DNA of 64,000 bases from Alphaproteobacteria bacterium (GTDB taxonomy: Bacteria; Pseudomonadota; Alphaproteobacteria; GCA-2731375), in the NCBI GenBank assembly GCA_965225945.1, contig CBDDBZ010000037.1, positions 128,001 to 192,000 of the forward strand. Direction: 5' to 3'. Below are positions 1 through 64,000 of this stretch, in pieces. Every line of letters begins with the position of its first letter. The stretch's first letter is position 1. The position numbers and the translations under genes are program-made. The notes beneath the pieces were generated by a model. The model saw nothing but the letters and a program-made list of their open reading frames with translations, ran no database searches and was not told the origin of the DNA.

Positions 1-507
1 CCCGTCCATCTCGCCGCGAAAGGCGCGTTCCGCCGCAGCCGCGAAGGCGGCGACGATCTCCTCGACCTCGCCCGTGCTCATGGCGTGCGGCATCACCATC
101 GCCACGGATGGGTCCGGCGAGGGGACGGCGGAGGGCGCGAGGCTCGGCCGTTGCAGCCAGGCGGTGGCGTCCGAGACGCGGCGCCCCCGGTGGCCCATCT
201 GCGCCAGGATCGGCACGTCGTAAGCGTGCGTCGCCTCGGCGAAGCGGTGATAGACCTCGGTGATCCGCTCGTCGAAGTTGGCCAGCGAGAGCGAGGCGTC
301 GCCGTCGTAGTGCGGCACGGTGTGGCCGGTGACGATGATGGCGGCGCCGCCCTTGGCCCTCTCACGCACATAGTCGACGTAGCGTTCCGTCGGCAGGCCG
401 TCGCCAGATTGGAAATGCGCCGCGTGGCCGGTGTTCATCACCCGGTTCTTGAGGGTGTACCGCCCGACCTTGAGCGGGCTGAAGAGATGGGGAAAGGCCT
501 CGGACAT
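1..507 (-). CDS. NADH:flavin oxidoreductase (Old Yellow Enzyme family), N-terminal part, runs off the window start
   Basis: Manual translation from ATG at 507: MSEAFPHLFSPLKVGRYTLKNRVMNTGH...YVRERAKGGAAIIVTG, the typical OYE/2,4-dienoyl-CoA reductase N-terminus. Not in the ORF track because it is truncated. Confidence 0.85.
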   Translation of the reverse strand, partial: MSEAFPHLFSPLKVGRYTLKNRVMNTGHAAHFQSGDGLPTERYVDYVRERAKGGAAIIVTGHTVPHYDGDASLSLANFDERITEVYHRFAEATHAYDVPILAQMGHRGRRVSDATAWLQRPSLAPSAVPSPDPSVAMVMPHAMSTGEVEEIVAAFAAAAERAFRGEMDG

Positions 508-600
508 GCCTGTCTCCTCGAATAGACTCGGCGCGGGACGCGCCTGGGCCGATGATCCCATACCGAGAGGCATGAGTCCCGGTCGCCAGGGGAGGCGAGA

Positions 601-1956
601 TTGAGCATTCTGATCCGAGACGCGACGGTGCTGACCGTCGATGGCGACTTTCGAATCCTCGACGGCGGCGCGGTCTACGTCGAGGACGGGCGGATCGCCG
701 ATGTCGGGAGCAGCGACGAGGTGGCGGCGCGCCGGCCGAGCCCGGATCGCGTGGTCGAGGGGCGCGGCAAGGTGGTCGCCCCCGGCTTCGTCAGTACCCA
801 CAACCATGTCGGCTACACCATGTTCCGGGGCCGGGCGGAGGACGCGAGCCTCGACTGCGTGCTCGGCATGTATCTGCCGATGGGCTCCATCGCCACGCGG
901 GCGGAGCGGCTGGCGATCGGCGCCTTGAGCTATGGCGAGATGCTGCGCGGCGGCGTCACCACCGTCGTCGAGATGGAGGAGGACGCCGACGTCTTCGCCG
1001 ATCTCGTCGAACGCCTCGGCTGCCGGAGCGCCATCGGCGTGATGATCCAGGACGTCGAGGCCGACGCGGCGCGGGCCGGCGACTTTCGCTACGACCCCGC
1101 GCTCCGCGAGGCGCAGCTCGCCCAGGCGGTCGAGTTCGCCGAGACCTGGCACGGTCGCGCGGACGGGCGGATCAGCGTGATGATGACGCCCTCCATGACC
1201 ATCTTCGCCTCGCCCGAACTGCTGAGGGCATGCCGGCGGGAGGCGGATCGCCTGGGGCTCGGGCTCTCGATCCACCTCGGCTGGGGCGCGGCGGAGGTGG
1301 AGATCATCCGCCGGCTGCATGGCGTCGGCCCCGCCGAATATCTCCGTAATAACGGCCTCATGGCGGCGGACACCCTTCTCGCCCATTGCTATGTGATGGA
1401 CCAGGCCGCGACCGACCTGTTGGCGCACTCCGGGGCCTGCGTCGCCCATTGCCCGATGATCAACGCGGCCCGGGGGCAGATCGCGCCCATTCAAGAGTTT
1501 CGCCGGCGCGGTATCACCGTCGGCCTCGCCATCGACTGCCTGTTCGCCGATTATTTCGAGGTGCTGCGCACGGCGGTGCTGATGGCGCGGGTGAAGACCG
1601 GCGATCCGCTCTGCCTGCCGGCGCCGGACGCATTGCGCCTCGCCACCATCGAGGGCGCGCGTTGCCTCGGCCTGGAGGACGAGATCGGCTCCCTCGAGAT
1701 CGGCAAGCGGGCCGATCTGATGGTGATCGACTTTCGCCGGTTTGGTTTGAGGCCGATGCTCGATCCGGTGGCGAACCTCGTCTACCACGGCCATGCGAGC
1801 GATGTGGACACCGTGCTGGTCGACGGCGAAATCGTGGTCGAGGACGGCCGCCTGGTGAACGCCGACGCGGGCGAATTGCTCGACGGCGCCGAGAGCGCGG
1901 CGCAAGAGGCCTGGGCCCGCTTCCTCGCCCGCCACGGCGACATCATCGCACGCTAG
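601..1956 (+). CDS. Metal-dependent amidohydrolase (MTA/SAH deaminase, Atz/Trz-like)
   Basis: PGFVSTHNH metal motif, GGVTT, IHL, GSLEIGKRADL, VDTVLVDG. Confidence 0.85.
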   Translation: MSILIRDATVLTVDGDFRILDGGAVYVEDGRIADVGSSDEVAARRPSPDRVVEGRGKVVAPGFVSTHNHVGYTMFRGRAEDASLDCVLGMYLPMGSIATRAERLAIGALSYGEMLRGGVTTVVEMEEDADVFADLVERLGCRSAIGVMIQDVEADAARAGDFRYDPALREAQLAQAVEFAETWHGRADGRISVMMTPSMTIFASPELLRACRREADRLGLGLSIHLGWGAAEVEIIRRLHGVGPAEYLRNNGLMAADTLLAHCYVMDQAATDLLAHSGACVAHCPMINAARGQIAPIQEFRRRGITVGLAIDCLFADYFEVLRTAVLMARVKTGDPLCLPAPDALRLATIEGARCLGLEDEIGSLEIGKRADLMVIDFRRFGLRPMLDPVANLVYHGHASDVDTVLVDGEIVVEDGRLVNADAGELLDGAESAAQEAWARFLARHGDIIAR

Positions 1957-2266
1957 GGGAGCATGCCGGCGAAGCCGTCGCGCTCGTGCGTCGCGCCGTC
2001 GGGGGCCGATTTGGCCCCTCAAACGATTCAACCTGATCGGAAAATGCTCTAAATGCGCCGAATTGCCGCGCGACATCGCGGATGACGACGTTTTCGAGCG
2101 CGTTTATAATGCGATCCGAATATTCCAAATACCATCAAGATATTGAAATTCAACGCCGTTCCCGCTTCGCCGCGGCCCGGCCGAATGTCGTTCTGCAAAA
2201 AACGCCTCTCGGGCCTGAAAACCCTTAATACCGCATATATAGAAACAATGTTTTCCGCTGCTACGG

Positions 2267-3133
2267 TTGTATTTTGACACTAGATTTCCTACCTGGGGGA
2301 TTATTGCCGCGATCGAAATTTCTTATCGACGAGTCCAGCCCTTGTCCGAGCCATCGCGCTGCGAGCCGAGCCCACCCGTGCCCCGGCGGCTGAACGCGAC
2401 GCGCCACGGTCTCGCCGGCGCCGCGCCGGTGCTGCCCTGGGAGAACGCGGAGCAGAGCGCCCGGCTCCTGGAGCAGCTTCGTGGCGAGCACGCCCCCGCC
2501 GGAGCGACGGAAAGCCATCTGGTCGAGGAGCTGGCGGACATCCTCTGGCGCCGCCGCCGGCTGCGCCGCGCGGAGCACGCGGCGCACCACGACCGCCTGC
2601 GGCGGATGACTTCGGACGGGGCCTCCCACGTCAGCTCCGGCGAGTCGGCCTGGCTGGCGACGCCGCTGCTCCTGGTCTCGGACACCTCCCGCGTCGCGCC
2701 GGGCGCCGTGCGCGACGTCCTGCGCCTGGACCAGGCGGGGCGGCGCGACGCGCTGGGCGCGCTCGACGCCCGGCTCGAGGCGGCGCGCGCGGCCGGGCGC
2801 TACGCCGACGGCGCGCGGGCCACCGACGGCGGCATCGAGCGGCGTCTCGATCGGGCCTCGCGCGAGGCCTGGTATCGGGCGGCGGCGGAGACCCCGCACG
2901 ACGCTGGGGCCGAGCCGTCGCTCTTCGCGTGGCTGAACGAGACGCTCCTGCCGGCGCTCGACGCCCGCCGCGCCGTGCTGGTGTACGCGGATCTGATCCG
3001 CGACCACCTCTTCGCCAGCGCCCTCGACGAGGTGGCGCTGGAACGGCTGCAGCGCCATGACGCCACGCTCGACCGCAGGTTCGAGCGCACGCTCTCCATG
3101 CTGGTCAAGCTGAAGGCGCTGCGCGAGGCGTAG
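2267..3133 (+). CDS. Hypothetical protein with an NA(T/L)(R/K)HGL motif; true start probably near 2342-2378
   Basis: RRLNATRHGL...VLPWEN...EHAPAGATESHLVEELADILWRRRR...LQRHDATLDRRFERTL, host-like codon usage from about 2340. Confidence 0.65.
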   Translation: MYFDTRFPTWGIIAAIEISYRRVQPLSEPSRCEPSPPVPRRLNATRHGLAGAAPVLPWENAEQSARLLEQLRGEHAPAGATESHLVEELADILWRRRRLRRAEHAAHHDRLRRMTSDGASHVSSGESAWLATPLLLVSDTSRVAPGAVRDVLRLDQAGRRDALGALDARLEAARAAGRYADGARATDGGIERRLDRASREAWYRAAAETPHDAGAEPSLFAWLNETLLPALDARRAVLVYADLIRDHLFASALDEVALERLQRHDATLDRRFERTLSMLVKLKALREA

Positions 3134-3292
3134 CGTGTCGTCCGGGGTCAGGGAATCGGTTCCGAGCGCGCTCGAGCGGGTCGGCGCCTGCGATTCGACG
3201 TTCGAGACCTGGGACCCCAGTCTTGGATGCCCAAGAAAAGGAAGAAAAGGGGTCATTCTGCTTTTTGTTCCGCTCCAGCGAATAAAGTACAA

Positions 3293-4322
3293 CCTGATTA
3301 CGCACTTTACTCAGCCGGGTTGATGTGGTACAAATCATGAACAAATGGCGGTTTTTCTGGAGGTTTACAATGCCACGCAACAAGGTTCAGTTCCAGAAGG
3401 GGCTCAGCGAGCCGCGTTTTCGTGAGTTGTACGGTACCGAGGAGCAGTGTCGCGAGGCCCTGTTCCGCTGGCGCTGGCCGGAGGGGTTCGCCTGCCCCCG
3501 ATGTGGCGCCACGCGCCATTGCGAGATCGCCGGGCGAAAACTCTACCAATGCGCCGCCTGCCGTCATCAAGTTTCGCTGACCGCCGGCACGCTCTTCCAC
3601 GCGACCAAGCTGGCGCTGACCCTGTGGTTCTCGGCGATCTATCACATGACCCAATCGAAGAAAGGGATCTCCTCCCTCGAACTCGGCCGGCGGCTCGGCG
3701 TCACCCAGACCACGGCCTGGAAGATCAAGCAGAAACTGATGCAGTCCATGCTCGAGCGCGATGCCAAATTGCCGCTCACCGGGCGGGTGGAGATGGACGA
3801 TGCCTACCTCGGCGGCCGGCGTTCCGGGGCCAAGCGCGGCCGAGGCGCGCCGGGCAAGACACCGTTCGTCGCCGCCGTCCAGACCACGGCGGAGGGCCAG
3901 CCCGTGCGCATCAAGCTGCGCCGCGTCAAGGGCTTCCGCAAGAGCGAGATCGCCAAGATGGCCAAGCGCGACCTGAGCCCGCTGGCGACGGTTGTCAGCG
4001 ATGGGCTCGGCTGCTTCACCGCGGTCACCGCGTAAGGCTGTGCGCACCATCCGATACCCACCGGCTCCGGACCCGGGGCCGTCGCCGTGCCCGCCTTCAA
4101 ATGGGTCAACACCACCCTCGGCAACCTCAAAAACACCCTGCGCGGTACCTACCATGCGATCCGACCCAAGCATGTGCCGCGCTATCTGGCGGCGTTCCAG
4201 TACCGATACAACCGCCGCTACCGGCTCGCCGACATGATCGAAGCCCTCGGCCGCGATGCCCTGCGCACGCCGCCCATGCCATATCGGCTCCTGAAGTTGG
4301 CTGAGGTTAGTGCGTAATCAGG
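3293..4322 (+). mobile_element. IS1595-family insertion sequence (1030 bp)
   Basis: IRs CCTGATTACGCACTTTACTCAGCC / CCTGATTACGCACTAACCTCAGCC; 8-bp TSD AAGTACAA at 3285-3292 and 4323-4330. Confidence 0.93.
3370..4317 (+). pseudogene. IS1595 transposase with an in-frame stop
   Basis: Zn ribbon CPRC...CAAC, VEMDDAY, VVSDG, YLAAFQYRYNRR. TAA at 4033-4035 interrupts a frame that continues to 4317. Confidence 0.88.
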
Positions 4323-4344
4323 AAGTACAATGACTCCTTTTCCC

Positions 4345-4643
4345 TCGAGCGGCGTCTCGATCGGGCCTCGCGCGGGGCCTGGTATCGGGCGGCGGCGGAG
4401 ACCTCGTGCGGCCCTCGGGCCGAGCCGTCGCTCTTCGCGTGGCTGAACGAGACGCTCCTGCCGGCGCTCGAGGCCCGCCGCGCCGTGCTGGTGCATGGCG
4501 ATCTGATCCGCGACCACCTCTTCGCCAGCGCCCTCGACGAGGTGGCGCTGGAACGGCTGCAGCGCCATGACGCCACGCTCGACCGCAGGTTCGAGCGCAC
4601 GCTCTCCATGCTGGTCAAGCTGAAGGCGCTGCGCGCGGCGTAG
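4345..4643 (+). pseudogene. Duplicated 3' third of the 2267-3133 gene
   Basis: Near-identical to 2835-3133 with a handful of substitutions; no start codon. Confidence 0.85.
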
Positions 4644-4777
4644 ACTCCATCCGGGTCATGGGATCGGTTCCGAGCGCGGTCGAGGGGTCTGAAACCGGAG
4701 TACAAGAATTCTGCCTTGCACACATCGCCGGTCCCCGCCGTCGATCTCATGGAGGAGACCCAGTCGGAGCTTGCAAG

Positions 4778-4835
4778 AAAAGGGGTCATTCTGCTTTTGT
4801 TCCGCTCCGGCGAATAAAGTACAATGACCCCTTTT
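4778..4835. repeat. REP-like hairpin, copy 2 (intact)
   Basis: 13-bp perfect arms AAAAGGGGTCATT / AATGACCCCTTTT with a conserved interior. Confidence 0.85.
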
Positions 4836-4885
4836 TTCGGCCCCTAACTCAATTACTCCATATCCACGGTTTTCCTATTAGCTTA

Positions 4886-6056
4886 TACCAATCGGCATTA
4901 ATCAGAACTTATGCGCCCATTTACGCCGCCCGATGGACGTGATGTTCCATGGTTGATCGATGAGCTTGTTCCAGGCTTCGCAGCAGGAGGTGATGATCTG
5001 CTCGTCGGATTGGAAGACCAAGTTGGACAGCCAGTTGTCGCGCATGAACTGCCAGATGTTTTCGGTCGGATTGAGCTCCGGCGAGCGTGGTGGCAGGGGC
5101 AGGAGGGTAACGTTGGCGGGGATCTTCAGCTTGTCCGTGGTGTGCCAACCCGCCTGATCGAGGAGCAGGAGGGCATGCGCGCGCGCGCCTACCCGGGAGG
5201 AGATCTCCTCCAGATGCAGCTGCATGGCCTGGGTGTCGCAGTGGGGGAGCACGAGGGCGGCGCCGACGCCGCGTTCGGGACAGATGGCGCCGAAGATATA
5301 GGCTGATTTGGTGCGCTGGTCATGCGGTGCGCGGGGCCGGGTTCCGCGCCGCGCCCAGCGCCGAGTGATCTTGTTCTTCTGGCCGACACGGGCTTCGTCC
5401 TGCCACCAGATTTCTATCTCGGTGCCGGCGGGCAGGCGCCGGCGGGCTTGTGCCACCAGCTCGGGGAATTTTTTTTAAAATCCTCGATGACGCCCTCCTC
5501 CTGGGCATGGTGGCGCGGACGCGCCGTCATCTTCGTGAAGCCCATCGCCTTCAATTCCCGGCTCACCGTGGTCTCGTCGAGCGAGATCGCGAACATATCC
5601 CGGATCCAGCCCGCCAGATCCTTCAGCCGCCAGCGCACCACGCCGTCGACCGCCGGGTTCGGCCCCGCATCGACGCGTGCCCCCAGCGCCTGGCGTTGTG
5701 CATCGTCGAGCTTCGCCACCGCACCGGGCGCCTTGCGATCGATCAAGCCGTCCGGGCCCTCGGCGTTGAAATGCAACACCCAATCTCGGATCACCTGAAG
5801 CCCCACGTGGCCGGTCCGTGCCGCATCCGTCCGCCGCCCACCGTCATAGATCACCGCGAGAGCCAAGAGCCGGCGGCTCTGGCCGGCATCCTTGGAAAGC
5901 TTCGCCAAGCGACGCAGCTCCGCCGCATCGAAATCCTCTCGTAACCCGATCGCCGCTCCCATGGTGAACCTCCTCAACTCCGAATCACCGGAATTGAGTC
6001 AGAAATCATCCACCATGGGAATCCTCAAAGTGAGTCTCCCTCAAGGCCAATTGGTA
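4886..6056 (-). mobile_element. IS630-family insertion sequence
   Basis: IRs TACCAATCGGC / TACCAATTGGC, flanking TA duplication at 4884-4885 and 6057-6058, two overlapping transposase ORFs. Confidence 0.9.
4902..5962 (-). CDS. IS630 transposase, orfA (HTH) plus orfB (DDE), probably joined by a -1 frameshift
   Basis: orfA MGAAIGLREDFDAAELRRLA...VDGVVRWRLKDL; orfB WWQDEARVG, LLDQAGWH, SPELNPTENIW; slippery TTTTAAAAAAAA on the minus strand at 5469-5480. Confidence 0.88.
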
Positions 6057-6532
6057 TAAGGGGTAAATTCAAGAAACCGCCTTGGGCTAGCGATGAGGCC
6101 CATCGTCAAAAGGAATGGGAGCGTAGACAATTCTTCCGGTGCTACTCCAGAAGATTCGGAAAACAACCTTTCAAATTGCTGTCTCGTGAGAAACGCTCCA
6201 TGGTTAATATTTCGAAGCGGTCTCAACCGCTCCAAACGCGCCGGCTCGGCAGAAGCTTCGGGGCGGCTTTCTTGATGTAACTTGCGGTGAAGGCCGACGT
6301 AACAACGACGTATAGCCGGCAAGAAGGCTTCAGAGAGATCTGCAATCTTGCGCAATTCGTGGCGAACTAACCGTCTAATTTCTATCGCCTATTTAATCGA
6401 AGCGAGATTGCTAGATAGCTCGCCTTCATTAGTTGTTACCTCACCTAAATTTTTCTTCAAATTGGACGATTTGTCCAAGTATCCGAAACTGAACGTAATT
6501 CTTGGATACGGTTCTGTCGAAACCGGGGACAT
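6057..6532 (-). pseudogene. Low-GC hypothetical ORF remnant
   Basis: Frame from ATG 6532 is interrupted by TAG at 6389-6391. Removing the IS630 restores a TAA stop (…EFTP*). No recognisable domain. Confidence 0.3.
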
Positions 6533-6623
6533 GGCGTAATTGAGTTAGGGTCACCCTCCGACTAACCACGAAGTCCGCCCCGGCCTGAAGTCCGTCGGGT
6601 GGTTTCAAGAAGGAGGATGACCC

Positions 6624-6776
6624 ATGCGCGAAGTCTATGCCGGTTTGGATGTTTCCGACAAGCAGACCCACATTTGTCTGGTGGACGGTGCCGGAGCGGC
6701 GCTCTGGCGCGAAAACGGGGCCAGTATACCATTTCCATCCTCTCCAGTGGTACCGCTCGTGCCGTTCGAACGGTAG
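6624..6776 (+). pseudogene. IS110-family recombinase N-terminal stub
   Basis: AGGAGG RBS then MREVYAGLDVSDKQTHICLVDGAGAALWR, the DEDD RuvC-like start motif; similarity stops after about 30 codons. Confidence 0.7.
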
Positions 6777-6838
6777 CCCCTCCCGTGCCCCGGTGCGCCT
6801 CGGGGACTTGGGCAATCCGCGGCAAAGCGGCTCCGACA

Positions 6839-6875
6839 CCTCACCACGGTACGGCCTCATGAGGTTCCCTAAATG
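6839..6875 (+). repeat. 37-bp imperfect direct repeat, left of the TA module
   Basis: CCTCACCACGGTACGGCCTCATGAGGTTCCCTAAATG, 29/37 identical to 7704-7740. Confidence 0.6.
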
Positions 6876-6911
6876 CTATCCCCGAATTGCTTGTCCCCGA
6901 ATTTCGTGGGT

Positions 6912-7244
6912 TTATGTCGCCACCACGTTCACCGTGCCGCGTCCGCTTTTCTCTCGGCGGCGAATAACAATATCCACATCACGGTCAAAAGCCGTCAGGA
7001 AACCTATAAGACGTGCAACGGAGTACTCGCGGAAGTGCCCCCGGAGCATCCGCGAAACTTCCGGCTGAGTGATACCCATTAAGGTGCCAGCCTTCGTTTG
7101 GATCAGTTTACGGTCTTTCATAATGCGGTTGATTTCAGCCACGATTTGTGCTTTGATAAAATGCTCTTTCGCTCCAGATAGGCCCAAGTCCTGAAAGACG
7201 TTTCCAGTGCCTTTACGTGCCGTTTGTGTTTTTGTTGCGGACAT
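6912..7244 (-). CDS. XRE-family HTH antitoxin (HigA-like)
   Basis: GTGNVFQDLGL...KAQIVAEI...GITQPEVSRMLRG...YSVARLI; directly downstream of the toxin gene. Confidence 0.85.
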   Translation of the reverse strand: MSATKTQTARKGTGNVFQDLGLSGAKEHFIKAQIVAEINRIMKDRKLIQTKAGTLMGITQPEVSRMLRGHFREYSVARLIGFLTAFDRDVDIVIRRREKSGRGTVNVVAT

Positions 7245-7248
7245 GACC

Positions 7249-7620
7249 TTAGCCCTTCTTCTTTCGTCGTTCGTAGTCTTTCTCGGCGTCTTTCAAACGT
7301 TGCTTAATCAAATCCACTTCCTTTTTCGGGGTAGCTATCCCCTTCCTTGCCTTCTTCTGGAAGGCGTGAAGCATATATACCACTTCTGCGAAGCGTACCG
7401 TGTATATTGTCCGGTAGGTGTCACCGCTGTAGTTGTCCGCCACTTGCAACACGCCAGAACCAACCCCTTTGAACGATTTGGCGGCGCCATGCTTGCTACC
7501 TGTCTGAGCGAGAAACAGAGCGTAGCCCATGACATCCCTCACGTCCGACGGAAACGCCTTCAAATCCTTGTTGCTACTACGTAACCAAACTAAATCTTTC
7601 AACGACTGTTCCCTATCCAT
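7249..7620 (-). CDS. RelE/ParE-superfamily toxin (HigB/Gp49-like)
   Basis: WLRSSNKDLKAFP...GYALFLAQ...DTYRTIY...YMLHAFQKK; toxin-first gene order. Confidence 0.85.
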   Translation of the reverse strand: MDREQSLKDLVWLRSSNKDLKAFPSDVRDVMGYALFLAQTGSKHGAAKSFKGVGSGVLQVADNYSGDTYRTIYTVRFAEVVYMLHAFQKKARKGIATPKKEVDLIKQRLKDAEKDYERRKKKG

Positions 7621-7649
7621 ATAATGAGTATTTACTCATAATATGTCAA
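7621..7649 (-). promoter_or_regulatory. Sigma70 promoter with an overlapping palindromic operator for the TA operon
   Basis: TTGACA-17 nt-CATTAT on the minus strand; palindrome ATGAGTA-TT-TACTCAT at 7624-7639. Implies the toxin starts slightly downstream of the annotated ATG. Confidence 0.65.
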
Positions 7650-7703
7650 CCCCTCTCGCGTGGTTCGGTGGCGCGGGTGATGCGCGCCACGCCGGCCCCG
7701 GCG

Positions 7704-7740
7704 CCTCACCGAGGTACGGCCTCAAGAGTCCTCGTAAATG
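7704..7740 (+). repeat. 37-bp imperfect direct repeat, right of the TA module
   Basis: CCTCACCGAGGTACGGCCTCAAGAGTCCTCGTAAATG. Confidence 0.6.
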
Positions 7741-7828
7741 GCGGACCTCGACTTCGTGAAATCAAGCTGTCTGTTCCCGTATCCGCCTCTCGCCTGGACA
7801 ACCCCGCCCGCGCGGCTCCGACAGCGCG

Positions 7829-8599
7829 CTAAATCGCGGTCATGCCGCCGTCGATCACCAGCTCGGCGCCGGTGACGAACGAGGCCTCGTCGCTCGCCAG
7901 GTAGAGCATGCCGTTGGCGATGTCCTCGGCGACGCCGAGCCGGCCCATCGGCGTCTTGCGCAAAAGCTCTTCGCGGAGCTCGGGATCGGCGAAGCGGGTC
8001 TCCGTCAACGGCGTGTCGGCGTAGCCCGGATGCACCGAATTGATCCGGATCCCCTCCTTGGCATATTGCAGCGCCGCCGACTTGGTGAACAGGCGGATCG
8101 CCCCCTTGGCGGCGGAATAGGCCGGCGTGGTGGGACTGCCGACGATGCCCATCACCGAGGAGGTGTTGACGATGGAGCCGCCGCCGCGCGCGCGCATCGC
8201 CGCAATCGCGTGCTTGGTGCCGAGGAAGACGCCCTTGGCATGGACCGCCATCTCGCGGTCCCAGATCTCCTCCGCCATCTCCTCGACCATCATCGGATAG
8301 GCGGCGCCGGCGTTGTTGATCAAAATGTCGAGCCCGCCGAAGGTTTCCACCGTATAGCCGACCGCGCGAACCCAGTCGGCCTCGACGGTGACGTCGAGAT
8401 GGAGGTAGCGGGCCTCCTTGCCGGCGTCGCGCATGATCTGGACCGCGCGCGCGCCCAATTCGTCGCGAATGTCGCTCAGCACCACCTTGGCGCCCTCGCG
8501 CAGGAAAATATGCGCCGCCTGGCCGCCGAAGCCCATCAACTCGCCCTCGATCGCCGCCGCCGCGCCGGTGATCAACGCCACCTTGTCCTTCAAACGCAT
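7829..8599 (-). CDS. Short-chain dehydrogenase/reductase
   Basis: TGA...GFG, NNAG, YSAAK, IRINSVHPG, VTGAELVIDGG. Confidence 0.92.
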   Translation of the reverse strand: MRLKDKVALITGAAAAIEGELMGFGGQAAHIFLREGAKVVLSDIRDELGARAVQIMRDAGKEARYLHLDVTVEADWVRAVGYTVETFGGLDILINNAGAAYPMMVEEMAEEIWDREMAVHAKGVFLGTKHAIAAMRARGGGSIVNTSSVMGIVGSPTTPAYSAAKGAIRLFTKSAALQYAKEGIRINSVHPGYADTPLTETRFADPELREELLRKTPMGRLGVAEDIANGMLYLASDEASFVTGAELVIDGGMTAI

Positions 8600-8693
8600 G
8601 GTTCTCCCTCCTTCTCGATACCCGCGCCCATCCTACAGCGTCGTCCGCGCCCACGGAATCGCCGAGCCTTCCTCGCCCGTCGCGCCGGCGCGC

Positions 8694-8891
8694 GTCATCG
8701 CGAGTGAGGGAAACGAGCGTGGCGATCCAGCGGGCGCCGATGCCTCGCAATTTCGTCGACGCAACGGACGCCGCCCTCGGGAAGATAAGGGGACGCAATA
8801 CTTAACCTCACGAAGATAGATATAGCGTCCCTTTATCCTTGGTCGACGCGTGGGGCGCGGCCCTGGATCGCCACGCTTCGCTCTCGATGAC
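8694..8891. repeat. Composite palindromic (RIME/REP-like) intergenic element
   Basis: Outer arms GTCATCG / CGATGAC; 15-bp arms AGCGTGGCGATCCAG (8716-8730) / CTGGATCGCCACGCT (8863-8877); nested hairpin GATAAGGGGACGC...GCGTCCCTTTATC (8784-8837). Confidence 0.7.
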
Positions 8892-9044
8892 GGTCGTGAC
8901 GCGCTCGGCGCCTCGCGACGACGGCGACGTGCCGGCGGTTCCCCATGATCGACGGCTAGCGCTCCGGCGAAACCGGTTTGCATCGCCATCGGCCTCGACC
9001 CAATATGCGCACCGCCGAGGAATCGGGGGAAGGGGAGCGGGGGA

Positions 9045-9932
9045 ATGAGCGCGCGAGAGCTGCAGGAGTTGATCGAATTGCTGACCCGCCGGCCGATGCC
9101 GGAGAATCCGAGCGTGGAATTAATGCGGGAGCGCTTCGAGAAGCTGGGCGCGCTGCTGCCGGCGCCCGACGAGGCAGCTGTCGAGCCGGTGATCGCGGGC
9201 GGCGTCGCGGCCGAGTTCGTCTCGGCGCCCGGGGCCGAGGACGGCGTGATCCTCCTGCTCCACGGCGGCGGCTACGTCCTCGGCTCGCTCGCCACGCACC
9301 GCAATTTCGCTTATGGCCTTTCGCGGGCCTCGGGCGCGGCCACGCTGGTATTGGATTACCGCCTGGCGCCGGAGCACCGCTTTCCCGCCGCCGTCGACGA
9401 CGCGGTCGCGGGCTATGAATTCTTGCTCGGGCGGGGGAGCGAGCCGGGAAAAATCGCGCTGGTGGGGGATTCCGCGGGCGGCGGCCTGGTGGTCGCGGCC
9501 CTGGTCGCGATCCGGGAGCGCGGCTTGGCGATGCCGGCGGCCGGCGTGGCGATCTCGCCCTGGATCGACCTGGAGGCGGAGGGCGAGTCGATGACCGGCA
9601 AGGCCGACGCCGACCCGCTGGTCGAGCGTCGGCGTCTGCTGGAAATGGCCGACCATTACCTGGGCGGCGCGGATCCCCGAAGCCCGCTGGCGGCCCCGCT
9701 CTACGCCGATCTCTCCGGCCTGCCGCCGTTGCTGATCCAGGTCGGCACGGCGGAAACCCTGCTCTCGGACGCAACCCGGCTCGCCGCGCGGGCGGAGGCG
9801 GCCGGCGTCGAGACGACACTCGAGGTCGCGCCCGACATGATCCACGTCTGGCACCTCTTCGCGCCGATGCTGACCGAGGGGCGCGAGGCGATTGTGCGCG
9901 CCGGCGCCTTCATCCGCGAACGGCTGGCTTGA
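9045..9932 (+). CDS. Alpha/beta hydrolase, HSL-family esterase
   Basis: HGGG, DYRLAPEH, GDSAGG, C-terminal HVW. Confidence 0.92.
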   Translation: MSARELQELIELLTRRPMPENPSVELMRERFEKLGALLPAPDEAAVEPVIAGGVAAEFVSAPGAEDGVILLLHGGGYVLGSLATHRNFAYGLSRASGAATLVLDYRLAPEHRFPAAVDDAVAGYEFLLGRGSEPGKIALVGDSAGGGLVVAALVAIRERGLAMPAAGVAISPWIDLEAEGESMTGKADADPLVERRRLLEMADHYLGGADPRSPLAAPLYADLSGLPPLLIQVGTAETLLSDATRLAARAEAAGVETTLEVAPDMIHVWHLFAPMLTEGREAIVRAGAFIRERLA

Positions 9933-9963
9933 CCGGCGGTCTGGTCGAGCGAGGCGAGCGAGG

Positions 9964-10776
9964 ATGGCGGCCGGCGTCGCCCTGATCGCGCTCCTCGCCG
10001 AAGTATCGCGGAGGCTCCGCCCCGCCACGGGAACGCGACGGCTCGTCCTGGCCGCGGCCACATCGGTCCAGGATTCGGGGCTTCTGCCGCATCTCTTGCC
10101 GCAACTCCAGGCGGCGAGGGGAATCGAGGTCCGGGTCGTCGCGGTCGGCACCGGCGCGGCGCTTCGACTGGCGCGTGACGGCGAGGCCGACCTGGTGATC
10201 GGCCATCACCCGGCCTCGGAGCAAGCCTTGGTCGCCGCCGGCGACGGTATCTGCCGTCACTACCTGATGCACAACGACTATCTGCTGGTCGGGCCGAGCG
10301 GCGATCCGGCCGAAATCGCCGGCGCGCGTGATGCCCTCGAGGCGCTTCGCCGGATCGCCCAGGCACGCGGCCCCTTCATCTCGCGCGGCGACGACGGCGC
10401 CACGCACCGCCGCGAACGGGAGCTCTGGCGCGAGGCCGCCATCGAGCCGGAGCCCGATAGCGGCGGCTGGTACCGCGATACCAGCGCCGGCATGGGCGCG
10501 ACCTTGCGCACCGCCGCCGCCATGGGTGCCTATACGCTGGTCGATCGGGGTACCTGGCTCGGATTGCGCGCCCGCCGCGATCTCATGGTGCTCCACGAGG
10601 GCGACCCGAGCTTGCGCAACGAATACGGCGTGATCCTGGTCGATCCGGCCCGCCACCCCCATGTCGAGGCGGAACGTGGCCAGGCCTTTATCGACTGGCT
10701 GCTGTCTGACGAGGGTCGGGGGGCGATCCGCGGATTTGCCGTCGACGGTCAGGTGCTGTTTCATGTCGATCGGTAG
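9964..10776 (+). CDS. TupA-like tungstate ABC substrate-binding protein
   Basis: TSVQDSGLL, VAVGTGAAL, MHNDY, FISRGD, GMGATL, YTLVDRGTW, LRNEYGVI. Confidence 0.75.
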   Translation: MAAGVALIALLAEVSRRLRPATGTRRLVLAAATSVQDSGLLPHLLPQLQAARGIEVRVVAVGTGAALRLARDGEADLVIGHHPASEQALVAAGDGICRHYLMHNDYLLVGPSGDPAEIAGARDALEALRRIAQARGPFISRGDDGATHRRERELWREAAIEPEPDSGGWYRDTSAGMGATLRTAAAMGAYTLVDRGTWLGLRARRDLMVLHEGDPSLRNEYGVILVDPARHPHVEAERGQAFIDWLLSDEGRGAIRGFAVDGQVLFHVDR

Positions 10777-10801
10777 GCGGCGGCGAGGGAGGGACGGCGC
10801 G

Positions 10802-12019
10802 ATGACGACCGGCACAATCGACGAACGGACGACCCTGGGGACGGCGCCGGCCGGGATACCGGACGAGGTCTTGGCCGAGTTCGCGCAGGAATCCGGCACG
10901 GTCTATCTCGATACCTGCTCGCGGGGACTGCTGCCGCGCTCGGCCCGCGAGGCCGTCGTCGCGCATCTCGACCGGCGGGTCGCGGGGAACGCCGAGAAGG
11001 CAGCCCTGTTCGACGCCCTCGAAGGCGCCAGGGCCGATTTCGCAGGCCTGATCGGCGCCACGGCGGACGAGATCGCGATCACCAAGAACGTTTCCGACGG
11101 GCTCTCGATGATCGCCGGCGCGCTCCCCTGGAAGGCCGGCGACAACCTCGTCGTCTGCCTCGACCTGGAGCACCCCAACAACGTTTACCCCTGGCTGAAC
11201 CTGGCGAAACGCGTCGGTATCGAGGTCCGCGCGGTGGCCCAGCGCGACGGCCATATCGACGCGGAAGCGCTGGCCGACGGAATCGACGATAGGACACGGC
11301 TCGCCACCGTCTCCACCGTCACCTTTTCGCCCGGCTTCCGCACCGACCTCGCGCCCCTCGGCGAAGTCTGTCGGGCCCGGGGCGTACCAATCCTCGCCGA
11401 CGGCGTGCAGTCGGTCGGCATTCTCGACACCGACGTCGATTCGCTAGGCATCGACGCCATGGCCGTCTCCACCCAGAAGGGGCTGCTCGGGCTCTACGGC
11501 TTCGGCTTTCTTTACTGCCGCCGAGAATGGGCGGAGAGCTTGCGACCGCAATCGCTGGCCCGCTTCGGCGTCGATCTCGGGGCTGCCCACGAGGCGACCA
11601 CGGAGGCCGAGGCCTGGCGCTTGATGCCCGGCGCGCGGCGCTTCGACGTCGGCAACTACAACTACGCGGGCGCGATCGTCGCCGGCGTCTCGCTGAAGCT
11701 GCTGCTCGGCGTCGGCACCGAGCGAATCGAGGCCCACGTCGGCCGGCTCGCGCATCGCCTGGCCTCGGGCCTGCTGCAGCTCGGACTGCCGGTGGTCGGC
11801 GGCCCACCGGGCCCGCACCTCGCCTCCATCGTCAGCCTCGGCACGCCCGGCGGCGGCCACGACAGCAGCGACGATCCCCTGGTGACGCGGCTTTACGAGC
11901 GGCTGAGCGCCGCCGGCGTTAAGCTCACCATCCGGCGCGGCACGCTCCGCATGGCGCTCCATCTCTACAACACGGACGACGACATCGACCGCGTCCTGGA
12001 GCTCGTCGCCGACGGCTGA
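10802..12019 (+). CDS. Class V PLP-dependent aminotransferase (cysteine desulfurase-like)
   Basis: YLDT, EHPNN, DGVQSVG, STQKGLLG (PLP lysine), RMALHLYN. Confidence 0.88.
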   Translation: MTTGTIDERTTLGTAPAGIPDEVLAEFAQESGTVYLDTCSRGLLPRSAREAVVAHLDRRVAGNAEKAALFDALEGARADFAGLIGATADEIAITKNVSDGLSMIAGALPWKAGDNLVVCLDLEHPNNVYPWLNLAKRVGIEVRAVAQRDGHIDAEALADGIDDRTRLATVSTVTFSPGFRTDLAPLGEVCRARGVPILADGVQSVGILDTDVDSLGIDAMAVSTQKGLLGLYGFGFLYCRREWAESLRPQSLARFGVDLGAAHEATTEAEAWRLMPGARRFDVGNYNYAGAIVAGVSLKLLLGVGTERIEAHVGRLAHRLASGLLQLGLPVVGGPPGPHLASIVSLGTPGGGHDSSDDPLVTRLYERLSAAGVKLTIRRGTLRMALHLYNTDDDIDRVLELVADG

Positions 12020-12142
12020 TCCGCCTCGATCCGGAAAACGAATAGCGCGGCGAAGCCATGGGACTGTTCCCGATCGAGGCGAAACCAAGCGGGAACATTT
12101 TGTTCTTGATCCCGAGGTCTCGCCGTGATTCCCTGGGGAATC

Positions 12143-12454
12143 ATGGAGTTGTGGCTCGCCATACGTCGCCGGGGACGGGCCTCGATCGCCCCGGCCGTGC
12201 TGCTATTGCTTACCGCCTACTTCGCCTATCACACGGTGCAAGGGCAGCGGGGCCTCATCGCCTATGCCCGGCTGTCGCTCGAGGTCGAGCGGGCCGAGGC
12301 CGAGCTCAGGACGGTGGCCGCGGATAAGCGCGCCATCGAGGCGCGGGTGGCGCTGCTGCATCCCGATCACATCGAACCGGACATGCTGGACGAGCAGACC
12401 CGGCGGATTCTGGGCCTGGCGCACCCCGACGAGGTGGTGATCTACCTCGATTGA
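12143..12454 (+). CDS. ftsB: Septum formation initiator FtsB/DivIC
   Basis: TM segment YFAYH..GQRGL, coiled coil, PDMLDEQTRRILG; usual position upstream of pdhA. Confidence 0.85.
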   Translation: MELWLAIRRRGRASIAPAVLLLLTAYFAYHTVQGQRGLIAYARLSLEVERAEAELRTVAADKRAIEARVALLHPDHIEPDMLDEQTRRILGLAHPDEVVIYLD

Positions 12455-12796
12455 GCGGGACCGGCTGGCTTCACGATTCCGCGATAGGGATTTGACGGCT
12501 TCGACCATGGGGCCAGGGGAAACGCCGTAAGTGCTTACCCTGGCATCGGGAATCGCGATGCCAATGCGACCCCTGGCCGGGCTTATTTAACCAAATTCGA
12601 GTTAATCAAAATAATCCATTGAAATTACGATATTTTCCTCCCTTGATTCGTTGCCGCGTTGGGGGGAGGATAGGGGTCTGGCGCGCTGGTTTCCCCGCAC
12701 GTGCCGCCGGGGCAGGCGCCGGAGAGCGTGCCGGAGCGAGTCTTGCATGGGCATCGATCGGAGCGGCTTCTTGGAAGCGCCTAATTCGGGGGAGTG

Positions 12797-13807
12797 ATGG
12801 CCAAAACCCGGCGAAAACGCAAGCTCGAGGAACCGGGGCCGGTTCCCGAGACCGAGAAACTGCTCGAATACTACCATGCCATGCTGCTCATCCGCCGCTT
12901 CGAGGAGAAGGCGGGGCAGCTTTACGGCATGGGCCTGATCGGCGGCTTTTGCCATCTCTACATCGGCCAGGAAGCCGTCGTCGTCGGCATGCAAGCGGCG
13001 ATCGGCGAGGGCGACGCCGTCATCACCAGCTACCGCGATCATGGCCATATGCTGGCCAGCGGCATGGAGCCGAAGGGCGTGATGGCCGAGCTCACCGGGC
13101 GCGCCGGCGGCTATTCCAAGGGCAAGGGCGGCTCGATGCACATGTTCAGCCGGGAGAAGAGCTTCTTCGGCGGGCACGGCATCGTCGGCGCCCAGGTGCC
13201 GATCGGCACCGGCATCGCCTTCGGCCTGAAGTACCGCGAGACCGACCGGGTCTGCCTGTGCTATTTCGGCGACGGCTCGGCCAACCAGGGCCAAGTCTTC
13301 GAATCCTTCAACATGGCGGAGCTCTGGAAGCTCCCCGTCGTCTACGTCATCGAAAACAACCAGTACGCCATGGGCACCTCGGTGCAGCGCTCCTCGGCGC
13401 AGCCCGATCTCTATCGCCGCGGCGAGAGCTTCGCCATTCCGGGCGAGCAGGTCGACGGCATGGACGTGCTGGCGGTCAAGGCCGCGGGCGAAGCGGCCGT
13501 GGCCTGGGCCCGCGCCGGCCGGGGGCCGATCATCCTGGAAATGAAGACCTACCGCTATCGCGGCCACTCGATGTCCGATCCGGCCAAGTATCGGAGCCGG
13601 GAGGAGGTCCAGCGGATCCGCAGCGAGCGCGATCCGATCGACCGCATGCGCGAATTTCTGATCGCCGGCGATCACGCCGGGGAGGCGGCGCTGAAGGAGA
13701 TCGATCGCGAGATCAAGAAAACCGTGACGGCGGCGGCGGAATTTGCCCAGAGCAGCCCGGAGCCGCTGGTCGAAGAGCTCTACACCGACGTATTGGTGAG
13801 CGCTTAG
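12797..13807 (+). CDS. pdhA: Pyruvate dehydrogenase E1 alpha
   Basis: GFCHLYIGQEA, GKGGSMH, GDG...NQGQ, TYRYRGHSMSDP. Confidence 0.97.
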   Translation: MAKTRRKRKLEEPGPVPETEKLLEYYHAMLLIRRFEEKAGQLYGMGLIGGFCHLYIGQEAVVVGMQAAIGEGDAVITSYRDHGHMLASGMEPKGVMAELTGRAGGYSKGKGGSMHMFSREKSFFGGHGIVGAQVPIGTGIAFGLKYRETDRVCLCYFGDGSANQGQVFESFNMAELWKLPVVYVIENNQYAMGTSVQRSSAQPDLYRRGESFAIPGEQVDGMDVLAVKAAGEAAVAWARAGRGPIILEMKTYRYRGHSMSDPAKYRSREEVQRIRSERDPIDRMREFLIAGDHAGEAALKEIDREIKKTVTAAAEFAQSSPEPLVEELYTDVLVSA

Positions 13808-13845
13808 TGGATTCTATCCACTAGAGCCAAATCCGAGTCGAACTC

Positions 13846-15219
13846 ATGCCGATCACCATCACCATGCCGGCGCTGTCGCCCACCATGACCGAGGGCACGC
13901 TCGCCAGATGGCTCGTCGGCGAAGGCGATGCGGTCACCAGCGGCGACATCCTGGCCGAGATCGAGACCGACAAGGCGACCATGGAGGTCGAGGCGATCGA
14001 AGACGGCATCGTCGCCAAGCTGCTGGTGGCGGAGGGGAGCGAGGGCGTCTCGGTCAACACGCCGATCCTGATCCTGCTCCGGGACGGCGAGGACGCGGGG
14101 CAGATCGTGGTGCCGGCGCCCCCGCCCGAGGCCGCGGCGCCCGTCGCGGCAGCGCCCGCCCGCCCGGCCGCCAGCGTCGCGCCGCTCGCGCCCACCGCGC
14201 CGGCGCCGCTCGAGCCCGAGCTTCCGGCCGGCACCGAAATGCGCACGATGACGGTCAGGGAAGCCTTGCGCGACGCCATGGCGGAAGAGATGCGCCTGGA
14301 CCCGGCGGTCTTCCTGATGGGCGAGGAGGTGGCGGAATATCAAGGCGCCTACAAGGTGAGCCAGGGCCTGCTGGAGGAGTTCGGCAACGCCCGGGTAATC
14401 GACACCCCGATCACCGAGCACGGCTTCGCCGGCCTCGGCGTCGGTGCCGCCTTCAGCGGCCTGAAGCCGATCGTCGAATTTATGACCTTCAATTTCGCCA
14501 TGCAGGCGATGGACCAGATCATCAATTCCGCCGCCAAGACGCGCTATATGTCGGGTGGCCAGATGGGCGCCTCGATCGTCTTTCGCGGCCCCAACGGCGC
14601 CGCCGCCCGCGTCGCCGCGCAGCATTCGCAGTGCTATGCCTCCTGGTATGCCCATTGTCCCGGCCTGAAGGTGATCGCGCCCTTCTCGGCCGGCGACGCC
14701 AAGGGCCTCCTGAAGGCGGCGATCCGCGATCCCAATCCGGTCATCGTGCTGGAGAACGAAATCCTCTATGGCCACACCTTCGAGGTCCCGGTGCTGGCCG
14801 ATCACGTGGTGCCGATCGGCCGCGCCCGGGTCGCGCGGCCCGGTAGCGACGTCACCATCGTCGCCTTTTCGCTCTGCGTCGCCCATGCGCTCGAGGCGGC
14901 GGAACTGCTGGCGGGCGACGGCATCGACGCGGAGGTGATCGATCTCCGCTCGCTGCGCCCGCTCGACGTCGAGACCGTGGCCGCCTCGATCGCCAAGACC
15001 AATCGCTGCGTCAGCGTGGAGGAGGGCTGGCCCGCCTGCGGCATCGGCTCGGAGATCGCCGCGCAGGTCATGGAACATGCCTTCGACGATCTCGACGCGC
15101 CCCTCGCGCGGGTCACCTCCGAGGACGTGCCGCTGCCGTACGCCGCCAACCTGGAGCGCCTGGCCCTGCCGGACCCGGAGAAGGTCGCGGCGGCCGCGCG
15201 TCGGGTCTGTTATCGCTAG
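13846..15219 (+). CDS. pdhB: Pyruvate dehydrogenase E1 beta with N-terminal lipoyl domain
   Basis: ETDKA lipoyl motif, [23 protein letters not shown]. Confidence 0.97.
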
Positions 15220-15263
15220 CGTCGACGCGCGTTGACGCGCGTCGCCTTGAGAGGGAAGCCGCC

Positions 15264-16568
15264 ATGCCGATCACCATCACCATGCCGGCGCTCTCGCCGA
15301 CCATGACCGAGGGCACGCTCGCCAAGTGGATGGTCGCCGAGGGTGACAGCGTCGCCTCGGGCGACATCATCGCCGAGATCGAGACCGACAAGGCGACCAT
15401 GGAGATCGAGGCGGTCGACGAGGGGACCGTGGCCCGGATCCTGGTGCCGGAGGGGACCGAGGGGGTCGCCGTCAACACGCCGATCGCGATCGTGCTGGAG
15501 GAAGGGGAGGACGCGGCCGCCGTCGCCGCGACGCCCGCGCCCGCCGAGGCCCCCGCGACCGCGTCCGCCGAGGCCCCCGCGCCGGCTCCCGCCGAGGCCC
15601 CCGCGCCGGCTCCGGCCGCCGCCGCGCCGTCCCAGGCGCCTTCGGCCGGCAACGGCAAGGCGCCGCCCGCGCCGCTCTCGGCCTCGGGCGAACGCATCAA
15701 GGCGAGCCCGCTCGCGCGGCGGATGGCGGCGCAGGCGGGCCTGGAGCTGACGGCGCTGGCCGGCTCGGGTCCCGGCGGCCGCATCGTCAAGGCGGACATC
15801 GAGGCGGCGCTGGCGAGGCCCCGGGCGGCCGCCGCGCCGGCTCCCACGCCGCTCGCCCCGGCGGCGGCGCAACCGTTCGAGCCGGCCTTCACGCTCGAGC
15901 CCTTGAGCCGGATGCGCAAGACCATCGCCCGGCGCTTGAGCGAATCGAAGCAGACCGTGCCGCACTTCTACCTGACCGTGGACTGCGAGCTCGACGCTCT
16001 CCTGGCGCTCCGCACAGCGCTCAACGACAAGGCCGACGGAGCCTACCGCCTCTCGCTCAACGACGTGGTGATCAAGGCGGCGGCGGTGGCCCTGAAGCGG
16101 GTGCCGGCGGCCAACGCCTCCTTCACCGAGGACGGCCTGAAACTTTACGCCTCGGCCGACATCTCGGTCGCCGTGGCGACGGAGCGGGGACTGATCACGC
16201 CGGTGGTGCGCAATGCCGGCGAGAAGGGGCTCGAGACCATATCGGGCGAGATGAAGGCGCTGGCCCAGAAGGCGCACCACGGTAAGTTGCTGCCGGAGGA
16301 CTATCTTGGCGGCAGCTTCTCGATCTCCAACCTCGGCATGTACGGCATCAAGCAGTTCGAGGCGGTGATCAACCCGCCGCAGGCCTGCATCCTGGCGGTC
16401 GGCGCCGGCGAACAGCGCGCGGTGGTGAAGGACGGCGCGCTCGCCGTGGCGACGGTGATGAGCTGCACGCTCTCCGTCGATCACCGCGCCGTCGACGGCG
16501 CTATCGGCGCCGAATATCTCGCCGCCTTCAAGCGCCTGATCGAGGATCCGGTGACGATGCTCCTGTAG
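15264..16568 (+). CDS. pdhC: Dihydrolipoamide acetyltransferase E2
   Basis: Lipoyl domain, ASPLARR E3-binding domain, DHRAVDGA. Confidence 0.97.
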
Positions 16569-16582
16569 AAGAGGTCCCGTCC

Positions 16583-17986
16583 ATGGCCAACGATTCCTTC
16601 GACGTCGCCGTGGTCGGCGGCGGCCCGGGCGGCTACGTCGCCGCCATCCGCGCGGCGCAACTGGGCCTGAAGGCCGCCGTCGTCGAGCGCGAACATCTGG
16701 GCGGCATTTGCCTCAACTGGGGCTGCATCCCGACCAAGGCGCTGCTCCGGAGCGCCGAGATCTATCACCTGATGAGCCGCGCCGACGAGTTCGGGCTCAC
16801 GGTCGAAAACCTCGGCTTCGACCTCGCCAAGATCATCGCGCGGAGCCGCAAGATCGCGAGCCAGCTCAACGCCGGGGTCAAGCATCTGCTGGCCAAGAAC
16901 AAGGTGGTGGTGATCGACGGCCACGCCCGCCTCGCCGGCCAGGGCCGCCTGGCGGTCGAGAAGGACGGCGAGGCCGTGGCCGAGATCCAGGCCGAGCATA
17001 TCGTCCTCGCCACCGGCGCCCGGGCGCGCGAGCTGCCGGGGCTGGAGGCCGACGGCAAGCTGGTTTGGACCTACAAGGAGGCGATGGTGCCGAAGGTGAT
17101 GCCCACTTCGCTTCTGGTCGTGGGTTCCGGCGCCATCGGTATCGAGTTCGCGAGCTTCTATCGCACGCTCGGCGCCGAGGTGACCGTGGTCGAGGTGCTG
17201 GAGCGCATCCTGCCGGTGGAGGACGAGGAGATCTCCACCTTCGCCCGCCAGGCCTTCGAGAAGCAGGGCATGAAGATCCACGTGGCGACCCGGGTGACGG
17301 AGCTCGCCAAGGCGCGTGGCAAGGTGACCGCGAGCCTCGATCTCGGCGGCGGCAAATCCGAGAAGCTCACCGTCGAGCGGGTGATCCTCGCCGTCGGCAT
17401 CGTCGGCAACGTCGAGGCTCTGGGCCTGGAAAACACCAAGGTGGAGGTCGAGCAGGACCATATCGTCACCGACGAATGGTCGGCTACGGGCGAGCCCGGG
17501 GTCCATGCCATCGGCGACGTCGCGGGGCCACCCTGGCTGGCCCACAAGGCCAGCCACGAGGGCGTGATCTGCGTCGAGCGGATCGCCGGCGTGGCGGGCC
17601 TCCATCCGCTCGACACCGCCAACATCGCGGGCTGCACCTATTGCCAACCGCAGGTGGCGAGCATCGGCATGAGCGAGGCGGCGGCCAAGGCCGCCGGCTA
17701 TGAGGTCAAGGTCGGCCGCTTCCCCTTCCTTGGCAACGGCAAGGCGATCGCGCTGGGCGAGGCGGAAGGCCTGGTCAAGACCGTGTTCGACGCCAACAGC
17801 GGCGAGCTGCTGGGCGCGCACATGGTGGGGGCCGAGGTGACGGAGCTGATTCAGGGCTACGGCGTGGCCCGAACGCTGGAAGCGACGGAGGCGGAATTGA
17901 TGCACGCCATCTTCCCGCACCCGACGCTTTCCGAGATGATGCACGAATCCGTGCTTGACGCCTACGGCCGGGCGATCCATTTCTAG
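16583..17986 (+). CDS. lpdA: Dihydrolipoyl dehydrogenase E3
   Basis: [25 protein letters not shown]. Confidence 0.97.
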
Positions 17987-18054
17987 TACGCTCGACCCAT
18001 CTTGCTATGCCTAGCCCGAACACGGCCCCGGAACCGCCGAGCAGCGACGAAAGC

Positions 18055-19008
18055 ATGACAGCCACCTTCGAGGACGGCGTGGCGGCGCGCCACCCGGAAA
18101 AGCGCCATCGGCCTGATAACCCGAGCCCGCGCAAGCCGCGCTGGATCCGGGTCAAGGCGCCGACCTCGCCGGTCTATGGCGAGACCCGGCGGATCGTGCG
18201 CGAGCATGGCCTGCATACCGTCTGCGAGGAGGCGGCCTGCCCCAATATCGGCGAGTGCTGGGCCAAGCGTCACGTCACCATGCTGATCATGGGCGACGTC
18301 TGTACCCGGGCCTGCACCTTCTGCAACGTCAAGACCGGCAAGCCCGGCCGCCTGGATGGCGCCGAGCCGGGGCGCGTCGGCGATGCGGTGGCCAAGCTCG
18401 GCCTCGCCCATGTCGTCGTCACCTCGGTCGATCGCGACGATCTGGCGGATGGCGGCGCCGGCCACTTCGCGGCGGTGATCGAAGCGATCCGCGCCGCCGC
18501 GCCGCGCACCACGATCGAGGTCTTGACGCCCGACTTCCTCGGCAAGCCCGGCGCGCTGGAAATCGTCGTCGAGGCGGCGCCCGACGTCTTCAACCACAAC
18601 CTCGAAACCGTGCCGAGGCTCTATCCGACGGTGCGCCCCGGCGCCCGCTACTTCGCCTCGCTGCAACTCCTGGCCGAGGCGAAGACGCTCGAGCCCTCGC
18701 TCTTTACCAAATCCGGCCTGATGGTCGGCCTCGGCGAGGGGCGCCTCGAGGTGCACCAGGTGATGGACGACCTACGTTCGGCCGAGGTCGATTTCCTGAC
18801 CATCGGCCAATACCTGCAGCCGACGCCGAAGCACCACGCGATCGACCGTTTCGTCGAGCCCGAGGCGTTCGAGGACTTCGCCCGTATGGCGCGCGGCAAG
18901 GGCTTCCACATGGTTTCCGCCTCGCCGCTGACGCGCTCCTCCTATCATGCCGATTCCGACTTCGCCGAGCTGCGTCGCCGGCGCGCGGCGAGCTCGAGGG
19001 CCAGCTAG
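18055..19008 (+). CDS. lipA: Lipoyl synthase (alternative start 18007)
   Basis: [26 protein letters not shown]. Confidence 0.96.
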
Positions 19009-19014
19009 CGCGCC

Positions 19015-19491
19015 ATGCCGACGCACGCGGAAATCAGGACGCTGCCCTACCGGCCGGATCAACTGTTCGATCTCGTCGCCGATATCGAGAAATATCCCGA
19101 GTTCCTGCCCTGGTGCGTCGGCTGCCGCGTCACCTTGCGTGACGGCGACGTGATCTGGGGCGACGTGGTGGTCGGCTTCAAGCTGTTTCGCGAGACCTTT
19201 ACCTCGAAAGTGACGCTGGAACGGCCGGACCGCATCCACGTCGCCTATATCGACGGGCCTTTCCACTATCTCGACAATCACTGGGTCTTCATCCCGGCCG
19301 ACGAGGGGCGGGCCACGACGATCGACTTCTACGTCGATTTCGAGTTCCGCTCCCGCGCCCTCCAGCTCGTGGCACGGGTCGCCTTTACGGAGGCGGTCAA
19401 GCGCATGGTCCGGGCCTTCGAGCTGCGGGCGCGCGACGTCTACGGCGAAGCCCCGGCGCTCGACGCGACACCGGTGCCGGCGGGCGATTGA
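19015..19491 (+). CDS. ratA: Coq10/RatA START-domain protein
   Basis: LVADIEKYPEFLPWC, GPFHYLDNHW, AFELRA; follows lipA. Confidence 0.85.
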   Translation: MPTHAEIRTLPYRPDQLFDLVADIEKYPEFLPWCVGCRVTLRDGDVIWGDVVVGFKLFRETFTSKVTLERPDRIHVAYIDGPFHYLDNHWVFIPADEGRATTIDFYVDFEFRSRALQLVARVAFTEAVKRMVRAFELRARDVYGEAPALDATPVPAGD

Positions 19492-19617
19492 GAGCGTCCG
19501 CCGCGCTGTCGACGATACCGGGCCGTGTTTTCCATGACATCGCACTCATTACGAGTTTATTTTTTTCCTTGCAGTAGGCAGATCATAACTAAATACTAAT
19601 ATAAAGGAGACGAGTCG

Positions 19618-19866
19618 ATGAACCGGCGGCTACGTCTTCTTGAGCGGATGCGGGCCAACCCGCGCGGCGACTGGACGATCCAGGATATACAGGCCGTCGC
19701 TCGCCGATTCGAAGACAAGGGCCTGCGGGTTCAGGCGCCAACGCGAGGCTCGCACTACAAGGTCTCCCATCCCGATGTCGAGGAAATCTTGACGATCCCC
19801 GCGACTCGGCCGTTGAAGCCCGTGTATATCCGGCGGTTCGTTGGTATGGTGGATAGTATCACTTAG
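19618..19866 (+). CDS. hicA: HicA-family toxin
   Basis: RGSHY..HP....LTIP...PLKPVYI; paired with hicB. Confidence 0.8.
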   Translation: MNRRLRLLERMRANPRGDWTIQDIQAVARRFEDKGLRVQAPTRGSHYKVSHPDVEEILTIPATRPLKPVYIRRFVGMVDSIT

Positions 19867-19931
19867 AACGAGCGCGGCATGAGGCTGGCGCCCAATTCAG
19901 ATACGTCCCGTCCGAGAAAGGGGACAGAAAC

Positions 19932-20279
19932 ATGGACTATCTCACGATCATCCGACCGCTTCCGCGCGAGGAAGGCGGCGGCTTCCTGGCCGAGCTCCCG
20001 GATCTGCCCGGCTGCATTTCGGACGGCGAGACCTATGAGGAGGCGATCGCCAACGTCCGAGACGCCGCGGAGGAATGGATCGCCACGGCCAAGGAGATGG
20101 GCCGGCCCATTCCCGAGCCCGGTGCCGCCGAAGGCTACAGCGGAAAATGGCTTCAACGTGTCCCCAAGTCGCTTCACATGCGCCTCGCCGCTCAGGCCAA
20201 GCGCGAGGGCGTGAGCTTGAACGCCTTGGCCACGGCCTTGCTGGCCGAGGGCCTGGGGAAACGGAACGCGGCGGCGTGA
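19932..20279 (+). CDS. hicB: HicB-family antitoxin
   Basis: GGFLAELPDLPGCISDGETYEEA plus C-terminal YSGK...RVPKSLH...EGVSLN ribbon-helix-helix. Confidence 0.9.
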   Translation: MDYLTIIRPLPREEGGGFLAELPDLPGCISDGETYEEAIANVRDAAEEWIATAKEMGRPIPEPGAAEGYSGKWLQRVPKSLHMRLAAQAKREGVSLNALATALLAEGLGKRNAAA

Positions 20280-20348
20280 GCCGCGCCGCCTTCGTGATCG
20301 AGCTCGAGTCCGGTGCCGGCGACTTCCTCGTCGACGCCCGAGCCTCGG

Positions 20349-21041
20349 CTACAAATCCAATTCCGCCAGCACGGCCAGCAGCGACAACAGGTTGTTGGTG
20401 GCGTGGGCGAGGATCGGGACCCAGAGATTCTCCATGTGCTCGTAAACGATGGCGAAGAACGTGAAGAGCACGAAGAGCGCCGGAATCGCGGCTGGGTCCA
20501 GGTGGATCGTCGCATGAAGCCCGCCGGCGATGGCGGCGCTCGCCAGGATCCCGAGGCGTGTCCGAAGCCAGCCGTAGAGTGCGCCGCGGAACAGGAGCTC
20601 CTCCCACAAGGGCGCCACGGCGACGCCGAACAGGATGAAGGCGGCGATCATCACCACGTCGCCCTCGGCGCCGGCGCGAAACAGCTCGACCAGCGGGTTT
20701 TGCGGAGGGCCCAATACCGAGTGGAAGATCAGCGTCAGGGCGATCGACAAGGCCACGCCGACCAGTGCCGTCGCCAGGGCGACGAGAATTTCCACCCGAC
20801 TGAGCCGGGCGAGCCCGAATAGATGATCGCCCCGGACCTCGAAGCGACGCATGTAGAGGTAAGTCCAGATCAGCAGCAGGAGCATCGGCGGCAGCAGCGC
20901 GATCAGGATGAACAGGCCACCGTCCGATTTGTCGATGCCGGCCGCGCGCGCGACCAGGTAGACGACGACCCCGCCGCCCATCTGCACGACCACGCCGCCG
21001 GCGAAGAGAATGGCGAGATTCCGGCCGGGAACCTGGAACAT
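20349..21041 (-). CDS. CPBP (CAAX/Abi) intramembrane metalloprotease
   Basis: APLWEELLFRG, HATIH, HATNN, multiple TM segments. Confidence 0.88.
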   Translation of the reverse strand: MFQVPGRNLAILFAGGVVVQMGGGVVVYLVARAAGIDKSDGGLFILIALLPPMLLLLIWTYLYMRRFEVRGDHLFGLARLSRVEILVALATALVGVALSIALTLIFHSVLGPPQNPLVELFRAGAEGDVVMIAAFILFGVAVAPLWEELLFRGALYGWLRTRLGILASAAIAGGLHATIHLDPAAIPALFVLFTFFAIVYEHMENLWVPILAHATNNLLSLLAVLAELDL

Positions 21042-21054
21042 GCGCGCCGCCGCC

Positions 21055-21552
21055 TCAGCCGTCGTTCATGGCGGCAAGCAGCATTTCCAGTGCGCTCACC
21101 ACCGTCGCTTCCCTGATGCCCCGGCGGCCGAGGTCGCCATAGCTCTCGCACCGATGCGCCTCGCCGCCGTCCTTACGCGCGAGCGCCAGATGCACCAGGC
21201 CGACCGGTTTCTCGGCCGTGCCGCCGCCAGGGCCCGCGATCCCCGTCACCGCGACCGCCAGGTCGGCTCGCGAGGCCCTGATCGCGCCGGCCGCCATCTG
21301 CCGCGCCGCCGCCTCGCTGACCGCGCCGACGGTGATCAGGGTCTTTTCGCGGACCCCGAGGACCTCTTGCTTGGCCGCGTTGGAATAGGTGACGAAGCCG
21401 CGATCGAGCACGTCCGACGCGCCGGCGATCGCACTCAGCGCGCCGGCGATCAGGCCGCCGGTGCAGGATTCCGCCGTCGCGATCGCGAGGCCCCTTGCCC
21501 GCGCGGCATCGAGCACGCGGCTCGCCAGCGCTTCGATCTCCGCACCGCTCAT
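21055..21552 (-). CDS. cinA: CinA/PncC-family NMN deamidase
   Basis: AESCTGG, TYSN, GAVSE, TGIAGPGG. Confidence 0.92.
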   Translation of the reverse strand: MSGAEIEALASRVLDAARARGLAIATAESCTGGLIAGALSAIAGASDVLDRGFVTYSNAAKQEVLGVREKTLITVGAVSEAAARQMAAGAIRASRADLAVAVTGIAGPGGGTAEKPVGLVHLALARKDGGEAHRCESYGDLGRRGIREATVVSALEMLLAAMNDG

Positions 21553-21556
21553 CGCC

Positions 21557-22042
21557 TCATTCCTCCAGAGCCAAGCGCAACAACAACACGCCGAGCCCCG
21601 AATAGACGGCGGCGAAGAGGTCGTCGACCATGGTGCCGAGGCCGCCCTTGATGTGTTCGTCGGCCCAGCGCGCCGGCCAGGGTTTGAAGATATCGGCCAG
21701 GCGAAACAGCACGAAGCCGGCCGCGAAGAGGCCTAGATCGAGGCCCGCCGGGATCAGCGTCAGCCACATGCCCGCCACCTCGTCGACCACGATATCGCCC
21801 GGATCCTCCCGGCCGAGCGCGGCGATGTAGACGTTGCCCGCCCACCAGCCGGCCAACGAGACGACGAGGGTGGCGCCCGCCAGCGCCCACGTCCCCCCGG
21901 CCCAGGTGATCGCCCAGGCCAAGGGGAGTGCGGCGAAGGAGCCCCAGGTGCCGGGCGCCGTCGGCATCAGGCCGGCACCGAACCAGGTGGCGATCAGGCA
22001 GGCCGGATGGCGAAAGGGAAGCGGGGGGGTCCGAAAGGCCAT
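21557..22042 (-). CDS. pgpA: Phosphatidylglycerophosphatase A
   Basis: APGTWGS, DPGDIVVDEVAG, FRLADIFKPWP, MVDD. Confidence 0.93.
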   Translation of the reverse strand: MAFRTPPLPFRHPACLIATWFGAGLMPTAPGTWGSFAALPLAWAITWAGGTWALAGATLVVSLAGWWAGNVYIAALGREDPGDIVVDEVAGMWLTLIPAGLDLGLFAAGFVLFRLADIFKPWPARWADEHIKGGLGTMVDDLFAAVYSGLGVLLLRLALEE

Positions 22043-22043
22043 C

Positions 22044-23234
22044 TCAGCCGGGCAAGCGTATGGTGGCGGTGGCCTGGGCGGCGATCCCCTCGCCTCGACC
22101 GAGAAAGCCGAGCTTCTCCGTCGTCGTCGCCTTGACGCTGACGCGACCCGGCTCGATCCCCAGGATCTCGGCGACGCGGGCGCGCATCGCTTCGCGGTGG
22201 GGGCCGACCTTCGGGCGTTCCAGGATCAGGGTCAGGTCGACATGCGCGATCTCGCCGCCCCGCTCGGCCACCAGAGCCCGGGCGTGAGCGAGAAAGCGGT
22301 CGGACGGCGCGTCGCGCCATCGCGCGTCGCTCGGCGAGAAATGCTGGCCGATATCGCCGGCGCCGATCGCGCCCAGGATCGCGTCGGTCAGCGCGTGCAG
22401 CCCGACGTCGGCGTCGGAATGGCCCAGCAGGCCCTGGTCGTGCGGCACGGCGACGCCGCACAGCATGACCGCCTCGCCGGCGGTGAAGCGGTGCACGTCG
22501 AAACCGTTGCCGACCCGGATATCGCCGAGGCTCGGTGCCGCCGAGGCTCGGGCGCGCATCATGTCCTCCGTGGTGGTGACCTTGAAGTTGCTCTCCGGCG
22601 CCGGCACCACGGCGACGGCCAGGCCCTCGGCCTCCGCCACCGCCGCGTCGTCGGTGAGCTCGCTGCCGGCCCGCGCGCGGTGGGCGGCGAGGATGTCGCC
22701 AAAGCGGAACCCTTGCGGCGTCTGCGTCCGCCAGAGTCCGTGGCGCGGAATCGTCTCGGCCACCATGGCGTCGGCGACCCGCTTGAGGCTGTCGGCGAGC
22801 GGGTGCGCCGGCACCGCGCCGGCGTGGTCGCGAAGCGCGGCGATGACGGCCGAGATGGTCTGGGCGGCGACGAAGGGCCGCGCCGCGTCGTGGATCAGCA
22901 CCTTGCCGGGCGCCGTCTCGACCAGGCTCTCGAGGCCGAGGCGGACGGAGTCCTGTCGCGTGGCGCCGCCGGCCACCGGGTCCAGGAGGTCGAGGCCGTC
23001 GAGCGTCGTGTCGTGCAGGGCGCGGTCGTCGGGGTGGATCACCACCCGGGTCGCGTGGACCTCGGGATGCGCGAGGAAGGCCATGACCGAACGCCTCAGC
23101 ATCGCCACGCCGGCAATGGCTTGGTACGGCTTCGCCGCCGCCCCGCCGAGCCGGGTCCCGCGTCCCGCCGCCATGACGAGCGCGATGGTCGCGCCGGAAC
23201 CCGTCTCCCTCTCGCCGTCGCTCGCTGTCGCCAC
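22044..23234 (-). CDS. ispDF: Bifunctional IspD/IspF
   Basis: [41 protein letters not shown]. Confidence 0.95.
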
Positions 23235-23338
23235 GTCCGATCCTCAGGCTTGCGGTCGGTTCCGGTCGCGTACTTTACCGGTTTCCGGCCGGCGGGCCAG
23301 TTCGAGCGGGACGGCGGGGAATAAACCTGGCGCCCCCC

Positions 23339-23367
23339 TTGACTTGGCCTGGGGGGATCAGTACATC
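23339..23367 (+). promoter_or_regulatory. Putative sigma70 promoter of tRNA-Asp
   Basis: TTGACT-17 nt-TACATC just upstream of the tRNA. Confidence 0.55.
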
Positions 23368-23380
23368 CCAGCGACGTTTC

Positions 23381-23458
23381 GGGGGTGTAGCTCAGACCGG
23401 TTAGAGCGCTGGCCTGTCACGCCAGAGGTCGCGGGTTCGAGTCCCGTCACTCCCGCCA
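23381..23458 (+). tRNA. tRNA-Asp(GTC)
   Basis: Cloverleaf: acceptor GGGGGTG/CACTCCC, anticodon arm CTGGC-CTGTCAC-GCCAG, T loop TTCGAGT, encoded CCA. Confidence 0.97.
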
Positions 23459-23726
23459 ATTCGCCTCCCATCAATTCGACGCCGTGCCGCGAGACGCTGG
23501 CCGAGGGCGCGACCTGAAGCCCTAGATCGCGTCGGTGTTCCCGGGCGTGTTCCCGCGCGGCGAAGGCGCCCACCGGACGGCCGGCAACCAGGGCCGATCC
23601 TGGGGCCGATCCTTGCGGGCCGAAGCATTACCGGCTATAGGAGGAACGCGTTTGCCCGAGGGCACATAGGCGGGCCGAACGGACCGTCGTCGCGCCCGCT
23701 CGCGGCGCCGGAGGGGAAGGAAAGGC

Positions 23727-24092
23727 ATGGCCGAACCGCTGAGGGAATACCTGCCGATCTTGATGTTCTTCGGCGTGGCCGTGGCCATGGCCATCGGCAT
23801 GGTGGTCGCCTCCCTGATCGTGGCGCGCCAGCACCCGGACGCCGAAAAACTCTCGCCTTACGAATGCGGTTTCGAGCCTTTCGGCGATGCGCGCCGCCAG
23901 TTCGACGTCCGCTTCTATCTGGTCGCCATCCTCTTCATCATCTTCGACCTCGAGGTCGCCTTTCTCTTCCCCTGGGCGGTCGCGTTTGGTGGCCTGGGCT
24001 GGTTCGGGTTCTGGTCGATGATGATTTTCCTCGCCATCCTCACCATCGGCTTCGTCTACGAATGGCGCAAGGGAGCGCTCGAATGGGAGTAA
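23727..24092 (+). CDS. nuoA: NADH-quinone oxidoreductase subunit A
   Basis: [26 protein letters not shown]. Confidence 0.96.
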
Positions 24093-24625
24093 CCGACAAC
24101 CCGCTCGACGTCCCCGCCGGCGCGGCCGATCAAGATGCCTTGTTCCGCGGCCTGCCCGACGAGTTGCACGACAAGGGCTTCGTCGTCGCCAATGTGGACA
24201 AGCTGGTCAACTGGGCGCGCACCGGCTCGCTCTGGCCGATGACGTTCGGCCTGGCCTGCTGCGCGGTGGAAATGATCCACGCCTACATGCCGCGCTACGA
24301 CCTCGACCGTTTCGGCGTGGTGCCGCGGGCGAGCCCGCGGCAATCGGACGTGATGATCGTCGCCGGCACGCTGACCAACAAGATGGCGCCGGCCCTGCGC
24401 AAGGTCTACGACCAGATGGCGGAGCCGCGCTACGTCATTTCGATGGGGAGCTGCGCCAACGGAGGTGGCTACTACCACTATTCTTACTCCGTCGTGCGGG
24501 GCTGCGACCGGATCGTGCCCGTGGACATCTACGTGCCGGGCTGTCCGCCGACGGCCGAGGCGCTGGTCTACGGCATTCTGCAATTGCAGAAAAAGATCCG
24601 CCGCACCGGCACCTTCCTCCGGTAG
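24083..24625 (+). CDS. nuoB: NADH-quinone oxidoreductase subunit B
   Basis: [21 protein letters not shown]. Confidence 0.96.
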
Positions 24626-24649
24626 AGAGCGGAAGAGCGGCGTTTCCCC

Positions 24650-25267
24650 ATGGTGGTGGACGAACAGGCCCTGGAGGATCTCGGCGCGCATGTCGCCCGC
24701 GCGCTCGAGAACGAGGTGATCTCGACCGAGATCCGACTGGCCGAGCTGATGGTCATGGTCCATGGCGAACAGGTGGTGAAGGTTCTGACCTTCCTGCGCG
24801 ACGACGCGCTTTGCCAATTCAAGGTCCTGATCGATATCTGCGGCGTCGATTATCCCGAGCGCGAGGAGCGTTTCGAGGTCGTCTACAACCTGTTGAGTCT
24901 GCGTCACAATCAGCGCATCCGGGTCAAGGTGAAGGTCGACGAGGAGGGCGTGGTGCCGAGCGCCACCGGAGTCTTCAACGCCGCCAACTGGTTCGAGCGC
25001 GAGGCCTGGGACCTCTACGGCATCCTCTTCGCCGATCATCCCGACCTCAGGCGGCTGCTCACCGACTACGGCTTCGAGGGCCATCCGCTGCGCAAGGACT
25101 TCCCCCTCACCGGCTATGTCGAGATGCGCTATGACGACGAGCAGAAGCGGGTGGTTTACGAGCCGGTGAAGCTGACGCAGGAATTTCGCAGCTTCGACTT
25201 CATGAGCCCCTGGGAGGGCGCGAGCCAAATCCTTCCCGGCGACGAGAAGGCCGAGGAGCCATCCTGA
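24650..25267 (+). CDS. nuoC: NADH-quinone oxidoreductase subunit C
   Basis: [19 protein letters not shown]. Confidence 0.96.
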
Positions 25268-26445
25268 TGGCCGAAGTCGAAATCAAGAACCTGACGATGA
25301 ACTTCGGGCCGCAACACCCTGCCGCGCATGGTGTTTTGCGCTTGGTGCTGGAGCTCGACGGGGAGGTGGTGGAACGCGCGGACCCGCATATCGGCTTGCT
25401 GCACCGCGGCACCGAGAAGCTGATCGAATACAAGACCTACCTGCAGGCCGTACCCTATTTCGACCGCCTCGACTATGTCGCGCCGATGAATCAGGAGCAC
25501 GCCTTCGCCCTCGCGGTCGAGAAGCTGCTGGGGATCGAGGTGCCGCCCCGGGGCCAGGCGATCCGGGTGCTGTTCTCGGAGATCTCGCGGCTGCTCAGCC
25601 ATATCCTCAACATCACCACGCAGGCGATGGACGTCGGCGCGATAACACCGACGCTGTGGGGCTTCGAGGAGCGCGAGCTGCTGATGGAGTTCTACGAGCG
25701 GGTCTCCGGCGCTCGCCTGCACGCGGCCTACTTCCGCCCGGGCGGCGTGCACCAGGACTTGCCCGCCGGCCTCGCCGAGGACATTTATCGCTATAGCGAG
25801 AGCTTCGAGAACTTCCTCACCGACGTCGAGGGATTGTTGACGGAGAACCGGATCTTCCGCCAGCGCAACGTCGACATCGGCGCGGTCTCGGCCGAGGACG
25901 CGATGGATTGGGGCTTCTCCGGGGTGATGCTGCGCGGCTGCGGCGTGCCGTGGGACCTGCGAAAATCCCAGCCCTATGATGGCTACGAGAGTTACGACTT
26001 CGACATCCCCGTGGGCAAGAACGGCGATTGCTTCGATCGCTACCTCTGCCGGATGGAGGAGATGCGGCAGTCCTGCCGGATCATCAGCCAAGCGATCGAC
26101 ACGATGCCCGACGGTCCCATAGCCACCGACGACCAAAAGATCGTGCCGCCGTCGAGGGCTGAGATGAAGCGCTCGATGGAGGCGCTGATCCACCACTTCA
26201 AGCTCTATACCGAGGGCTATCACGTGCCGGCGGGGGAGACCTATACGGCGGTGGAGGCGCCGAAGGGCGAGTTCGGCGTCTACCTCGTCTCCGACGGCGG
26301 CAACATGCCGTACCGCTGCAAGATCCGGGCGCCGGGCTATTCGCATCTCCAAGCGCTCGATTTTCTCTCGCGCGGTCATCTGTTGGCCGATGCCGTGGCC
26401 GTGATCGGCAGTCTCGACATCGTTTTCGGTGAGATCGACCGATGA
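25267..26445 (+). CDS. nuoD: NADH-quinone oxidoreductase subunit D
   Basis: [24 protein letters not shown]. Confidence 0.97.
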
Positions 26446-27062
26446 CGGCGGCGGTGAGTGGCGGCGTGGAGCAGCCGAGCGAGTTCGCCTTCGGGGAAGA
26501 TTATCTGGCGCGGGCCAAGACGGTCATCGCGCGCTATCCGGCGGGCCGGCAGGCGAGCGCGGTCCTACCGCTCCTCGACCTCGCCCAGCGCCAGCACGGC
26601 GGTTGGCTTCCGCGCGCGGCGATGGATCACGTCGCGGACCTGCTGGAGATGCCCAGGATCCGGGTCTACGAGGTCGCCACCTTCTACACGATGTACAACC
26701 TGGCGCCGGTCGGCCGCCATCTGGTGCTGGTCTGCACCACCACGCCGTGCTGGCTCAGAGGCTCCGACGAGGTCGTGGCGGCCTGTCGGGGCAAGCTCGG
26801 CGTCGGCTTCGGCGAGACCACCGAGGACGGCATGTTTACGCTGCGGGAGGCCGAATGCCTCGGCGCCTGCGTCAATGCGCCGATGATCCAGATCGGCGAC
26901 GATTACTACGAGGATCTCGATGCCGCCAGCACCGAGGCAATCCTGGAATCGCTGGCCAAGGGCGAGACGCCGAAGACCGGCCCGCAGAACGGCCGGCACA
27001 GCTCCGAGCCCCTCGGCGGGGCGACGACGCTCGAGGCGTTCGTGGGCAGGCCCCAATGCTGA
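26442..27062 (+). CDS. nuoE: NADH-quinone oxidoreductase subunit E
   Basis: CTTTPC, ECLGAC. Confidence 0.96.
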
Positions 27063-28342
27063 GCGATTCCAACCGCATCTTCACCAATCTCTACGGCTTC
27101 CAGGACTGGGGCCTTAAGGGGGCCCAGGCGCGCGGCGATTGGGACGGCACCAAGGCACTGATGGAGACGGGTCACGACGCGATCGTCGACGAAGTGAAGG
27201 CCTCCGGCTTGCGGGGGCGGGGTGGCGCGGGCTTCCCGACGGGATTGAAGATGTCCTTCATGCCGAAGCAATCCGACGGCCGGCCGTCCTATCTCGTGGT
27301 CAACGCCGACGAGGGCGAGCCCGGAACCTGCAAGGACCGCGACATCATGCGCCACGACCCCCACAAGCTGGTCGAGGGCTGTCTGCTGGCCGGCTACGCC
27401 ATGCGCGCGGTCGCCACCTACATCTATATTCGCGGCGAATTCCATGCCGAAGGCAACAATCTCGAAGCCGCCATCCGGCAAGCCTACGAGGCCGGGCTGA
27501 TCGGCAAAGACGCCTGCGGCTCGGGCTACGACTTCGACATCTATCTCCATCGTGGCGCCGGGGCCTACATCTGCGGCGAGGAGACCGCGCTGATCGAGAG
27601 CCTGGAAGGCAAGAAGGGCCAACCCCGCCTGAAGCCGCCGTTTCCCGCCGGCGTCGGCGTGTGGGGCTGCCCGACGACGGTCAGCAACGTCGAGAGCATC
27701 GCCGTCATCCCGACGATCCTGCGGCGGGGTTCCGCCTGGTTCGCCGCTCTCGGGCGGGAGAACAACACCGGCACCAAGATCTTCTGCATCTCCGGCCATG
27801 TCGAACAGCCGTGCAACGTCGAGGAGGAGATGGCGATTCCCATGCGGGAGCTGATCGAGAAGCACGCCGGCGGGGTGCGCGGCGGCTGGGACAATCTGCA
27901 GGCGGTGATCCCGGGCGGCGCCTCGGTGCCGCTGCTGCCGAAGAGCATTTGCGACACCGTGCTGATGGATTTCGATTCCCTGGCCGAGGTCAAGTCGGGC
28001 CTCGGCACGGCGGCGGTCATCGTCATGGACAAGTCGACCGACGTGGTCCGCGCGATCGCCCGGCTCTCGAAGTTCTACATGCACGAATCCTGCGGTCAGT
28101 GCACGCCGTGCCGCGAGGGCACGGGCTGGATGTGGCGGGTCATGGAGCGTCTGGTCAGGGGCGAGGCCGAGGTGGCCGAGGTCGACATGTTGCTCGAGGT
28201 CACCTACCAGGTCGAGGGCCACACCATCTGTGCGCTCGGTGACGCCGCCGCGTGGCCGATCCAGGGTCTCATCCGTCATTTCCGGCCGGAGCTCGAGGGC
28301 CGCATTCTCGAGCGCAAGCAGGCCGCCGCCGCCGCCGACTGA
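27056..28342 (+). CDS. nuoF: NADH-quinone oxidoreductase subunit F
   Basis: [34 protein letters not shown]; ATG at 27056. Confidence 0.96.
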
Positions 28343-28352
28343 GGTTTCGCCC

Positions 28353-30413
28353 ATGCCTACGCTCACCATCGACGGCCAGGAGATCACGGTCGATCCCGGC
28401 AGCAACATCCTCCAGGCCTGCGAGGCGGCGGGCATCGAGGTGCCGCGGTTCTGCTATCACGACCGCCTGTCGATCGCCGGCAACTGCCGGATGTGTCTGG
28501 TCGAGGTGGAGCGCTCGCCGAAGCCGATCGCCTCCTGCGCGATGCCGGCAGGCGACAACATGGTGGTCCACACCAACACGGCCCTGGTCCGTAAGGCGCG
28601 GCAAGGGGTGATGGAGTTCCTGCTGATCAACCATCCGCTCGACTGTCCGATCTGCGATCAGGGCGGCGAATGCGATCTGCAGGACCAGGCGATGGTCTAT
28701 GGCCACGACCGCAGCCGCTACGAGGAGAACAAGCGCGCGGTCGAGGACAAGTATCTGGGCCCGTTGATCAAGACGATCATGACCCGCTGCATCCACTGCA
28801 CCCGTTGTATCCGCTTCATCACCGAGATCGCCGGGATCGAGGAATTGGGCGCCACCGGCCGCGGCGAGGACATGGAGATCGGCACCTATGTCGAGGCGGC
28901 GTTGAGCAGCGAGCTCTCCGGCAACATCGTCGACCTCTGTCCGGTCGGCGCGCTCACCTCCAAGCCCTATGCCTTCGCCGCCCGGCCGTGGGAATTGCGC
29001 AAGACGGAATCGATCGACGTGCACGACGCCGTCGGCTGCAACATCCGGGTCGACTGCCGGGGCCGCGAGGTGATGCGGATATTGCCCCGGCTGCACGAGG
29101 ACATCAACGAGGAGTGGATCTCCGACAAGACGCGCCACGCCGTGGACGGGATCGCCCGGCAACGGATCGACCAGCCCTACATACGCTTCGGCGGCCGGCT
29201 GAAGGCAGCGAGCTGGGACGAGGCCTTCCGCGTCGCCGGCCGCAAGCTCGCCGGCTGCCCGGGCGAGCGGATGGCGGCGATCGTCGGCGACATGGTCGAT
29301 GCCGAGGCGATGGTGGCGCTCAAGGACCTGATGGACGCCTTCGAATGCGCGAACCTCGATTGCCGGCAGGACGGGGCCAAGATCGGCGGCGGCGCGCGGG
29401 CGGGCTGGCTGTTCAACACGACGATCGCCGGCATCGAAGAAGCCGACGCGTTGCTGATCGTGGGTGCCAATCCGCGTTGGGAGGCCTCCCTCGTCAACGC
29501 CCGAATTCGCAAGCGCTGGCTCCAGGGCGGCTTCAAGGTCGGCCTGATCGGCGAGGCGGTCGACCTCACCTACCATTATGATCACTTGGGCACGACGCCG
29601 GACACGCTGGCCGAGGTCGTCGCCGGGACCCATCCCTTCGCCGAGGTCCTGAAGCGGGCGGATCGCGCGATGGTGATCGTCGGCATGGGCGCGCTCGCGC
29701 GGCCCGACGGGGCCCGGATCCTGGCCCGTGTCCGCGCGCTGGCCGAAGCTTGCGACATGGTCCGCGACGACTGGAACGGCTTCAACGTGCTGCAGGGCGC
29801 CGCGAGCCGGGTCGCGGGCCTCGAGCTCGGCCTGCTGCCGGGTGACGGCGGGCGCGACGTCGCCGCCATCCTGGACGGCGTCGAGGCCGGCGAGATCGAT
29901 CTCGTCTGGCTCTTGGGCGCCGACGAGATCGACACCAGCCGCCTCGCCAAGGCCACCGTGATCTACCAGGGCCACCACGGCGATGTGGGCGCGCACGTCG
30001 CCGACGTGGTGCTGGCGGGTGCCGCCTATACCGAGAAGGACGCGACCTGGGTCAACACCGAGGGCCGCGTGCAGCGCGGCCAGCGCGCGGCCTTCCCGCC
30101 GGGCGAGGCGCGGGACGATTGGGCGATCATCCGCGCGCTCTCCGATGTGGTGGGCAAGACGCTGCCCTATGACGACCTGGCCCAGGTTCGTGCCCGCATG
30201 GTCGAGCTGGCCCCGAGGTTGGCCGAGACCGACGTGGCGATGCCCGGCGAATGGGGCGAATTCGGCGAAGCGGGCGAGATGAGCGGCGCGCCCTTCCAGA
30301 GCCCGGTCCGCGACTTCTATCTCACCAACGCGATCTGTCGCGCCTCCACGGTGATGGCCGAGTGCAGCCGCCTGTTCGTGGCCGGAGCGGAGGCGACGGG
30401 CACCGATGGTTGA
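28353..30413 (+). CDS. nuoG: NADH-quinone oxidoreductase subunit G
   Basis: [30 protein letters not shown]; ATG at 28353. Confidence 0.96.
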
Positions 30414-31431
30414 GGTCTGGGCCGGCTACCTGCTGCCGGCGATCATCATCCTGTTGCAGATCCTGGCGATCGTGGTGCCGCTGCTGGTCGCGGTCGCGTT
30501 CATGACCTATTTCGAGCGCAAGATCATGGCGGCGATGCAGCTTCGGATGGGGCCGAACGTGGTCGGGCCCTTCGGCCTGCTGCAGCCGATGGCCGACGGC
30601 ATCAAGCTGATGTTCAAGGAGACGGTGTTCCCCACCGGGGCCAACAAGATCGTCTTCGTGATGGCGCCGATGCTGACCTTCATCCTCGGCATGGTCGCCT
30701 GGGCGGTGATCCCGTTCGGCGGGGGTCTCGTGCTCGCCGACATCAACGTCGGCATCCTCTATCTCTTCGCGATCTCCTCGCTCGGCGTCTACGGCATCAT
30801 CATGGCCGGCTGGGCGTCGAACTCGAAGTATGCCTTCCTGGGGGCGCTGCGCTCGGCCGCGCAGATGGTCAGCTACGAGGTCTCGATCGGCTTCGTCATG
30901 ATCACCGTGCTGCTCTGCGTCGGCTCGCTCAACCTTTCCGACATCGTGGAAGCGCAGCGCGGCGGGATCGTCGGCGGCTGGTATTGGCTGCCGCTCCTGC
31001 CGATGTTCGTGATCTTCTTCGTCTCGGCGCTGGCCGAGACCAACCGCCATCCCTTCGATTTGCCGGAGGCGGAGACCGAGCTGGTGGCCGGCTATCAGGT
31101 CGAATATTCCTCGATGACTTTCGCTTTGTTCTTCCTGGGCGAATACGCGAACATGATTCTGATGAGCGGGTTGACGGCGTTGCTGTTCCTGGGGGGTTGG
31201 CTGCCGCCGATCGATATTGCGCCGTTCAATTGGATCCCCGGACCGATCTGGTTCTTCGGCAAGATCGCGGTGCTGCTGTTCGTCTTCGTCTGGGTCCGCG
31301 CCACCTTGCCGCGCTATCGCTACGACCAACTGATGCGGCTCGGCTGGAAGGTATTTCTGCCCTTCTCGCTGCTCTGGGTGGCGCTGACGGCGGCCGCGTT
31401 GATGGCTTTCGGCTGGGTGCCGGAGGCATGA
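30406..31431 (+). CDS. nuoH: NADH-quinone oxidoreductase subunit H
   Basis: [29 protein letters not shown]. Confidence 0.97.
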
Positions 31432-31483
31432 GGAAGGGCTCCGAGGGCGGATGCGCTTTCGCCGGGATGGGAGAGGAACGGGC

Positions 31484-31972
31484 ATGGGCATGATCAACCA
31501 GGGCGCCAAGGCGCTGTTGCTGGGCGAGATCGTGAAGGGGATGGGACTCACCTTCCGCTATATGTTCCGCAAGCGGGCGACGGTGAATTATCCTTACGAA
31601 AAGGGGCCGCTCAGTCCTCGATTCCGGGGCGAGCACGCACTTCGGCGCTATCCCAACGGCGAGGAGCGCTGTATCGCCTGCAAGCTCTGCGAGGCGATCT
31701 GCCCGGCTCAGGCGATCACCATCGAGTCCGAGCCGCGCGAGGACGGCAGCCGGCGGACCACCCGCTACGACATCGACATGACGAAGTGCATCTACTGCGG
31801 CTTCTGCGAGGAGGCCTGTCCGGTGGACGCGATCGTCGAGGGGCCGAACTTCGAGTATTCGACCGAGACCCGCGAGGAGCTGTACTACGACAAGCAGCGG
31901 CTGCTCATGAACGGCGACCGGTGGGAGAACGAAATCGCCCAGAACCTCGCGCTGGATGCACCCTACCGGTGA
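31484..31972 (+). CDS. nuoI: NADH-quinone oxidoreductase subunit I
   Basis: [24 protein letters not shown]. Confidence 0.96.
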
Positions 31973-32052
31973 TGCAGGCGAGGCGAGGGGGAGCCTGAGA
32001 TGAAGCCGATGGCCAGGAATGGGGCCGCGCCGGACCGCGAGGCGGGGCGGTC

Positions 32053-32670
32053 ATGATCATCGCCGGCATCGCCTTCTATGTTCTGGCGGCCGTCGCCGTG
32101 TTCGCCGGCCTCATGGTGATCTCGGCCCGGAACCCGGTGCATTCGGTGCTGTTCCTCATCCTCGCCTTCTTCACCGCCGCCGGTCTCTTCGTGCTGATGG
32201 GGGCGGAGTTCCTGGCGATGATCCTGATCGTCGTCTACGTCGGCGCCGTGGCGGTGCTGTTCCTCTTCGTGGTGATGATGCTGGACGTTGATTTCGTGCA
32301 GCTTCGCGAGGGCTTTCTCCAGTATCTTCCCACCGGCGGCGTGATCGGCCTGGTCATGCTGGTCGAATTGATCTTGATCGTGGGCACCGCCGTCGGCGGG
32401 CCGGAGCCGGCCGTCGGCGGCGCCGGGGTGCCGATCCTGCCGGTCGATCAAGTCACCAACACCAAGGCCATCGGCCAGGTGCTCTATACCAAATACGTCT
32501 ATCTGTTCCAGGCGGCGGGCATGCTGCTGCTGGTGGCGATGATCGGCGCCATCGTGCTGACGCTGCGGCGACGGGTGGGGGTGCGCAGGCAGTCGATCGC
32601 GGCGCAGATCGGCCGGCCTCGCGAGGCCTCGGTCGAGCTCAAGAAGGTCGAGCCGGGGCAGGGGGTCTGA
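32053..32670 (+). CDS. nuoJ: NADH-quinone oxidoreductase subunit J
   Basis: [24 protein letters not shown]. Confidence 0.96.
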
Positions 32671-32671
32671 G

Positions 32672-32998
32672 ATGGCGATCGCCAGCTTCTTCGAGATCGG
32701 CCTCGGCCATTACCTGACGGTGGCCGCGATCCTCTTCACCCTCGGGATCTTCGGGATCTTCCTCAACCGCAAGAACGTCATCATCATCTTGATGTCGATC
32801 GAGCTGATGCTGCTCGCGGTGAATATCAACCTCGTTGCCTTCTCGACCCATCAGGGCGATCTCGTGGGCCAGATCTTCGCCATGTTCGTGCTGACGGTGG
32901 CGGCGGGCGAGGCGGCGATCGGCCTGGCGATCCTGGTGGTCTACTTCCGCAATCGCGGCTCGATCGAGGTCGAGGACATCGATCTGATGAAGGGCTGA
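32672..32998 (+). CDS. nuoK: NADH-quinone oxidoreductase subunit K
   Basis: [17 protein letters not shown]. Confidence 0.96.
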
Positions 32999-33011
32999 CG
33001 GGCGTCGAGGG

Positions 33012-34952
33012 ATGAGCATTTATCACGTCATCGTCTTCCTGCCGCTGGTGGCCTGCATCATCGCCGGCTTCGGCGGGCGTTGGATCGGCGACCGGGGTGC
33101 TCAGTGGGTCACTTGCGGCGCGGTCGGGCTCGCCGGGCTGCTGTCGCTCTTCGCCTTCTACGACGTGGCGATCCAGGGCAACCTCGCCAAGGCGGCGGTC
33201 TTCACCTGGATCGATTCCGGTGCCTTCGAGGTCGTCTGGTCGATCCGCGTCGATTCCCTCACCGCCGTCATGCTGGTGGTGGTGAACGTGATCTCGGCTT
33301 TGATCCACGTCTATTCCGTCGGCTACATGAGCCACGATCCGCATATCCCGCGGTTCATGTCCTACCTTTCGCTCTTCACCTTCTTCATGTTGATGCTGGT
33401 GACGGCGGACAACTTCATACAGCTCTTCTTCGGCTGGGAGGGCGTGGGCCTCGTCTCCTATCTGCTGATCGGCTTCTGGTACCTCAGGCCCGCGGCCAAT
33501 GCCGCCGCGATCAAGGCCTTCCTGGTCAACCGGATCGGCGATTTCGGCTTCGCCCTCGCCATCATGGCGATCTTCCTGGCCTTCGGCTCGGTCGATTTCG
33601 ACACCGTCTTCACCGCCGCGCCCGAGCAACAGGGCAAGACGTTCGACTTCCTCGGCCTCGAGCTCGATCTGATGACGACGATCTGCGTCCTGCTGTTCAT
33701 CGGCGCGATGGGCAAGTCGGCGCAGGTCCCGCTCCACACCTGGCTGCCCGACGCGATGGAAGGTCCGACCCCGGTGAGCGCCTTGATCCACGCCGCGACC
33801 ATGGTGACCGCGGGCGTCTTCATGGTCGCGCGCTGCTCGCCGCTGTTTGAGCTCTCGGCCACCGCGCTGGTGGTGGTGACCGTGGTCGGCGCCTTCACCG
33901 CCTTCTTCGCCGCGACCGTCGGCCTGGTGCAGAACGACATCAAGCGGGTCGTCGCCTACAGCACGTGCAGCCAGCTCGGCTACATGTTCTTCGCCTGCGG
34001 CGTCGGCGCCTATGCCGCCGCGATCTTCCACCTCTTCACCCATGCCTTCTTCAAGGCGCTGCTGTTCCTGGGCTCCGGTTCGGTGATCCACGCGCTCTCG
34101 GACGAGCAGGACATGCGCAAGATGGGGGGCATGCGCAAGCTCATGCCGTGGACCTATGGGACCATGTGGGTGGGGACTCTCGCGCTCGCCGGCATTCCGA
34201 TCTTCGCCGGCTTTTACTCCAAGGACATGATCCTGGAAAGCGCCTTCGCCAAGGCCACCGGGGCGGGCCATTTCGCCTATTACCTGGGCGTCGTCGCCGC
34301 GGTGATGACCGCTTTCTATTCCTGCCGCCTGATGTTCATGACCTTCCACGGCGAGCCCCGGGCGGGGGAGGAAGCAATGCATCGGGCGCACGAAAGCCCA
34401 CCGGTGATCCTGATCCCGCTGGTGATCCTGGCGGTGGGCGCGGCCGGCTCCGGCTTCGCCTTCTACCACTTCTTCGTCGGCGACGGCCGGGCCGATTTCT
34501 GGGGCAAGGCGATTCTGACGCTGGGCGAGACGGACGTGATCGAGGCGGCGCACCATGTGCCGTTCTGGGTCAAGGCGCTGCCGCTGGTCGCGGCGGGGTC
34601 CGGCATTCTCGGCGCGGCGATCTTCTACCTCTGGCGCCAAGGCATTCCCGAGCGCATCGTCGGCGCGCATCGGGAGGCGTATCTGTTCCTGCTCAACAAG
34701 TGGTACTTCGACGAGGCCTACGAGCTGCTGCTGGTTCGCCCCTCCAAGTGGCTGGGCCTGAAGCTCTGGAAGGTCGGCGACGGACGGATCATCGATGGGC
34801 TAGGTCCCGACGGCGTCTCGACGACGGTGATCCGGCTCGCCCAGCGGGCGTCGGCGCTGCAGTCGGGCTACCTCTACCACTATGCCTTCGCCATGCTGCT
34901 CGGCATCGCGATTTTCGTCACCTGGTACTTCCTGGCGGGTTGGGGAGGGTGA
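33012..34952 (+). CDS. nuoL: NADH-quinone oxidoreductase subunit L
   Basis: [30 protein letters not shown]. Confidence 0.97.
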
Positions 34953-34956
34953 GCCG

Positions 34957-36492
34957 ATGACCGATTGGCCGCTGCTCTCCCTCGTCGTCTTCCTGCCGCT
35001 GGCGGGCGTCGCCTTCATTCTGATCGGCGGCATGACCTCGAAGGACCCGGAGATCACCAAGCGCAACGCCAGGAGCGCCGCGCTCTGGACGTCCGCCGCG
35101 ACCTTCGTCATCTCGCTGCTGATATGGGCGAACTTCGAGAACGGCACCGCCGCTTTCCAGTTCGAGGAGCGCCACGAATGGCTGGCCCCGGGGATCGCCT
35201 ACCGGATGGGCGTCGACGGCATCTCGATGCTGTTCATCGTTCTGACCGCGCTGCTGACGCCGATCTGCATCCTGGCGAGCTGGGAGACCATCGAGAACCG
35301 CGTGCCCGAGTACATGATCGCCTTCCTCGTGCTCGAGACGATGATGATCGGCGTCTTCTCGGCCCTCGACTTCGTGCTGTTCTATCTCTTCTTCGAGGGT
35401 GGCCTGATCCCGATGTTCCTGATCATCGGGATCTGGGGCGGGCCGAGGCGGATTTACTCGACCTTCAAGTTCTTCCTCTTCACGCTCTTGGGCTCGGTCC
35501 TGTTGCTGCTGGCGCTCGCCTACATGTATGTGACCGTCGGCACCACCGACATCCCGACACTGATCGGCCATGACTTCGCGGCCGGCGCGCAGACTTGGCT
35601 CTGGCTCGCCTTCTTCGCCTCCTTCGCGGTCAAACTGCCCATGTGGCCGTTCCATACCTGGCTTCCCGATGCCCACGTGGAGGCGCCGACGGCGGGCTCC
35701 GTCGTACTGGCCGCCGTGCTGTTGAAGATGGGCGGTTACGGCTTCCTCAGATTCTCGATCCCGATGCTGCCGCTGGCCAGCGAGTATTTCATTCCCTTCG
35801 TCTTCGCGCTGTCGATCGTCGCGGTGATCTACACCTCCTTCGTCGCCCTGATGCAGGAGGACATGAAGAAGCTGATCGCCTATTCCTCGGTGGCGCACAT
35901 GGGCTTCGTCACCGTCGGAATCTTCAGCTTCACGACCCAGGGAGTGGAAGGCGGGATCGTCCAGATGCTGAGCCACGGCATCGTCTCCGCCGCGCTCTTC
36001 CTCTGCGTCGGGGTGATCTATGACCGCGTCCACAGCCGCATGATCGACGACTACGGCGGCCTGGTGAACCGGATGCCCAAATATGCCTTCGTCTTCGCCG
36101 TCTTCATGCTGGCCTCGGTCGGCCTGCCGGGGACCAGCGGCTTCGTCGGCGAATTCCTGATACTGGTCGGCGCCTTTCAGGTCAGCACCTGGGTCGCGGC
36201 GCTGACCTCGACCGGCATGATCTTGGGCGCCGCCTACATGCTCTGGCTCTATCGCCGGGTGATTTTCGGCGTGCTGGAGAAGGACAACCTGAAATCGATC
36301 GTCGATATGAGCCCGCGCGAAATTTTGATCTTTGCGCCGCTGGTGGCGATCGCGATTCTCATGGGAATCTACCCGACGCCGGTCCTAGACGTCATGCACG
36401 CCTCCGTCGCCAACCTGCTGGAGCAGTATCATGGCGCCGTGCAGGCGGCCCAGGCGGCGGGCGAGGGCGCGACGCGGTTGGCGGCGAGATAG
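34957..36492 (+). CDS. nuoM: NADH-quinone oxidoreductase subunit M
   Basis: [26 protein letters not shown]; ATG at 34957. Confidence 0.96.
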
Positions 36493-36500
36493 GGGGAGCG

Positions 36501-37946
36501 ATGGCCATCGAGACCCACCTCTACGCCGCCGCGTTACCGGAGATATTCATCGCCGTCTCGGCCATGGCGCTGTTGATGCTTGGGGTATTCCGCGGCGACG
36601 GCTCGACACGCCTGGTCGCCTGGCTCGCCGTCGCGGCGATGGCGATCGCCTTCGCGCTGGTCTCGAACATGTCGGGCATCCGCGTGGTGACCTTCGCCGG
36701 CGGCTTCGTCATCGACGACTTCGGCAACTTCGCCAAGTTCCTGATCCTGCTCGGCGCCGCCGTTGGGCTGATCATGTCGCTTTCCTATATCCGCAACGAG
36801 GGGATGGAACGTTTCGAGTTTCCGGTTCTCATCCTGCTGGCGACGCTCGGCATGATGATGATGGTGTCGGCCAACGATCTGATCTCGCTCTACATGGGGC
36901 TGGAGATCCAGAGTCTCTCACTCTACGTCGTCACCGCCATCAAGCGGGATTCCCACCGCTCCAGCGAGGCCGGCCTCAAGTATTTCGTCCTCGGCGCGCT
37001 TTCCTCCGGCATGCTGCTCTACGGCTGCTCGATGATCTACGGCTTCACCGGCAGCACCAATTTCGAGACGATCGCGGCCCATGTCGGCGAGGCCAAGGGC
37101 GCTTCGGTCGGCCTGGTCGTCGGCATCGCCTTCCTGATGGCGGGCCTCGCCTTCAAGGTCTCCGCCGTGCCCTTCCATATGTGGACGCCGGACGTCTACG
37201 AAGGCGCGCCGACGCCGGTGACCGCCTTCCTGGCGGCGGCGCCGAAGATCGCGGCGATCGTGCTCTTCATCCGCGCCATGGTGGTGCCTTTCGCCGAGGC
37301 GACCCAGGACTGGCAGCAGATCGTCGTCTTCATCTCCATGCTGTCGATGGTGCTGGGCGCCTTCGCGGCGATCTGGCAGACCAACATCAAGCGGCTGATG
37401 GCCTACAGTTCGATCGGCCATATCGGCTTCGCGCTCATGGGCCTGGCGGCCGGCACGTCGGAGGGCGTGCGCGCGACGTTGGTCTATATGACGATCTATC
37501 TGGTCATGAACCTCGGTACCTTCGCCTGCATCCTCTGCATGCGCCGGCGCGATGGGCTCGTGGAGGGGATCAGCGATCTCGCCGGCCTCGACCGCAACGA
37601 CCGGCCGGTGGCGTTGGCACTGATGGTCTTCATGTTCTCCATGGCCGGCGTGCCGCCGGCGGCGGGTTTCTTCGGCAAGTTCTACGTCTTCATGGCCGCC
37701 GTCCACGCCGAGCTCTACCTGCTGGCGGTCGTCGGCGTCGTCTCCAGCGTGGTGGCCGCCTTCTATTACCTCAGGATCGTCAAGATCATGTATTTCGACG
37801 ACCCCGCCGAGCCGTTCATCAAGCCGATCGGCCCGGAGATGAAGGTGATCCTGACGGTGACGGCGAGCTTCGTGGTCTTTTTCGCCGTCTATCCGGCGCC
37901 CTTGCTGGAAAGCGCCCAGGCCGCCGCCGCCGCCGTGATGCCGTGA
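36501..37946 (+). CDS. nuoN: NADH-quinone oxidoreductase subunit N
   Basis: [30 protein letters not shown]. Confidence 0.97.
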
Positions 37947-38725
37947 CGCCGACCTCGCCCGCCGGGGGCCGAGACACTCCGGCGCCGCCGGCGTTCTTTC
38001 GGCCGATCTTCCATGAAGAGCTGGTCAGCACCAACGACGAGGCGCGGCGTCTCGCCGACGCCGGGGCCGAGGAAGGAACGCTCGTCGTCGCGCGGCGCCA
38101 GAGTGGCGGTCGCGGCCGACGCGGCCGGGTCTGGCATTCGCCCGTGGGAAATCTTTACGCCTCGTTCGTGTTTCGCCCGGGCGGCCCGCCGGGGGAGGCC
38201 GCAATGCTCTCCTTCGTCGCCGCGGTGGCGGTGGCGGTGGCCTTGGAGCGATGGCTCGAACCGGCGCGCATCCAGCTCGCCTGGCCCAACGACGTCCACA
38301 TCGACGGCGCCAAGATCTCCGGCATATTGTTGGAGGCCTCAGGCCTGGGCGACGGCGCCGCCGACGCCGTCGTCGTCGGCATCGGCGTCAACATCCGCCA
38401 TCACCCCGATCTCGCCGATCGGCCGACCACCGCGCTTCGGGCGCTCGGCGTCGAGGCGGCGTCCCCGGAGGTGGTGCTCGCCGACGTGGCGGCCGGCCTG
38501 CTGTTTTGGTATGAACGCTGGCGTCTGGAGGGCTTCGCGCCGGTCCGCCACGCATGGCTCGCCCGGGCCATGCGACGGGGCGAGACGATATCGGCCCGGG
38601 TCGGCGGGAAGGTGATCCGGGGCGTCTTCGCCGACCTGGACGAGTCCGGCGCCCTGGTGCTCGTCACGCCCGAGGGCGCGCGTCGGCGGATCACCGCCGG
38701 CGAGATCCACTTCGAGAATGCGTGA
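37943..38725 (+). CDS. birA: Biotin--protein ligase
   Basis: [26 protein letters not shown]; follows nuoN. Confidence 0.92.
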
Positions 38726-38731
38726 GGCGAC

Positions 38732-39502
38732 ATGCTGCTCGCTATCAACGCCAACAACACCAACACCAAGTTCTCCCTCTACGACGGGAACCGCGCGGTG
38801 GGCGAATGGCGCCAACGAACCTCCGCGCACCGCACCGGCGACGAGCACGCGGTCTGGCTGTACCAACTGCTGGCGATGGAGAAGATCGATCCGAGCGCGA
38901 TCGATTCCGCGATCATCGCGACGACGGTGCCGGAGGCGCTGTTCAATCTACGCCGCCTCTGCACCCGCTATCTCGACTGCGAGCCGCTGGTGGTCGGCGA
39001 GGCGGGCTGCGAACTCGGCATCGAGGTCCGCGCGACGCCACCGGTCGGCGCCGATCGCATCGCCAATACCGTGGGCGCCGGGGTGCTGTTTCCGGGTCAG
39101 CCGATGATCATCGTCGATTTCGGCACCGCCACGACCTTCGACGTGGTGAACGCGGCCGGCGACTATTGCGGCGGCGCCATCGCGCCCGGCATCAACCTCT
39201 CCTTGGAGGCGCTGCACAACGCGACGGCGCTGCTGCCCAGGGTCGTGGTGGCGCGGCCCGAGAAGGTCATCGGCACCGATACGGTCGCCTGCATGCATTC
39301 CGGCATATTTTGGGGCTACGTCGGTTTGATCGAGGGCATCGTCGGGCGTATCCGGGACGAATTTGGGGCTCCCATGGGGGTACTTTCGACCGGCGGTCTG
39401 GCGCCGATGTTCGAAGGCGTGACCGAGGTGTTCGAGCAACTGGTGCCCGACATCACCATGCGCGGCCTGGTCGAGATCCATCGGCGGACCACCGGTGGCT
39501 GA
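38732..39502 (+). CDS. coaX: Type III pantothenate kinase
   Basis: GADR, VDFGTATTFD, GGAIAPG, TGG; conserved position after birA. Confidence 0.9.
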   Translation: MLLAINANNTNTKFSLYDGNRAVGEWRQRTSAHRTGDEHAVWLYQLLAMEKIDPSAIDSAIIATTVPEALFNLRRLCTRYLDCEPLVVGEAGCELGIEVRATPPVGADRIANTVGAGVLFPGQPMIIVDFGTATTFDVVNAAGDYCGGAIAPGINLSLEALHNATALLPRVVVARPEKVIGTDTVACMHSGIFWGYVGLIEGIVGRIRDEFGAPMGVLSTGGLAPMFEGVTEVFEQLVPDITMRGLVEIHRRTTGG

Positions 39503-41204
39503 GCCGGCAATCAGCGACGCCTGGTCGCCCGGCGACCTGGTGTTCCTCCCCCTCGGCGGGGCCGGCGAGATCGGCATGAACCTCAACCTCTACGGCCACG
39601 CCGGGAAATGGCTGATGGTCGATCTGGGGATCACCTTCGCCGACGAGACGATGCCGGGAATCGACCTGGTGATCCCGGACCCGAGCTTCATCGAGGAGCG
39701 GCGCGAGGATCTGTTGGGATTGATCCTGACCCATGCGCACGAGGATCATTTGGGCGCGGTGCCGCACCTCTGGCCCAGGCTTCGATGTCCCGTATATGCC
39801 ACGCCCTTCGCCGCCACGGTGCTGCGCCGCAAGCTCCGGGAGCACGGGCTGGAGAATGAGGTGCCGCTCCACGTGGTGCCGCTCGGCGGGAGTGTGTCGC
39901 TGCCGCCCTTCGAGGTCTCCTTCCTCGCCATCACCCACTCGATCCTGGAGCCCAACGCGCTCGCCATCCGCACAGCCGCGGGCATGATACTGCACACGGG
40001 CGATTGGAAGCTCGACCCCGATCCCCTGGTGATGGCGCCGACCGACGAGGCGGCTTTCCGCGCCTTGGGCGAGGAAGGCGTGCTGGCGATGGTCTGCGAT
40101 TCCACCAACGCGCTCGTCGAGGGCACCTCGGGCTCGGAGGCGGAGGTGCGCCGCCACCTGCTCGACCTCGTGGTGGGCCGGCCGGGCCGCGTCGCGATCA
40201 CCATCTTCGCCTCCAACGTCGCCCGCCTCAAGACGGTCGCCGAGGTCGCGCGCGCCGACGACCGCCATCTGGTCGTGGTCGGACGCTCGCTCTGGCGGAT
40301 GATCGAGGCGGCGCGCGAGACCGGCTACATGGACGATCTGGGCCCGCTGCTGGACGACAGGGAAGGGGGCAACCTGGCGCCGGAACGCGTGCTCTATCTC
40401 TGCACCGGCTGCCAGGGGGAGCCTCGGGGTGCCATGGCGCGGATCGCCTCGGGCGGGCATCGCGAGGTGGTGTTGGAGGCGGGCGACACGGTGATCTTCT
40501 CGTCGCGCATCATACCCGGCAACGAGCGGGCGATCGCCCGCATGCACAACCAGCTCGCCGAGGCGGGGGTCGAGGTGATCTCCGAGCGCGACGCCGACGT
40601 CCACGTATCCGGCCATCCCTGCCGCGAGGAACTGGCGGCGATGTATCGCTGGGTCCGCCCCCGGATCGCCGTGCCGGTCCACGGCGAGATGCGCCACATG
40701 CGCAGCCACGCGGACTTGGCCCGCTCGCTGCAAGTGCCGCATGCCGTCATCGCCGGCAACGGGCAAATTCTGAAGCTCGACGCGGCGGCGCCGGAAATCG
40801 TCGGCGAGGTCCGCTCGGGCCGCCTGCTGGTCGACGGCGACCGCCTGGTGGCCGAGGCCGATGCGGCGATCCGCGAGCGCCGGAGAATGATGTTCAACGG
40901 CAACGTCGTGGCGACCCTGGTGCTCGATGGCCGGGGCGAATTGGCGACGCCGCCGGCGATCGTCCTGCAAGGATTGCCCGGAATTGACGGCGAGGACTCG
41001 CTGGCCCAGGCCGTCGAGCGCGCCGTCGTCGCTGCCGTCGGACGGCTCGGGCGGGCGGGGCGACGGCTCGACGGCCGAATCGAGGAGGCCGCGCGTCTCG
41101 CCGCGCGCCGCGCGATCAAGAGCCTTTGCGGCAAGCGGCCCGTGGTGGAGGTGCGGGTCCTGCGCCTCGAACAGGGCCCCATGACGGGAGAGGGAAGAGG
41201 ATGA
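39495..41204 (+). CDS. rnj: Ribonuclease J
   Basis: PLGGAGEIGMN, THAHEDHLG, HTGDWK, HVSGH, PVHGE. Confidence 0.95.
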   Translation: MAEPAISDAWSPGDLVFLPLGGAGEIGMNLNLYGHAGKWLMVDLGITFADETMPGIDLVIPDPSFIEERREDLLGLILTHAHEDHLGAVPHLWPRLRCPVYATPFAATVLRRKLREHGLENEVPLHVVPLGGSVSLPPFEVSFLAITHSILEPNALAIRTAAGMILHTGDWKLDPDPLVMAPTDEAAFRALGEEGVLAMVCDSTNALVEGTSGSEAEVRRHLLDLVVGRPGRVAITIFASNVARLKTVAEVARADDRHLVVVGRSLWRMIEAARETGYMDDLGPLLDDREGGNLAPERVLYLCTGCQGEPRGAMARIASGGHREVVLEAGDTVIFSSRIIPGNERAIARMHNQLAEAGVEVISERDADVHVSGHPCREELAAMYRWVRPRIAVPVHGEMRHMRSHADLARSLQVPHAVIAGNGQILKLDAAAPEIVGEVRSGRLLVDGDRLVAEADAAIRERRRMMFNGNVVATLVLDGRGELATPPAIVLQGLPGIDGEDSLAQAVERAVVAAVGRLGRAGRRLDGRIEEAARLAARRAIKSLCGKRPVVEVRVLRLEQGPMTGEGRG

Positions 41205-41605
41205 TCGGGCGATTGAATCACGTGGCCATCGTGGTCCCCGACTTGGGTGCCGCGAGCGCGGTTTATCGCGACACTCTCGGCGCCGAGGTCACCGCGCCCG
41301 CACACCTGCCGGAACACGGCGTGACGACGGTCTTCGTCGCGCTCGACAACACCAAGATCGAGCTGTTGGAGCCGCTCGGCGAGGACTCTCCGATCGCCGG
41401 GTTTCTCGCCCGCAATCCGGCCGGCGGCATGCACCACGTCTGCTACGAGGTCCACGACATCATCGCCGCGCGCGACCACCTGCGAGCCCAAGGCGCCCGG
41501 GTGCTCGGCGACGGGGAACCTCGGACCGGCGCCCACGGCAAGCCGGTTCTCTTCCTCCATCCGAAGGATTTCTGTGGCACATTGGTGGAATTGGAACAGG
41601 TCTGA
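41201..41605 (+). CDS. mce: Methylmalonyl-CoA epimerase
   Basis: MIGRLNHVAI, GMHHVC, FLHPKD...LVELEQ. Confidence 0.94.
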   Translation: MIGRLNHVAIVVPDLGAASAVYRDTLGAEVTAPAHLPEHGVTTVFVALDNTKIELLEPLGEDSPIAGFLARNPAGGMHHVCYEVHDIIAARDHLRAQGARVLGDGEPRTGAHGKPVLFLHPKDFCGTLVELEQV

Positions 41606-41623
41606 GGCGTCGGGAGCGGGGTC

Positions 41624-41881
41624 ATGAGCATCGCCAGCGACCTGCTGGTCTACGCCTTGATCTGGGGCGTCGTCTTCTTCATGGCGCTGCCGATCGGCGT
41701 CAGTACGGCGGAGGAAGCCGGCGAAAGCTTGGAACCGGGCATGGCGGAAAGCGCGCCGGTCCGCCCCCGGGTTTGGCTGAAAGCCGGCGCCACGACCCTC
41801 GTTGCGGCGCTGCTCTGGCTCGGGTTTTATTTCATTCGAAAATACGATCTGGTCGGCTTTCGCGACTACTTGGGGCAATAA
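41624..41881 (+). CDS. DUF1467-family membrane protein
   Basis: IWGVVFFMALPIG, PGMAESAP; conserved position after mce. Confidence 0.85.
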   Translation: MSIASDLLVYALIWGVVFFMALPIGVSTAEEAGESLEPGMAESAPVRPRVWLKAGATTLVAALLWLGFYFIRKYDLVGFRDYLGQ

Positions 41882-41995
41882 CCGAGGGGTGCGATCGCCG
41901 AATCCAGCTCATTGATTCGCGCGATTCGCCGCCGAATGCACAATTCAATGCGCGCCAAGGTGTTTCGATCGGCCGATGCAAGGCACGGTGCGTTT

Positions 41996-43687
41996 GTAAG
42001 AGGGGCAAAACCCCGGGCATTTTTTGAGCTGGGGGGATTCTCAGCGGACTCGAAGTATGAATCAATGGGGCGATGGCCGAATCGCTCCCGGATATTGAGG
42101 CCCTGAGCCTGGACGACCTCAAGCGGTTGGTGCTCCGGCAATTGGAGGAGGTCGCGCGTCTGCGAGTGGAGAACGCGGCCTTGCGCGAGGAGATCGCGCG
42201 GCTGAAAGGGCTCAAGGGGCGGCCCAAGATCAAGCCGAGCGGCATGGAGAAGAAGGCGGCCGAACGACGCAAGACCAAGGAACGGCGCCAACAGGCCCGC
42301 CGGGGCAAGAAGAACGCGCGGCTGCGTATCGACGAGGAGCGCATCCTTGTGGCCGAGGTTCCGCCGGGCTCGCGCTTCAAGGGCACCGAGCCCTACGTGG
42401 TCCAAGATCTCTTGGTGCGCCCATATACCCTGCGCTACCACCGGCAACGCTGGGTGACGCCGTCGGGAGAGACGGTGATAGCGGCCTTGCCAGCGGGGGT
42501 GAAGGGCCACTTCGGGTCGGAGTTGCGCCGCTTCGTGGTGGACCTCTACCACCAGGGCCAGACCACGGTGGCGCGTCTGGTGGCCTTGCTCAGCGATATC
42601 GGGGTGGCGATCTCCAAGCGCCAGGTGATGCGGCTCCTGAACGAGGACCAGGCGTGCTTCACCGGCGAGGCGGGCGCGGTTCTGCGCGCCGGCCTGGAGA
42701 CCGCGGCCTGGGTCAGCGTGGACGACACCGGCGCCCGCCATCGGGCGCGCAACGGCGTGTGCACGCAGATCGGCAACGACCATTTCGCCTGGTTCGCCAC
42801 CGGCTTTTCCAAGAGCCGGCGGAACTTCCTGGAACTGCTGCGGGCCGGTCACGAAGACTACCTGGTCAATGACGCGGCCTTGGCCTACATGCGCGAACGC
42901 CGTCTCGCCGGCCCCCTCGTCGCCCGTTTGGAAACGGCCCGGGTGCGCCGCTTTGCCGACGAGAGGATCTGGATGAGCCACCTGAAGGCCTTGGGGATCA
43001 CGGACCTCGAGGTCCAGCCCGATCCGGTCAAGATCGCCACCGAGGGCGCGCTCTGGGGCTCCCTTACTGACCACGGCCTGCTCAAAGACAGCGTCATCCT
43101 CAGCGACGACGCCGGCCAGTTCAACGTCGGCCATCACGCGCTCTGCTGGGTCCACGCCGAGCGCTTGGTCCATAAGCTGGATTGTTTCACTCAGGCGCAG
43201 GCGCAAGCGAAAGAACGGATCCGGACCCGGATCTGGTGGCTCTACGCGGACCTCAAGGCCTACCGCGAAGACCCGCGCCGGCGACGAAGACGCGAGCTTC
43301 GCCGGCGCTTCGACGATATCTTCACCAGGCGCACCGGCTTCGCCACCCTCGATCGCCTGCTCGCCCGGCTCCATGGCAACAAGGAAGAGTTGCTGCTGGT
43401 GCTCGAGCGCCCCGAGGTGCCGCTCAACACCAACGGCTCGGAGAACGACATCCGCTGCCAGGTGACCCGCCGCAAGATCTCCGGCGGCACCCGATCCGAG
43501 GCCGGCCGCGAGGCCCGCGACGCCTTCCTCGGCCTCATGAAGACCTGCGCCAAACAGGGCATCTCCTTCTGGGACTACCTCGGCGACCGCCTCGGGGTCC
43601 CCGATGCCCCGCCTATCGCCTACCTCCCCGATCTGATCAGGCAGCGCGCCGCCTCAGCCTGAGTGCCCGGGGTTCTGCCCCTATTAC
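41996..43687 (+). mobile_element. IS66-family insertion sequence, single-ORF type (1692 bp)
   Basis: Ends GTAAGAGGGGCAAAACCCCGGGCA / GTAATAGGGGCAGAACCCCGGGCA; 8-bp TSD GTGCGTTT at 41988-41995 and 43688-43695. Confidence 0.92.
42073..43662 (+). CDS. IS66 transposase (intact)
   Basis: N-terminal coiled coil, VDDTG, LSDDAG, CWVHAER, NGSENDIR. Confidence 0.9.
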   Translation: MAESLPDIEALSLDDLKRLVLRQLEEVARLRVENAALREEIARLKGLKGRPKIKPSGMEKKAAERRKTKERRQQARRGKKNARLRIDEERILVAEVPPGSRFKGTEPYVVQDLLVRPYTLRYHRQRWVTPSGETVIAALPAGVKGHFGSELRRFVVDLYHQGQTTVARLVALLSDIGVAISKRQVMRLLNEDQACFTGEAGAVLRAGLETAAWVSVDDTGARHRARNGVCTQIGNDHFAWFATGFSKSRRNFLELLRAGHEDYLVNDAALAYMRERRLAGPLVARLETARVRRFADERIWMSHLKALGITDLEVQPDPVKIATEGALWGSLTDHGLLKDSVILSDDAGQFNVGHHALCWVHAERLVHKLDCFTQAQAQAKERIRTRIWWLYADLKAYREDPRRRRRRELRRRFDDIFTRRTGFATLDRLLARLHGNKEELLLVLERPEVPLNTNGSENDIRCQVTRRKISGGTRSEAGREARDAFLGLMKTCAKQGISFWDYLGDRLGVPDAPPIAYLPDLIRQRAASA

Positions 43688-43942
43688 GTGCGTTTGTGTT
43701 AACTAATTGAATTAATGACGAAAATATGGCCATCGAGAAGTCATGCAAGACCTCGTGCCTTGCCAAACGCGTGGCGCAATCACATAATTCCAATGTCGTT
43801 GGAGGGTGTTGGCCTCCAATGTACGCTTAAAGGCGTTTCCTCCCAAAACTTGGGCCGCGCGAGATTCGGGCGGCCCCTTTTGGTGTCGAATTCGCGCCTG
43901 CGCGGCTACCGAAAATTCATCAATTCGCGCCATGTTGGCCGT

Positions 43943-44419
43943 ATGTGGCGATCATTCAACTTGGCGATCTGCCTCGCGGTTTCGCTGCACGTCGGCCCGG
44001 CGGCGGCGGGCGACGAGGCGGCGTATCTCGTCGTCGATCGGCGAACTTGCGCCCGCCTGGTTCGACATCTGGCAGACGACGACGTCGCTTATCGAGGGGG
44101 CGTCGACGCCCGGGGCCGCGCCGTCGCGCCGGCGGACCTGGCGCCCGAGTTCGAGGTCCCGGTGCCGGCGGAGGTTGAGATCGCCCTGCTGGTGCCGCTG
44201 GAGGCGTTCGATGCGCGCCGCCCGCGCCGCGCCCGATTCCGGCGGCCGTGGCGCGTCCGCCGGTTTCGCCGCCGGGATCTGTTGGCCCGGGCGGAAGTGA
44301 ACCTCGGGCGGCTCACCTTCGAGTTGGCGAGCGGCGAAATTCGCTACAACGATCGCCCGCTGGAGCCCGCGCTGCTCACCAAATTTCGGGCCGCCTGCCG
44401 CCGCCTGACGACGCCCTGA
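43943..44419 (+). CDS. Hypothetical exported protein
   Basis: Signal-peptide-like N-terminus; YRGGVDARGRAVAPADL motif; two Cys. Confidence 0.6.
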   Translation: MWRSFNLAICLAVSLHVGPAAAGDEAAYLVVDRRTCARLVRHLADDDVAYRGGVDARGRAVAPADLAPEFEVPVPAEVEIALLVPLEAFDARRPRRARFRRPWRVRRFRRRDLLARAEVNLGRLTFELASGEIRYNDRPLEPALLTKFRAACRRLTTP

Positions 44420-44536
44420 CGGGCAAGCGGGCCGGCGCGCGCCAGATCGCCCGCATGCGATAGAATCCAATCGATTCGTGCGCCGGACCCGGCGGGTCGG
44501 GCGCCAGACGTCAACGATGGATCCGAGGTAAAGCCG

Positions 44537-44842
44537 ATGTCCGAAGCAGTCATCCTCAACGACCATGCGGTGGAAATCGCTCGCCTGGCCAAGGCATTCT
44601 CCAACGACTCGCGGGTGCGGATCATCCGCTGCCTGGCGAGGGGCACCTGGCGGGTCCAGGAGATCGCGGCGGCGACGGGGCTGACCTACGGTGTCGTCTC
44701 GCAGCAGATCGTGACCTTGCGCCGGCTCGGCTACATCGCGGAATATCGCGAGGGCCTGCATGTCCGCCATGGCCTCGTCGGCCACCATATCCGCCAGATG
44801 CTCGACGCCTTCGGCTACATCTTCGAGGAGGCGGACGCGTGA
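44537..44842 (+). CDS. ArsR/SmtB-family regulator
   Basis: KAFSNDSRVRII...VQEIA...VSQQIVTLRRLG; GAGG RBS. Confidence 0.8.
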   Translation: MSEAVILNDHAVEIARLAKAFSNDSRVRIIRCLARGTWRVQEIAAATGLTYGVVSQQIVTLRRLGYIAEYREGLHVRHGLVGHHIRQMLDAFGYIFEEADA

Positions 44843-44861
44843 GCCGACGATCGCGCGACGA

Positions 44862-46091
44862 TCAATCGCGGCCCGCAATCCCGCGATTCAGATAGGCGGC
44901 CAGATGATCGCTCAGGTCGCGTGCGTCGTCGCCGGCGCCGTCGATCAGCGCGGACTTGCGACGGCGCAGGAACTGCATGCCCATCAAATAGAGGCCCGGC
45001 GCTTCGACCACGCCGCCGTCGTGGCGGATTCGCCCCTTGCGATCGAGCACCGGGATATGCAGCCACGAGAGGTCGGGGCGATAGCCGGTCGCCCAGATGA
45101 TCGTGCGAATTCCGGCGGCCTCGAGATCCATACCCAGCGGCGGCGCGGCCTCGACCTCGGTCGGCGGCAGGCGGTGCGGCGGCTCGACCTGGTCGTCGAG
45201 GCCATTCTCGCTGGCCCACGCGTCGATGGTACCCAGAAGCCGGTTCATCTTCAGATCGGACAAGGCGCACTGGTTGCGCAACGAGCCGGAGAATTGCGCC
45301 TTGCTCTCGCTCATGGCGGCGAGACGACCGATCAGTTTGACGCCGATTGCCGTGAGCGCGTTGAGGTCCAGGGTGAGGCGGGTGTCCGAGCCGGTGAGTT
45401 GCAATGACGGCACTCGGCGCGCCCGATTGATGTCGTCCATCTCGTCGTAGCGCTCGTCGTGGACGCCGGCGACGTCCATCCACCATTCGAGGTCCTTGCC
45501 CCGATAGAGGCGCGGCGCGCGGATGTGCTCGCCGACGGCGATGGTCACCGGACGGCCCGAGCGATGGATCTCGTCCGCGAGCTGCGTTCCGCTCGCCGAT
45601 GCGCCGACCACCAGCACGCCGCCATCGGGGAGTTGATCGGGGTTGCGATAGTCCATCGGCGTGAACGTGGCGATCGACGATGGTATCGCCTCGGCCACCT
45701 TGGGAAGGGTTGGAATGTTGCAGGCGCCGCTCGCCAGCACGACCGAGCGGCAGCGCCACTCGCCCCGGTCGGTCGCCACCAGATACCCGCCGTCGGCTCG
45801 GGCCACCGAGCTCACCGTGGTGTGGGTCTCGAGCGGCGCCGAGATGACCTCGGCGTAGCGGTCGAGGAAGGCGATGGTTTCCGGCATCGTCCGGTAGCCG
45901 TCGGGATCGTCGCCCCCATAGCCGAATCCCGGCAGCCGGCTCTGCCAGTTCGGCGTCAACAGCCGGAGCGAGTCCCAACGCTCGGTCCGCCACGAGTTGG
46001 CGACCTCGCCGCGTTCCAGCACGACGTGGTCGATCGCGCGCTTCGAGAGGCACCGACTCATGGCGAGCCCGGCGTGGCCGGCCCCGACCAC
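44862..46091 (-). CDS. Flavin-containing monooxygenase-like FAD/NAD(P) oxidoreductase; 5' end possibly damaged
   Basis: GAGHAG, WDSLRLLTPNW, VVGASASG, WATGY. Confidence 0.8.
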   Translation of the reverse strand: MVGAGHAGLAMSRCLSKRAIDHVVLERGEVANSWRTERWDSLRLLTPNWQSRLPGFGYGGDDPDGYRTMPETIAFLDRYAEVISAPLETHTTVSSVARADGGYLVATDRGEWRCRSVVLASGACNIPTLPKVAEAIPSSIATFTPMDYRNPDQLPDGGVLVVGASASGTQLADEIHRSGRPVTIAVGEHIRAPRLYRGKDLEWWMDVAGVHDERYDEMDDINRARRVPSLQLTGSDTRLTLDLNALTAIGVKLIGRLAAMSESKAQFSGSLRNQCALSDLKMNRLLGTIDAWASENGLDDQVEPPHRLPPTEVEAAPPLGMDLEAAGIRTIIWATGYRPDLSWLHIPVLDRKGRIRHDGGVVEAPGLYLMGMQFLRRRKSALIDGAGDDARDLSDHLAAYLNRGIAGRD

Positions 46092-47190
46092 GACGGTCGT
46101 GGTCTTACGAACGGTTCCGGTTCCTCAGGCTTCGAACCCGTCGCTCATTTCAACACGACGGTCACATTCGTCGGATTGGCGACGACGTCGTAAACCGCCG
46201 AACGCTTCTGCGACTGGGCGATGATCGCCTCGATGTCCTCGCGGCTGGCGTCGGCGTCGATGTCGTAAGTGATATTGATGCCGCCGAAGCCGTTGCGGAC
46301 CTCGTCGTCGATGCCGAGGATGCCTTGCAGGTCCATGTCGCCCTCGATCGTCGCGGTGACCGAGTTCAGTTGGATGTTGCGAAACTGGGCGACCGCGGCG
46401 ATGCCCGCCGTCAGACAACTGGCCAGCCCCACCAGGACGTATTCGACCGGCGTGGCACCCAGGTCCTCCGAGGCAAAAACCTCCGGGTGATCGGCATCGA
46501 AGGTAAAGGTCTTCGTAACTGCCCAGGTAGCTGATTTCGATGAGGCTGCGGATTGGGTCTCTGGGGGCAGATTTTGTGGGTTTGGGGCGCTGACGGCCTA
46601 GATTTCGTTTGACAGAGGGTGGTTGGTCGATTCTAAGGATTCGATGGATAGGGATGTTCTTGCCTTTTTGTCGAAAGACGAGCTGATCGATGTGGTGCTG
46701 GCCCAAGGGTCGCGGCTCGCCGAGTTCGAACTCCGGCTTGGTGAACTCGAGCGCCGGCTTGGCCTGAACAGCACGAACAGCGGCAAGCCACCGTCGAGCG
46801 ATGGATTGAACAAGCCACCGGCGGGTAAAAAGAAGCGCACCAGGAGCCTCCGTAAGAAATCGGCCCGCAAGCCGGGCGGGCAAAAGGGCCACAAGGGCGA
46901 GACCCTGCGCCAAGTCGCCGATCCCGACGCCACCGTCGACCATTATCCCGAGACGTGCCAGTGGTGTGGTTCGGGATTGACGCCGGATATGGCTACCGGC
47001 CATGGGGCCCGCCAGGTTTTCGATCTACCCGAGCCCCGGCCCCTGGTGGTCACGGAGCATCGGGCGCATCGCTGCCGTTGCGGGCATTGCGGCACGTACA
47101 CTCGGGCTTCTTTTCCCGTCGCCATCACCGGCCCGGTTCAATACGGCGCTCGGATCGGAGCCATGGTGGTCTACCTGTCGCACTACCAAC

Positions 47191-47977
47191 CTTGCCTATC
47201 CGGTTATCACCCACACCCACTATATGTAGTGTGTCTCCTTGGACTGCAGGCAAGGGCCGGCGCAGGCGCATTGAGGAGGCGATCCGGCTAATTCTTGATT
47301 GTTCTGAAAACCGAACCGGAGTTTAATTCACGTCACGTACTTAACATCGGGGGACGGAACGGTGGCGACCAAGGGAAAAACGAAGAAACCCACGGCCAGA
47401 CGGGAAGCTGCTGATGAAACGACATCGTCTGAGCGATTGACGGCACTAGTCGAACCCACTATATGTAGTGTGTCTCCCCAGGACTGCAAAGCGACGCGCT
47501 GGCACGAATCGTTGCGAAGAACCCGTCCGCGCCTGTTAGTCTCCTGCGCGTTTTGAGTCGCAGCGAAGACGAAGCGACACGCAAGAACGTGATCCTCAAT
47601 CCGTTTACTTCATATGACGTATTGAGCGAACTTGAAAACCAGTTCACAGAGCTATTTGTGAATAATCCGGCACTCGAATCCTACAATTCAATGAAGCTCT
47701 GATTTCCTGGAATATTCCATCGGTGTCGTTCACCTCCGATTTCAGATAAATTTCAATGAAGTGACGGTCCTTTATGCAACGTGGCGTTTTGCCAAATCCG
47801 ACTCAATGATTAGGATTTCCACCACGCTAAAGTGTCGCCTAAAAGGCGCTACAATGCCGTCCGAGTCCCTGCTCGGCATCGCCGGAGATATCTCCGCTTC
47901 GACCTGCACCGAGCTTTACTCAGGAAAATGGGTGCACACTACATATAGTGGGTGTGGGTGATAACCGGATAGGCAAG
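47191..47977. mobile_element. Non-autonomous TIR cassette, copy 1 (787 bp)
   Basis: 43-bp perfect TIRs; TSD CTACCAAC at 47183-47190 and 47978-47985; no transposase. Confidence 0.92.
47362..47702 (+). pseudogene. Passenger ORF of cassette copy 1, frameshifted
   Basis: Same as 62482-62790 but with a net +32-nt insertion at 47455-47487. Confidence 0.7.
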
Positions 47978-49230
47978 CTACCAACTCCTGCCCGAGGACC
48001 GCCTGGCTGAATTGATGAAGGATCTGTTCGGGGCGGAACTGTCTCCGGCGAGCCTCGCGCGGATGGGCGGGAACAGCGCCGAGTCCGTCCAAGGCGTCGT
48101 CGATGTGATCCGCGAACTGGTGAAATCGGCGCCGGTCAAGCACATGGACGAGACCGGCTTGCGGATCGCCGGGCGGACCCAATGGTTGCACGTCGCCTCG
48201 ACCGCGCGGTTGACCTTCTATCGGGTCTCGGAGCGACGCGGCAGCCTGCTCGGCGGAGTCGGCGGCATCGTCGTCCATGACCACTGGAAGCCGTACTTTA
48301 CGATGGAGGGCGTACGGCACGCGCTGTGCAACGCCCATCACCTGCGCGAGTTGCAAGCCCTGATCGAGATCGAGAAGGAGGGCTGGGCACGCAAGATGCA
48401 GAGACTATTGCGCCGCGCCTGCCACGCGGTAAATCTCGCCCGGGAGCGGGGCGTGGCGCTGAAACCAGGCCTCGTCGAGCGCTTCCGAGGGTGTTACGAC
48501 GCGATCACGGCCGAGGGCATCGCCTTTCACGAGGCACAACCTCCTCTTGCGCCCAGATCGAGCAAGGCCAAGCGCCGGGGAAGCAAGCCGCGCCGCACCG
48601 GGCACAACCTTCTCCGGCGCCTTCAGACACACAAGGAAGACGCGCTGCGCTTCCTCATCAATTTCGCCGTGCCGTTCACCAACAATCAGGCCGAGCAGGA
48701 CGGGCGCATGATGAAGGTCAAGCAGAAAATCTCCGGCGGCTTCCGCAGCCAGAAAGGCGCCGAAGACTTTGCCACCGTCCGCGGCTTCATCTCGACCGCC
48801 AGAAAACAGGGCTGGAACATCATCCAGGCGCTCATGGAAAATCCCGAAACCCTGATCGAGCGTCTCCACGCCGCCTAAAAGGCCACCATGTACCTGGGCA
48901 GTTACAGGTCTTCTTGTGCATGTGCTCTTCGCCGAGGCCGAAGAAGCCTTCGACGGTCGAATGGCTGTAGGTGCCGTTCTTCCATTCGCAGGACGCGCGC
49001 CACATGAACTGGGCCGCTTCGGGCGCATCGGTCAGCGCCGTGCGCGCGCCGATCAGATGCTCGACGTTGACGCCGTTATTCGCTGTGCTTCCACCCTCGG
49101 ACATGTCGCCACTCCCTCTGTTGCCGCCAAGATGTTCCCTCTGCCCTGCACCATAGCAATGACAATGGTCGGGCGTCCAGGGAGCAATATCGGCGGGGTC
49201 CGGACCGACCTCGCGAGCCATTGCCGGCGG

Positions 49231-50124
49231 TCAGGCGCAAGCCACGCGCCGTCCCGTTCGGCAATATTCCTCGATCCACGCGGTCCGATTTTCACCATCG
49301 GACCAGAGCAGCGGAAAGAAGCTCTCGTCGAGGCTAGGATCGCCGGTGCGCTGATAGCGCCGGTAGATGTAGCCGCCCGGCTTGTCGGAGAACTCCGCGT
49401 GGCTCGGTATCATGTGAACGCCGACGGAGCGCCGGATCCGCTCGGCCGACGCGTTGGGGCCGGAGCCATGCCAGATTTCGCCGGCATGAAACACGCAAGA
49501 GCCGGCGGGCACCTCGATGGCGAGGGGTTCGGGCGCCGTGATGCCGGCCGCGCTCGCCGCATGGTGCATCGCCGCGCGGTAGTCGTCGGGGGCAAGAAAA
49601 TCCGCTGGTATGGCTGTCAGCGGCCAGTGATGGGAGCCCGGAACATATTCGATCGTCCCGGCTTCGGCCCATGTGTCGTCGAGCGTGAACCAGCACGTGA
49701 GCGTTTGCTGGGGGCGCAGAAAATCCAGAAACGAGGTGTCTTGGTGGAGCGTCACGGCTTTCGCTCCGGGCGGCTTCCACCAGATCGTGTCCTGGCCGAG
49801 CTTGACCCCCGGCCACTGGCCGAGGACGCCGGCCGCCCGCCCGATATCGGGTGACAGCGCGAGACGAGCGATCGTCAAGTCGGACTTCCAGGCATTGCAC
49901 ATGTGCCGGGTCACGTCCGGCAGAGAGATACCTTCGCGCCAATGCCATTCGTCGGGATAGACGCCGGTGTCGAAATCACCCGCGAACAGGCGCGGAAAGC
50001 AATCTCTGAGCCGCTGGACCCGCTCGTCGCTCAAGACCTTCGGGACGACCAGAAAGCCTTCGCGCTCGAAGCTCTCGACGCCTGAGGCCGAGATCTCTTC
50101 CAACCGCGGGATGTGCCAGGCCAT
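49231..50124 (-). CDS. Phytanoyl-CoA dioxygenase (PhyH) family Fe(II)/2OG enzyme
   Basis: WWKPPG, HQD, LTCWFTLDD, YVPGSH, WHGSGPN...RR. Confidence 0.88.
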   Translation of the reverse strand: MAWHIPRLEEISASGVESFEREGFLVVPKVLSDERVQRLRDCFPRLFAGDFDTGVYPDEWHWREGISLPDVTRHMCNAWKSDLTIARLALSPDIGRAAGVLGQWPGVKLGQDTIWWKPPGAKAVTLHQDTSFLDFLRPQQTLTCWFTLDDTWAEAGTIEYVPGSHHWPLTAIPADFLAPDDYRAAMHHAASAAGITAPEPLAIEVPAGSCVFHAGEIWHGSGPNASAERIRRSVGVHMIPSHAEFSDKPGGYIYRRYQRTGDPSLDESFFPLLWSDGENRTAWIEEYCRTGRRVACA

Positions 50125-50292
50125 TATGCTCTCGCTTCCATCTGAGGCGCGATGGCCGATTATATGTCGCGTATTCGGGAGGTGAAAGCGGCCTTCTCGA
50201 TCACCGGCCGCCATCACCCGCCGATCGCCGAGGGCGAAGCGGCCGGGCAATAGCACTCGACAAAACGGCGACTCCCCCGCCCGGCGGCGTCC

Positions 50293-52320
50293 TCAGGCGG
50301 CCTTTTCCTCCTCGCGCTGGGAAATCACCTGCTCGGCGAGGCGGCCGGTCAACTCCTGCAGGCGATCGAAATGCGCCACATAAGACGCGACGCCCTGGGT
50401 CAGCGAGCGCAACTCGACGATGATGTCGTGCATCTCCAATTCCGGGATGGTACCGCTGACCACGTCCCAGCCGCTCCAGCCCGGCCGCACATCGAAGCCC
50501 AGCACCTGGCCGCGCCGCCCGCTCAGCACCTGGTTGATCCGGGGCGTGAACTCCGATGGCACCATGACGTCGATCCGCATGATCGGCTCCAGCAGCACCG
50601 GATCGCACTTCGGCATGCCCTCGGACATGGCGATCCGCGCCGCCGTCCTGAAGGCAATTTCCGAGCTGTCCACCGCATGGAACTGGCCGTCGTAGAGCTC
50701 GACCTGGAGGTCGACCACGGGAAAGCCGAGCGGGCCTTTGGCGAGGTAGTCCTTGACCCCGTTTTCGACCGCCGGGATGTACTGCCGGGGCACCACGCCG
50801 CCGACGATCGAATTCTTGAACTCGAAGCCGGTCCCGCGTGGCTGCGGCTTTATGGTCAAGTGGACGTCGCCGAACTGGCCGTGGCCGCCCGACTGCTTCT
50901 TGTGCCGGCCGTGCTGATCCACCGACTTGCGGATCGCCTCCATGTAAGGGACGCGCGGGCGCCGGGTCGAGACGGCCAAGCCGTATTTGTGCCGCAAGCG
51001 ATCGACCGCGACGCGGAGGTGGATGTCCCCTTGGCCGCGCAGGACGAGTTCGCGCGTCGCCTCCATCTGCTCGTAGATCAAGGAGGGATCCTCGTCCGAG
51101 AGCTTGGAGAGCGCGCCCGAAAGCTTGACCTCGTCGTCCCGTTTGTCGGCCGAGATGGCGAGCGAGAACACCGGCGTCAGGGTATCCTCGGCGGCGAGCT
51201 CCGGCGCCTCCTTGCCGTCGCTCAGGACCTGGCCGGTGACGGCGGAATCGAGGCGGGCGAGACCCACCACCGCGCCCGGTCCCGCCTCGGCGATCTTTTC
51301 CGTGCCGTGGCCGAGCATGCGGAAGAGGCCGGCGACGCGCTCCCCGTTCAAGCTCATGCCGTCCTTCACCACGCCGCACCAAACCCGCGAGATCGAAAGC
51401 TTGCCGGCATGGGGGGTGTGGATGGTCTTGAGCACCTGGGCGACGACACCATCGCCAAATTCGCCCTGGCGCGCCGCCGCCACCTCAGCCCCCGGCACCT
51501 CGTGGCGCAGGAACTTCAGCAGGCGGCGGACGCCGTGGTCGAGTTCGGCGGAGCCGAGTAGCACCGGCACGATTTGGCCGTCCTGGAAGGCGTTGGTGAG
51601 GTTGGCGTAAATCTCGCCGTCCTCCAGCGTTATGTCCTCCAGCACCTTCTCCATCAACTCGTCGTCGAAATCGGCGAGCGTCTCCAGCATCGCGTAACGC
51701 GCGGTCTCGAAATCGTCGCTCGAGTCCGCCGGCAGCTCGATCGGCTCGGAGGCCGCGTTGGCCTTGTAGGAGAAGACCCGTCGGCTCGCCAGATCGACAT
51801 AGCCGCCGACGGCCTCGCCGTTCGCGAGTGGCATGTGACGGAGCACCAGGGGGGCGTCCGACATCGGCCCGAGCGCGTCCAACAGGCCCGGAATATCGCC
51901 GTTTTCCCTGTCGACCTTGTTGACGAAGAGGAGCCGGGGAATGTCGTGATCCGCCAGGATCTTCAGCAACGGCACGGCGGCCAGGGCCTTGCCCGGGTCC
52001 GGCTCGACCACGACGATGGCGCCATCGACGCCGACGATGGCATTGCGGCTCTCTTGCAGCAGCTCGACGGAGCCGGGGCAGTCGAGGAAGGCGAGGCTAT
52101 CGTCGAGGAAGCTCGTGACGGCGACGTTGACCTCGGTCCCCATGCCGCGCTCGCGGGATTCCGGCGCGCTGTCGCCGACGGTGTTGCCGGCGCTCTGCGT
52201 ACCTTTTCGTCCGATCGCCCCGGTGGCGAATAGAATGCTTTCGAGGAGCGTCGTCTTACCGCTGAGATAGGGACCCAGGATGGCGACGCTCCTCGGTCCG
52301 GTGGGCTTCGAAGTGCTCAT
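50293..52320 (-). CDS. Elongation factor G-like protein (EF-G2 type)
   Basis: GKTT, DCPG, NKVD, HKKQSGGHGQF, FHAVDSSE, LRSLTQG; outside the str operon. Confidence 0.9.
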   Translation of the reverse strand: MSTSKPTGPRSVAILGPYLSGKTTLLESILFATGAIGRKGTQSAGNTVGDSAPESRERGMGTEVNVAVTSFLDDSLAFLDCPGSVELLQESRNAIVGVDGAIVVVEPDPGKALAAVPLLKILADHDIPRLLFVNKVDRENGDIPGLLDALGPMSDAPLVLRHMPLANGEAVGGYVDLASRRVFSYKANAASEPIELPADSSDDFETARYAMLETLADFDDELMEKVLEDITLEDGEIYANLTNAFQDGQIVPVLLGSAELDHGVRRLLKFLRHEVPGAEVAAARQGEFGDGVVAQVLKTIHTPHAGKLSISRVWCGVVKDGMSLNGERVAGLFRMLGHGTEKIAEAGPGAVVGLARLDSAVTGQVLSDGKEAPELAAEDTLTPVFSLAISADKRDDEVKLSGALSKLSDEDPSLIYEQMEATRELVLRGQGDIHLRVAVDRLRHKYGLAVSTRRPRVPYMEAIRKSVDQHGRHKKQSGGHGQFGDVHLTIKPQPRGTGFEFKNSIVGGVVPRQYIPAVENGVKDYLAKGPLGFPVVDLQVELYDGQFHAVDSSEIAFRTAARIAMSEGMPKCDPVLLEPIMRIDVMVPSEFTPRINQVLSGRRGQVLGFDVRPGWSGWDVVSGTIPELEMHDIIVELRSLTQGVASYVAHFDRLQELTGRLAEQVISQREEEKAA

Positions 52321-52466
52321 GGTGTTGGCCTTTCCCTGGATTATTGTCGTGCTATCCGCCCCTCCCGGACGGTTTTCCATCGATCGGCCGGAGCCCGGCC
52401 GATCCCTGACCGTATGGTTTCAAATCCGGGGCGGGACGCGCAAGGAGAAAGCGACGTCCCGACCCA

Positions 52467-53396
52467 TCATCGCTCGCCCGCGCGCCCCTCGGCCCAGGGT
52501 TTGAGCGCCGCATACATCACCCGGTGCAGCGGCGCCGCCAGCCCGTGCTTTTCGGCCAACCGCCAGACCGCGCCCGAGAGCCACTCGACTTCCAGCCGTT
52601 TGCCCTGCTCCAGGTCCATCGCCATGGAGGCGCGGGTCCCGGGCGCCATGTTGTCGGCGACGGCGACGATGTTGGCCACCTCGTCGCCCAGATCATGGCC
52701 CTCCGCCGCCGCGACGCGCACCACCTCCTCGGCCGCGTCGGCGAAGAGTTGGCGCATCACCGGATCCTCCCGGATCGGCCCGATGGTCTGGCGGGTGAGC
52801 GCGGTGACGCCGGCCATGGTGGCGAGGAAGACGAACTTGCGCCAGATCAGGTCACAGATGTCGCCCGAGAGCCTAGCATCGATGCTGGCCTCGCGCGCCG
52901 CCTCGTCGAAGGCGCGCAGCCGCGGGCTCCTCTCGCCGTCGAGCTCGCCGAAGGCGATCGCCGGGGCAATGGCGAAATGCTGGACGACGCCGGGCGCGAC
53001 GATGCCGCCGGAGATGTAGGCGACGCCGCCGACGACGTGATCGGCGCCCAGGATCGGGGTCAAGCGGTGTTCGGAGTCGATGCCGTTCAACAGCGAGATC
53101 ACCGCCGTCTCCGGTCCGATCAGCGCCCGGCAGGCTTCGCCCGCGCTCTCGACGTCCCAGAGCTTGGTGGCGAAGAGCACGATGTCGACGGGGCCGATCT
53201 CGCCCGCTTGGTCGCTGGCCCGGGCCGGCCGGACATGGACGTCGCCGGTGCTGGCGCTCCTGATCTCCAGGCCCCTCTCGCGGATCGCCGCTAAGTGCGC
53301 GCCCCGGGCGAGGAAGCCGACGTCGAGCCCGGCCGCCGCCAGCTTGGCGCCGAAATAGCCACCGACGCCGCCGCTCCCCAGCACCGCGATTTTCAT
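52467..53396 (-). CDS. panE: 2-dehydropantoate 2-reductase family
   Basis: GSGGVGG, LLNG, WRKF, ASMAMD...E. Confidence 0.85.
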   Translation of the reverse strand: MKIAVLGSGGVGGYFGAKLAAAGLDVGFLARGAHLAAIRERGLEIRSASTGDVHVRPARASDQAGEIGPVDIVLFATKLWDVESAGEACRALIGPETAVISLLNGIDSEHRLTPILGADHVVGGVAYISGGIVAPGVVQHFAIAPAIAFGELDGERSPRLRAFDEAAREASIDARLSGDICDLIWRKFVFLATMAGVTALTRQTIGPIREDPVMRQLFADAAEEVVRVAAAEGHDLGDEVANIVAVADNMAPGTRASMAMDLEQGKRLEVEWLSGAVWRLAEKHGLAAPLHRVMYAALKPWAEGRAGER

Positions 53397-53400
53397 GCCC

Positions 53401-53703
53401 TCACCCCTTGTCCGCGAGAGCTACCAGCGCGGCGTCGATATCGCCGCCGGTCAGCGACCAGGTGTTGTCGAGATAGGCGATCACCTCGGCCATGAAGGCC
53501 TCGTGCAGCGCCAGCGCCCGCTGGTCGTCGCCCAGATGGTCGGCCAGCATCGCCAGCGCCAGTTGGGCGGGCGAAGCCCCCTCGTAGGTCCATTCGAAGC
53601 CGAGATCGGTGATCCGCTTCAGATCCGTCCTCGCTTCGAGGGGCCGGCCGTCGACCAGCACCTCGATGCCGTCGATGGTGCGGTCGCCCCGATAGGTCTT
53701 CAT
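53401..53703 (-). CDS. Small conserved hypothetical protein (DUF6166-like)
   Basis: YRGDRTIDG, FEWTYEGASPAQLALAMLADH; GGAG RBS. Confidence 0.7.
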   Translation of the reverse strand: MKTYRGDRTIDGIEVLVDGRPLEARTDLKRITDLGFEWTYEGASPAQLALAMLADHLGDDQRALALHEAFMAEVIAYLDNTWSLTGGDIDAALVALADKG

Positions 53704-53797
53704 GCTCTCCCTCCCCGAGCCGCGGACCGAGAGCCTTCGATATTAGCCGAAAGGCCTCAGGCGTCGAGGGCCGCCCGCGTGATCGCCTCGACGCTGA

Positions 53798-53856
53798 AAA
53801 AGGGGTCATTGTACTTTATTCGGCGGAACGGATCAAAAAGCAGAATGACCCCTTTT
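53798..53856. repeat. REP-like hairpin, copy 3 (inverted)
   Basis: Reverse complement AAAAGGGGTCATTCTGCTTTTTGATCCGTTCCGCCGAATAAAGTACAATGACCCCTTTT. Confidence 0.85.
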
Positions 53857-53922
53857 CCCTTCGGAGATCACGATGCCGTGCCTCGGCCGGCTCCGCCACC
53901 CCGTCCCCCTTGCCCCGCGCCC

Positions 53923-55123
<1,201 letters not shown>

Positions 55124-55134
<11 letters not shown>

Positions 55135-56893
55135 GGGCTGATCCGTCCTCGTCCGGCGCCTGGGCGGCGCCCTTGTCTATCAGCTCGCGCGCACCGCTGA
55201 CCAGCCTCTCGCCATGCGCGCGTCGGGCTGCATCGAGGCCGACCTTGCCGTCGGCGAGGTCTTCCGCCAGGGCCTCGACGGCGCGTTTCCCCGGCTCCCC
55301 CAGGCCGCCGCCGCCCGGCGTCTCCAGCCGAATCGATTCCCCGGCGCGAAGCACGATCCGCGACGGCTTGGAGGAGAGCTCCCGCGTCTCCGCCCCGCTC
55401 ACGCGGTGGAGTATTCGGGCCCTGGCGCCCGCGGCCCCGCCATCGAGTCCGGGCGCCCCCGACTCGTGCCCGTCGGAGCGGGCCGAGAACACCACGCCGT
55501 CCCGCGTCGCCGCGATTTCCCGGGCGATGCCGAGGCCGCCGCGCCGGGTCCCGGCGCCGCCCGAATCCTCGACCAGGGCGTATTCCACCACGCGCAGGCA
55601 GTATTCGTGCTCCAAGGCCTCGACCGGCAGGTTCGAGGTGTTGGTCATGTGCATCTGGATCGCCTCCATGCCGTCGGCCTCGAGGCTGGCGCCGCCGCCG
55701 CCGCCCACCGTCTCCAGATAGACGAAGGGCTCGCCGTCGCCGGGCCGGGGGCCGGAGAAGACGATCGCCGGCACGATGTCGTGCCCGGCGGACATCGCGC
55801 GTGCCGCCGGCAGCAGGGGGGCGAAGGCGCGGAATAGCGCGCGGGCGATCTTGTTGCAGGTGATGGAGCGGGCGCCGCACGCGGCGGGCGGGCGCGGGTT
55901 GACCAGGCTCGCTTCCGGCAAGACGATTTCGATTCCCCGGAACATGCCGCTGTTCGCCATCAGCTCGGGATCGAGCAGCGCCTTGACGGCATAGTAGACC
56001 GTGGCGCGCGCGGCGCTGGGCGGGACGTTCATCGCGCCGCGCGCCTCCGTGCCCGTGCCGGTGAAATCGATCGTCAACCGCGGGCCCTCGACGGCGACCT
56101 CGACGACGATTGGCACGGCGCCACCGGGAAAGCCGTCGTCGTCGAGATGGCTTTCCCCGCGATGCCGGCCGTCGGGGAGCGCCAGGACCCGCGCGGCGAG
56201 GCGGCGGTGGGTATAGGCGAGGAGGTCGTCCAGCGAGCGGGCGACCGCTTCCAGCCCCAACTCCGCGATCAGCTCGGTGACCAGTTTGCGGCCCCGCTCG
56301 TTGGTCGCCACCTGGACCTGGAGGTCGAGCCGGCGTTCCACCGCGTCGCGGGAGTTGAGCGCGATCAGATCGATCACGTCGTGGTTCAGGGCACCGGCCC
56401 GGGCGATCCGGACGGCGGGAATGCGCAGACCCTCTTCGTAGATCGTCCTCGACTGGCCGGAGATCGAGCCCGGCACGCTGCCGCCGACGTCGGCATGGTG
56501 GCCGATGTTGGCGGCGAAGAAGCAGACCCGGCCGTCGTGGAAGATCGGCGTCACCACCGAGATGTCGGGGGTATGGGTGCCGCCGGCGACATAGGGGTCG
56601 TTGCAGACGAAAGCGTCGCCCACGACCATATCCGCGATTGCGGTCAGGGCGAGCGCGGCCTCGACGCCGCCCATGAGGGAGCCCAGATGCAGCGGCACGT
56701 GCGCCGCCTGTGCCGCCAGTCGCCCGCCCGCGTCGAACAGGGCGACGGAACAGTCCTTGCGCTCCTTGATGTTGGTCGAGAAGGAGGAGCGCACGAGGGT
56801 GTGTCCCATCTCCTCGGTGATCGAGAGCAATCGGTTGGAGAACACCTCCATCAGAATCGGGTCGTGGGCCGGGTCGTCGAAGGTGGCGCTCAT
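55124..56893 (-). CDS. Hydantoinase B/oxoprolinase
   Basis: SFSTNIKERKDCS, NDPY..GTH.PD, HHADVGG, TPGGGG. Confidence 0.92.
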
Positions 56894-58935
56894 GGGCCCG
56901 CCTCCTCCTCGATCAGGATGTTGCCGTGGCCGTCGATCCGCGCGCTCTGGCCGGGCAGCACCAGGGTGGTGGCGCTCATCTCCTCGACGATCGCCGGGCC
57001 GGATAGGCGAACGCCGACGGCCAAACCATCGCGGGCATGGACCGGCGTCTCGCGCCAGCCGGTGGCCTCGTCGATATAGACGCGTCGCCGGCTCTCGAGC
57101 CCCGGCGTCGCCTCGCCGGCGGGCGGTCGCTCGTCGCCGGCGCGCTCGATACGCCCGATCGCACGCGAGCGGCAGTTGACGATCTCCACCATCCGGCCCT
57201 CCAGCGTGTGGCCGTGGACGCGGCGATGGGTCTCGTGGAAGCGCCAGAGAAAGCCGGCGAGATCCCCCGTCTCGGGCGACCAGGCGACCCGGACCTCGTG
57301 GTTCTGCCCGAGATAGCGGGCATCGAGGGCCATTTCATGCTCGCGCCTGGGCGCCGGAACCGCCTCGGAGTCCAGCCAGGCCTCGCCCTGGTCCCGCATA
57401 CCCGCGAGCCGCGCCATCACGCGGGGCCAGGCCGCCGCGTCGGCCGGCGCGATCTCGGTCTGGACGAAGTCGAGCGCGATGTCGGAGACCAGGATGCCCC
57501 GGGCGCACAGCGTGCCGGGCTCCCTCGGCACCAGGACCCGCGCGAGCCGCAGCTCGCGCGCGATCTCGGCCGCATGCAGCGGGCCCGCGCCGCCATAGGC
57601 GACGAGGCTGAAGCCGGCGAGATCGTGGCCCCGCTCGCTCGAAACGGCGCGGACCGCGCGCGCCATGTTGGCCAGCGCCACCCGGATCACGCCGCGTGCC
57701 GCGCGTTCCGGCGCCAGGCCCAAGGGTTCCGCGATGCCACGCGTCACCGCCGCCGTCGCGGCTTCGAGGTCGAGCGCGATGCGGCCGCCGACCAGACCGC
57801 CCGGCCCGAGGCGGCCGAGCACCAGGTTGGCGTCGGTCAGCGTCACCGCCTCGCCGCCTTGGCCGTAGGCGACCGGACCGGGCACGGCGCCCGCGCTCTC
57901 AGGTCCGACCTTGAGCCCGCCGGCCTCGTCGATCCGGGCGATCGAGCCGCCGCCGGCGCCGATCACGTGCACGTCGATCATCGGGTTGCGCGCCGGATAG
58001 CCGGCGATCTCCCGCTCCGAGGTCGCGAGCGGCGCTCCGTCGTGGACCAGCGAGACGTCGGTGGAGGTGCCGCCGACGTCGAAGGTGACGAGATCCCGGA
58101 AGCCCGCCTCGCCGGCGATCCGCGCGGCGCCGACGACGCCGGCGGCGGGGCCGGACAGGCAAGTTCTGACCGGATGCCCGCTCGCCGTCGCAAGCGACAT
58201 CAGGCCGCCGTTGGAATGAAGGGTGTAGGGCGCCGCGCGGATCCCGAGCTCCCCCATCGCCTCGGCGAAGCGGGCGAGATAGCGGCTCATCCGGGGCCCG
58301 ATATAGGCGTTCAGCACCGTCGTCGAGGTCCGCTCGAATTCGCGGAACTCCGGCGTCACCTCGGCGGAGAAGCTGACATAGAGATCGGGCGCGCGTGTCC
58401 TGACGAGGGCGGCGATCCGGGCCTCGTGCTCCGGGCGGCGATAGCTGTGCAGCAGCGCGATCGCGAGCGCCTCGATCCCTTGCTCCAACAGGCTCTCGAT
58501 CGCCGCCATCGCCTCGGCCTCGTCGAGGGGGCGGAGGATTTCGCCATCGGCGGCGACCCGCTCGTCGAGCTCCAGGCGCCGGCGGCGGGGGACCAGCGGC
58601 GGCGGCTTGCGCTGGCCGTAGTCGTAGAGATGCGGGCGGGTCTGGCGGCCGATCTCCAGGACGTCGCGAAAGCCCCGGGTGGTGATGAGGCCGGTCGGCG
58701 CGCCGCGACGCTCGATAATCATGTTGGTGGCGACGGTGGTGCCGTGGCCGAGGAAGACGACGTCGCCCGGATCGGCCTCGTGTTCCGCCAGCAATCGCGT
58801 GAGCCCAGCGCGAATGGCGCGGGCGGGATCGTCCGGCGTGGACGGCACCTTGACGTGGCGCAGCCGAGCCCGAGCGGGATCCGCGAGGGTGAAGTCGGTG
58901 AAGGTGCCGCCGACGTCGAAACCGATTCTGTACAT
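56890..58935 (-). CDS. Hydantoinase A/oxoprolinase
   Basis: DVGGTFTD, GTTVATN, SGPAAG, DVGGTSTD, IGAGGGS. Confidence 0.93.
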   Translation of the reverse strand: MYRIGFDVGGTFTDFTLADPARARLRHVKVPSTPDDPARAIRAGLTRLLAEHEADPGDVVFLGHGTTVATNMIIERRGAPTGLITTRGFRDVLEIGRQTRPHLYDYGQRKPPPLVPRRRRLELDERVAADGEILRPLDEAEAMAAIESLLEQGIEALAIALLHSYRRPEHEARIAALVRTRAPDLYVSFSAEVTPEFREFERTSTTVLNAYIGPRMSRYLARFAEAMGELGIRAAPYTLHSNGGLMSLATASGHPVRTCLSGPAAGVVGAARIAGEAGFRDLVTFDVGGTSTDVSLVHDGAPLATSEREIAGYPARNPMIDVHVIGAGGGSIARIDEAGGLKVGPESAGAVPGPVAYGQGGEAVTLTDANLVLGRLGPGGLVGGRIALDLEAATAAVTRGIAEPLGLAPERAARGVIRVALANMARAVRAVSSERGHDLAGFSLVAYGGAGPLHAAEIARELRLARVLVPREPGTLCARGILVSDIALDFVQTEIAPADAAAWPRVMARLAGMRDQGEAWLDSEAVPAPRREHEMALDARYLGQNHEVRVAWSPETGDLAGFLWRFHETHRRVHGHTLEGRMVEIVNCRSRAIGRIERAGDERPPAGEATPGLESRRRVYIDEATGWRETPVHARDGLAVGVRLSGPAIVEEMSATTLVLPGQSARIDGHGNILIEEEAGP

Positions 58936-58956
58936 CGCCGCGCGTCCTGGGGCGGT

Positions 58957-59076
58957 TCAGACCGCTTCCGGCGGCACCACCGGCCGCGGGCCCGGCACCA
59001 CGATCCCGCCCCCGCTCCAGGCCTCGGGTCCGGTGAAAACGATCGGCTCGGCGGCCGCCTTGGTGCTCGCCTGCAT
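58957..59076 (-). pseudogene. 39-codon remnant, possibly a TauD-like dioxygenase N-terminus
   Basis: GGAGAG RBS; MQASTKAAAEPIVFTGPEAWSG. Confidence 0.3.
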
Positions 59077-59168
59077 GCTCGCTCTCCCCCGACGATGGGC
59101 GCCGGCAACCTACACGCGCCAGCGTCGCCGGCAAAGCATCCGCCCGCGTCGCCTCGAATTATGTATAA

Positions 59169-60263
59169 CGTCCCTATCCGGTTAAGGCAGGCAGCGCTCC
59201 CTGCGATTGTATACCGTCGACCAGTTCCCTGTAGGTGATGGTCGGTCGGGTCATGGCGCGGTGCAACACGAAATCGGCAAGGTCGAAGATGCGTTTGCGC
59301 CGGTTGAAGCGGTAGTTCCATTCCCGGACGTAGCGCGGCAAATGCTTGGCGCTCACCCCGTGGTAGGTTCCGTTGAGCCACGTCTTCACGTTGGAAAACA
59401 GGACATGGACGACCGGCATGAGCTGCTCGGCGTTCTTGCCTTGGCCTTGAACGACGGGCTGGTGGCGATAAGTATCGCCAAGCTTGGCGTAACTCTTGAA
59501 AGCGTCGCTGTCGAGGCGGCTTCCCGGCTTCACCGAGGCGCGCACGAAGTCGCCCAACTCACGGGCGGTGGCCTCGGGCAGGATGGCGAGCCGCGCGGCG
59601 CCGGCGGCGAAGCCGCTCCCCTTGATGCCCTTGCCCGACCCGACCGGCCACTTCTCGACCGCCATCACCAACAGGCTCTTGTTCGGGTTGGAAAGCCCGC
59701 GCCCCCGGCTCTCCGGCTTGCCCCGCCCGCCGTAATAGCTCTCGTCGACCTCGACCAAGCCCTCCAGCGGGAACTCCGGGCGCTCCGTCAGGGCATGGCG
59801 CAGCTTGTGGGCCATCAGCCAGGCGGTGTCGTAGCGCAGGCTCAACTCTCGCGACAGAAACAGCGCCGAGACCCCGCGCTTGTCGCGCCCCATCCACCAC
59901 GCCGCCAGGAACCATTTGCGCAACGGTGTGCGGGTGCGGTGGAAGACCGTGCCCGCGGTCACCGATTCCTGATGGCCGCAACCGGCGCATTCGAAGACCC
60001 GCGGCCGCGTCTTCAATTGGTAGTTCCGCCTCTCGCCGCAACGCGCGCAGACGTAGCCTTGCGGCCAGCGCAGCCGAGCCAGCGCCTCGATGCAGTCCGC
60101 CTCCGATCCATGGCGTTCGAGGAACTCCAATATCCCGCTCATCGAATAGTCCTCCAAAAGCTCCAGCCGATGCGATCAGCCTACACCTCTATGGAGAACA
60201 TATCAAGAACATTCGGAGCCCATCCTGCTTTAACCAGATAGGGACGTTAACCAGATAGGGACG
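59169..60263 (-). mobile_element. IS1595-family insertion sequence with a duplicated end
   Basis: IRs CGTCCCTATCCGGTTAAGGCAGG / CGTCCCTATCTGGTTAAAGCAGG; 17-bp tandem duplication at 60230-60263; flanks ATGTATAA / ATATCTAA. Confidence 0.88.
59174..60142 (-). CDS. IS1595 transposase (intact)
   Basis: CARC...CAGC, SVTAGTVFH, VEVDESY, DSDAF, YVREWNYRFNRR. Confidence 0.92.
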   Translation of the reverse strand: MSGILEFLERHGSEADCIEALARLRWPQGYVCARCGERRNYQLKTRPRVFECAGCGHQESVTAGTVFHRTRTPLRKWFLAAWWMGRDKRGVSALFLSRELSLRYDTAWLMAHKLRHALTERPEFPLEGLVEVDESYYGGRGKPESRGRGLSNPNKSLLVMAVEKWPVGSGKGIKGSGFAAGAARLAILPEATARELGDFVRASVKPGSRLDSDAFKSYAKLGDTYRHQPVVQGQGKNAEQLMPVVHVLFSNVKTWLNGTYHGVSAKHLPRYVREWNYRFNRRKRIFDLADFVLHRAMTRPTITYRELVDGIQSQGALPALTG

Positions 60264-60312
60264 ATATCTAATATCTCTTCGCCGCCCGGCGACGTGGAAA
60301 GGGGAGCCACAC

Positions 60313-60774
60313 ATGAGCGAGCAGATTGAGGTCGACGACGGTTCGCAGGGTGCCAAGCCGGCTGGATTCTGGATTCGATTCGCCGCCTACATCATCGACG
60401 CCATCCTGCTCACGATCGTCGGTTGGCTGATCGCCGCCGTTTTCGGCATCGGCATGGCAATGGACATGTCGGACCCGGAAGCGGTCAGCGGCGCCTTCGT
60501 CGGGTTTCAAGTGGGCATGATGGTCTTCTGGTGTATCTATTTGGCCGCTTTCGAATCCTCCAAGCTGCAGGCGACGCCGGGTAAGCTGGTGGTCGGCGTG
60601 CGGGTGAGCGACGCCGCCGGAGCGAGAATCGGCATCGGCCGCGCCCTGGGCCGGGCGCTGGCGAAATACATCTCGGCCATCATCCTGTTGATCGGCTTCA
60701 TCATGGCGGCATTCACCGATCGCAAGCGGGTGCTGCACGACATGATGGCGGGCACGCTCGTCAGCTATCGCTGA
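60313..60774 (+). CDS. RDD-family membrane protein
   Basis: AGFWIRFAAYIID, QATPGK, LHDMMAGT. Confidence 0.9.
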   Translation: MSEQIEVDDGSQGAKPAGFWIRFAAYIIDAILLTIVGWLIAAVFGIGMAMDMSDPEAVSGAFVGFQVGMMVFWCIYLAAFESSKLQATPGKLVVGVRVSDAAGARIGIGRALGRALAKYISAIILLIGFIMAAFTDRKRVLHDMMAGTLVSYR

Positions 60775-60793
60775 AACCGAGAAGGGAGGGCAA

Positions 60794-61777
60794 TTGAAGT
60801 ACCGGCGACTGGGGCGAACCGGCCTGGAAATCTCGGAGATCGTCTTCGGCGCGGGCTTCGTCGGCGGCGTGCTGATCCACCAAGGCGAGGCGATGGGCCG
60901 CGAGGCGCTGGAACGCGCCCGCGCGCTGGGCATCGACTGGATCGACACCGCGCCGTCCTACGGCGACGGCAAGTCGGAAAGCGCGCTGGGCAAATTGCTG
61001 CCGGCGATCGGCTGGCAACCCCGGCTGTCGACCAAGTTCCGCCTCGAACCGGGCGGGCCGGCGCCGATCGCGACGCAGATCGAGACCAGCGTCGAGGCCA
61101 GCCTGGCCCGCTTGGGGGTCGATTCCGTCGACATGCTGCAACTGCACAATCCCCTGGGCGCCGAGACCGACGAGCGCCACCTCGGGATCGACCGGGTGCT
61201 GGAGGCGGGCGGCGTGGCGGACGTCATGGACGATCTGCGCCGGCGCGCCATCACCCGCCATCTGGGCTTCACCGCGCTCGGCGACGCGGCGACGCTGCGC
61301 CGGATGGTCGCGAGCCATCGTTTCGATACCGCGCAGGTCTATTACAACCTCTTGAACCCGAGCGCCGGGCGCACTGTATCCGCCGGCTGGTCGAGCGAGG
61401 ATTTCGGCGACGTCATCGCCACCTGCCAGGCCCATGACGTCGGTGTCCTGGTGATCCGCGTGATGGCCGCCGGCATTCTCGCCACCGACGAACGGACCGG
61501 GCGCGAGATGGCGATGTATCCGAGTGGCGACGTCGCCTCCGAGGAGGGGCGGGCAGGCGCGGTGCGCGCCGCGCTCGTCGGCGAGCCGGGCAACCGGGCC
61601 CAGGCGGCGATCCGCTTCGCGCTCGGTCATGCGGGCATCAGTGCCGTGTTGATCGGCCCGAGCGTGCCCGATCACCTCGACGAGGCGGCCCGCGCGGTCG
61701 ACATGGCCGCGCTGGCGCCCGAGACCTTGGCCCGTCTCGCCCAGCTTCACGACGGCGATTTCGGCCGCCTCGGCTGA
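60794..61777 (+). CDS. Aldo/keto reductase
   Basis: YRRLGRTG, IDTAPSYG, STK, SLARLG..D..QLH. Confidence 0.9.
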   Translation: MKYRRLGRTGLEISEIVFGAGFVGGVLIHQGEAMGREALERARALGIDWIDTAPSYGDGKSESALGKLLPAIGWQPRLSTKFRLEPGGPAPIATQIETSVEASLARLGVDSVDMLQLHNPLGAETDERHLGIDRVLEAGGVADVMDDLRRRAITRHLGFTALGDAATLRRMVASHRFDTAQVYYNLLNPSAGRTVSAGWSSEDFGDVIATCQAHDVGVLVIRVMAAGILATDERTGREMAMYPSGDVASEEGRAGAVRAALVGEPGNRAQAAIRFALGHAGISAVLIGPSVPDHLDEAARAVDMAALAPETLARLAQLHDGDFGRLG

Positions 61778-62310
61778 GCCGGACCGGCATCGCCGGGTGG
61801 CCGGGGGCTTTACGATGCGCTCGGTCCGATCGGTGGCGCGCGCCCCATCGCGGTGAAATACCGGGTGGAATTCGAAGCCTGGAGGGGTGGCGCGAAATTG
61901 CCTAAAATTCGAAACGGATTTTAGCGGTATTTGGCTCAAAGGTTCGACGAAACAAGTTGAAAAACCACCTAAATATCAATGGTTTGCTAATCGAAATTTA
62001 AAGGATAAAATTGAAAATAAGGCTGAGAATGACGACATAATCGTTGCCGAGGAAGGATGCGACATCGGGTCGCGAGACCGGCTGAAGGGTCACCGGGAGA
62101 CGCGGATCATGGCCAGGAACGAGACGAGCCGCGATCGCCGCGCCCGAGGCGTGGGCCGTATGGTGGCCATCCTCGTACTGATCGGGATCGCCGCCGCGAA
62201 TTCGGCCCTTTTCTACTTTATCATCTGGCCCGAATTCTCGCCCCACGATCCGTTCAGTGCGATTCTCTTCTTCATCAGTGGCGGCGCACACCTGATCTAT
62301 TTCTTCATCC

Positions 62311-63065
62311 CTTGCCTATCCGGTTATCACCCACACCCACTATATGTAGTGTGTCTCCTTGGACTGCAGGCAAGGGCCGGCGCAGGCGCATTGAGGAGGC
62401 GATCCGGCTAATTCTTGATTGTTCTGAAAACCGAACCGGAGTTTAATTCACGTCACGTACTTAACATCGGGGGACGGAACGGTGGCGACCAAGGGAAAAA
62501 CGAAGAAACCCACGGCCAGACGGGAAGCTGCTGATGAAACGACATCGTCTGAGCGATTGACGGCACTAGTCGAAGAAAGCGACGCGCTGGCACGAATCGT
62601 TGCGAAGAACCCGTCCGCGCCTGTTAGTCTCCTGCGCGTTTTGAGTCGCAGCGAAGACGAAGCGACACGCAAGAACGTGATCCTCAATCCGTTTACTTCA
62701 TATGACGTATTGAGCGAACTTGAAAACCAGTTCACAGAGCTATTTGTGAATAATCCGGCACTCGAATCCTACAATTCAATGAAGCTCTGATTTCCTGGAA
62801 TATTCCATCGGTGTCGTTCACCTCCGATTTCAGATAAATTTCAATGAAGTGACGGTCCTTTATGCAACGTGGCGTTTTGCCAAATCCGACTCAATGATTA
62901 GGATTTCCACCACGCTAAAGTGTCGCCTAAAAGGCGCTACAATGCCGTCCGAGTCCCTGCTCGGCATCGCCGGAGATATCTCCGCTTCGACCTGCACCGA
63001 GCTTTACTCAGGAAAATGGGTGCACACTACATATAGTGGGTGTGGGTGATAACCGGATAGGCAAG
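62311..63065. mobile_element. Non-autonomous TIR cassette, copy 2 (755 bp)
   Basis: Same 43-bp TIRs; flanks CTTCATCC / CTTCATAC (7/8 TSD). Confidence 0.92.
62482..62790 (+). CDS. Passenger ORF, LRV/HEAT-like repeat protein (102 aa)
   Basis: GGGGGA RBS; ARIVAKNPSAPVSLLRVL / TRKNVILNPFTSYDVL / FVNNPAL periodic NP repeats. Confidence 0.6.
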   Translation: MATKGKTKKPTARREAADETTSSERLTALVEESDALARIVAKNPSAPVSLLRVLSRSEDEATRKNVILNPFTSYDVLSELENQFTELFVNNPALESYNSMKL

Positions 63066-63657
63066 CTTCATACCTTGGTTCGTGGTCGACGTGATCGGCG
63101 CCTCGTTCGGTACCGGCGGCGAGGATCCGAGCAAATACGAGACCAACCTGGGCGGCGATACGTCCGGCTTCTTCATGCGGCTTTGCACCTTGGTCGGCGT
63201 GCTTTCCATCGCCGTCGTCGCCATGCTCAGCCTGCTGGAAGATCAGTTTCGCGACGACGCGCCGCCGCCCGTCGCCATCACCCGGGCCAATTGTCTCTCC
63301 GTGGGCGGCGTGCCGACGATGATCGGCGGCCGGATGACCTGCAGTTTCGAATCGCAACAGCCAGCCCCCGTCGGCGGGACTGAGCCAGCCCCCGCCGGCG
63401 GAACGCAGTAGGGGGCCGGCCGCGGAGAGTTTGGGCGATGGGCCTCGCCGGGACGCCCTTGCCCGGTGAAGCCAGACCATCATCGCCCGGCGGCTCGGCC
63501 CCTCGCGGCCGAGCCGCGAGGCGTTCGAGCCAATTGCGAGCCTGGGGGATTGCGCATGATCGGTTCATGCCAGCCCGGATTTTCTGCTAGAACTCGGTGG
63601 GATCGGCGCGACCGCGCCGCGATGTATCCCGGCCAGGGATCAGGAAAGCGACGGAAC

Positions 63658-64000
63658 ATGTACGATTCGTTCGGTAAACCCCGTGCCGGCGGCTCGATGC
63701 TGGAGCGCTACACGAGCCAGCTCGGCGATCTGGTCGAAAGACGCCACCGGGAGGCGGCACTGATGTCGGCGAAGGACGAGGCGGAACGCGCGGCGGAAGC
63801 GGCGCGCACCGCCAATCGTGCCCTCCAGCAGGAAATGGAACAACGGTTGGAGGCGCTGGCCGATCTGGAGCATGTCGCCAACCACGACTCGCTCACCGGG
63901 CTGCCGAACCGCAATCTCTTCAACAATCGGCTGGAACAAGTGCTGGCGAGCTCGCGGCGAACCGCGATGCCGGTGGCGCTGATGATTCTCGACCTGGATC
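63658..64000 (+). CDS. GGDEF-domain protein (diguanylate cyclase), runs off the window end
   Basis: Manual translation: coiled coil, then ANHDSLTGLPNRNLF...VALMILDLD. Confidence 0.85.
   Translation, partial: MYDSFGKPRAGGSMLERYTSQLGDLVERRHREAALMSAKDEAERAAEAARTANRALQQEMEQRLEALADLEHVANHDSLTGLPNRNLFNNRLEQVLASSRRTAMPVALMILDLD

Follow-up and report, generated by a model that had tools for sequence, protein, structure and literature searches.

The window, a 64,000-nt stretch of an alphaproteobacterial contig, holds two copies of a short sequence that ends in perfect inverted repeats, lies inside other genes, and carries one small gene and no transposase. The locus thus raises the questions of how such an element moves and whether its gene is incidental cargo or belongs to the element itself.

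Structure, target sites and copy number

Copy 2 (62311..63065, + strand) is the 755-bp reference form, whose sequence is shared with 21 other copies in the genome, and copy 1 (47191..47977, + strand) is 787 bp long. The 43-nt terminal inverted repeats (TIRs) lie at 62311..62353 (+) and 63023..63065 (−) in copy 2 and at 47191-47233 (+) and 47935-47977 (−) in copy 1; all are exact string matches, the four occurrences in the window having 0 mismatches and none being expected from 100 shuffles, in keeping with the perfect repeats reported in the initial annotation. That annotation also described the two copies as identical save for one insertion, which holds once a neighbouring substitution is added: the sole differences lie past element position 264 of copy 1, where a 32-nt insertion (47455..47486, +), present in 1 of 60 genome copies, disrupts the ORF. 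This private insertion resembles element positions 25-56, at the inner left end (91% over 35 nt).

Copy 1 is bordered by a perfect 8-bp target duplication, CTACCAAC on the left (47183..47190) and CTACCAAC on the right (47978..47985), and interrupts an IS66-family transposase gene (46623..48878, +) that is recognized by Pfam on both halves, with DUF6444 and zf-IS66 on 46623-47189 and DDE_Tnp_IS66 on 48012-48878. About 28 uninterrupted copies of this IS66-family IS in the same genome represent the empty site: in them, the sequences that border copy 1 on either side have exactly 8 bp in common. The flanks of copy 2, CTTCATCC (62303..62310) and CTTCATAC (63066..63073), agree at 7 of 8 positions, and the ORF split by this copy has no Pfam match. 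Of the features initially ascribed to both copies, the disruption of different genes and the low GC content (51.0% in the element vs 66.3% in the genome) are thus as described, while a perfect duplication is found at copy 1 only.

The genome as a whole (6.27 Mb) contains not two copies but about 65, as 149 TIR matches form 65 adjacent pairs; 46 of these are exactly 755 bp long, and the element makes up roughly 0.8% of the genome (~65 x 755 bp). Tabulation of the target site duplications (TSDs), which had been proposed as a check, gave a perfect 8-bp duplication in 50 of the 65 pairs and one mismatch in 5 more. The target is palindromic and AT-rich, about GWTYRAWC; among the 50 perfect duplications, position 1 is G/C in 49 and position 8 is C/G in 44, with A/T at positions 2, 3, 6 and 7. 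Insertions fall within genes and other ISs, and 22 of 60 genome copies are mutually identical. The element is a real mobile element and has been recently active, as had been surmised.

It had also been suggested that the same TIRs might surround different cargo. Two composite-like structures fit this description, in which paired copies enclose 3874 bp and 401 bp of other sequence and have the same 8 bp on their two outer sides. TIR pairs 1504-2353 bp apart were considered as further cases of the same ends with new cargo and rejected, since these are element copies broken up by further insertions, or neighbouring copies.

A conserved gene for a 102-aa LRV protein

The ORF of copy 2 (62482..62790, +) begins with GTG and encodes a 102-aa protein of helical repeats whose N-terminus is basic and disordered. 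It matches Pfam LRV_2 (PF25591; E 2.6e-8, 34.1 bits, above the gathering cut-off of 27), in line with its first description as a repeat protein; its score against LRV (PF01816), 19.4 bits, is under the threshold of 21.6, and no NCBIfam match was found. The AF2 model has six helices (pLDDT 71). A Foldseek search against the PDB gave no match at E ≤ 0.001, and the best Z in a wide VIA-align comparison, 5.0, came from short helical segments and is uninformative, so that neither search points to a convincing structural neighbour.

Between the left TIR and the ORF lies a non-coding leader (62354..62481, +). It holds a frame initially read as a gene tail, which we reject as a gene remnant: it has no Pfam match and stops at differing places in relatives. 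Column identity over 59 relatives is lower in the leader (72-78%) than in the ORF (86%). Scanned for the sigma-70 consensus, the leader yielded no promoter; the single match of the scan lies 3' of the ORF, and matches are no commoner than in shuffles. The element interior is present in contigs from the RNA libraries of three studies, which is weak evidence of expression, as DNA may contaminate such libraries and the assembled contigs compared carry no transcript ends, strand or expression level.

Homologues of the protein number 234, mostly of exactly 102 aa and 74-88% identical to it. Members of the element family occur in many genomes and metagenomes of Alphaproteobacteria, and near-identical copies of the element are present in another bacterial family. 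A set of 92 loci was drawn from two collections; the 68 of them that have both TIRs come from other genomes and metagenomes. The relatives are mostly ~516-582 bp long, with perfect TSDs in 18 of 67 and one mismatch in 5. The ORF is open (at least 100 aa) in 65 of the 68, with a start codon (ATG, GTG or TTG) at a common position in 45 of the 65, and an alignment of 19 sequences over 102 columns is free of indels save for a one-residue gap in one sequence.

Between lineages, where dS reaches about 1, the median dN/dS is 0.283 over 1388 pairs, every pair being below 1, for loci found by peptide patterns and hence biased towards intact ORFs; the values in the two shifted frames are 0.885 and 1.394. 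Entropy at the three codon positions is 0.57, 0.40 and 0.77, the third being the most variable. As judged from these substitution patterns, the gene is kept intact by purifying selection across a widespread element family. It is the conserved core of that family, and its initial designation as a passenger is not supported. Within this genome, distinct substitutions are 19 nonsynonymous to 3 synonymous, indicating neutral decay of the copies, and the ORF is broken in diverged copies of this genome and of a second one (G002). From selection between lineages combined with neutral decay within the genome, we infer that the protein aids propagation of the element. An intact ORF is missing both from copy 1 and from a shorter relative in the run contigs, and the protein is therefore not needed in cis.

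We consider it unlikely that the LRV gene is an ordinary passenger, a captured host LRV-repeat fragment, neutral or of some use to its host, that has no part in transposition. Such an origin is consistent with the LRV profile matching repeat units in large LRV/HEAT proteins of 400-2200 aa (4994 matches at E ≤ 0.001, with up to 20 matched stretches in the best of them), with the MICs and transporter ISs carrying unrelated passenger genes that are described in PMC3129680, and with the ORFs of unknown function that PMC10969869 reports on MITEs. However, the same 102-aa gene, equal in length and position, is the sole content of those 65 of 68 complete relatives, which come from many sources; the contrast between lineages and genome copies is the one to be expected if the element lineage needs the gene, and is unlike that of a host gene in about 60 redundant copies; and the element copies insert inside genes and other ISs. 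While the protein resembles LRV/HEAT-like proteins (PF01816, PF25591) in matching LRV_2 and their repeat units, the large LRV proteins contain 5-20 units, in some cases together with a WGR domain, whereas the protein of the element stands alone, at ~100 aa, within mobile DNA.

A resident IS1595-family IS as candidate helper

Neither the ORF list nor Pfam revealed a transposase ORF within the element, of the DDE_Tnp_IS1595 type or any other. The initial statement that no transposase is encoded is correct to this extent, but the right ~126 bp (element positions 630-755) are a transposase-gene remnant, 77% identical to the 3' end of an IS resident in the same genome. In copy 2 this IS1595-family transposase 3'-end remnant occupies 62940..63022 (+), its homology continues through the right TIR to 63065, and a remnant ORF at 62849-63049 has peptide motifs in common with the C-terminus of the resident transposase. 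Element positions 44-629 (586 of 755 bp) have no similarity to the resident IS. Internal deletion of an IS, leaving an interior of transposase remnant, had been named as the case that would undo the first interpretation; it applies to the ~126 bp and not to the rest of the 755 bp. Because the element has no transposase ORF and only this 3' remnant, we class it as an IS1595-family derivative and not as an IS.

The resident IS1595-family IS is 1105 bp long and is present in nine full-length, uninterrupted copies with intact transposase genes; its 339-aa protein comprises a zinc ribbon and a DDE domain and matches PF12762, PF12760 and NF033547. The terminal 16 nt of the element TIR are those of both ends of this IS, and the TIR as a whole agrees with the resident IRL at 30 of 32-33 nt and with the IRR at 26 of 33. 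Together with the 8-bp TSDs, this kinship of the TIRs bears out the family link that had been proposed. Further afield, ISAcr1-annotated genes carried by Acidiphilium plasmids match the right end of the element over 68 nt at 84% identity, "IS1595-like element ISAcr1 family" being the PGAP product label on the nearest annotated relatives; a literature search did not find the name ISAcr1. Matches in the plasmid collection are confined to the terminal 68-124 nt, and all are to IS1595-family transposase genes. By sequence, then, the element is a non-autonomous IS1595-family derivative, in structure of the MIC/MITE type, and it is probably moved in trans by the resident IS1595-family transposase.

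In a comparison covering three sources, the IS end most like the element end was the co-resident one for 4 of 5 element ends. One other genome (G213) has the transposase at 99% identity (47 matches) along with 6 full-length elements at 99-100%. Another (G017) has element fragments and no match to this transposase at E ≤ 1e-60, in a fragmented assembly (360 contigs, 92% complete).

It is also conceivable, though we think it improbable, that the true helper is an unseen autonomous IS1595-family transporter IS bearing both the LRV gene and a transposase, of which the element would be an internal deletion. The 755-bp form does retain its transposase 3' remnant in the orientation expected of IRL-LRV-tnp-IRR; the remnant shares just 77% identity with the resident IS, neither end of which is identical to the 43-nt TIR. 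No IS bearing the exact TIR was found in this genome, a result that speaks against the resident IS as helper but also against such a parent, since ~65 copies have recently been amplified in the same genome. Moreover, an intact transposase and an LRV gene within the same TIRs occur in none of the 92 loci, each taken with as much as 3 kb of flanking DNA, the sole full IS among them (L076) has its own ends, and most family members lack the transposase remnant.

Proposed propagation and known parallels

The reading that we favor, and hold to be probable as a whole, is of an IS1595-derived cassette of MITE size that is moved in trans and whose LRV gene serves its own propagation. The zinc ribbon and DDE transposase of the resident IS would bind the TIRs of the element and mobilize it in trans, and any pair of TIRs could be used, giving rise to composite transposons. 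The LRV protein would act for the element itself, most likely as a diffusible accessory factor that, at the element ends, helps to bring in or modulate either the transposase it borrows or a factor of the host. The 755-bp form is probably a variant that gained ~210 bp beside the right TIR, the transposase 3' remnant included, and that has undergone a recent burst in this genome and transfer between bacterial families.

A bolder version, which we offer as a tentative possibility, is that of a bacterial "split" transposon, in which a minimal TIR element would encode nothing but a small, non-catalytic LRV adaptor that captures the DDE transposase of a separate IS1595-family IS, or redirects it to the ends of the element. 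The element would then be a hyperparasite of the IS with a gene dedicated to that role, comparable in function to Harbinger ORF1 and transposase but with the two parts on different elements. Both the selection signature of the LRV gene and the ~65 element copies compared with 9 of the helper would follow from it. A predicted complex of transposase and LRV protein scored 0.02, which is evidence neither way.

It is most improbable that the ORF is not a functional gene and owes its conservation to DNA-level constraint (internal transposase-binding or structural sites) or to recent spread: the RNA-library contigs may be DNA carry-over, the scan found no sigma-70-type promoter in the leader and some copies have a broken ORF, but the frame-specific dN/dS, the variable third codon position, the synonymous divergence between lineages, the shared start position and the nearly indel-free alignment are all contrary to it.

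Several known systems offer partial parallels. MIC231 of Bacillus cereus is an example of a MIC. As characterized in PMC3129680, MICs have IS-type ends, one or more genes other than a transposase, and no transposase, a cognate IS acting in trans. The present element shares with MICs and MITEs its IS-type TIRs, TSDs, lack of a transposase and high copy number, mobilization in trans being suggested here by the ends and by co-residence, and it shares with MICs an interior of one or few non-transposase genes; it differs from MICs in that its single gene is constant in nearly all members of a widespread family and is subject, between lineages, to purifying selection, which incidental cargo would not be expected to show. 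The usual definition of MITEs, in the wording of PMC11602168 and PMC3852290, makes them non-coding, and the former quotes a size range of 50-800 bp. In its length (755 bp here, 516-582 bp in 65 relatives), TIRs, TSDs, lack of transposase and ~65 copies the element conforms to this class, but its interior is coding, with a conserved 102-aa ORF at a dN/dS of 0.28. It resembles the IS1595 family in its 8-bp TSD, the shared terminal 16 nt and the transposase 3' remnant, and differs in having no transposase gene and in the 586 of 755 bp that are dissimilar to the resident IS.

A functional analogy, with no relationship of sequence or fold, may be drawn with the eukaryotic PIF/Harbinger elements, in which, according to PMC2836001, a non-catalytic ORF1 is needed alongside the DDE transposase and both can be supplied from different elements. 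The IS1595 transposase, in contrast, has its own zinc-ribbon DNA-binding domain, and a requirement for the LRV protein is conjecture.

Literature searches combining IS1595 with MITE, passenger gene, mobile insertion cassette and LRV found no description of the element. Non-autonomous bacterial elements are normally seen either as hitchhikers, passive and without coding sequence, or as cassettes whose cargo is incidental. In the present family a single small gene is invariant throughout, and selection acts on it in the way typical of genes that belong to a transposon itself. If its protein promotes mobilization, it would be the first of a new class of accessory factors in transposition, and the element would be actively parasitizing an IS. 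The practical effects of the element are the disruption of genes and of other ISs, the formation of composite transposons and, in related genomes, broken assemblies.

Element copies in the window and across the genome

A string search for the 43-nt terminal inverted repeat (TIR) returned four occurrences in the window, all with 0 mismatches and with none expected by chance, which form two inverted pairs bounding copy 1 (47191-47977, 787 bp) and copy 2 (62311-63065, 755 bp). The sole difference between the copies is a 32-nt insertion plus an adjacent substitution, both in copy 1, confirming the initial description of two copies identical but for one insertion. The 8-bp target duplications described for both copies are perfect for copy 1 (CTACCAAC), while the flanks of copy 2, CTTCATCC and CTTCATAC, match at only 7 of 8 positions; the GC content is, as described, below that of the host (51.0% for the element vs 66.3% for the genome). 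Copy 1 lies in an IS66-family transposase gene, and its empty site is seen in ~28 uninterrupted IS66 copies of the same genome, in which the flanks overlap by exactly 8 bp.

Searching the 6.27-Mb assembly (39 contigs) with up to 3 mismatches allowed gave 149 TIR matches that form 65 adjacent inverted pairs, so that the count of two applies to the window only. Exactly 755 bp separate the outer ends of 46 pairs, and 50 of the 65 are flanked by perfect 8-bp duplications, with one mismatch in 5 more; the duplicated sites are palindromic and AT-rich (approximately GWTYRAWC; 47% GC). Sixty copies are no longer than 900 bp, and 22 of these are identical in sequence. The TIR pairs, target duplications, identical copies and empty site show that the element is real and mobile and has been amplified recently, as its proposed recent activity implied. 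Five TIR pairs of 1504-2353 bp do not represent the same ends around different cargo: they comprise element copies that other insertions have interrupted or that adjoin further copies.

In two structures the outer 8-bp flanks are identical and the inner ones differ, one with two direct element copies around 3874 bp carrying a TPP-enzyme gene and an oxidoreductase gene, and the other with two inverted copies around 401 bp. Judging from the flanks alone, both carry the signature of composite transposition.

The 32-nt insertion (window 47455-47486), which is private to copy 1 and breaks its ORF, resembles the element's own inner left end (positions 25-56) and may have been left by a nested insertion or by a template switch. 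In another copy (C24, 21293-22078), 31 nt of the leader are tandemly duplicated at position 51, and the ORF is intact. Insertions inside element copies occur at three loci, L003 (844-2439, 1596 bp), L009 (430-1454, 1025 bp) and L006 (821-1994, 1174 bp), with 8, 8 and 3 bp of element sequence, respectively, duplicated at the junctions. The IS66-family element itself (window 46623-48878) recurs elsewhere in the genome in about 28 nearly identical copies, and IS66 and element copies have inserted into each other, as in C18 and C30.

Relationship to a resident IS1595-family element

A second class of ends (21 ends), identical to the element TIR over the first 16 nt, belongs to a resident 1105-bp IS, whose 339-aa product combines the zinc ribbon of IS1595 with its DDE domain (PF12760, PF12762, NF033547); nine full-length uninterrupted copies of this transposase gene are present. 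The element TIR agrees with the IS at 30 of 33 positions on the left end and 26 of 33 on the right. Element positions 630-755 share 77% identity with the IS 3′ end, their translation having peptide motifs in common with the transposase C-terminus. The nearest annotated relatives of the right end are genes for an 'IS1595-like element ISAcr1 family transposase' on Acidiphilium plasmids (84% over 68 nt). These similarities uphold the suggested IS1595-family membership, and on sequence grounds we classify the element as a non-autonomous derivative of the MIC/MITE type. The refuting condition named at the outset, an interior that is simply transposase remnant, applies to only ~126 of 755 bp: positions 44-629 have no similarity to the 1105-bp IS. 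The element TIRs best match the ends of the co-resident IS in four of five ends compared (three sources), and the resident IS probably moves the element in trans.

The resident IS often takes the form of a 1631/1658-bp structure (L001 201-1831; L010; L002), in which an inverted ~526-bp duplicate of the IS 3′ half is attached to the left end of the 1105-bp IS; a 1121-bp derivative bounded by two right-type ends is found as well. The window holds a second, unrelated IS1595-family transposase gene (59174-60157, minus strand; 327 aa, ~35% identical to the transposase of the resident IS, with different ends), present in ~15 copies genome-wide.

The 102-aa gene and its proposed role

The ORF at 62482-62790 scores above the threshold for Pfam LRV_2, in keeping with the repeat protein first annotated. 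A protein search (E ≤ 0.001) found 234 relatives, most exactly 102 aa long and 74-88% identical, many of them on very short contigs; an alignment of 19 spans 102 columns, the only indel being a one-residue gap in one sequence. Of the 92 loci from which flanking DNA was taken (12 from a scan of species-representative genomes and 80 from a metagenome scan), both ends were located in 68, of which 65 are 516-582 bp long (most commonly 546 bp) and three, like the window's, 754/755 bp. The layout is a TIR, a ~125-nt leader, the ORF, ~20 nt and a TIR, with perfect 8-bp duplications in 18 of 67 at estimated boundaries. The frame entering through the left TIR, initially taken for the tail of a gene, has no Pfam match and stops anywhere from nt 38 to 221 in the relatives; it is open in the leader by chance.

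A frame of at least 100 aa stays open in 65 of the 68 complete relatives. Across 55 distinct ORFs (1388 pairs with dS between 0.1 and 2), from loci seeded with peptide patterns and hence biased to intact copies, pairwise dN/dS stays below 1 throughout and has a median of 0.283 (interquartile range 0.233-0.356). Codon position 3 is the most variable, and column identity is 86% in the ORF vs 72-78% in the leader. Among the copies of this genome, the ORF differs by 19 distinct nonsynonymous substitutions and 3 synonymous ones; family-invariant residues are among those changed, and a few of the changes lie near an indel and may be alignment artefacts. Frames are broken in diverged copies, both here and in a congener. 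Transposon-encoded genes show this combination of purifying selection between lineages and neutral decay of single copies, and the unit on which selection acts here is the element lineage. The 102-aa gene is the conserved core of the family and not incidental cargo, unlike the passenger gene originally proposed.

We suggest that the protein has an accessory role in element propagation. The ORF1/transposase pair of Harbinger (PMC2836001) offers a functional analogy. That it is ordinary cargo without such a role is a less probable reading that nevertheless keeps some weight. We consider it unlikely that an unseen autonomous parent exists, as no intact transposase lies within the same ends as the ORF at the relatives' loci; the one full IS, in L076, is bounded by ends of its own, next to an element. 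A non-functional ORF is highly improbable given the in-frame dN/dS, the same calculation yielding 0.885 and 1.394 in the two shifted frames.

An AlphaFold2 model (59 sequences; pLDDT 71) has six short helices and a disordered, basic N-terminus (residues 1-22). Fold searches with it were uninformative, and modelling it in complex with the transposase led to no verdict. A profile search returned 4994 proteins at E ≤ 0.001, the best matches being large LRV/HEAT repeat proteins in which up to 20 units match and which in some cases carry a WGR domain. MITEs are described as non-coding in two surveys (PMC11602168; PMC3852290), some prokaryotic ones contain ORFs according to one review (PMC10969869), and MICs and transporter ISs are described in another (PMC3129680). 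The literature searched yielded no description of this element.

Distribution

Four genomes besides this one contain the 755-bp form, whole or in part, at 89-100% identity; one is a congener, one represents another genus of the family and two come from a different family. When the class was sampled evenly, the ORF was found at E ≤ 1e-10 in 3 of 401 genomes, this one included. The stretch was found in public runs of 13 studies, and RNA-library contigs of three studies cover the interior, which is not proof of transcription. Copies of the resident IS, like those of the element, are near-identical between two bacterial families. Of the four other genomes, one (G213) has six full element copies at 99-100% and 47 matches to the IS transposase at 99%; another (G029), with 164 transposase matches (97-99% identity) and element fragments only, is a case of massive IS expansion. 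In contigs of three runs (X7, X19 and X9; window 62354-62959), the 604-nt interior between the element's end regions is replaced by 207 other letters, and these contigs represent a shorter relative with the same ends and without the ORF.
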